Of a stretch of 64,000 bases of DNA, positions 1 to 64,000 are shown piece by piece (within the stretch, counting starts at the first letter, position 1; each line of letters begins with the position of its first letter). The translations under genes were made by a program, and so were the position numbers. Below the pieces are notes generated by a model, which ran no database searches, had not been told where the DNA came from, and saw only the letters and a program-made list of their open reading frames with translations. Where the stretch lies: the NCBI GenBank assembly GCA_963514005.1, contig OY740805.1, positions 20,584,001-20,648,000 of the forward strand, written 5' to 3'. Source of the stretch: Raja brachyura (lineage: Eukaryota).

Positions 1-120
1 CCACTCGATCAAATTTTAGAGGCCGCAGGGTGGTCTAGAGTAGAGATTTTTTCAAAGTTCTACGATAAACCTGTTGTCACGGTGCCAGGATTTGGACACG
101 CAGTACTGGGTTCTCTTTAA
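1..120 (+). CDS. Tyrosine recombinase C-terminal fragment (runs off the window start)
   Basis: Manual translation; the catalytic Tyr region FSKFY is followed by TAA at 118-120. Confidence 0.8.
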   Translation, partial: PLDQILEAAGWSRVEIFSKFYDKPVVTVPGFGHAVLGSL

Positions 121-711
121 ATGCTTGCTTTGTTTTATATTATCGATTTATATTATCGATTTATGTTACCATTGACATAATTTATCAATTTATTTTGTAA
201 TTTTCCCCTGCGATAGAGGGGTTATTATTAAAAAGTTGTTCTTTTTATGATTAAAGGACTTATTACATAAATTGTAACAATGTCTTAAAATACTATTTAC
301 TCACTACTGTTTTGACTAAACAGAGAGTCGTATGAAATGAATTTACGACATAAAAAACACAGAGCTTTAAAATCTTCACGTAGTCACTCACGTGACTCCG
401 AAGTAAAAAAAGTGAGATTAAACGAGAATTTACCTGTTCGAAGTTTGATCTTTATTTTATGAGGAGTTACGATGAGGGATTACGTGCCCTCCACTCCCAA
501 CCCTCATAATGTAAATGATCATCTGGTAGTTCTAGTCTATTTTGAGCCTTACTATTTTACTTCGGCTATTGGTTCTGTGTTTTTCATGCCGCTGCTTTGA
601 AGTATGCCGATCCAGCGCCAGGCGGGGCTTCTTCACGTAATCCCTCATCGTAACTCCTCATAAAATAAAGATCAAACTTCAAACAGGTAAGTTCTCGTTT
701 AATCTCACTAT
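1..711 (+). mobile_element. 3' end of a DIRS1-type tyrosine-recombinase retrotransposon (YR C-terminus, internal complementary region and right terminal repeat)
   Basis: Bases 1-120 read PLDQILEAAGWSRVEIFSKFYDKPV...GSL*, the AAGWS..F..FY motif of DIRS recombinases. A 76-bp inverted repeat (411-486 vs 634-709) follows. Confidence 0.85.
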
Positions 712-2999
712 TACTAGAGATTATGAGAGCGAACTGGATAGACACCATTAACGAAAATAAATTGCGTGGCCTATTGGATGCCAAGGGCGTGGAAAACATA
801 AATGATATTCGTTTCCACTGAGGTGATGTTGACATGTTCGCTATTTCGCTGGAGGATGTAAAAATAACATGCTTTTGGGAAGGGGAAAGCGGAAGGAAAT
901 GCAATGCGAACGTCTGAGCTGGAATCTATAGTCCCAGCAAAGCACAAATATAATATTATTCTAGCAACTCACAGCCAGTCATGTAGCATCCATGGCGGGA
1001 GAAACCAGAGCTAATGTGTGTTAATGAACAATTATCGTTGTTGTGTGTATGTATAATGTGTGTATAATGAACACTGATGCAATGTAGAACACCTCGGAAA
1101 TTGCGGAATACTCTTCGCTGAGCGGCATGCAATGCCAAAAATCCAGGTACCGTGTTGCAAGCGGATGCAAATGTGGGACAGGTCGCTGGGCGTTCAGAGC
1201 CACTCTCTCGAACGTTGTTCTCTAAATGAAAGTAAACAGTTCAGTATTTATGTACGTGCGTGTTTATTCCCTCTGCGGCGGAGACCACGTTTTGAACAGT
1301 CCATTTAATCCGATAATCTGGAAATATACAAGAGTTCCTGCTTGGGCAAGGAGGTATGTTGGGTTTATCTAAATGTTGGAACGGCACCTAGTAAAATGTA
1401 TATGGCATATCCGACGTCCTGACGTGGGGCATGGCTGAGAGAAACGAGAGAATGTGACTGCTTTGTGTGGATCGAAGTATGAACCAGACGCTGATTATAG
1501 AGGGGAAGAAACTATTTGACTGATAATGTTAGCTGAACATCCGTTTAATGTGAATCTGATAGTGTGGAGGGATTTGGCCAGTGAATAAAAACACACAATA
1601 CGTTGAAAAAAGTTGGTGAATGTAGAAATGAGAGAAATTGAATAGGCATGTTTCTGAGACCATTCCGATCTGGACCAGTAAATAAGTAGTGAAGAAAAAA
1701 TGAAGTACCCTGACTCGAATTACATGGAATCTTTCGTTATCAGCAAGGTCATGTAAATTGAGCAAACTAGGGCAACAATTTTGTAGCAAACTACCACCCT
1801 TCCTCCTTTCAGCGTCCATAGCGAGCCTTTCGCTCCACCAATCACTGATTCACTCTTTAATCTAATTCTGCTTCGAAATAAAACTTGGCATAAAACCGCA
1901 CGAAACGCCAATGATATTCCTTTATCACCATTTCCCAAAATGTAATCATTCGTAAACATCTCCGAGCTCTAAGTGACTTGTGCGTCATGTACTTTAGGTT
2001 ACCTATGACGGCGCCAATAGTGTTGTCTGCTTTCCACTTGAAACATCAGAGATAGATTCCGTAACCACTTGCACAACGCAAGGAAAATAGAAAATTGAAT
2101 TCCCATTGTCCTTTAATTCCGTGCACTGAACCCAGTCAAGCTCCTGTTCACTTGGCCGCAGGCACTGATTGTATCGCCATTTTATGAAACAGCCTTAATT
2201 CCAGGCAAGATTTCACATTTCGTTCATTGACATCAACGATATGGTGAAAAATGTTCACGATCATGTCGGAACAAACCAAGCTACGCAATTAGCCATCATC
2301 TATTTCTCTACCTTTATGAAGATATTTAATACTGATTTTGTTTGGCTTTCCAAATATTTCAGGCATTCCCTTGAAATTACAGCCTTCAGGCACATTCCGG
2401 TAACATCCCGCAATCCAACATTTATTAATAAAGCACATCCATCTCATCGCTCTTCTCCGCCTGCGTACATCTCCAACTAGATCAACCGTGATTATCAAGC
2501 CTTCAGCGCCTTTACTAACCGACACCCCCAACATATCCGTCCATCAGTCTTCCTGGCCCTCGCCTAACCGTAAGCATCCACGGTTAAGAGACTAATCTTT
2601 CAGTTCACAGTGGAGCTTGAAGTACATTCTAATGACAATAAAAGTTTCTGACTCCAGCAGCTGCAGTTTTCTGTGTCTCCCATCAGATTAACGACCTTCA
2701 TGTTCTCATCGCCTTGCAAAGTGCACATCGACAATATTCGCTTTCCCACTCGCCTTAATCATTATGGTGAACTCAAGAAAACTTTGTAAGATATGACCCT
2801 TGACGCACGGATCCACTGCTACAAATATCCCGGGCTATGCCTGGCACCACTATCCCCTGCCTTAACCTCTCTGCCTTCATCACAGGGGACAGATTATCGA
2901 ATTACGTCTGCTACAAGACTACGCGTAGTCTTAAGGACTACACTTTCTTCCATCCAGCCTCTTGCAACTAGGGATTTCGCAGTCCACATTACATCTATC

Positions 3000-3288
3000 C
3001 CCAATACAGTGATTACCATTGTAGGCAATCCGAGGTCTCCCCGTTCATCAGTTAACGTGGTTTCCTCGCAGCTATCATAGATCGATCCTTCCCCCGGGTC
3101 ACCTCTGTCTCCCGTAGCTCTGTCTCACTCCGTCTACCCAGACGGAACAAGGATAGAGTTCCCCTGATAGTCACCTTCACCCACAACAGTCTGCGCATCC
3201 ATCATAACATATTTTGATATTTCCGACACCCTAACGTGACCCCATCACGAATCACATCTTCCCATCTCAATCCCTTTCCGCCTTCCAA
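3000..3288 (+). mobile_element. Degenerate Penelope-like element fragment
   Basis: Matches the VLTF..IQHIIFRHFRHLQRNPT..HMFPSPPLSA region of the Penelope copy at about 13000-13200. Confidence 0.7.
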
Positions 3289-6200
3289 ATTATCACTAAT
3301 GCAGCCACAATTTCAGTGGCTACTTCCATAAATACCCTGGGATGCTGCCTATCTGGCCCTGGGGATTTATCGGCCTTTAATCCATTTACATTTACCTAAC
3401 ACCACTTCCCGGTTAACCTGGAGTTCACTCAGTTCCGTCTCATGTCATAGACATATCATAGTAGAAGGCGAATTATACTCAAAAAAAGTGACTCTTCTTA
3501 ATGTATATGGACCAAATTTTGATAGTCCACTGTTTTTCAAGAGAATACTTAATAACATCCCGGAATGCACACAAATAATTTAATAATTGGTGGCGACTTA
3601 AATTGTACACTAGATCCATATTTAGATAGATCATCAACTCAAAGAAAATCAAAATCTATTTCAAGTGAATTTTTAAACTCGTATATAAATAATACCAATA
3701 TTAAGGATGTTTGGAGAATTGAAAACCCATCCGGACGAGAATATTCATTTTACTCACCTGTGCATTAAAACATATTCAAGGATAGACTATTTTTTAGTAG
3801 ACTCTAAACTAATTCCATTTACTTATAAGTCACGATATCATAACAATATAATTTCGGATCATGCTCCATTAACGTTTATGATTAAATTAAACGGAATGGA
3901 CAAGATACAGACACAATGGAGACTTAATCCTCAAATCTTAAAGGAACTGGTATGTTTTGAATATCTTGTAAAACAGATTAATATGTTTTTCGAGGTCAAT
4001 GACCAGCCTGAAATCTCTGCTTCCCTTCTCTGGGAAACATTTAAAGCATTTATACGAGGGGCATTAATTTCTTCTCAAGCATTTCTTGATAAAGAGAATA
4101 GAGCTAAACAAAAAAGATTGGAAATGGAAATAAGGCAATTAGACATAGAAAATGCAGGAGCACCTTCATTGGCAAAACATAACAAAATAGCAGCACTGAA
4201 ATATAAGTTAAAGAAAATATACTCTGACCAAGTAATAAAACTTTATCAACACACAAAACAATTAAATTTTGAATTTGGTGATAAACCACAAAAACTATTA
4301 TCACGCCAGCTTCGTAAATTTGACGGGGAAAAAACGATTCATAAGATTAGATCAAATAAGGGAGAAATACTAACACTCCCCAAAGATATTAATAACAGAT
4401 TTTTACAATACTATCAAAATCTTTATTCAAATAAATTGGCAGAACAATCAACAGGAATGGAAGCATTTTTACAGAAATGTAACCTTAAAGGCTTATATTT
4501 GCAAGAGCAAGAATTATTAGGAGCTGAAATAACGACAAAAGATATCGAAGAGTCAATTAGATCTTTAAAAAATGGAAAGGCCGCAGGCCCTGATGGCCTA
4601 AGCTCTGAATTTTATTTTAAAAAATTATGATTTGATCTCTTCACGCTTACAAACACTGTACAAACACATTTATACTCAACAGCAACTCCCGGAACCTTTA
4701 AACGAATCTACAATAATACTTATACCTAAAACTGATAAGGATCTGGCAGACCCAGCCTCATATAGAGCAATAGCTCTATTAAATACTGATCAGAAAATAC
4801 TAACGAAAATCCTATCTTATAGATTGAGTTTAGTGATTAACAAATGAATACACCCTGACCAAACAGGCTTTATCCCAAAACGTCACTCATTTTACAATCT
4901 GAGACAATTATTTAATATTATATACTCAAATAGAATTGCTAACGCAGATCTAGCAATTATTTCGCTAGATGCTGAAAAAGCCTTTGATCAAGTAGAATGG
5001 TCATATTTATTTTCAGTGATGGAAAAATTTGAACTGGGAGAGAAGTACTGCACATGGGTTAAACTTTTATACTCTAACCCAACAGCTAGAATACTAACTA
5101 ACCAAATGTTATCATCTAAATTTAATCTCTCTAGAGGTTGTAGACAAGGATGCTCGCTGTCTCCATTATCATTCGCTTTAGCAATTGACCCACTCGCAGA
5201 AAATGTCAGATCTAATCCAGAAATACATGGGTATAATACTAAAGATACAAATAATAACATTTCTCTATATGCAGATGATGTATTAATATATATTACAAAG
5301 CCAGAAATTAGTATTCCAAATTTATTAAATCTAATAACTCAATTCGGTCAGTTCTCAGGATATAGCATTAATTGGAATAAAAGCGAAATCATGCCAATAA
5401 CGGAACTCAATTTACATATACTACAACAATCACCTTTTAAAATAGTTGAGGAAAAAATTAAATACCTAGGTATTTATGAAACTAAGGCGTATACTTCTTT
5501 ATTTAAATCAAATTTCCCACCTTTACTGAATAAACTAAATAAGAATATTCAATACTGGAAAATATTTCCTATTACAATGTTCGGTAGAATTAATGCTATA
5601 AAAATGATCTTTCTGCCGCAATTATTGTACTTATTTCAGTCAATCCCGATATATATTCCAAAATCTTTTTTTTTTAATGTAGACTCTACTGTTACAAGTT
5701 TCATCTGGGATTACAAGAATCATAGAATAAATAAAAAACATTTATGTAAATCAAAGATTAATGGAGGCTTAGCTCTACCAAACTTTCTGTTTTATTTTTG
5801 GGCAGTCCATATTAAAAAAATGAATTTTTGGCTGGAAGAAATGGATCAACAACCAGACTGGTTAAGGATGGAAAAGGAGGACTGTTTACCCTTTGAAATC
5901 GGTTCGATTATATTTGCACCGACAAAATTGCACAAAAAAACTATAGGGAAAACCCTATAATATATAGTGGAACACAAATCTGGAAACAACTAAAAAGGGC
6001 ATTAAAATTGAATAATATACCACTCTATTGTCTCCCTATTGTGAACATCCCTTATTTAAACCTTCCATGCTGGATAAAGGTTTTACACAATGGAAAAACC
6101 ATGGGAGCAAAAAGATGGAACACCTTTAAAGATAGGCACTATTCTTTTATTTCAGGAATTACAACAGATTTACGGATTACATTCAAATATTTTTTTCCGA

Positions 6201-7114
6201 TATCTGCAACTCAGAGATTATGTTGAATCAAATACACAAGATTATAGGAATAAGGAACCAGAAATCCTTGATGAATGTTTGACTAAGCATCCTAATACAG
6301 AAAAACTAAAATTGTTGTCTTCCTTAGTGAAGACAGAACCAAATTAGTTATTCAATTGGTCTGCCATGTCCTAGTTCCCCACGATCAATTCACCTGTTTC
6401 TGATGGCAAGAGACCTACATTTGTTTCAACTAATATTTTTCTCTTCACACACCTATACAACTTTTGCAGTCAGTTTTTATGTTCCCTGCCAGTTTTCTTT
6501 CATAATCTATTTTCCCTTTCCTAATTAATCCCTTTCTCCTCCTCTGCTGGACGGAATTTCTCCCAATCCTCTGGCAGGCTGCTTTTTCTGGCTAATATTT
6601 ATGCATCATCTTTTGTTTTAATACTATCCCTGATTTTCCTTGTTAGCCCCGGATGTACTACCTTCCCTGAATTATTCTTTTGCCAAACTGGGATGAACAT
6701 TTTTTGTAGTTCATCCATGCAGTCTTTAAATACCTTCCATTGCCTCTCCACCGTCAACACTTTAAGAATCAATTGCCAGTCTATCTTGGCCAATTCACGC
6801 CTCACACCCTCAAAGTTACATTTCTTTAAATTCAGAACCCTTGTTTCTGAATTAATTATGTCAATCTCCATGCTAATGAGAACTCAACCATATTATGGTC
6901 ACTTTTGCCCAAGGGTCCACGCACAACAAGACTGTTAACTAACCCTTCCTCATTGCTCAATACCCATTTTAGAATAGCCTGCTCTTTCGTTGGTTCCTCT
7001 ACATGTTGGTTTAGAAAACTATCCCGCAAACATTTCAAGAAATTCTCTTCCTCAGCACCCCTGCCAATTTGATTCACCCAATCTATATGTAGATTGAAGT
7101 CACCCATTATAACT
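3289..7114 (-). mobile_element. CR1 LINE ORF2 fragment (endonuclease to RT start), interrupted by an L1 fragment
   Basis: 3289-3436 encodes KADKSPGPD..HPRV. 6311-7114 continues it, colinear with the CR1 at 47660-47980, and includes the MGDFNLHIDW and SDHN endonuclease motifs. Confidence 0.85.
3446..6310 (+). mobile_element. L1/Tx1-clade LINE ORF2 internal fragment (APE endonuclease + RT), frameshifted
   Basis: ORF pieces with NVYGPN, GGDLN, YSRIDYF, SDHAP, GPDG, DAEKAFD, RQGCSLSP, LYADD and GGLALPNF; strongly A-rich sense strand. Confidence 0.93.
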
Positions 7115-7165
7115 GTCTCCTGACAGTCTCCTGACTATACCGCTATTTAAAGTGTGACCTACAAC

Positions 7166-8446
7166 CAGGCACGTGCCGTCAGAGTAGGCAAGGTGTGCAC
7201 TGCCTACCCTGACTAAAATTATAACATAGTAATAACTAAATATAAATATAAAGGCATGGGAGAATTATGCCTATGTAAGAGACCGATCTCTTAGGTAGGC
7301 ATAATTCTCTGTACCTTTCATCCACAGCACTTGTAACACGGAAAGGTGCCTGCAGCCCATGTGCCGTCAGCGCTGCCTGCAGCCGTCAGTTTCAAGCTGG
7401 GCTGAAGGCAGCAGAAATTCTGCCTTTGCTGTACTGTTTCTTGTTTCTGCGCATGTTTCTTGGCGAGGTTTTCAAATATGGTTTTGTCAATATTTTAAGT
7501 GTATGTTAGGAAACAGCGAGAGAAAAATGGAGGTAGAGTACCAATGATGTGGTAAGTACATTTTGTGTTTATTTTTTTAAATACTGTATTTCCAGGGGTG
7601 TGGAGGTGGGGGGAGAGCTCCTTTCCAAGCGTTTGGGGAGTCTGGCCCAGGGTAAAGTTGCGGGGAGGGCACGAATGTTATGAATGAGGGGATTGGGATA
7701 ATGCCACTTGCGACGCTCCTTGCACAGACGCGTGGAATGCCACCGCACAGAGGCCGGGCGGGGGGGGGGGGAATAGTTCGGGTGGCTGAGCGGCCGCCAG
7801 GCCAGACAGCGGAACCAGCCGCCACCTTAGCTCCTTCTGCCGGTCCCCGCTCACCTCTGACAGCTCGCCGTCTAAAAACCTCCCTCCTGCCGCTCGCTAG
7901 CCTCACTCATGTCCTTAAATTCCGACAGCGTGATTGAGGTTACTCGGCTGCGGGAATATAAGGATTTGCAGGAAGCCGCTGACATGAGCGAAGTCGGCGA
8001 GCGGCAGGCGACAGGTGTTCCGACGGAGAACACGGCCAGAGGTGAGCGGGCCGGCAGAAGGCGCTGAAGTGGCGGCCTGTTCTGCTGTCGGGTCCCGGAG
8101 GCCGCTCGTAGCTCCCCAAGCTGCTTCTATCCCCAGCTACAGTGCGTGGCTTCGCGCCCGGAGAGCTGCGGTAGCGGTGAGTGAGTGAGTTACTGGCCTT
8201 ATCCCCGCCACCCTCCTTCTCAACACTCGTGTCCTCCCCACAATTTTACCCCTAGCACAGGCCCTCCACACGCTGCGAAAGGAACTGTTCCCCCAATTAG
8301 TCTAGGACTAGGAAACCTTGTGAAAATTGAAATGTCACTGTTTTTATTTATTTATTTATTTAACGGGTAGAACAATCTGCGCATGCGCGGTTTAATTTTT
8401 TTTATAAAGCGGACTGACTGCCTACCCTACTCACGGCACGTGCCTG
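7166..8446. mobile_element. Non-autonomous hAT-type DNA transposon
   Basis: Perfect 14-bp TIRs (CAGGCACGTGCCGT) and a perfect 8-bp TSD CCTACAAC (7158-7165, 8447-8454); no transposase ORF. Confidence 0.9.
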
Positions 8447-8454
8447 CCTACAAC

Positions 8455-8895
8455 CATGGTTCTACCTGACATTACCCTCTCCTGCTGTTCCTCAGGCGCA
8501 GGCCAAGTGCCACAGCTCTGCCTGGTACCACTGCGCTATCCTTACGTATCACCCCCCACCAGCATCCAAAAGCGTATGCCTGCATTGGCAGAGGGTAGCC
8601 ACAAGAGTCACTTGCACTTCCTGTCTTTTTGCCTTCAACGTAGTCAGCCACCTTCTATCTTCTTGGATCTTTTGCTTGATCACATCGCCATCCGTCTTAT
8701 CCGAGAGGCACCCATTTTCGCCCACAGTTCTGCGCTCAACCAGCTGCAGCTCCAGTTCCCTAACTCGGCCTTTAAATTGTTACAAACGGACAGAATTTCC
8801 ACAGGTGTAGCCATGAGGCATCAGCGTTTTCCCCAACTTGCCACATCCGGCACGAGGAGCCTTGTACCAATTTATCTGCCAACGTCACTGCCCTG
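8455..8895 (-). mobile_element. CR1 ORF1 N-terminal remnant
   Basis: The reverse strand at about 8730-8790 reads GRVRELELQL, the coiled coil that follows the ORF1 Cys finger. Confidence 0.55.
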
Positions 8896-9334
8896 AACCA
8901 AGAAAGAACAGACATCGCAAAAGTCACAAGAGCACATTCTTCCTTATTCTCCTATGTGCATTATCCTCCTTGACGCAATCACTTCGCCGATGACTCCAGC
9001 CACATACCCCATGCACACCTTACCTACACACAGCCTCTCCGCCACGTTTTGCCTTACTTTAATGTGCTGCTTAATTAGCCATTGTCGATCACGCAACCAA
9101 TTCACTGATAACCTGATTTGTTTTTTCGCAATACTTTGTTTGCAATGGCTGTCATGAAATGGCAACAAACCAAACAAACTCGAAAGCCACCGTTGGCCAT
9201 ACAGAGCAAAGAAACAAAACGTAAAGCAGTACGAGAAGAAGAATGCCAATTGTAGTGTATTTGGTATATGAGTGGGGAATAATGGTGTTTTAAATCTCCT
9301 ATACAATTGCGACAAATGTCGACACCCTGCAGAT

Positions 9335-10450
9335 CAGCTCCTACCTTTCAAACCATTCTCCAGAGCCTGCTAAAGAAGATGAAAGCTCGTGGTATCAGAG
9401 GTAAAATACTGGCATTGATAACTAATTTACTGGTTGGCAGAAAGCAAAGAATGGCAATACAGGAGGATGTTTCCTGGTTGACTGCAATTGACTACCGGCG
9501 TTCCACAGTGGTCGGTGCTGATGCCCCCAATCTTCAAGTTGTATATCAATGATATTTACAAGGTGGCAGGCAGTGTAGATAAAATAGGGACTCTGCATAA
9601 GGACTTGGGCAGGTTGGAAGTGTCGACAAAGGAATGACAAATTGAATACCACGTAACTAAGTGTGAAGGCATGCACTTTGGTCGTGGGAATAAAGACGTA
9701 GACCTTTTTTTCTAAATTCGCAGAGAATTCGGATATAGGGGGTCCAAAGGAACTTTGGAGTGTGGTGCAGTGTGGCCAAAAGGTAATTCAAAAGTAGAAT
9801 CCACAGTGAGGAAGGCAAATGTAATTCTAGTATTTATTTAGAGAGAACTAGAATATAAAAGCAGGGATGTTTTGCTGAGGTCAAATCACATTGGGAGCAT
9901 TGTAAGCGGTTTTGGGAGGAGGGCATATCAGAGGAAGGATGTGCTGGCGTTGTAGGGGATCCACAGGAGGTTTACGAAAATGATCCAAGGAACAATTGGA
10001 TTGACGTATGATGAGCGTTTGACCGCACTGGGCCTGTACTAGCTGGAGTTGAGAAGGATGAAGTGGGACCTAATTAAAACTTACCGGACTACCTAATAAT
10101 GAAAGGCCTGGTTAGCGAGAAAGGTGGAGAGGATATTTCCTCTGGTGGGAGTCTATGATGAGAGTCATATCCTCAGAGTAAAAGTTCGTACCATTAGTAA
10201 GGAGACGAGAAGGAATTTCTTGAGTCAGAGGGTGGTGAATCTGTGGAATCCATTGCCACAGAATGATGGGAAGGTAATTTCAATGGATATGTAAGTCGAA
10301 GATGGGCGGAGTCTTGAATAGTTAGGGTTGTGGGAAGGAGGCAGGAGAATGCGGTTGAGAGGGAAAGATAAATCAGCCATGATTGAATGTCAGAGTAGTT
10401 CGATGGGCCGAATGGGTTAATTCTGCTGCCATAACATATGAATTTATGAA
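9335..10450 (+). mobile_element. Degenerate CR1 LINE 3' portion
   Basis: LLKKMKARGIRGKIL..RKQR remnant, CR1 3' UTR (ATCAGCCATGATTGAATG..ATGGGCCGAATGG) and a short repeat tail. Confidence 0.85.
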
Positions 10451-10829
10451 CTTCTCCAACCGTACCTTTCCTCTCCCATTTCCTCCAAATATATCAACAA
10501 TAATTGGTACCATTTCACCACATTTTCTCAGCTAACACCGCCGTCGCGTGTGTTTACAGCCTGACTTCGGCTGTACCTAATCACTTGTCTACACGTTCTA
10601 TTCGTCATTATGCAGAATATAATGCTATTAAGACGGCCATGTCTGCATAACTATTCGTTTTCGTTATTCCTGGCGAAACACTAACTCGGTTCCTTTGCCT
10701 ACATATGCTCTCTCACCTCGCAAATATGTTTCTGGTTTTAATCCAAAATGCACCATTGCCACATAAAATGCGGAGAACATCGACACATTACAACGGGGTT
10801 GCAGATTCGATAAATTATAATAGTAAGAT

Positions 10830-11345
10830 ATTTAGTCATAAAGCCATACAGCATAAATGGATGTTCTTCGGCTCAACTCATCCATACGGACAAGGATGCC
10901 TCATCTAAGGTTTATTTTCCCGCCTTTTCCCACATCCCTCTAAAATATTCCTGTTCATGTAGGGTCTAAGTGTATTTAAATATAGTTATAGCACCTGCAT
11001 CAACTAATTCCAGCAGCAGATCCTTGCATATGCCTCCACTTTCTGCGGAAAAGATGCCCCTCACATTCATATTAAATATTTCCTTCTCAATTCAAACCAA
11101 CATCATGTGGTTGTTTGTTGCTATACACTGGGTAACATCTACTGTGCATTCTCTCTCTTCATTCTTCTAACGATTATATGTACCTCTCAAAGATCATCCC
11201 CCACCACCTGCACCCCAAGGAATAGATTACTCCCCTTCCCATCCTCTCCCTATAGCATAGAGCTGAGGATCTAGCACCATTCTCGTAAATCCTCTCTGCG
11301 CATCTTCCAGGTTAAAGATACCCTTCCCAAATAAAGGGAACAAAT
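10830..11345 (-). mobile_element. Old CR1 3' fragment
   Basis: Antisense similarity to the other CR1 3' ends in the window. Confidence 0.55.
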
Positions 11346-11477
11346 CTCTGGAAAAACACCACTATTCATAAGCCTCCAGCAAGAAAAGCAACCTTACACA
11401 CCATAGTCTACTTTATTCGCTGAAGCTAAATCTTTATTCAAACGGTTAACGAGGGAAAGGCCGTATACGTTGTCTGT

Positions 11478-12050
11478 CAGGGACGTGCGGTCAGAGGAGG
11501 CAGAGTCTCACCTGTCATACTCCCAATGCTGTTAAGAAAGGTAAAGAAAAATAATAATAAAATTAAATAAATATAAAGATTTTTCCACTGAATTTTGTTA
11601 TAAATGTCATTTCTACATGAAGCTAATCATTTTTTACAGTCAAAATCGCACAATTTGCGCATCACCGCTGTAAATACAGGGGAGAGATGAGAGGTGAGGC
11701 AGCGACAGCTGAGCATCCCATCTGATTGCGCAACCCCGCAGAAACTGAATGGAATGCGGGCAATAAGCGTGCACCTGTTACTATCTCTCTATATGTCACC
11801 AATATAATGTTTGTAGATCCCCTCATTACATGTCCTCACCTTCCATAGTCCAGGTAACGTATTTCACATATAAGTATATTAACTCTGTGCTCGCTGGTCT
11901 CATCATACAACTGCAATGAAAAAGCACCAGGGAAGGCAGCGATCACATCTGCCTCACAAGGGGCGTGTCTTGAACCCAGTGGAGGGAGAGCGAGCGTCAA
12001 TTACGTAGGCTCAGCGCAAGTAATTTACACTTCCTCACTCTCCCTCCACG
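11478..12050. mobile_element. One end of a hAT-like element related to the 7166-8446 element; the other TIR was not found and the end is approximate
   Basis: CAGGGACGTGCGGTCAGAGGAGGCAG resembles CAGGCACGTGCCGTCAGAGTAGGCAA at 7166. Confidence 0.5.
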
Positions 12051-12094
12051 TTAGCGAGCTTCAGCAACGGAGCCGCAGCGCTGGATTCCACCGC

Positions 12095-12154
12095 AGGAGG
12101 CGCTGACTTTCCAGCCGCGGGAGGCGTTGACTTTCCAGCCGCGGGAGGCGTTGA
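12095..12154 (+). repeat. 24-bp tandem repeat, about 2.5 copies (GGAGGCGTTGACTTTCCAGCCGCG)
   Basis: Directly visible. Confidence 0.85.
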
Positions 12155-12317
12155 CCATAACATCGCGGGGACGCCAGGGTTGAAGCTCCGCCCAGCTCGG
12201 CCTGTGGATTTCGGAAGCAGCAGTTTCCGGTAGGTAAGTCGCTGATTCGGAGGCTCTGGGCCGAAGCGACGTCTGCAGAGGCCTCAATAGGCCCCGACCA
12301 CGAGTGAACAGAGGAAG

Positions 12318-12438
12318 AGGACTGAACTTTCAAAGTTCAGTCCTCTTTGAAATTTCAGTCCTACTTTGAAAGTTCAGTCCTCTTTGAAAGTTCAGTCCTA
12401 CTTTGAAAGTTCAGTCCTCTTTGAAAGTTCAGTCCTAC
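12318..12438 (+). repeat. Palindrome plus six alternating 18/19-bp tandem units (AAAGTTCAGTCCT[A]CTTTG)
   Basis: AGGACTGAACTTT-C-AAAGTTCAGTCCT followed by repeats of the right arm. Confidence 0.9.
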
Positions 12439-12574
12439 TGTTCAACACGCCTGTTCAACGTTGGTGCCTCTCCTCACAGCGGAATCAACGATTCCCACTG
12501 TGAGGAGATGTTTTCTTATGTTTAATGTTAAACTCTAAAGTGTTGTGTTTATCTTTTTTTGCGTGGGGGATGTA

Positions 12575-26374: not shown

Positions 26375-27380
26375 GTGCAGAAGACAGACACAAAATACTG
26401 CAGTAACTCTGCGGGACAGGCAGCATCTCCGGAGAGAAGGAATGGGTGAGGTTTCGGGTCGAGACCTTTCTTCAGACTGATGTCAGGGGAGAGGGAGATA
26501 CATAGATGAGGAACTGTAAGGTGTGAAAACAGGACAAAGGGAATGGAGATCAATGAAAATATAGAATAGATCATGTTAGCGGAGAGAAGGAGACAACAAA
26601 GCAAACATGGATAAAATGTACTCGGACACAGTAAGGCTGGCCGGAGAACTGGGAGGGGAGGGATGGTGCGAGAGGGGAAACAAGGGTTACTTGAAGTAAG
26701 ATGTCAATGTTCATACCGTCGGGGTGTAAGCGGCCCAAACGAAATATGAGGTGCTATCCTTCAATTTGCGCTGAGCTTCACTCTGACATCGGAGGATACA
26801 CAGGAGAGAAATCTCAGTGTGGGAATGAGAGGATGAGTTAAAGTGTTTAGCAACCGGGAGATCAGGTATGACGAGGCGGACTGAGCGGAGGTGTTCGGCG
26901 ACACAATCGCCGAGCCTGCGCTTGGTCTCGCCGATATACAGGAGACAACGCCGGGAGCAGCGGATATGGTAGATGATGTTGGAGAAGGAGCAAGTGAACC
27001 TCTGTCTCACCTGATAAGAATGTCGGGGTCCTTGAACGACATCGAGGGGGGGGGGGGGGTGGGGGTGGTATAGGGACAGGTGAGGCTTTTCAAGCAGTTG
27101 CAGGGAAAAGTACCTGGGGAGGGGTGGTTTGGGTGGAAATGGGCGAGTTGACCAGGATTTGCGGAGGGAACAGTCTCTGCGGAAAATCGAAAGGGGTGGG
27201 ATCCCGTTGGAGGTGGGGAAAATATCGGAGGATTATGCGCTTTATGCGACGGCTGTTGGGGTAGAAGGTGGAGACTAGCGGGACCAGGGGGACTCTGTCC
27301 CTGTTACGACTGTGGGGAGGGGAAGCAAGAGTGGAGTTGCGGGATATCGAGGAGACCCTAGTGATGGCCTCATCTATGAT
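26375..27380 (-). mobile_element. Penelope-like 3' portion: GIY-YIG endonuclease and terminal repeat with hammerhead-like motif
   Basis: RQRFTCSFSNIIYHIRCSRRCLLYIGETKRRLGDCVAEHLRSV; CTGAAGAAAGGTCTCGACCCGAAACCTC at 26448-26475. Confidence 0.88.
26448..26478 (-). ncRNA. Minimal hammerhead ribozyme-like motif of a Penelope terminal repeat
   Basis: CUGAAGA, stem II GGUC/GACC, GAAAC, NUH triplet CUC. Stem I is weak and activity is untested. Confidence 0.6.
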
Positions 27381-28288
27381 GGTGCTACTTGCAATTGTGC
27401 GTGCTGGTACAAAAAACTGATACTTATATATTGCAGTGCCTCCTCATGTTGAAATCCAAATGAAGTACTAATGTATTTGACTGCACTAAGACGACCCATT
27501 TATCCGTCCTTTCAAAAAAGCTGGAAGAAGGAAGCGCCCAGAAGAGTTTGCTTGTGGGGATAACGTAAAGATAGGCCCAGATACACATCTTTCGCCTCAT
27601 TTCCCCATATATTCAATTTCATACCAATCACGAATTTGCGTCCGGATATCAAACGTCACTGAAGACGAACACGTTCGACTATTTTATATAAATATTGGTT
27701 GAGTTTCAACCTAGTCTGTGAACATAATTGTAACTTGGATCCATATTTATACTATTTTATTTCATTCCAATGCTATACTTAAGAAATGGGTTTTGCGTTA
27801 AATTAGAAATTAAAATATTGAAGTCCTGTGAGTGTTCAACGGCATTTCAGTCATCACCGTGAAACATGAAATTCATTACCCCTGTGTCTTTTGCCACAAA
27901 TGCTGTCTGGGCAGCTGGGTGTTCCAGTGCCCTAAGTTTGTATTTTAAATGTTCAGCGTTCGCTGTTTATGTTTCTGAGGATTGTGTTAGATGACTACTT
28001 GAATTAATTTAATTCTCTCGCATTGTATCTGAAAAGCAGAGTGGAGCAGCGAGCAGACCGACTGTCTCACAGCTCCAGTATATACAGTTGCATACTGACC
28101 TTTCGTAGTGTCTGTGTGGAGTGGTCATATACATTGGGTGATTGAATGTGTTTCATGCGGCTGCTCCAGTTTTATCCCCCATCACAAAGACGAGCAGTTA
28201 ATAGAACTATTGGCCACTGTAAATTGACAGTTGTGTGGAAGTGAGGAATATAATCTCGGAGAGATTGTGTAAAAGTGGGGACAATAGT

Positions 28289-28598
28289 GGCGGCAAGGTG
28301 GCGCAGCGGTAGAGTTGCTGCATTACAGCGTTGGCAGCGCCGGGCACCCGAGTTCGATCCCGGCTACGGGTGCTGTTTGCACGGAGTTTGTACTTTCTCC
28401 CCGTGACCGCGTCGGTTTTCTCCGAGACCTTCGGTTTTCACCCGCACTCCAAAGGTGTGTAGGTAAATTTGCTTGGTAAATATAAAAAATGTCCCTGGTG
28501 TGTGTAGGATAGTGTTAATATGCGGGGATCGCTGGTTGGCGCAAACGCGGTGGGCCGAAGGGCCAGTTTCCGCGCTGTATCCCGAAGCTAAACTAAAC
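28289..28598 (+). mobile_element. tRNA-derived SINE (V-SINE/HE1-like); an older copy lies at about 28040-28270
   Basis: A box TGGCGCAGCGG, B box GAGTTCGATCC, GGAGTTTGTAC.TTCTCCCCGTGAC core, CR1-like tail, (CTAAA)n. Confidence 0.85.
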
Positions 28599-28872
28599 CC
28601 AAATACCGAGTTTAATGTCGGAGTAATATGTGAGTGACGGCAAGAACCTGCAGAGGCTAAAATCTCGAGCAATACACCAAGTGCAGGAACAACCCTGCGG
28701 TTCAGCGAGCATCTGTGGAGGGGCTATATATAGTCGTGTAGTGGAGGTTATTGTGTATTCTCTTTCTGCTCACCGGATAACACGCAACAAAAGCTTTTCA
28801 CTGTACTTCGGTACACGGGACAATAAACTAAACTGCAAAATGTAAGATAACGACGATTCACGTCGGAACCTT

Positions 28873-29649
28873 AACCCCCTGTTCTACTTTGGAAACCTGA
28901 ACGGAAACCTCTGGTGACCTTGACCGCGACCCAAACTTTCCATGAGGTCGTCGGAGGTTTTGGTCACTCGCCTGGAAAGCCTCGAGCTGGATCGACCGAA
29001 GCGTGAGCTGCATCTCCCGACCGCACACACACACAGACACATCGCCAAGTTGGGGGCCATGAAGAGCAGAGGAGCGCTGTCTGCGCGGTGAAGAGGAAGG
29101 TAAACGGCTGCCACAGAGCACGGTAAGTCCTTTAGAGAGCGCGGTGGGGTGGGGGGGGGGGGGGTGGGGGGGCGAGAGAAGGAGAGAGGAGCAGAGAGAG
29201 GGGAGAGAGAAGGGAGAAGAGAAGGGAGAGAGAGGGGGAGAAGGGGGAGAGAAGGGAAGAAGACGGGAGATAAGGGGAGACAAGGGGGGAGAAAGAGTTG
29301 AGACCGTTTTAAGAAGTTTAATAAAGTTTAGCGGGCATTTTACCTACCGATGGTTCTTCTAGGTCGTGAAACTCCAATGAGCCAATCAAAATGGCCGGTC
29401 AGCAAGGAGATTGCCTTCGACTGCCTGTAAGTAAATAGCGACCCCACTCCACTGGCTTCGACCAAACGGCAACACATTTTTAGTCGAGGCCGGTTTTGAT
29501 CATGTTGAAACAATCGAATCAACCTGGAAGAAGCCTCGACCAAGCGCAGACCACTTTCGACCATTAGTGAGAGTGACCAAAACCTCCGGCGACATCATGA
29601 AACCCTTGGGTCGCGGGCAATGTCACCGGAGATTTCCGTTCAGGTTTCC
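28873..29649. mobile_element. MITE with about 80-bp imperfect inverted arms (PIF/Harbinger-like); right tip missing
   Basis: 28891-28971 is complementary to about 29569-29649; internal G/A-rich tract at 29143-29295. The superfamily assignment is tentative. Confidence 0.75.
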
Positions 29650-31740
29650 TGGAATCCGATGGAATCTGGGTGGAACAGTTAGAAAAGAGAACTGGGGATG
29701 GGTTAAAGACAGGTGAGCTAGTTGGGTACGGGTGACTGGCAGATGGGTGGTGATCTGACAAAGGCTCGAGTTGAAATGTAGTCAAAATGGTATCAGATAA
29801 GGAAAGACGAGGTGGAATTGAATATACAACAGTATAGATGGATGAGTAGGGGAATTAGAAACGGGAGATATGAGGAAATTCGTGACCGGGGATGGGTGAG
29901 GTGCTCTTTGGGCAGGTGAAGGGCGACATTGCCGGTTGAAACTAGGAGAGCAGGAAACCGAAAGGTAAGCAACGTGGGACAATATGGGGGCGATTTTTTG
30001 GCGGTCAAGGCAAGCTGCAGTTCCAGGTTGCTAGCCATTTTAACGCTCATTCCCATGGCCTTCGTCTCCTCCATTGATAGAGTGGGTGCGCCCACAAACT
30101 AGATCAACAGCATCTTATATTGCTCCTGGGTTGTTTACCATCCAATGGGATGTAAATTGATTTATCCAGTTTCAAGGAATACCTTCGCTAATCTATACTC
30201 TTGTCCTTATACCACCCCTGCCCCTATCTGAAGGACTTACCTTACCCTCCCCATCACCGCCACATCAATGCTCACCCACCTCTTCTACCAGCACAGCCAC
30301 CATGGTCAACCTCGCACCCGTCCCTCCCTCCCTCCTACCCACTCGGTACACCTACCTTGTCAGAAAGTGACGGGGAGGGATAGCGACGGGTTGTTCCTGG
30401 GCAGTTCTCCCCTTCCGTGTCAAAAGCAAATTAACCAAAACCCCAACACACAAGGAAACTGTGCGCTATTTGATAATGTCACCGTGCGTTACTAGACGTT
30501 TGCATGACGCAAAAATCTAAAATAGATATTGTGAACTCTCTTAGAAATAAATCGTTCTATAATTAGGCGGAAGAAGTGTCCCGGCCTTTAACATCGTGTG
30601 TCCATGTCCCTCCACGGATGCTGCCTCACTCGTGAGTTTACTTGCACTTTCATTTTACTCAAGTTCTATATATGTTCACTTCCGTAGGTTTCGCCGCGTC
30701 TTGTTGGATAACACTAAAGTGGACGGAGAAGCGATTGACAAGAAATAACAGTTGAGAGCGGATTTATTGCATTTCGAACAAAGGAGACTGATGAGGAGAT
30801 ATAACTGAAGTTATTAAAACTGAGGGAACGTTTCGAAATAGTAAAGAGGAATTAATGATTTCTCAGGAAACAAGGCAATGGTCGGCTTAGGCCCATAACG
30901 TTAAAGAAAGTTCAAAGTTTTCTTTTTCAATCGACCAGTAAATGGGTGTGCGTCCGTAGATGGTAGACTGACGTAGATGGTGAATTCGCGGCTAAAATGT
31001 GTGGTTCATCACCTTCGCATCGGGCAGGATTATTAAAGTAAAGAAGCATAAGAATGCTCCATCTTGACAATAATACGAATCCATCATACCTCCTTCGCTG
31101 ATGCATTTTATTTGAGATGGGCGACCCTTCAGTTCAAATTAACTGCCACAGAAATCAATGCTCTATGTTAAACCTGTGGTCTACCGAGTATCTCGCGCGG
31201 TCCTTCTATTTAGATAACCTTCATAAAAAGGCTCATCTCCTGATAAAACGCATAGCTGTGTATCTCCGAATCTAAATGAAACTAATTCAATCAAAGAGGC
31301 ACAGGGTCATACAGCGTGGAAACAGACCCATCGGCCCAACTTGCCCGCTCCAACCAACATGCCCCATCTACGCCCGTCCATATACCACTAACCATATCTT
31401 ATTCAGTACCTCTTTCATTATTTCTTAAAGGTTGATCAGCATGCATATATTGTGTCAATTTGTGTACAGTTAATACGGCGAAAGTAAGTAAAAGTTAGAT
31501 TTGTATCTTTGCTCGACTCAATAATTTCACTTTATGGAGGAAAGAAAATGTGAGATGAAAGACTTAACGGTTACTATGACTACATGAGATGTGCGAAACA
31601 GGGTTATTTGTCCCTCTGAGAATGGAATAAAAATAGCTGTTTCGGCAACGTGTTCAAGCAGGCGTGCTGAAGGTATAATTCTGAACACCTGCTTCAGCAA
31701 ATTAATGAAACGGCTCTGACCTAATTTACAAGTGCTCAAA

Positions 31741-31750
31741 TATATAAATT
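31741..31750 (+). promoter_or_regulatory. Candidate TATA box of GPCR copy 2
   Basis: TATATAAATT about 68 nt upstream of the ATG at 31811. Confidence 0.55.
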
Positions 31751-31810
31751 GTGCTCATTGCAAATATCTCATCATATGTCATCATATCGTAAAGTTCAAC
31801 AGTAAACGAA

Positions 31811-31880
31811 ATGGAGCTACCTATAATTCCACAGATTGAGGAAATTTACTATCCCATTCTCGCACTGATTGGAATTCCAG
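31811..31880 (+). CDS. GPR139-like GPCR copy 2, exon 1 (70 nt; not in the ORF track)
   Basis: MELPIIPQIEEIYYPILALIGIP+G|GTAAGT; same length and phase as copy 1 exon 1, and homologous to it. Confidence 0.9.
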
Positions 31881-32188
31881 GTAAGTTAAAAACTGATAAT
31901 CGTTGACTTCGTGCTTTTACCAAAGAAAATGCAAACGGAAACAAGGAACCTACCGTCTAGGAACTAACAAACCCGCGAAGTTTGCAATGCGAGTGAAACG
32001 ATCAGAGAGATTGAAACCCTGGAATGATAGATTTGAAATGCAGGAAGGAACTGTAGTTGTTTAAACCGAAGATACACACAAAAAGCTGGTGTTATTCCGC
32101 GGGTTAGATGTTGCCTGACTCGCTGAGTTACTCCAGCTTGTGTCTATGATAGCTTTGAAGTTTCATTGTAAAATACGTTTCACGTGTG

Positions 32189-33043
32189 TGTGGCGCATCT
32201 AAGACGGTGTGCCCACATTGATTTAATTTATGTGATGGTGTATTGGCAGTTTATAAGGTGCAGCAGTGAGGGGGAACCTCTGTGTTACTCCAGTTGCTCC
32301 GGGGACTGGAAACAGCAAGGCACTCCCCCCCCCCCCCCCCCATCTCAGCAGAAGCAACCTGGGGATGAATTAAGATGCACTGTGTCCTCATTTGTCTTCT
32401 CACACCTGCTTTTATACAGGTTGGTAGACTGTCAGGACCACACAAATATGCACTTTTGGGGTTTGAATATGGTTGGGTGAAGTTTCTGTGTTGTTTTGGG
32501 TGTTAAGAAAGTTGAAGTTAGTGGATTACTGGTTGTTAATGTTTCTGTGTGCTGGGTTGGAAGATATAATAATGTGTAGCATGGGCATGTTTCTTATTAG
32601 GTCATTCCATAACCTGTGGTGGTTGCAGACGTTGCAATGAGGATATGGCATAGAAAAAAAAGGCCAAATGTCAACTTTTAGCATGTTGCTGGAAATGTAC
32701 AGTGAAGGTTAATTAAGTGCCTAATAATATTTATTGAAGTGTAAAATCAAAAATACAAGTGTGTAAATCGCACAGAGAGTGTATTGAGTACAAGGGAAAC
32801 ATAGGAAAGAATGGGCTGTGAGTGAAACTGTAACAAAATGGGTGTGTTAGGGAGAGACAAAATGGATGACTGAACCAATGATAAGAGCAATGTTTTGTGT
32901 TTACATGATTATTGAATAAAACAACCAGCAGAAGCAACCTGGGGATGAATTAAGATGCACTGTGTCCTCATTTGCCTTCTCACACCTGATTTTATACAGG
33001 TTATCTATCTGCTTTACGGTGCCCAACCTTGGGACCCGTAACA
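32189..33043 (+). repeat. 5' LTR (855 bp, TG...CA)
   Basis: Starts TGTGGCGC and ends GTAACA just before the PBS; AATAAA at 32915-32920. Confidence 0.93.
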
Positions 33044-33048
33044 GATCG

Positions 33049-33066
33049 TGGGGGCTCGTCCGGGGT
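33049..33066 (+). promoter_or_regulatory. Primer-binding site, tRNA-Pro
   Basis: TGGGGGCTCGTCCGGGGT, a 17/18 match to the tRNA-Pro PBS TGGGGGCTCGTCCGGGAT. Confidence 0.9.
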
Positions 33067-33225
33067 CGGCGCCACTTCGTGGTTGGAGTGGAGCTGATCA
33101 ACTAATGACACCTGAGACCGAGACAGGGCTGATTCGAGCTGAGTGCCGAGAGCGGTGAGTCAGAGCAGAGACTGTGCCATTGCTGAACTGTGATCCATCG
33201 TGAAAGACGGTGAAAAGCTGCTGCC

Positions 33226-34818
33226 ATGTCAGAGAGTGGGAGGAAGAGCCGAGTGTGGGACATTCGGAAGTCACTGCTCACCTTGTCAGCTGCAGAGCTT
33301 TTTCACATCGCCAAAGAGATGGGTTCAACGTCAGATTGGGACCTGTCTGAACTCCATGAAGGAGACCATGAAGGCTGCTTCGACAAAATCAGTTCATTAA
33401 TGTACAGTAAGCATTTGTTAGAGTCAGAAGACAGTGGAATGTCTGAATTGTTGGGTTTGAAAGATGCTATTGATGATATTGTAAAGACCCGAAAAGTATT
33501 GTGTTTGCCAGAGCTAGAAACACAACCCATAGGTGCTCATGGAGATACTACTAACCAAATGTTCCAAGTCAGTTCTACTTTGCCAAACAGTGATGCTTTC
33601 ACCACTGACCCAGTACTACCTACTGCTGTATCTGACTCCACAAACGTAGAGTTACTCGAAATGCTCACTAGCTATGAGGAGCTTGGTAAAAGGCTGAAAC
33701 AAAGCATTATGGTACCGACAACTCAGTCACCAGAAGACTGTCCGCCAGTAGCAGCACAGGCTAATAAGTCTCGAAGTGACTCATCATACCACAACCCGAC
33801 AGTTGTTCAACCCAATCGAGAGGGGATGATTTCCATAAGAGATCTCGCCTATCTCCAGAGAAGGGAGTTTAAGGTACAAGGGGGCCAGGTTGGTGATCAT
33901 TCGTCAGACATCAGTTATAGCAATGTCTGTAAGCAAATAGAAGAAGGGATCAAAGAAGGCTTCCATGATGCAGAGATAGTTCGTGGTGTGCTCCGGATAA
34001 TGAAACCTGGAATTTTTAAAGAGATGCTAATGAACAAGGATGACTTGACTGTGATGGAACTCAAGGGATTTCTCCAGGCTCACCTAAGAGAAAAAAGCAG
34101 TGCAGAGTTATTTCAAGAGTTAATATGTGCCAAGCAGGAGGAGAACGCGACACCACAACAATTCCTCTATCGTGTCATAGGTTTGAAGCAACGTGTCCTA
34201 TTCACATCAAAACTGTCAGACGCAGGTATAAAATACAGTGCAGCCACTGTTCAAGATGGCTTCCTACATACAGTTTACCAGGGATTGGGCTACAAACACA
34301 GTGAGCTACGCAGAGAAATAAAACCTCTCTTGTCCAGTGGTGAAGTAAGTGATGAGACAATATTGCGCCAGGTAATGAAAATCACCAGTGAAGAAAGTGA
34401 GAGACAAAAGAGGATAGGTCCTTTTCGTCGGCAGGCTGCAGTTCATGCACATGGTGCACAGTTTGAGCCGAATACAGCAAAAGAGCAGGGTAGCAAGCAA
34501 GAGAGTGTGGCGCCAAAAGTAAAGACAGACCCAATTAAAGAGCTTACAGCCAAGGTAGATGAGCTCACAAGTATGATTGAGGCCATGAAACGACAAATTA
34601 AGCCACAACCAACAGATGTGAGGAACCAATATTCTCAAAATAAAATGAGACCCAGGAGAGATAAATCATACGGTTGTCCAAAATGTGTTGAACAAAACCG
34701 CCAGGACTGTAACCATTGTTTCTCGTGTGGGGAGGAAGGCCACAGAGCTGTTGGCTGCTTAAAGAAACAGAAGAGTCAGGGAAACCTGCACCGGTCGCTG
34801 CAGGGGGGCGCCCAGTGA
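33226..34818 (+). CDS. gag: Gag (530 aa) with CCHC zinc knuckle
   Basis: Intact ORF; [14 protein letters not shown], preceded by an extra CPKC..CNHC Cys cluster. Confidence 0.93.
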
Positions 34819-34839
34819 TCGGATCTGAGAAACGTCCCC
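34779..34839 (+). promoter_or_regulatory. -1 ribosomal frameshift signal (slippery heptamer + predicted pseudoknot)
   Basis: G_GGA_AAC in the gag frame; pol is in the -1 frame; stems are described in the findings. Confidence 0.85.
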
Positions 34840-37800
34840 AAACTCAAACTGATTGTGATGACAACAATACAGATCTTCCTTTGTCCACCACTTCAGAAGT
34901 AGCGAGCACACAGTACAATGACAAACAAAGCAAATCATCTTCTCAGTTCTCTTTTGAACCACAATGTACCAAACGTAAAGCTGTCGCCAACATGATAGGA
35001 AAGAAGGCTCTGATACAATGTAATCTAAGTGGTTTGGCGGTAACTGCATTGCTTGACTCGGGCGCACAAGTTAGTATTATCAGCCGTGCCTGGAAAGATC
35101 TACACCTGCCTGATCTAAACATTCGACCAATGTCTGAGATCATTGAGGAACTGGATGAGCTAAAGGTTTATGCAGTCAATGGAGAGCTCATTCCTTTTGA
35201 TGGATGGGTTCCTATAATGACCAACCTACCTGGGAATGAGGACCCAAGTCTTGCCATCAGTGTCCCATTCTTAGTTAGCAGCTTGACCATGGAAAGACCG
35301 TTGATTGGTTTTAATGTTCTTGAGCAGCTTGTTGAGGGACAGCCAGAAAGGTTAGTACCTACTCTGATACAGTTGTTTCAGAATGCCATTGGTGTTTCAA
35401 GTGAGAAAGCCGAAGCAGTGGTGAGTTTTATTCAGACAGTGGAGCCAAGTATGCCACAAGGATGCCTAAGAACTGGTGCAAAGGACGTGGTCGTTCCAGC
35501 TGGACAAGTCAGCTGGGTGAGATGCCGGGTTCCCCCAACCATGAACTCCTATGGCCGTCTGGTATTGTTCGAATCAGACGAAGGCAGTCAGCCTTTGGAT
35601 CAGCTAGATCTAGGAGCAGGTTTGGTTGAAATGCAGAATCCTTTAAAACCGTATGTCACCATTGCTGTTGGCAACAACACCAGCCATGACATTATCTTGC
35701 CACGTAAGACAGCCCTGGGCACCTTACAGCATATTGAAAGGGTTGTGGAAGCTGACCCTCCAAGAAAAGTGGCATCCATGACAACAGTCAACGAGGTCAC
35801 CTCTCAACTTCATCAACCAACTCCATCACTGTGGCATCCGCTCGTGAACCTTGATCACCTGGAGGAAAATCAGCAAGAGGTTGTCAGGAAAATCTTATTT
35901 GAGGAGTCAAAAGCCTTTGCCAGAGATGAAAATGATATTGGATGCAACCCAAACCTGCAAATGGTGATAAATCTGAAAGATGACATTCCTGTGCAGAGAG
36001 CGTACACATCCATCCCAAAACCACTGTTGAGAGAAGTAAAGGAATATGTTCAAGACCTCCTTGTCAAGGGATGGATTGTGAAATCTAGGTCCTCCTATGC
36101 CGCTCCAGTTGTGTGTGTGCGGAAGAAAGACGGTACGCTGCGCCTCTGCATAGATTATCGTCTATTGAATCAGAAAACGGTGCCGGATAGACACCCACTG
36201 CCTCGAATACGAGACTTGCTGGACACCTTGGGTGGTTACTCGTGGTTTAGCATCCTTGACCAGGGTAAGGCCTACCACCAGGGTTTCGTGGCTGAAAGGT
36301 CACGTCATCTCACTGCTTTCATCACACCCTGGGGGTTTTATGAGTGGGTAAGGATCCCGTTTGGCCTATCAAACGCGCCAGCAGCATTCCAGAGAAGTAT
36401 GGAGGAGATGTTGAGTTCGCTGAGGGATGAGTGCTGTATATCCTACCTCGATGACATCCTCTGCTACTCGCGGTCATTTGAAGATCATGTGGAAGTGGTC
36501 CGCAAGGTTCTCCAAGCTTTGCAACATCAAGGGGTAAAGCTCCGATCTGAAAAGTGTGAGTTGTTCAAGCAAGAGGTTCGCTATGTTGGCCGCCTTGTCT
36601 CTGCTAACGGTATTCGAGTTGATCCCAAGGACCTGAATGCTGTGCTGGCTTTGAAAGACAAAACACCACAGACGGTAGGTGATTTGAGAAGGGTTCTCGG
36701 TTTTCTCAGTTACTACAGGACATACGTTCAAAACTTCTCAACGATAGCAAAGCCATTGTATGAGATGCTCCAAGGGAAATCCTCAATTCAAGTCCAGTCG
36801 CGACAAGGTAAAGCCAAGGGACCCCAACTGTCATCCAGGGCACCCATACAGTGGACTGCTGAACATCAAAGTGTACTCGAGAGACTGATTGACATGTTGA
36901 CACATCCACCGGTTTTGGCATACCCAAACTTCGACAGGCCTTTCGTCTTGCATACCGATGCATCAGAGCAAGGTCTAGGAGCTGTTCTCTACCAGCAACA
37001 GGAGGGAAAGCTACGAGTCATTGGGTATGGGTCACGGACTTTGACAGCTGCAGAGAGGAACTACCATATGCATAGTGGCAAGTTGGAGTTCCTTGCACTT
37101 AAGTGGGCAGTGTGCGAGAAATTTAGGGACAACCTCTATTATGCTCCACACTTTACCATCTTCACTGACAACAACCCACTTACTTACATCATGAGCACTG
37201 CCAAACTCAATGCGGTTGGTCACCGGTGGGTGGGAGAACTGTCAGACTTCCATTTTGACATCAGGTACAGACCAGGAAGAGTCAACACGGACGCAGATAC
37301 TCTGTCCCGAGTCCCTCTTGATATTGACCAGTACATGTCAACATGCACAGAGGAGTTGTCGCAGGATGTAGTGAATGCAGCTTGGGAAGGAAGTCAAGCA
37401 GCCCAGAGGAAAGATGTGGCATGGATAGCCGCTCTCGCTGTCTCCTCTCAAGATGTTGTCCTACAGCCCCGCGCCCCTCTACACAGCATTAGTGATGACG
37501 ACTTGGTCCAAGCTCAAAGAGAGGATCCCGAGATAGGTAAGATCTTAAAGCTCAAAGAGATGAACAGTAAATTGACAGACGACATCAGAAGGACTGTGAG
37601 AGGAAGCGCATGCAAGCTTCTGCATGAGTGGAGCAGGTTGCACATCGAGGATGGGTTGCTGTACCGAAGAACAACAAGTAGGAAACAATTAGTACTACCT
37701 CTGAAATACCACCCTGTGGTATTAAAGCACCTCCACGACAACATGGGGCATGTGGGCATGGAGAGAGTTCTTCACCTCGCCAGGGAGAGGTTTTACTGGC

Positions 37801-39514
37801 CCTACATGAAAAGGTGTGTCGAGGACTATGTAACAAAGAAGTGCAGTTGCATCAAACAGAAGAAGCCTACAGTGCATGTGCGTGCACCAATGAGCGGTCT
37901 GAAGTCTAACTCACCCCTAGAAATGGTTTGTATCGACTTCTTACACCTGGAAAAGAGCAAAGGCGGTTATGAGTACATCCTAGAAGTAATTGACCATTTT
38001 ACAAGGTTTGCTCAGGCCTACCCTACAAAAAACAAGTCTGGCCGGACGGCAGCAGAACGGATTTACAATGACTTTGTACCACGTTTCGGATTCCCAAACA
38101 AGCTCCATCATGACCAAGGGCGTGAATTCGAGAATGAACTGTTTCGAACCCTTGGCCAGCTCTCTGGAGTAGGACATTCCCGAACATCTCCATATCACCC
38201 GCAAAGTAATCCAGCAGAGCGATTCAATCGAACCTTGCTGCAGATGCTGCGAACTCTGACAGACATAGAAAAGGAGATATGGAAAGAACATCTCCCACAG
38301 GTTGTACATGCGTATAACTGCACACGCCATGAGTCCACTGGCTATTCCCCTCACTATCTTCTCTATGGTCGACACCCTCGCCTTCCTGTGGATCTCTTGT
38401 TTGGGTTGGCTGAAGAAATAGATCCAGTGACGCACAAAGGTTATGCTGAGAAGTGGCAAAAAAGGATGGCGGAAGCATACCGCATTGCTAACAACAACAG
38501 TCTGGCTTCAAGTGCAAAAGGAAAGTCCTACTATGATCAGAAGGTGAGAGGAGTGGTCCTGAAGCCTGGGGATAGAGTGTTGGTTAGAAATCTGGGAGAG
38601 CGAGGTGGGCCTGGGAAACTACGTTCCTACTGGGAAAAGAGGATATATGTAGTGAAAGAGCAAGTCTCAGACAACCCAGTGTATGTTATTCATCCAGAAA
38701 ACGATGGCAAAGGGGGACTGAGGACGCTGCATAGAAACCTGCTTTTACTGGTAATGATTTACCAGTGGAATTCCCATCGCAGCAGACCAAACCAACTTCA
38801 AAGCCACAGACGAAAAGGAAACCTCAGCTGAGAAGGAGTGACATAAGAGACAGAACCGAGAATGCAGAGACATCTGACTCGGATGATGAGTCAGGAGGAG
38901 GTTATTGGTTGAGGATACCCCTAAGTCGGGCTGAGCCAAGGACAGCAGCTACGCCTGAGAGAATGCCGGCTCAGACTCCTAGTAAACCTGCCAGAATCCA
39001 ACATGAGCAAGCACAAAGAACACCCACTCGAGTGACCCGACAAAGGGATAAAGATTCATTCATATCAGTCGGAAAACATGAAAGAAGTCAAGAACGGATG
39101 GTGGTCCAAATATCACCTGAAATGGACTTGAGGCCACCAGAAGCTGAAATACAGCCACAGGATCAATGGAAAAGACACTCAACAGATGAAGGCGAACCAC
39201 AACAGGAGGATGATCAGGACATTCCCCATGACACTGAACAAGATGTGAAGATTGTTGCAGATCTCGAGCATCACTCTCTCTCACCTTCTGAACCTGGATC
39301 CCCTGTTACACTGAGACGGTCCACAAGGGAAAGACGGCCAGTCCAAAGGCTCACCTACTCATCTCTTGGTCATCCGACCTATCAACCATTTCCTGCTGTG
39401 AACACTATTGGCACGTACCTCATGCCCTATACTGACCCACTGTGCAGGCCATCATTCCAGTGTGCACCCATGGTCCAATATTCATACTTGCCATGTACGG
39501 TACAGGGTTATTGA
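34779..39514 (+). CDS. pol: Pol polyprotein (protease, RT, RNase H, integrase); one apparent frameshift near 38753 separates the C-terminal tail
   Basis: [39 protein letters not shown] 38765-39514 continues with a typical RRSTRERRP tail. Confidence 0.93.
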
Positions 39515-39679
39515 GAATAAACAGTGGTGATGTAATCAAACTAGAGTCATATTTTTTTTATAGTTGAAGATTTTGAATATTGTAAATATTTTTGAGTCTG
39601 TGAAAGATTGTTGATTATTTTCAATGGACACTTGCGATTTGAAATAAGTGTCAGGTGCCACTTTTGTTGTTGGGGAGCG

Positions 39680-40513
39680 TGTGGCGCATCTAAGACGGTG
39701 TGCCCACATTGATTTAATTTATGTGATGGTGTATTGGCAGTTTATAAGGTGCAGCAGTGAGGGGGAACCTCTGTGTTACTCCAGTTGCTGCGGGGACTGG
39801 AAACAGCAAGGCACTCCCCCCCCCCCATCTCAGCAGAAGCAACCTGGGGATGAATTAAGATGCACTGTGTCCTCATTTGCCTTCTCACACCTGCTTTTAT
39901 ACAGGTTGGTAGACTGTCAGGACCACACAAATATGCACTTTTGGGGTTTGAATATGGTTGGGTGAAGTTTCTGTGTTGTTTTGGGTGTTAAGAAAGTTGA
40001 AGTTAGTGGATTACTGGTTGTTAATGTTTCTGTGTGCTGGGTTGGAAGATATAATAATGTGTAGCATGGGCATGTTTCTTATTAGGTCATTCCATAACCT
40101 GTGGTGGTTGCAGACGTTGCAATGAGGATATGGCATAGAAAAAAAAGGCTAAATGTCAACTTTTAGCATGTTGCTGGAAATGTACAGTGAAGGTTAATTA
40201 AGTGCCTAATAATATTTATTGAAGTGTAAAATCAAAAATACAAGTGTGTAAATCGCACAGAGAGTGTATTGAGTACAAGGGAAACATAGGAAAGAATGGG
40301 CTGTGAGTGAAACTGTAACAAAATGGGTGTGTTAGGGAGAGACAAAATGGATGACTGAACCAATGATAAGAGCAATGTTTTGTGTTTACATGATTATTGA
40401 ATAAAACAACCAGCGGAAGCAACCTGGGGATGAATTAAGATGCACTGTGTCCTCATTTGCCTTCTCACACCTGCCTTTATACAGGTTATCTATCTGCTTT
40501 ACGGTGCCCAACC
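39680..40513 (+). repeat. 3' LTR, lacking its last 15 bp
   Basis: Matches the 5' LTR up to GCCCAACC; TTGGGACCCGTAACA is absent. Confidence 0.92.
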
Positions 40514-40719
40514 ATGTTTTATAAGATGTTGCGATGCTTTTCTCATCAAATCGCTCCAGCACTGGAACGGCGATATGTAGGCAAAACGGATATACACATA
40601 TTGGCGATCGGTATTTATAAAGGAAAATAAGGTTAATGCAGAAAACTAGAATACAATTCAGACATGATAATTGAAAACGTGTCAGCTACAAGTGACCACA
40701 TGGTGAACGCTGTTCTTAT

Positions 40720-42125
40720 TCATAAAGTCATAAGGTAATAGATGGTTGAAATAGAATTAGTCTATTCGGCCCATCAAGTCCGCTCCGCCATTTATTTATG
40801 GCTTATCTATCTCTCCCTCCTACCCCATTCGCCTGCCTTCTCCCCATAACCTCTGCCACGTGTACTAATCAAATATATATCTATATTTGCCTTTAAAAAT
40901 ATCCACTGACTTGGCCTCTCCAGCCCTCTGTGGCACAGAATTCCACATATTTATCACCCTCTGACAAAATACATTTCTCATCATCTTCCTAAAAGAACGT
41001 CCTTTAATTCTGAGGCTATAACCTCTAGTTCCAGAGTATCCCACTCGTGGAAACATCCTCTCTACATCCACTATATCCAAGCCTTTCACTATTCTGTATG
41101 TTGCAATGAGGTCCTCCTCATTCTTCTAAACTCCAGCGAGTACAGGCCCAGTGCCGACAAACGCTGCTCATTGGTTAACCTGCTAATTGCTGGGATCATT
41201 CTTATAAACCTCCTCTGGACCCACTCCTGAGCCAGCACATCCTTTCTCAAATATGGTGCCCAAAATTGCTCACAATATTCCAAATGGGACCTTATCAGTG
41301 CCTTTTAGAGCCTCAGCACTACATCCCTATTTGTGTATACAAGTTCTCTTGAAATAACTACTAGCATTGAACATGCTTTCTTTACTACCGATTCGACTTG
41401 CAGATTAACCTTTTGGGAATCCTGCACCAACACTCCCGTGTCCCTTTGCACTTGTGATTTCTGGATTATCTCCCCTTTCAGACAATAATCTATGTTTTTA
41501 TTCCTACTACCGAAAAGCATGAAGCGACACTTTGCTACACTATATGTCATCTGCTACTTCTCTGCACACTCCCCCAACCTGGCCAAGTATTTATGTAGAG
41601 TCCCTGTTTTCTCAACACTACCTGCCCTTCCATTTATTTTCGTATCATCCGCAAACTTGGCCACCAAGCCTTCAATCCACTCATCCAAATCATTAATATA
41701 CAACATGAGGAGTAGTAGACCTCGCACCGACCACTGCGAAACTCCGCTAGTCACTGGTAGCCAACCAGAAAATGCCCCCCTTTATTGCCACCCTTTGTCC
41801 TCTGTCATCCAGCCAATACATGCTAATATTTGTCGGTTGATACCGTGAGCTCTCATCTTCCTGAGCAACATCACGTGTGGCACCTTATCAAAGGCTTTCT
41901 GAAAATGTAAGTTATCACCATCTACTGACTCTCCTTTGCCGTCCTGCTACTTACATCTTCAAATAATTCCAGCAAATTTGTGAAGCAAGACCTCCTCTTC
42001 ACAAAGCCATGCTGACTTCGGCCTATTTTATCGTGAACTTGGCCATAAAGTATGTCGCAACCTCATCATTTATAATGGATTCTAAAATCTAACCAAGCAC
42101 GGAAGTCAGACTAACCAGCCTTTTG
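40720..42125 (-). mobile_element. Degenerate CR1 LINE 3' half
   Basis: TSGVSQ, KFADDTK, LGLYSLEFRR, 3' UTR. Confidence 0.9.
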
Positions 42126-43514
42126 TTGACACTATTTGTGCTTTGATCCCTTCACGTGCAGCTGGGTAATATTGGACATTTTCCAATCATGGGAAATTTC
42201 CAATTATTGAAATCTCCTATGACCACCATAGCATTGCCCTTTTGCTTGTTTCTATATTCAATCCATGCAGAACACTGAATCTTTTCGACAAATGGTTAAC
42301 TCCTAGGTTTATTACGTTTGCTAATGAGACCATTGCGCGATCTCAAATGCTTGCTGATTCTTCTGGGCATTTTTCATGTCGGAGAATAATTGGAAGGCAC
42401 AGAACATGGAACAGTCCAGCACATGAACAGACAATGTCGGTGCTGAACATGGTGCGAAGATAAAGTAATCTAATTTGCCTGCACATTACCCATTCCCTGC
42501 ATACCCACGTGCCTATCTAAAACCGTCTTCAACGTCATTATTGCATCCGCCCACCGGCACATGTGGCAGCGCATTCCAGGCATCACCACCCTCACTGTCA
42601 AACGTTTCCCCTTTCGTTTTAAAGTTTATCCCTTTCGCCTTTCCCTTGAACTGGGGAAGATAAAAGTTTTAGACTGCCTACCATATCTATATATCTCAAT
42701 ATGTTATATACTTCTATCAGACCTCCGCTCTACCTATGCCCATGCAGAGAAAACAAACCAAGTCTGAGCTAACAATACTTACAGCGAATACCGTCTAACC
42801 CAATCATAATGCTGACAAATACTGTAGCATTTACACAAACAAAGCCCTCAAATTAACGTTAATGGAAATGCAAAGCATGAATTTCACATCCTTTCTAAGA
42901 TCATAAACCCAATGTAATATCTATCCATGTTTTCTTGTTACTTGCATTGAAATCAGGAGGGGAAAATCGTTAGTTGTAGAAAATATATATATGTGTGTGT
43001 AGGAAGGATTCGCAGGTGCTGTCTTAAAACGAAGATAGACAGAAAAGGCTGGAGTAATTCAGCGAGGCAGGTATCATGGAGAGAAGGAATGGGTGGCGTT
43101 TCGGGTCGAGACCTTCTTCGGACGGTATATGGGTGGATATGTGTATGTACACACACACTAACCTTTTTTTCTCTCGTTGATTATATTGTTTAGAATGTAC
43201 TATGTTTACATATTCAGTTCTGCTGCTGCAAGTAACAATTTAATTGTTCTAGCAGGGACATATGACAATAAAACACTCTTGAATCTTGAATGTTGACTCT
43301 ATAGGCAACGCTACCGGTCGGGCCGTTTCTTAAGTCCGAAGAATGCTCCTGGCTGGTAATGTCGGAAATCCATTCCTTCCACAAATGCCGCCTGTTCCGC
43401 CGAGTTATTCCAACGCGTTGTGTTTTATTTATGAAATAATTGGAGTTCATCGCCAAGTAACATTTTGTCCAAAGCGGTTATTCTCTGTGACTGCGCATCT
43501 TTCTATTCTTGCAG

Positions 43515-44452
43515 GTAATCTTATGGCGATTGTGATTCTATCTCGTGGGAACTGTGGTCTTTCCAAATGCATCACACGTTACATGGTCGCCATGGCTGTT
43601 GCAGACCTACTGGTGATAATATTTGATGTAGTATTATATGAGATTAATGACATGCATTTTCCGCTTTCCTTCTTGCATTATACTCCCGTCTGCAGCCTCA
43701 TAATTGCCCTGGTGTTCGCAGACATTGATTGTTCGGTCTGGCTAACCGTTGCCTTCACATTTGATCGATACATCGCCATTTGTTGTCAGAAGCTGAGAGC
43801 AAAATACTGCGCCGAAAGAACTGCCGCTATTATAATAGTGATTGTGTTTGGAGTAAGCTTTGTGCAGAATATCCCTATTTATTTTGAAAACGAGCATCTG
43901 CTGACTATTGACAACGTGCCATGGTTCTGCAAAGTGAAGTCAAGTCTCTCCAGTTTACCAATATGGATTGCATACTTCTTCTTCGACATTACCTTAACAC
44001 CGTTTGTACCTTTCCTTTTGATTGTGCTGCTTAATGCCCTGACCACCAGACATATTTTACAGGCTAGTCGGATAAGGAGGGGACTCCGGGGGGACGGGAA
44101 AAGCGAGGATTGCACTGATCCGGAGATTGTAAACCGCAGAAAATCGATCATTTTACTGCTCTCCATCTCAAGCTGTTTCATACTGCTATGGATGGTAACA
44201 TTTGTACATTACATATGCACACAATTTGCAGGCGTTGAGTTCATGCTCACAGATTACAACGATCCTTTCGCCATTATGGAGCACACTGGGTATATGCTGC
44301 AGTGCTTGAATTCGTGCACAAACACATTTATTTATGCGGTGGCTCAGGCAAAGTTCAGAGAATCATTGACGAATACGCTGAAATATCCGTTTACTTTCGT
44401 GAATAGATTAGTTCTAACCTCGGACCAGAGACCACGCAGCGTTTTTCAATAA
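43515..44452 (+). CDS. GPR139-like GPCR copy 2, exon 2 (spliced product 335 aa, intact)
   Basis: Acceptor TTTCTATTCTTGCAG|GTAAT; GNLMAIVILSRGNCGLSKCITRYMVAMAVADLL..FTFDRY..NRRKSIILL..NTFIY; seven hydrophobic segments once exon 1 is included. Confidence 0.92.
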
Positions 44453-44486
44453 TCCATTATCTAAATCCATTTACCTGTTGTCGCCT

Positions 44487-44492
44487 AATAAA
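44487..44492 (+). terminator. Candidate poly(A) signal of GPCR copy 2
   Basis: AATAAA 35 nt after the stop codon. Confidence 0.55.
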
Positions 44493-44574
44493 AAATGTTT
44501 GAACAGAGCATAGATGGCATGCCACGAAAGCATCTCTGAAGTATTGATCAACTAACCTAAAGAAGTCTTCATAT

Positions 44575-44900
44575 GTTCATAACATGACGCTTTGCAAAAA
44601 CACAATTAGTCCATTCTGGCCATCATGACTACTCTTCCGTTCAATTATGACAGATCTATCTATCATTCCTCACACCATTCTCCTGCCTTACCCCCTTAAC
44701 CACTGACACCCGTACTAATCAAGAATCTGTCCACCTCCACCTGAAAAAATATCCATCGAATTGGCCTCCACAGCCTTCTGTGGCAACCAATTCCACATAA
44801 TCACCACCCTCCAACTGTTCTTCGGTTGTGGCCTCTTGTCGTGGACTTTCCCAGTAGTGGAAACATTCCCTCGATATACATTCTATCCAGGCCTTTCATG
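44575..44900 (-). mobile_element. CR1 3' fragment
   Basis: Antisense CR1 3' UTR similar to 40720-41090. Confidence 0.7.
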
Positions 44901-46145
44901 ACTCAATATGCCTTGCAAATGGAGGCACGAGGTTGCAGAAGCTTGAATCTTGAGCAAAAAAAACACCTTTCTGAAGGAAGCCAAGGGTCTCTACGCGAAA
45001 CGTCATCTGTTCCTCCTCACCACGGATGCTGCCTGATCCACAGAGTTCCTCCGATAGATTGTTCTTTGGTCATATCTTGTAAATGCTATTCGTCATGTTC
45101 AATGCGACGTCTCCATGGAACAGCTTTTAATATTGTCAATTACTATCGTATTTCTTTGTGATATCACCAAATCGAATTATTGTCATCCTGACGAAGCACA
45201 GAAACTCACTAAAATGCACGAACGTTCGCACCACACAGCTCCCTCTCCCAGTCCCATTATGAATTCATGCATCGTATTTCTATATCAGCTTCATGCAACC
45301 GCGGAGAAAATAATCTTTGATAGAAGCCTTTTATGCACCGTTGCAAATCGCCAAGCCCGTTTACGTTAGGCAATGTATACTTGTACATTTATTTTATCTG
45401 CACATTAGCTGTAAACGCAGCGTCAGAACGCGGTAATACTATATTCTGCACGCTTGTATATTTTTTATCTTTACACAACTTATGAATGGCTTAATTATAT
45501 TCATGCATAGTATGATGTTGCTGAATACCACGCACAAGGTTTCTCGCTGTATCTGGTTACCCGCGTCAATAATAAACCAATACGTTATATCTATCGATTG
45601 CAGCATCTAGTGTTTATTTTAAGCAGGTAGCAAGGTTTTATTAACATTTTCTTTTTGCGTTTGACTACGTGGTGAAGAGCCATCCTTTTCCGCCACCGCT
45701 GAAGACATCCATGCGCAAGCACAATATTCTGTCGGCGTGGGGCGTTTCGGCATTTGCAATACTGAGTATCAGCGACATATTTCCAAATCAGAATGGCGGT
45801 CAATTTGGATCTTGATCTGCAGGAGCTATTTTTACTCTGTAGATTTCTAAGGGGGACTAACCATAATTGCCCGCTTGGTATGCGAAAGGTTGTTGATTTT
45901 ACCGTCCAGAGGAAAATGATTATAATATTCCATTCAGTGGCTAAAAGTAATACTTGTCCAAATGAGTATTTTCTTCCCAGGACATCGGCACTTGCAAGCA
46001 CTTGCCATTTCCAAGTTCGGGCGAGTCCGACTGTCTGGTCAAAATGATGGTGATTCAATTATTATTTGAACAGAGACTGATGGCGGGGGCGTTAGCTTGG
46101 CAATGTTATTGAATGTTACATCTTGCCTAATACAGCACCTGCAAA

Positions 46146-47980
46146 TAACATAGAAACATAGAAACCTAGAAATTAGGTGCAGGAGTAGGCCATTCGGCCC
46201 TTCGAGCCTGCACCGCCATTCAATATGATCATGGCTGATCATCCAACTCAGTATCCCGTACCTGCCTTCTCTCCATACCCTCTGATCCCCTTAGCCACAA
46301 GGGCCACATCTAACTCCATCTTAAATATAGCCAATGAACTGGCCTCAACTACCCTCTGTGGCAGAGAGTTCCAGAGACCCACCACTCTCTGTGTGAAAAA
46401 AATCCTTCTCATCTCGGTCCTAAAGGATTTCCCCCTTATCCTTAAGCTGTGACCCCTTGTCCTGGACCTCCCCAACATCGGGAACAATCTTCCTGCATCT
46501 AGCCTGTCCAACCCCTTAAGAATCTTGTAAGTTTCTATAAGATCCCCTCTCAATCTCCTAAATTCTAGAGAGTATAAACCGAGTCTATGCAGTCTTTGTT
46601 CATAAGACAGTCCTGACATCCCAGGAATCAGTCTGGTGAACCTTCGCTGCACTCCCTCTATGGCAATAATGTCCTTCCTCAGATTTGGAGACCAGAACTG
46701 TACGCAATACTCCAGGTGTGGTCTCACCAAAACCCTATACAACTGAAGTAGAACCTCCCTGCACCTATACTCAAATCCTTTTGCAATGAAAGCTAACATA
46801 CCATTGGCTTTCTTCACTGCCTGCTGTACCTGCATGCCTACTTTCAATGACTGGTGTACCATGACACCCAGGTCGCGCTGCATCTCCCCTTTTCCTAATC
46901 GGCCACCATTTAGATAGTAGTCGGTTTTCCTATTTTTGCCACCAAAGTGGATAACCTCACATTTATCCACATTATACTGCATCTGCCAAACATTTGCCCA
47001 CTCACCCAGCCTATCCAAGTCACCTTGCATTCTCCTAGCATCCTCCTCACAGCTAACACTGCCCCCCAGCTTAGTGTCATCCGCAAACTTGGAGATATTG
47101 CCTTCAATTCCCTCATCCAGATCATTTATGTATATTGTAAATAGCTGGGGTCCCAGCACTGAGCCTTGCGGTACCCCACTAGTCACTGCCTGCCGTTGTG
47201 AAAACGACCCGTTTACTCCTACTCTTTGCTTCCTGTTTGCCAGCCAGTTCTCTATCCACATCAATACTGAACCCCAATGCCGTATGCTTTATGTTTATAT
47301 ACTAATCGCTTATGTGGGACCTTGTCAAAAGCCTTCTGGAATCCAGATACACCACATCCACTGGTTCTCCCCATCCACGCTACTAGTTACATCCTCGATA
47401 AATTCCACAAGATTCGTCAGACATGATTTACCTTTCGTAAATCCATGCTGACTTTGTCCAATGATTTCACCACTTTCCAAATGTGCTGCTATCCCATCTT
47501 TAATAACTGACTCTAGCAGTTTCCCCACTACTGATGTTAGATTAACTGGTCTGTAATTCCCCGTTTTCTCTCTCCCCCCCTTCTTAAAAAGAGGGGTTAC
47601 GTTTGCTACCCGCCAATCCTCAGGAACTACTCCAGAATCTAAAGAGTTTTTGAAAGATTATCACTAATGCATCCACTATTTCCGGAGCTACTTCCTTAAG
47701 TACTCTGGGATGCAGCCTATCTGGCCCTGGGGATTTATCGGCCTTTAATCCATTCAATTTACCCAACACCATTTCCCGACTAACCTGGATTTCACTCAAG
47801 TACTCCTTTGACCTGCGGTCCCCTGCTATTTCCGGCAGATTATTTATGTCTTCCTTAGTGAAGGCGGAACCAAAGTAGTTATTCAATTGGTCCGCCATAT
47901 CCTTGTTCCCCATGATCAACTCACCTGTTTCTGTCAGCAAGGGACCTACATTTGTTTTAACTAATCTATTTCTCTTCACA
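46146..47980 (-). mobile_element. CR1 LINE, 5'-truncated, fairly young
   Basis: 338-aa ORF with GVPQGSVLGP and FADDTK; upstream frameshifted KSPGPD and QHGF pieces; (TTTCTATG)n tail. Confidence 0.95.
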
Positions 47981-48074
47981 ATTTTGCTGTCATTCACACA
48001 TTTCCTAAACATGGAACTCATATCTATACCAAAATCCTTGATTTAAATCAGAAATTACAAACAAAAATTAAGGG

Positions 48075-48700
48075 CAGCTTCGCAGCAGTCAAACGGATGC
48101 CTCGCAGCGTCAGAGACCCGGGTTTGATCCCGACGACGGATGCTGTCTGTGTGAAGGTCGTACGTTCACACTGACTGCGTGGGTTTTCTCCGGGCGCTGG
48201 TTTCCACCCACATTCCAAACTCGTGCAGGTTTACACGTTAATTGCCCCAAGTAAGATGTGTAAGGTGCCAAAGTGGGATTGAGTCATCGAATCACACTGC
48301 GTTGAAACAGGCTTTTCGGCACAGCATGCCCCATATATATTAGTCCCAACTCCCCACACTTGGCTCATAACCCTCAAAACCCATCCCATGCATGTACCTG
48401 TCCAATTGTCTGTTAATTGTTATGATAGTACCTGCCTCAACCTCCTCATCTGGCAGCTCGTTCCATATACCCACCACCCGTTATGTAAAAATATTATCCC
48501 CAGGTTCCTATTAAATCTCCACACTCACCCGCTCTCACCATAAATCAATATCCTCTAGTTCTCCAGTCCCATATTGTGGGCAAAAACTCATGCTCATTTA
48601 CCCGATTGATTGATCTCATAATTTAGTAAACCTCTTTCAGATCACCCCATCCTTTTGCACTCTAAGGAATGAAATCAGAGCCTTCTCAACATCACCCTCA
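48075..48700. mobile_element. V-SINE fragment (+) followed by an old CR1 3' fragment (-)
   Basis: GAGACCCGGGTTTGATCC B box; CR1 3' similarity. Confidence 0.6.
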
Positions 48701-51700
48701 CTGAACATAGACTCGCTGACATGCAGAACAGTTCAGCATAGGAACAGGCCCGTGGGTCCACACCTTCTGTTCCGAACGTGATGCCAAGTTGAACTAATCT
48801 GCTCTACCAACACATGTTCCATATCCACCCCTTTCCCTGCATATCTATGCTTTTCTAGAGACGTCAAATGCGACAATTAGTCTCCTTGTAAATCTTCTCG
48901 ACTCTTTCCAGCTGGTGTGTTAAAAACAAAGTGCATGAAGAATTCAGTGGGCCAGGCAGCATCTGTGGTGGGAATCGACTGACTACGTTTTGAAGTCACC
49001 AGTCCGAACAAGAGTTCCAGCCTGAAAAGTCTTTGGTTCATTCCATCCCACAGATGTTGCCTGACCCACTGTCAACGGTTTTGCTCAACGATCTGCCGTT
49101 TCTAGTATCGCAATAAATCTGTTAACTGTTACCATTCGTTTGCCCTATTTTATTACATTTTGTATTACATTTCTGTTAAACTATGTTGCAGTCTTGCAGA
49201 TGTTTTCACCTCAGCTGCGAAACTGCGTCCCTAGTGCACATTTCTACTTTAATCATGCTAAATTATGATAATTGCCACCAAAACACCTCATCACTACCAC
49301 TACAATACTGCTCACATCTTGCTGCCAAGCAAGACCCATCATTTTCTATACAGTCGCCTTAATACCATTTCTTCAATTAATTTGAGAACCTCTGCACTCT
49401 GCTTCAGTGACAAATAATATTAAGTGTAAATTCACAACTATTTATTGTTCTGGGGTGGGTTCTTTTGCACCATGTAAACAGGCCAAAATATTTCTCCATC
49501 CGTATCCCTAAGTTTATTTGATATACAATGATAAATACAAAACAATGGATCATTTAAATGTTTACTGTGCTGATGGAGACCATTCATCCTATCAGGCCAA
49601 TGCCACATCTCTACTGGAGAAAGTCACTTGTTCAACCCCAGCCCTTCGACTGTACTTTTGCATTTTTCTGCTCACAATAAGTGTATCCAATTCTCTCTTT
49701 GTAATGAAACATAAATAGGATTCGGATCCATGAACGGAGCAAGAAAGTTTCAGGGGTACAAATTATTATCTTTATTGTATCAAATTACATGACAAAGCAT
49801 TAAAAAAAAGCAACGAGTCTCATAGCTTTCGGCTCAATGTGTTAAATGATAGAAGCAGTGGCAAATACCATCAAGTTTCATTCTTCTGCCCATTGGAGAC
49901 TCCTATTTATGACGGCTGGTATGGAGATCTTGCGGGCCCAGCCACTGTCTTTCAAAGGTTCTTCATTAAGTCAAGCAGCGAGCTATTCTTGCATGTCTCT
50001 TAGAAAGAAAAGTTTATCTTATCCTTTCATTGCACTGTAAATATCCTTGTAGGCTGCTCCATAATTACCCAGTTATTATAAGCGAGCCCAGGCATTTTCT
50101 CAAGCATTTAATCGTTTCCCAAAGCCAGCCTACTTGCTTACCATTCGGTGCTGTTAGCAGAACATTTAATCTTAGGTGAAAACCCTGTTTATCTTTTGCA
50201 ATGCATTAAGGGCATAATGGACCCAACTACACAACATCTACGTGGCATACATTTGAAATTCCAAACCCACATTGCATAAAATTCCTCGTCCTCTCTCCCT
50301 GTGACATCTAGCCCTCAAACCCTCCAGCAACGTGAACGGCCTCCCCATCCATTCTTCCCATCAAGGATTGATCACTTTCCACAGCTCCAAGAAATTAATT
50401 TGTGATTCACCACCCTCTGACTGAAGGGATTCCTCCTGATCCCTTTCTAAAGATACATCATGTTATTCTGAGAAATATACTTGGCAAGACCACAACATCT
50501 GCAGTTTTTGTCTCCTGCTCTTAGGAAGAATGTTCTGGTTATGGAGGGAGTGTTCTGAATGGTCATCAGATTTCAGGGATGGGAGGACTAATGTATGATG
50601 GACAATATGGGCGATTAGTTTTACATCTGAGATTAGGACCATTCTAAAACAACTACAAAATTCTTAAGGGTCTGTACAGATTCAAGAGAGCCAAGAGTGT
50701 TTTATTGTCATTTGTCCCAGATAGTACAGTGACATTCTTACTCGCAGCAGCACACGGAATATGTAAACATAGTACACGGTAAACAATATGAAAAACGAGG
50801 AAAAAAAATCAGTGTGCATATATATACACGCGTACTCACGGGTACACAGACATATATGTGTATATATGTACCCATACATATATTCAAGAGGGAAATCAGG
50901 TCAGTTCAGAACCCAGTAGTCAGAATCTGAAGCTCAGGCATAACGTTGAGATGAAGAGCGATTACTTCTCCCACAGAATGATGAACGTGTGGAATGTTAT
51001 ACCACTGGAAGCAGTTGAACACAGATCATTACATTTATTCAAGCAGTTATATGTTATTTGTATGGTCAAAGGATCACAGATGATGAGGAGAAATAAAAGG
51101 ATCAAGGTAATAAATGTGGGTCACAATTTATCACATGGAATAATAGTTGAGGCTTAAATGCCTGAATTCCTATTAATTTTATATGCTGTATTTCAACATT
51201 TTTGTATTTATCCTGGCCACATTTCCTCTGCATTGACGAGCATGATAACTTAAAAGGAAAATATACCCTGGTGCCTGTGCCTTTTTTGCAGATAAGACAG
51301 ATGCATACATTGGTTTGCTGTTCACAAAGCAAGGACAAATCAGAAATAACTCATTTCAATGTGTTTACTCAAGATGCAAAAAAATGAATACTACTGTGTT
51401 GATAAGCACTGCACTAAAAATGTACTAACCTATATTAAAAACGTTTTTGGATAAAATAAACATAACATGGTCATCGAATCTCCCCGGGTAAGTCTTCCAC
51501 CCCCTGCCCTCCACCCCTTTGAGAAGTGGCTGAAGGGTGATGTTAAAATACATAAAGGTTTTAAATAAAGCACTTTGGTGAAAGCATTTCCACCATAAAA
51601 TCCAGCAGGGAATTCTACAGAGAATGCTCCCTCTACTCCCCTCCCACCCAATGCTGGTGAGAATGAGGATCCAGATCAATTAATTGCATTTAGGGGAAGG

Positions 51701-52719
51701 CTGGGCAAACACAAAAGAGAAAGGAACAGTCGGTTCTACATTGGAGAATCCAGCATAGACTAGCCAACTATTTTGCAGATCGCATAAGGTGGGAAGAGGC
51801 TCATGTGGACTATATGCAGCAGTGTTGACAGGATAGGCAGAGTGGCCTGTTTCTACACACTTGTTTCCACTACAACCTTGTATTACGTTGACTGCCAATT
51901 CATTTTTGATCATTTTGTTCCCATTCTTTCTGTAAAAAATACAAAATCAACTTTGACGTAAGATAACTGTGATTGATGCTGTTGCAAATAAATGGAGGCA
52001 TTACATTTTCTTAACGACAATTTAATTATTTGCCTTGCATATTATATCTTTCATATTATATCTTGCATATTCCATATATCTTGCCTTCACTTTGCAACAT
52101 GAAGCAGGGTGCAATCCAATGTGTTTACTTGAATTTCATGCCCATCTATTTCCAAAAATCTTGTACTCAATGGTCTATTCATCAAGCACATTCTACAGGC
52201 AACTATTATTAGGTTAAATCACAAGAGCAGCACTTGTTCCAAATCAGCCACATAAAATGAACTTGATTACTGTGCCACCAATCACTGTGGGCAATTTTAT
52301 ATTCATATAGATGATAAATTCTTTGCATTAGATTAGAAATGTACAAAGTACAAACAATCAAGACGTTTTGACATAATCAAATAACCAAGCATTTTGTAAC
52401 AACATTTATTGGTGCTGAGTCTCAGAATAAATGCAATGTTAAAACAAAATATATTCTATCCAATAATGACTGTAGCTAATGGAATCTCCAACTAAAAACA
52501 GAAGACTGAAAACATTCAATGGCTCAAGCAAAATTATTGGGACAAATTGTTGATATCACAAATAGGGTCAAGAACCTGCACCCGGCATGTGAGGGAAGAG
52601 GATGGCAGGGAGGAATAGGGCGAGGCTGGTGAATAAAATGTAGAAGCAGGTGGGGAGAGGATAATGGGTAAATGGAAACAGGTAGGAGAGGAGGAAGAAG
52701 AGGTGAACCACAGGAGAAT

Positions 52720-53285
52720 AAACTTTTCAGGTGAGACAGAGGTTCACTTGCACCTCTTTCAAATTTCCCTACTGCATTCACTGCTCACACTGTGGTCTTC
52801 TCTACATTGGAGAAACTAGCTTAGACGTCAACCATTTTGTAGAGCACCTACCCTTTGAAGTAAACAGAATCCTGAGACGTTGTATGGTATTTTAACCCCT
52901 TTTCCCACTCTCACACTGACCCATCTGTCGTTAACCATGGGCACTGAAAGTTTCAAGTAAAATGTCTGATAATCCACCTGGGTACCTTACAAGCCGATGG
53001 TATGAATATAAAGGTTTCACATTTCAGCTTATCCATACCACTGGTGTTCATTTGTTCTCCCACAACCACCCCTACACTAACTTTGCTCCATCTGCCCATC
53101 ATCCCCTTCCCAGCTGATTCCACCTGCCACTTACCAGCCTCTGTCCCATTCCTCCTTCAACCTGTTAGAATCTGGCCATCCTCTCCTTCAAATCTAATGC
53201 AGTGCCTTGACTTGAAATGTTGGTATATGTCACTTGCCTCCACAGATGCTCTTTGACCAAGTGCTTCCACTGGCCTTTCTTTAGT
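52720..53285 (+). mobile_element. Old Penelope-like GIY-YIG fragment and terminal repeat
   Basis: CAGGTGAGACAGAGGTTCACTTGCACC (VRQRFTCT) and LLYIGET. Confidence 0.7.
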
Positions 53286-53445
53286 CTAAAATTCTTGTTG
53301 GAAATAACCACAAAGTCTTACTCTATCTATAATTGAAACCATTTAATTGGTGATCTGAGAGAGCTTTCTAAAATCATGAGGGTGATTGACCAGGATTTAT
53401 TTTACCCAGGGTAGGGTATCAAGAACCAGCAAAAACAGGTGTAAG

Positions 53446-54064
53446 CAGTGTTCAATGCTAATTCTTTAGGTGTCAAAGCTATCAAACTGCGGCGTCATTT
53501 CAGATTTTGCTGGGGGGGCAAGATAGTCTCCCTAGAGGGTCAAACAAGATTATAGCCTATCACTACATCCCAGTGTATAGATAGTACATTCAAACATATA
53601 ATACTTAATTTAATAATGACAAAATATTGCACGATTTCACTCACTGATTATCACAAACTATAATTATGAAGCAAGTAAAGAGATATACGGTTGTCATGTA
53701 TTTTTACAGAGGAGCCGGCAACACACCGACGCACCCTGACTATCCCGCAGCTCTGGGCCTTCACACACACACACACACACACACTCACCCTCACACCCAC
53801 TCACCCACCCACCCGAGTTCCAGTCTCATCAACAGGCCCACAACCACAAACAATGCACACATCACATGGCCAGACTCTGCTGCATCCTAGTGCTCCCCCT
53901 CCAACAGGGAACCTCAGTAGTGATGGTTCTTCCCCTTACCCCTCTTTTAATAAGGATACCCCGATCACACATCCGCTAGTTAAAATTCCACGCTGTTTAT
54001 TATATTTTTTAAACTGAGTTGCCGGATCGGTGCTCCGGTCAGCTCCGGCAGCACTGCACCCCTG
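53446..54064. mobile_element. Non-autonomous hAT-like element inserted in a CR1 3' fragment (53345-54310)
   Basis: 8-bp TSD GGTGTAAG/GGTTTAAG; imperfect CAG..TGCT TIRs; CR1 sequence resumes after it. Confidence 0.75.
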
Positions 54065-54324
54065 GGTTTAAGGTGAGAAGGAAGATTTAGTAGGAACCTG
54101 AGAGACAACTTTTTCTATTAAGAGGTTACTGGATGAAGCCAGAGAAGGTAGAATAACAACATTGAAAAGACACTTGGACAGGTACATGGATAGAACCTGT
54201 TGAGAGGAAAGTGGGCCAAATGCTGGCAGATGTGACCTAAATATAGCATTTTGTTCAGCTTGGAGCATTAGGCGGAGGAACCTGCTTCCGTGCTATATGG
54301 CTCTATGACTCTTTGTTAGATGAA

Positions 54325-54890
54325 CATAAACATGGCAAATGGAGTTTAATAATGGAAAATATGTGCTCACGCACACTGGTAAGAGCAATTAAAAGGAAGC
54401 TATTATCTAAATGGAGTGAGATGGCAAATTAGTGGAGTACAAGAGATTCAAGTGCTTAAAGTGCAAAAAAAAATGCCAGCAGGTAGGTGCAGCACACAAC
54501 TCAGAAGGTGATTAGCATATTGGCATTCAAAGGTAGGTTACTATTGTAATTATGGTACATTATGTTGCTAAGGACATATCAGGAGCACTGTGCACAGCTT
54601 GGTCCTCAGATTTAAGAAAGGATATATTAATATTGGATATCACCCTGAAGAGATTTCTGGAATATGCCTAACAATGAATGGCTGAAATCACTGGTTCTGT
54701 GTCCCTTGGAGATGACAAGAAACAGAGTGAACCATATGAATGTATTAAAGAGGCATGGTGGGGTGGTGAATTGGTGGATAATCCGTGGATATATTCTAAA
54801 AGAACAGGGAATTGTGTGGAATAAGCACATTGAAGGAGTTGAAGCCTCAGTCATATCAGCTATTATCAACATAAATTGCTAGATAGCTCT
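54325..54890 (+). mobile_element. Very old CR1 fragment
   Basis: TGGCAAATGGAGTTTAAT (WQMEFN) and downstream remnants. Confidence 0.55.
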
Positions 54891-55184
54891 AATTTGTACA
54901 AATCCACGGCAGTCTATTGAGAATTTCTGTCATGTTTGATGAACTTAATTTAACTCTTTCCATTTATTTCAGTTCCTGTATTTTAATCACATCCATGAAA
55001 TCTACTACTCAGCGATTGGTCAGCAGTGCACGTTCTGGTTTGGTTGAATATTTTGATCATCTGAGGATGGAAATTAAATATTACACAACTAAGAAATGGC
55101 AGGGAACAGAACTCAGAAAATGCAACTTGTTTATTCGCTTTAACTGTTGATTCATCGCATGTAACATCTACCTTCCAGATATAA

Positions 55185-55690
55185 TGGCACAGCGCCAGAC
55201 ACCCGGGTTTGATCCTGACAGCGTGATGTCTGTACGGAATTTGTACCTTATCCATGTGACTGCATAGGTTTTCTCCGGGTGCTCCAGTTTCCTCCCACAT
55301 TCCAAAGACAGACGTGCAGGTTTGTATGTTAATTGACTTGTGTCCCAAGCTAATGTGGGTGATCGTTGGTTGGTGTGGACTCAGTGGGCCGAAGTGTCTG
55401 TTTCAATGCTCTCTCTCGGAATAATCAAAAACTCAATACTCCTTCAAATACTTTCGTTCACACAAGTTCTATGTCATCCAACTTTCGTTTCCACACTAGG
55501 GTCAAATTACAGAGACCAATTAACCCATAAACCCTGGCATCATTAGTATGTATGTGGAGACTGGAGTACAGTGGAAACCCATGCGGTCATAGGGAAAACA
55601 TGCAACCTTCACACAGCCGACAACCGAGGTTAGGATTGAACTGATGTCTCTGACGCTCTGAGGCAGCAGCTCTATCAGCTGCGCCACTCT
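55185..55690. mobile_element. Two V-SINE copies in opposite orientations
   Basis: Same core as 28289-28598. Confidence 0.7.
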
Positions 55691-56224
55691 GCCTCAGGTT
55701 GCGTCATGTTCAGCACAAACGGTGTTGGACAAAGGACCTGTTCCTCTATTAGAGGGGCATTCCCATGCATCGTAAAATTCAGCGAACTCAGCACCATTGG
55801 GTCACTGGAAGTATTCCCTGCCTGACCATCAGATCCCATTGAAATGCCTCCAGATCAGTCAGACAGACATCAGTTAGGCAGTACCTGCCTGCAAATGATT
55901 CATGTCCCTCCAACCACTGCATCTCCATGCACACACGAAGGTACACCCCAGACGCCACCATCCCTGGCAGTGCTTTCCAGGCACACACCACATAGTGTGT
56001 AATAAAAACCTGCCCTTTTAAAAAAACTGCAGCTTGTACCCTGCACTGAATATAATGCAATAAGTTAAATGCCATAGTAGGCATTTAGTTAATTGGGATA
56101 ATTTTAGTCAATTGGGAGGTGTGATTGCAAATCTTGTACAATATCATAAACCAAGTAAAATGTGACAAAGACAAAATGGACAGGCACAAAGATCAGAATA
56201 ATCGTGAACATCAATAACATGTCA

Positions 56225-56770
56225 TGGTACTGAATAAAACAGTTGGGATGTTCTGCTACAGTTGTACAAGATGTTGGTGAGGCCACATATGGAGTATTGT
56301 GTTAAGTTGTTGTCACCCCACTATCGGAAGGATGTCATTAACAGGGCCTGAGATTCAGGGAGAGGATGGGCATGCTTGGGCTCTATTCTTTGGCACGCAA
56401 GAGGCTGAGGGGTGATCTTATGGAGGTTTATAAAATCAAGGAGCATAGATAGATTTAATGCACAGAATGTTTTAACCAGCCTTGTGTAATCAAGAACCAG
56501 AGGACTTAGGTTTAAGGTGAGAAGGAAACGAGTTACTTGGAACCAGAGGAAGTGGAAATATGGAACAACATTCCAGGGGAAGGAGTTGAGGCAGATATTA
56601 AAAAAGGATTTAGAACACACTTGGACAGGTACATACTGTAGATAGGAAAGGTTCAGTGAGATATGGGTCAATTGTAGGAACAGCGGTCTAGTTTAAACAT
56701 GGCATCTTGGTTGGCAAGGCCAAGTTGAGGCAAAGGACCTGTTTCCATGCCGAATTACGCTATGGCTCAG
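56225..56770 (+). mobile_element. CR1 3' fragment
   Basis: GGCTGAGGGGTGATCTTA and 3' UTR similarity. Confidence 0.7.
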
Positions 56771-57339
56771 TGGGTTTGGAAAGCCAATTCCTTTCTGTTT
56801 CATTGCTAAATGTTAGTTAATCACCCTCACGTATAGTGACCACAATGGGAAAGGCATGACCACGACTGGTTGACAGTGATCATAAGCTAACCATTGCCTC
56901 AATTCAAATGTGCATGTTGTTGATGTTCAATGACTAAATTGTTGCTGCATTTTTGGTTTTTGCGAGAGGTTAAGGTGAGAAATGTCCTGGTTCTGATCTG
57001 GGTGCTGGAACTGCTAGACATCTTGATACCATGAAAGTAGAACCCCCGTTTCAGGAAATATACTTGCTGCTAGGTGTCTCAGACCAGCAATGCCAGGGAA
57101 CATTGTATTTTGAAGAGGAAATATGAAACAAACAAGGCCAAGTGCTCGAGAAAGCAGCACGTCTGTTATTTCAATGAAAACTCTGCTCTTCATCCATCTT
57201 GTCATTTTGATCACCCAGTTTTGTTTATAATATTATATAACATTTGCAATCAATTCTTACAGTTTATGACATTTACAGCTGGCATGAAGATGCATCAGTC
57301 AATACCTTCTGTCTTCCAATTTAGTTTATTTAATAGAAA

Positions 57340-57810
57340 GATAGAAACATAAAAAATGGGTGCAGGAATAGACTATTCGGCCCTTCGAACCAGCACCGCC
57401 ATTCAATAAAATCATGGCTAATCATCCAAAATCAGTACTCCATTCTGGCTTTTTCCCCATATCCCTTGATTCCCTTAGCCCTAAAAGCTAAATCTAACTA
57501 TCTTGACAACAGTGATGCAGTGTGTAAACAGGCCCTTTGTGCCACCAAATCCATACTCACCAGCAATCACCTATTCATAATAGATTTCCCATCCACTCCC
57601 TACACTATCAGAGTGATTTACAGAGGATGATTACATGCAAACCCCGCTCATCTTTGGGATATGGGAGGAAACCAGAGCTCCCTGAGGAAACCCACATTGT
57701 CACAAGGAGAATATGCAAACTCCACATAGACAGTACCCGAGGTCCAGATTGAACCTGGGTCTCTGGCGTTGTGAGGTAGCAGTTCTACCAGCTGAACTAC
57801 CACGCTGCCT
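57340..57810 (-). mobile_element. CR1 3' tip and a V-SINE copy
   Basis: ATAGAAACATA tail with antisense CR1 UTR; antisense SINE core. Confidence 0.7.
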
Positions 57811-58704
57811 TATGTACAAACTCTAAATCCTACATTGACTTTCCCTTCCACTTGTTATATTCAACACAATAACTCCTATACACAGGAGGAAAGTGAACTG
57901 CAATTCATCGCCAGAATATCTCTTACAACATTGTGATCACAGGCAAGAAACTAGTGATATAGATGACTGAATTTACACTTAAACCTTGATCATCCAGCTC
58001 TCTTGGGATTTGGGAAATGGTAGATTTTAAGGATGCTGCATGTTACTCCAAACATACTTTTATTCAACTAATTGTGGCACTTGTTGAGCAAGTCAGTGGT
58101 TGAGGTGCATCTACACACTACGGTCAGACTTAACCGGAGGAATACCCATTGTAATTTGCCAGAAGATTCTCGAACCAGAATACCACTTTTCCATGGTCTC
58201 CAGGGATGTTGCCTGACCTGCTGAGTTACTCAGAGTTACTGCCCCTCGCAGTCTTTCCCAATCTTATAATTCAAAAATAGTCAGCATCTTTCTACACCAT
58301 AAAGAGGCATGGAAATACACCAACATGGCCTTTGTCCCATTGAGTTTGCACCAACCATTCATGTACACTAATCCTACATTTGTCCCACATTCTCATCAGC
58401 TCTCCACAAATTGTATCATGCACAATCTAGGGGACAACTAACCAACCAAACCATGTTTTGGGGATGTGGGAGGAAACCAGAGCACCTGGGGAAACCCACA
58501 TGGTCACAGGAACAACATGCAAAGTCTACAGATATAACAGCCAATGTTGGTATTTAATTCAGGTCCCTGACTCCATGCTGCCCTGTTTCACATTGTAATC
58601 CACCTGTCATGTTGTTGCTCATTCAATCGGCTTTCCACCTTGAACCATTTTTCCCACCACTACTCACATTCCCACAATTTTGAGTCTTCCTGTAACCGTG
58701 GCCA

Positions 58705-59370
58705 CGGAGGCGGCCACTGTGCGCAGCGGTAGAGTTGCAGCATTACAGTGCTTGCAGCACCGGAGACCCAGGTTCAATCCTGACTACATATGCTGTCTGT
58801 ACAGAGTTTGTACGTTCCCCCCCGTGGGTTTTCTCCGAGATCTAAGGTTTCCTCCCACATTCCAAAGACTTACAGGTATGTAGGTTAATTGGCTTGGTGT
58901 GTGTGTGTAGGATAGTGTTAATGTGTGGGGATTGCTGGTCAGCGCAGACTCGGTGGGCCGAAGAGCCTGTTTCTCTAAATTAAACTAAACTAAACTAGTT
59001 AATGTTAAACTGCAACCAATCTGCCTCGTAGCTGACTTGGATTATGAGCAGTGCGAGCCCCAACAGAGCAGCACAGTGTCACAACTAGTAGAGCTGATGC
59101 CTCACAGCAACACAGACCCGGGTTCAATTTTCACCTTGAGTGCCATCTATGTGGAGTTTGCACATTCTCCGTGTAACCGCATTGGATCCCTCCAGGGGCT
59201 CCGGTTTCCTCACACATCCTAAGATGGTTCAGTTTATAGTTTAATTGGCCACTGTAAATTACCCCTAGTGGGTGGGTGACTGGATGAGAAGGTGCAATGA
59301 GATAGAATTCATGAGAACAGGTGGTTGGCATGGACTCAGTGGGCCAAAAGGACTGCTGGCATGCTGTACT
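58705..59370 (+). mobile_element. Two tandem V-SINE copies
   Basis: A/B boxes, conserved core and (TAAAC)n tail. Confidence 0.8.
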
Positions 59371-59596
59371 TTTCAATGATATCTCTAGGATTTGGTGCAA
59401 TTAATCCATAATGTCTACCTTTTTATTTTACTCTGAATTCACAATTTTCAAATATCTGATTATCTGAAACATTTAACAACAGCACAAAGGCTAGTTGACA
59501 TTGGTGACTCGAGGCATTTCAGGTGTAGCTGCTGCCTTATTCTACTTGAGATCAATCATTTATTCAAGCCCAATACCTTTATTAGCAACATCTTAC

Positions 59597-59704
59597 CTCT
59601 CCTCTTTTTTCTCCACCAAACAATTACTGCCAAGACAATAGCCAGCAATATCAGCACACACACGGCAATAAGGCCGATGTGCCTGTCTTTCCTCCTATTT
59701 CCTT
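59597..59704 (-). CDS. MHC class I-like gene, transmembrane exon (108 nt)
   Basis: TTATTTTTCAG|AAGGA...AGAG|GTAAGA; EGNRRKDRHIGLIAVCVLILLAIVLAVIVWWRKKRR; phase 1. Confidence 0.85.
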
Positions 59705-60329
59705 CTGAAAAATAAGAATGCATAATTTTACAAATCAATTGTTAAGCTGTGCAGCTAAATAGATTGGCACTGTCTGAGGACTTCAGGATGAAGAAGGGTC
59801 TCGACCCGAAATGCCACCTATTCCTTTTCTCCAGAGATGCTGCCTGACCAGCTGAGTAAATCCAGCAATTTGTGTCCATCTTCAGTGTAAACCAGCATTT
59901 GCAGTTGCTCCTTACACATGGACAGGGGACGTTTCGTTTTGGGACCCTTCTTCAAACTTTGTTTGAGAAATTGATTAGAAGTCTTTGAAAATGCAACAGG
60001 AACCCGTAGACAACGCATATTCGAGCAGCAGTAGTTTGCAGGTGTGCACAGCCTAAAATTCTAAAACAAAATGATGGAATAGCAGAATAGGTAACAACAT
60101 TGGAATGAGAAACAAAAGAAATACAAGATATTGTAGAGATCCAAACGTGAACAAATCAATGTTTTTTAAAGAAATACAGTTTTTGCACACATGTGTGTTT
60201 TTTAAGAACGAGCAAAGTTCCTGCCGTTGCAATCAGGCACACCAGTTAACTGGCGATGAACTCATCACCAACTCCCACGAAAACTCTGTCACGTGGTAGA
60301 CCCAGCTGCCCTGACGAGGGTTCTAGCAA

Positions 60330-61510
60330 TAAATGGCCCGACCACCAGATGTCGCCAGAATATCTGGATTTTCATAAGATATCTGATCAATTGATGCAAA
60401 GGCACATGGCTTATGACACTGGGGGTAATAATTAGCATGAATGGAAAAACAATTAAGAGCAAGCAGAGAGTTGTCTTAAAGGAGTGTTCAGGTTGGGAAA
60501 CTGCATCTGCAAGTTGGGAATCAATGCAAGAAAGTGAACTACTTATCGTTGGCATTAAGAGCAGATGAAGGGACTGATGGTGCTGTAGCCTAGATTGCTG
60601 ATGATACATAGATAGGTTGGAAATTAAGTTTTGGAGTATGTCAACAGTCTTCAGAGTGAAACATCAGATTGCTTAGTTGTGCATTGTTCGAGGGAATCTT
60701 CAAAAGTGAGCATTTGTGTAGGTTAGTGCAGCATACATTGAATCAATCTGGTATGATCACTGTTTGTCAGGCAGTTATATTGTTCGTTGCAGAAGCTGTA
60801 ACTTGCGTCACGGAACTTGCTTCATTAGGTTTAGTTTTATTAATGCCAGATGTTTCAAGACACAGTGAAAAGGTGTTGTTTGTATGCTATCCAAAGAAAT
60901 TAGATAAGACTATACATAAATACAAATACAAAATAATAGATAGAGCAAAGAGCAGGATACAGAGTACAGAATATAGTTCTCAGCATTGTAACGCATCCGT
61001 TCCATAGACAATGTTCAATGTGCAATGAGGTTGAGGTGAATCGGGCATTAAACCTACATTATGGAAGGACCCTTCCGAAGCCTGATAACAGATGGAAAGG
61101 GGGTGTTCCCGAGCCTGGCAGTGCATATTTTCAACTTCATGTACCAATTGTGTGATGGGAGCAGGAAGGAGGAATGACCAGGGTGGACCAAGGCAACCTG
61201 GTGTAGATTGACTCAATAGTGGCTTGTGTGACGATCTTTAACTCTTTGTATATTCTTGCTGTCTTATACAGTGCAGTTCCCAAATCAAGATGTGATGCAA
61301 CCCAACAACATGCTTTCTCTAGCGGCATCTATAGATGTTTGCTAGAGTCGCCAGAGACATTATGAATGTTCTCAGTCTCCTGAGGAAGTAGAGGTGTCGG
61401 TGTGCCTCCTTGGCTATGTGGTCAGTCCATGACAGAATATTGTATATATTCATGCCAAGGAACATGAAGCTCTCAATCATTTCCACTTCGGACCATTGAT
61501 TTGGATTGGG
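60330..61510. mobile_element. Old CR1 fragment (+, 60330-60700) and Rex1/L2-like 3' fragment (-, 60830-61510)
   Basis: Degenerate RT similarity. Confidence 0.5.
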
Positions 61511-61842
61511 GCATGTACTCCCCCAGTGCCTTGCTGTTAATCACATCATGAGGAAAGATTCATTTTTTATTTAAACATACATTTCTGGGATTTCAGTTCC
61601 ACCACTGAGAAACCCAAATACTCCTTCCTTGTATATTAGTTATTTATTTATTTTGATAAATTTTCTGTTGACAAAGTCTTCTGCTCAAGTGGAGAGTGGG
61701 TGCTGATTACGTGATTACTTAGAGCAACACCACTAAACAAAGAAAGTTTAAGCATCTTGGAATATGTGATGTAGTCATAATGATTAAAATGGAAACAACA
61801 GAAGATAATGATGATCCATGAAAGAATATTTAATGTTCTTAC

Positions 61843-62109
61843 CCCAGATGATGGTCTTCCCACCGGGCAGGCTGCTGTGATCGACATGACAGGAATACTG
61901 TTTCCCATCATACGGATCATACTCAAGGACAGACTTTAGATGATATGTTCCATCGTTGTTGGGTATGACCTCAGAAGATTTGGTCTCAGAGACATGTTGA
62001 CCATTCTGCAACCAGCTGACATTGATGGCCGGTGGATAAAATCCAAACACAGTGCAGTACAGGACTGAATGATCATCAGGGCGGGCAGTGAGAGTGACTT
62101 CAGGGGAAA
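61843..62109 (-). CDS. MHC class I-like gene, alpha3 (C1-set Ig) exon (267 nt)
   Basis: TCTTGTAG|TTTCC...TGGG|GTAAGA; VSPEVTLT..LYCTVFGFYPPAINVSW..PNNDGTY..YSCHVDHSSL. Confidence 0.93.
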
Positions 62110-62264
62110 CTACAAGACAGTAAGTTGGTTATTTTCACCTTCAGTAAAACTTGCACAGTCACCCACCACAAAATATTCTTCAGTCTACTACAACAACCAA
62201 GTTACTGTCCACATCTGCCCCATTTTACCTCTTTCGTCACCATCAACCAACCACGTGGTTTAAA

Positions 62265-62750
62265 AGAGGTGTACAAGAATGAACCCAGGAATGAATGGGT
62301 TAACATATGATGAGCATTTGATGGCAGAGAACCTGTACTCGCTGGAATTTAGAAGAATAAGGGGGGACCTCATTGAATCATATCAAACAGTGAAAGGGTT
62401 GGATAGAGTGGATGTGGAGAGAATGTCTCCACTGGTGGGAGAGTCTACGACTAGAGGTCATTGTCTCAATATTAAAGGACATTCCTTTAGGAAAGAGATG
62501 AGGTGGAATTTATTTTGTCAGAGGGTGGTGATTCTGTAGAATTATTTGCCACAGAAGGCTTTGGAATCCGTCAATGGATATTTTTTAAGGCATAGATGGA
62601 TTCTTGATTATTATGCATGCTAGGGGTTATGGGGAGAAGGCAGGAGAATGGGGTTAGGAGGGAGAGATAGATCAGCCATGATTGAATGGCGGAGTAGACT
62701 TGATGGGCCGAATGTTCTAATGCTGCACCCATCACTTATGACCTTATGCA
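62265..62750 (+). mobile_element. CR1 3' fragment
   Basis: LYSLEFRRIRGDLIE, 3' UTR, (CTTATGA) tail. Confidence 0.9.
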
Positions 62751-63062
62751 TCAGTTGGCTTCCTCCATGTGCTCCAGTTTTGTCCCATGTACCAAGGACG
62801 TGCCGGTAAGTTAGTTGGACATTGCAAATTATCTGAAGTGGAGCTGAATGAATGGAGAATCCGAGGGAGCTGAGTGCAAGTTGTGAGAGAGAGCTGTTGA
62901 GCAGTTAGTCGACATTGCATTGAAAACTAGCATAGACTAAATGGGCCGAATTACCTTTCCCTCTGTCATGATTGGGTCAGAGATAATATTACTCATTGCC
63001 TCAGAGTGAAATATTACTCATCGCCCACCATCAAAAAACAACATCCTTTGTTCTGAACTCAC

Positions 63063-63338
63063 CTTCCCTGGTCAGGTATGTCTTTCCAATTGCATAGTAT
63101 GTATGTCATCGTTCCACACAGTCATTTTCTAACAAGCTCTTGAAATAACGGTTCATTTTTACATTCTTGTCCCATTTCTCTTTGAAGGGCTCAGCTGCTG
63201 GATCATGCACTGTCCACTTTAGTGTGTTCTTATCAAAACTAAATGCATATCTTCCATCATAAGCCAACTTCAATATCCCTCCATTGGGACTGTGATCGTT
63301 CACCTCACAACCAAACTGTCCTTGAATATAGTGATAAT
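63063..63338 (-). pseudogene. MHC class I-like gene, alpha2 exon (276 nt), with an in-frame TGA at 63106-63108
   Basis: TTTCTTTCAG|ATTAT...GAAG|GTGAGT; YHYIQGQFGCEV..AYDG..W..KEKWD..LLENDCVER*HTYYAIGKTYLTRE; canonical alpha2 exon length and Cys pair. Leader and alpha1 exons should lie beyond the window end. Confidence 0.92.
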
Positions 63339-63475
63339 CTGAAAGAAAGACAAAATCATTATTTGATTAATTGTTATGACACCAGGGTCCAAGTCATTTA
63401 TAAATGTCACAAGTAGCAAGGGTCACAGCACAGACCCTTGCAGAACTCTACTTGTCACTGAACTACACCCTGAAT

Positions 63476-63930
63476 ATTTGGCCTTCCGTGCAACTGTAGA
63501 GACCATACTATTGTACGGGTGTGAGGCATGGACTCTCACTCCAGCACTGTCCAAGTCTCTCGATGGTACCTACACCCGAATGCTCAGAATAGTTCAAAAC
63601 CACATCACCAATGCTCAGCTCCATGGGGAGACTCCACCTCTGGCCGAGAAGATCACGTTGAGAAGGATGAGGCTCGCAGGTCACTGCCACCGCCACCCAG
63701 AAATGCCAGCAAACAAAGTTGTGCTGTGGGAACCAACCCATGGAAGACTCGACCCGGGACGACCAATCAAGACGATGCTGAAGATGTTTATGGAAGACCC
63801 ATCTGCAGAGACAAAAGAGCAGCTTGCCAGCTGAATGGAGGACAGAGATGTGTGTTGTGTCTGTCATCGTGCCCGTCAGAAACCAGCATGGCACTAATGT
63901 TATCAACGATTAGTATTATTATTATTATCA
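63476..63930 (+). mobile_element. RTE-clade LINE 3' fragment
   Basis: ILLYGCEAWTL..YTRMLR..RRMRLAGHCHRH..GRP; (TAT)n tail. Confidence 0.8.
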
Positions 63931-64000
63931 TCCACTACACCGCTCTATCCTGGGGATTTATCCACATTTCTCTTCAAGTGACCCAACATCTCCTTCTTAC

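What the first reader, a model, noticed from the sequence alone, without database searches (positions are those of the whole stretch)
32346..33002. LTR-internal 77-bp direct repeat that could splice out the LTR's own poly(A) signal seamlessly
Seen: each LTR holds two near-identical 77-bp copies 580 bp apart (32346-32422 and 32926-33002; 39831-39907 and 40411-40487). Each copy ends in a pyrimidine tract plus TACAG|GT. Copy 1 continues as a donor-like CAG|GTTGGT, while copy 2 continues GTTATC. The LTR's AATAAA (32915-32920) lies between them, 5 nt before copy 2. Inference: splicing 32420-32999 would leave exactly one repeat and remove the poly(A) signal from the 5' end of the genomic RNA, preventing premature termination at the 5' LTR. 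Strong-stop cDNA from that spliced RNA could then anneal through the repeat to the RNA 3' end, which stops inside copy 2, and rebuild the two-copy LTR each cycle. That would explain why all four copies are nearly identical. I do not know whether this has been described.
Basis: partly seen in the sequence, partly recalled or inferred. Interest (0 to 1): 0.75.

Follow-up and report, generated by a model that had tools for sequence, protein, structure and literature searches.

The report
Possible self-renewing intron in retrotransposon LTR
A fish-type retrotransposon carries two matching 77-base stretches in each end repeat, placed so that splicing could cut out its own stop signal and copying could rebuild it each cycle, but no RNA data test this yet.

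Summary
A young Ty3/Gypsy element (LTRs 32189-33043 and 39680-~40513, about 0.7% apart) has four 77-nt copies. All 4 substitutions are private to one copy; none separates copy 1 from copy 2 in both LTRs.

Both repeat edges fall on functional landmarks. The right edge is an AG|GT with a strong acceptor score and a donor completed by bases outside the repeat; 5 of 125,554 window positions score as well, 2 being copy 1. The left edge lies between the LTR's only AATAAA and the likely cleavage site.

Best reading (0.5): copy 1 is exon 1, from a cap near 32347 to the donor at 32419. Splicing removes AATAAA and 20 upstream ATGs, and strong-stop cDNA rewrites copy 2 from copy 1. Main rivals: a Rous-sarcoma-like start at copy 2 with an accidental duplicate, or an unspliced genome protected by U1 binding.

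No related LTR or RNA data were reachable. Ten paper searches found no description.

The parts
32189..33043 (+). 5' LTR, 855 nt, TGT...GTAACA
   Evidence: LTR-LTR alignment; the end fits the YNYAACA end motif of PMC3601003
32250..32257 (+). TATA-like TTTATAAG (7 of 8 to TATAWAWR); would give a start near 32282 (rival start)
   Evidence: 1 of 3 such matches in the LTR, so not significant
32325..32342 (+). Poly-C tract just upstream of copy 1 (about 18 C here, about 12 in the 3' LTR)
32346..32422 (+). Repeat copy 1; proposed exon 1 (cap ~32347 inferred; donor after 32419, CAG|GTTGGT)
   Evidence: 6.05 bits, top 4.3% of 7,038 GT sites, crude matrix
32420..32999 (+). Putative 580-nt intron; its 503-nt unique part is C-poor (10% C), unstructured and holds 18 ATGs, and copy 2 adds 2 more
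   Evidence: intron status inferred
32840..32879 (+). GGGTG box (32840) and CCAAT box (32875), about 87 and 52 nt before copy 2; support a rival start at copy 2
   Evidence: motif meaning recalled
32915..32920 (+). Only AATAAA of the LTR; TGTA at 32829, CA dinucleotides ending 7-16 nt downstream, GU-rich stretch inside copy 2
32926..33002 (+). Repeat copy 2; holds the likely cleavage site (~32930-32950, inferred), branch-like motifs, a 43-nt AG-free stretch and the acceptor at 32999
   Evidence: 8.65 bits, top 1.4% of 7,730 AG sites
33014..33041 (+). Stable U5 hairpin at the LTR end; its 3' arm is the part missing from the 3' LTR
   Evidence: most pairs at probability 0.8-1.0 in 3 of 3 contexts
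33049..33064 (+). Primer-binding site (tRNA-Pro type; assignment recalled)
33152..33160 (+). Strong leader donor GCG|GTGAGT, 234 nt after the AATAAA (HIV-like position)
   Evidence: 8.7 bits
33226..34818 (+). gag (ATG 33226), weak zinc knuckle; GGGAAAC slippery heptamer at 34779 in the gag/pol overlap
34713..39514 (+). pol PR-RT-RH-IN; split into two frames near 38735-38831, the second piece matching the C-terminal tail of relatives; no env
39672..39679 (+). Purine-rich tract before the 3' LTR
39680..40513 (+). 3' LTR, last ~15 nt missing
39831..39907 (+). Copy 1 in the 3' LTR (carries the majority base at every site)
40411..40487 (+). Copy 2 in the 3' LTR, AATAAA at 40400-40405

Best explanation
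The repeat is the element's first exon, written twice. (1, inferred) Transcription starts at the left edge of copy 1, near 32347. (2, signals shown, use inferred) The cap-proximal donor at 32419 is spliced to the acceptor at 32999. This removes the only AATAAA and 20 upstream ATGs and leaves one repeat joined to U5. (3, inferred) In the 3' LTR the donor is far from the cap, so cleavage 10-30 nt after AATAAA wins and the RNA ends inside copy 2. (4, inferred from standard reverse transcription) Full-length strong-stop cDNA (U5 plus exon 1) anneals to that short terminal piece, an R of about 5-25 nt. The new LTR gets copy 1 and the intron from the 3' end, and copy 2 from exon 1. The acceptor therefore has to be encoded in exon 1, which explains why copy 1 carries acceptor signals it does not use. 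Predicted by-product: jumps to copy 1 of the 3' LTR give 275-nt LTRs without AATAAA.
For: Right edge: AG|GT within 3 nt of the repeat end, with donor 6.05 bits in copy 1 against 3.39 in copy 2 and acceptor 8.65-10.37 bits in all 4 copies. The G+5 and T+6 that finish the donor lie outside the repeat, and only after copy 1. 5 of 125,554 positions reach both scores: the 2 copy-1 sites, 2 antisense sites inside the element, and 43514, which sits where a host GPCR domain begins and so serves as a positive control. Chance of such a site within 5 nt of a given end: 1e-4 to 7e-4; donor alone, 0.012. Left edge: inside the ~25-nt interval between AATAAA and cleavage, chance about 0.03. 0 of 77 sites separate copy 1 from copy 2 in both LTRs. 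Upstream ATGs before gag fall from 23 to 3. In 47 sliding windows, folding z below -2 occurs only in the 2 windows starting at 32929 and 32969, and the middle segment is unstructured.
Against: No RNA, start-site or related-LTR data. No TATA at -30 of 32347; the TATA-like motif points to ~32282 and CCAAT/GGGTG point to copy 2. The cDNA has a longer match (77 nt) at copy 1 of the 3' LTR than at the RNA end, so intron loss should compete. No structural reason for 5'/3' asymmetry was found: donor opening energy is 4.6-6.6 kcal/mol from copy 1 and 3.9-7.0 with U3, and the direction depends on pairing span. The repeat's own hairpin is no better than shuffles (z -0.3 to -0.6). The long repeat-U5 stem is lost in longer contexts, so the folding signal is mostly the U5 hairpin. 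The pyrimidine tract could partly be a poly(A) downstream element. The splice matrix uses recalled, rounded frequencies and thresholds set after seeing the sites. A strong donor at 33154 offers an HIV-like solution that needs no LTR splice.
Confidence: 0.5

Rival explanations
1. TATA-driven start near 32282 with a long R. The packaged RNA is unspliced, and the 5' poly(A) site is silenced by U1 binding at 32419 (foamy-like) or 33154 (HIV-like). The splice makes a translatable mRNA only. The repeat arose once, or is refreshed rarely, by a partial strong-stop jump from spliced RNA.
For: TATA-like motif at LTR position 62, similar to the 5'-near AT-rich motif in Sushi LTR models (PMC3601003). Donors on both sides of AATAAA. 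Both U1 mechanisms are established (PMC3694450; PMC12789967). Partial strong-stop transfers occur (PMC6088434). It explains the right edge.
Against: The TATA match is 1 of 3 in the LTR. It does not explain why homology stops sharply at 32346, or why exon 1 keeps a top-1.4% acceptor. No U3-dependent occlusion of the donor was found.
Confidence: 0.24
2. Rous-sarcoma/MMTV-like LTR. Transcription starts at copy 2, AATAAA sits in U3 and is never in the 5' RNA, and R is short. Copy 1 is a recent accidental duplicate of R-U5 inside U3, and no splice occurs.
For: AATAAA is 5 nt before copy 2; CCAAT at about -52 and GGGTG at about -87. It gives the same 3-ATG leader with no splicing. Structure begins at copy 2. 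The mechanism is known (PMC3694450). A recent duplication also gives 0 fixed differences.
Against: It leaves the right edge unexplained: an AG|GT there has chance 1e-4 to 1e-2, and the donor is completed by bases unique to copy 1. No TATA near -30 of copy 2.
Confidence: 0.2
3. Neutral or local artefact: misassembly, or gene conversion after insertion.
For: The window has N runs elsewhere. 4 of 6 LTR-LTR substitutions fall in the repeats (p 0.013, post hoc).
Against: The same architecture in both LTRs, private substitutions in three of the copies, no N in the element, and edges on functional motifs.
Confidence: 0.06

Closest known systems
Teleost Ty3/Gypsy elements (Barthez-like by size only)
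   Same: Pol residues 380-880 are 72-87% identical to the 120 best hits, the named ones almost all teleost. gag ~530 aa and a 6.6-kb internal region resemble Takifugu Barthez4-6 (PMC11117352, table and supplement rows).
   Different: No LTR-internal repeat or LTR intron is mentioned in the passages read. Barthez LTRs are 259-442 or 1025-1116 nt, against 855 here. Clade not tested by a tree.
Foamy virus LTR (PMC3694450; abstract and background read)
   Same: Splice donor in R upstream of AAUAAA in both LTRs; U1 controls which LTR is polyadenylated.
   Different: Suppression there is by U1 binding plus a structural switch. The part read describes no acceptor in the LTR, no excision of the signal and no internal repeat.
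RSV/MMTV/HTLV-1 U3 poly(A) signal
   Same: AATAAA immediately before a short R; the mature RNA here would look the same.
   Different: They need no splice and no second R copy.
HIV-1 major splice donor
   Same: A strong donor about 200 nt after the 5' poly(A) signal (195 nt in HIV-1; 234 nt here).
   Different: The HIV donor is outside the LTR and the signal stays in the RNA.
Penelope/Chlamys pseudo-LTR intron (PMC8557442, passages)
   Same: An intron in the 5' terminal repeat that survives retrotransposition.
   Different: Non-LTR chemistry with GIY-YIG endonuclease; retention mechanism stated as unknown; here true LTRs and a DDE integrase.
Mammalian ERVL/MaLR LTRs (PMC5538554, passages)
   Same: A conserved donor inside the LTR.
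   Different: Stated to have no splice acceptor; here both are present.

Membership tests
Ty3/Gypsy LTR retrotransposon | pol order PR-RT-RH-IN | tested here: met
   (RT 5e-34, RH 1e-27, rve 2.5e-12; protease only E 0.05, below cut-off)
Ty3/Gypsy LTR retrotransposon | RT closer to Ty3 than to retroviruses | tested here: met
   Ty3 1.6e-88, foamy 6.5e-31, MLV ~1e-20; no tree built
Ty3/Gypsy LTR retrotransposon | No env | tested here: met
   the third ORF matches the Pol tail of 8 of 9 named relatives
Ty3/Gypsy LTR retrotransposon | Paired LTRs TG...CA, PBS, purine tract | tested here: met
   3' LTR end truncated; tRNA-Pro identity recalled
Ty3/Gypsy LTR retrotransposon | Target-site duplication | tested here: inconclusive
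   3' end lost; flanks do not give a clear match
Barthez clade | RT phylogeny with Barthez references | not testable with these tools
   no reference sequence reachable; size resemblance only
RSV/MMTV-type (signal in U3) | Start site downstream of AATAAA | not testable with these tools
   geometry compatible; needs 5'-end data
Foamy-type U1 suppression | Donor upstream of AATAAA within the LTR | tested here: met
   (lies in R only if the start is at or before 32347)
Foamy-type U1 suppression | Donor occluded by structure when U3 is present | tested here: inconclusive
   harder to open at span 150, mostly easier at span 300
HIV-type U1 suppression | Strong donor downstream of the 5' LTR only | tested here: met
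   33154, 8.7 bits; function untested
Penelope-like elements | GIY-YIG endonuclease and pseudo-LTRs | tested here: not met
   rve integrase and true LTRs
Known structured RNA family | Rfam match | tested here: not met
   0 matches at E<=1 in 32100-33300

The most novel reading that the evidence does not exclude
A fourth way to avoid 5'-LTR polyadenylation. The poly(A) signal sits in a spliceosomal intron inside the LTR, and the intron, its acceptor included, is rebuilt at every round of reverse transcription from a duplicate of exon 1. If general in this widespread fish Gypsy lineage, it would give concerted evolution of two LTR-internal repeats and two LTR size classes 580 nt apart.
Probability: 0.45. 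Interest if true: 0.82.

Novelty: new variant of a known kind. Interest (0 to 1): 0.62.

Why it matters
Every LTR element must ignore its poly(A) signal at one end and use it at the other; the foamy-virus paper lists three retroviral solutions and adds a variant. None in that text excises the signal. LTR elements are also expected to lose any intron that is spliced from the genomic RNA. A duplicated first exon that regenerates the intron would break that rule by a defined, testable route. It would also predict a recognisable class of short dead-end LTRs and suggest a design for read-through-proof vectors. The claim rests on one insertion.

Tried and rejected
Related LTRs. The one scan of bacterial and archaeal genomes gave 2 loci from 139 pattern hits, both short pol fragments (33% and 42% identity) without LTRs. 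A cluster look-up could not be made. The Takifugu supplement gives coordinates, not sequences. The four FASTA supplements of PMC4746887 are unreadable here and could bear on the family question.

Origin of the middle segment. No significant similarity to U3, U5 or the repeat. The best of 10 comparisons was the stretch before copy 2 against 39400-39679 (4 of 200 shuffles), not convincing after multiple tests. Copy 1's continuation does not resemble U5 (156 of 200), which rejects simple read-through capture.

Structure. A TAR-like hairpin in the repeat is rejected. A U3-dependent donor switch is inconclusive.

Copy 1 as an internal cassette exon. The poly-C/CAGCAG left edge scores 9.0 bits as an acceptor. 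It was set aside because poly-C is a poor tract (recalled) and upstream donors score below 5 bits.

Alternative LTR end at 40514 with a TGTG/TGTT duplication. It needs two extra changes and misses the YNYAACA end.

The bacterial promoter scan and tRNA scan were uninformative.

Literature. Ten searches listed no paper on a spliced, self-regenerating LTR repeat. They cover open-licence PMC and bioRxiv only; Repbase notes and subscription journals were not searched.

Full report
Observation. The four 77-nt copies are at the stated coordinates, 580 nt apart in each LTR, with copy-1/copy-2 BLAST E-values of 1e-30 or lower and no further copy in the window. The LTR alignment shows 7 mismatches in 838 columns, one of them at the point where the 3' LTR breaks off, plus a 6-nt poly-C length difference. 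The four substitutions among the repeats are each private to one copy, and none is shared by both copy 1s or both copy 2s. That bounds copy-1/copy-2 divergence at insertion to under 3.8%. Four of the 6 remaining substitutions fall in the repeats (p 0.013, post hoc); no model here predicts that.

Context. The element is a Ty3/Gypsy retrotransposon: gag, then pol with RT, RNase H and integrase, closest solved relative Ty3. The best 120 of 5,332 hits are 72-87% identical over Pol residues 380-880, and the named ones are almost all teleost. The third ORF is not env; it matches the Pol tail in 8 of 9 named relatives, so pol is split near 38735-38831. The 5' LTR is 32189-33043, followed by a primer site at 33049; the 3' LTR lacks its last ~15 nt. 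Sizes resemble Takifugu Barthez4-6 (PMC11117352; passages, table and six supplement rows seen), but the clade was not tested.

Right edge. With a crude matrix of recalled frequencies, the copy-1 donor scores 6.05 bits (top 4.3% of 7,038 GT sites) and copy 2 scores 3.39. The acceptor scores 8.65-10.37 bits in all four copies (8.65 is the top 1.4% of 7,730 AG sites), with a 43-nt AG-free stretch and branch-like motifs. Five of 125,554 positions reach both scores: the two copy-1 sites, two antisense sites inside the element, and 43514. The last lies where a host GPCR domain begins and is probably a true acceptor. The chance of such a site within 5 nt of a given repeat end is 1e-4 to 7e-4, or 0.012 if only the donor is counted because the pyrimidines might serve poly(A). 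Thresholds were set after seeing the sites. The two bases that complete the donor lie outside the repeat.

Left edge. Homology stops abruptly at 32346/32926, 5 nt after the only AATAAA in LTR and leader, and before the likely cleavage positions; chance about 0.03. A strand-transfer repeat must start in that interval: earlier would put AATAAA in exon 1, later would leave no overlap with the RNA end.

Mechanism (inferred). Both edges are explained if the repeat is exon 1, from cap to donor. Splicing removes AATAAA and cuts upstream ATGs from 23 to 3. At the 3' LTR cleavage falls inside copy 2. Strong-stop cDNA anneals to that short end and writes exon 1 into the copy-2 position, so the acceptor must be encoded in exon 1. 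With a start upstream of the poly-C, full-length cDNA would match about 140 nt of the 3' LTR and delete the intron, and most retroviral first transfers use full-length strong-stop DNA (PMC6088434, passage). With a start at copy 1 the spliced RNA matches an RNA started at copy 2, so only copy-specific bases, lariats or nascent RNA can decide.

Results against. No promoter motif marks 32347. A TATA-like motif (1 of 3 in the LTR) points to ~32282 and CCAAT/GGGTG point to copy 2. Copy 1 of the 3' LTR is a longer competing acceptor for the cDNA, so 275-nt signal-less LTRs should arise; none could be sought. Folding gave no consistent 5'/3' asymmetry of the donor and no significant repeat hairpin. 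Copy 2 plus U5 folds better than shuffles (z -2.6; copy 1 with the same length +0.4), but this rests mostly on the U5 hairpin. A strong donor at 33154 allows HIV-like suppression without any LTR splice.

Comparison. Known solutions are a signal in U3 (RSV, MMTV, HTLV-1), U1 at a downstream donor (HIV-1), a weak site (MLV) and U1 at a donor in R (foamy virus) (PMC3694450, abstract and background; PMC12789967, passages). ERVL LTRs have donors but no acceptor (PMC5538554, passages). Penelope and Chlamys keep an intron in their pseudo-LTR by an unknown route (PMC8557442, passages). PMC3601003 gave general LTR motifs (passages). Passages of PMC12786077, PMC9341512, PMC10886601 and PMC8672886 showed nothing on this architecture; of PMC4746887 only the supplement list was seen. 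Ten searches of open-licence papers listed no description.

Verdict. The feature is real and its edges are unlikely to be chance. Some role for the 32419 donor has about 0.75 probability; the full self-regenerating cycle about 0.5. The element is an ordinary Gypsy member, and the LTR architecture is a new variant as far as these searches reach. Related LTRs and RNA stayed unchecked. Interest 0.62; 0.82 if the cycle is confirmed.

Noticed in passing
window 43514-44452 (+): Rhodopsin-family GPCR coding exon with a strong acceptor at 43514, on the same strand and 3 kb downstream of the 3' LTR; the 3' LTR donor at 39904 could splice into it. A second, stop-interrupted GPCR lies at 15533-16534 (-).
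   Followed up: partly
window 32346-32351 and 39831-39836: Poly-C followed by CATCT CAG CAG scores as a tandem acceptor exactly at the left edge of copy 1 (9.0 and 8.6 bits in the 5' LTR); possible role only at the 3' LTR.
   Followed up: partly
window 39516-39521: An internal AATAAA right after the pol-tail stop, about 160 nt before the 3' LTR, in a context resembling the LTR AATAAA; could end a non-replicating mRNA.
   Followed up: no
window 40514: The 3' LTR stops at the loop of the U5 hairpin, losing its 3' arm and the terminal CA.
   Followed up: partly
window 34779-34785: GGGAAAC slippery heptamer in the gag/pol overlap, suggesting -1 frameshifting (meaning recalled).
   Followed up: no
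window 34713-39514: Pol is up to 83% identical over the RT region to named teleost elements, although the flanking repeats and GPCRs gave the impression of a cartilaginous-fish host (recalled, untested); horizontal transfer is possible.
   Followed up: no
PMC11117352 Table S1: Takifugu Barthez LTRs fall into two size classes (259-442 and 1025-1116 nt); whether this reflects intron loss is unknown, as no sequences were available.
   Followed up: partly
window 32346-33002 and 39831-40487: 4 of 6 LTR-LTR substitutions lie in the repeats (18% of the length); unexplained.
   Followed up: partly
window 4848-5960, 23623-24747, 46248-47288: Other reverse-transcriptase fragments among many interspersed repeats.
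   Followed up: no
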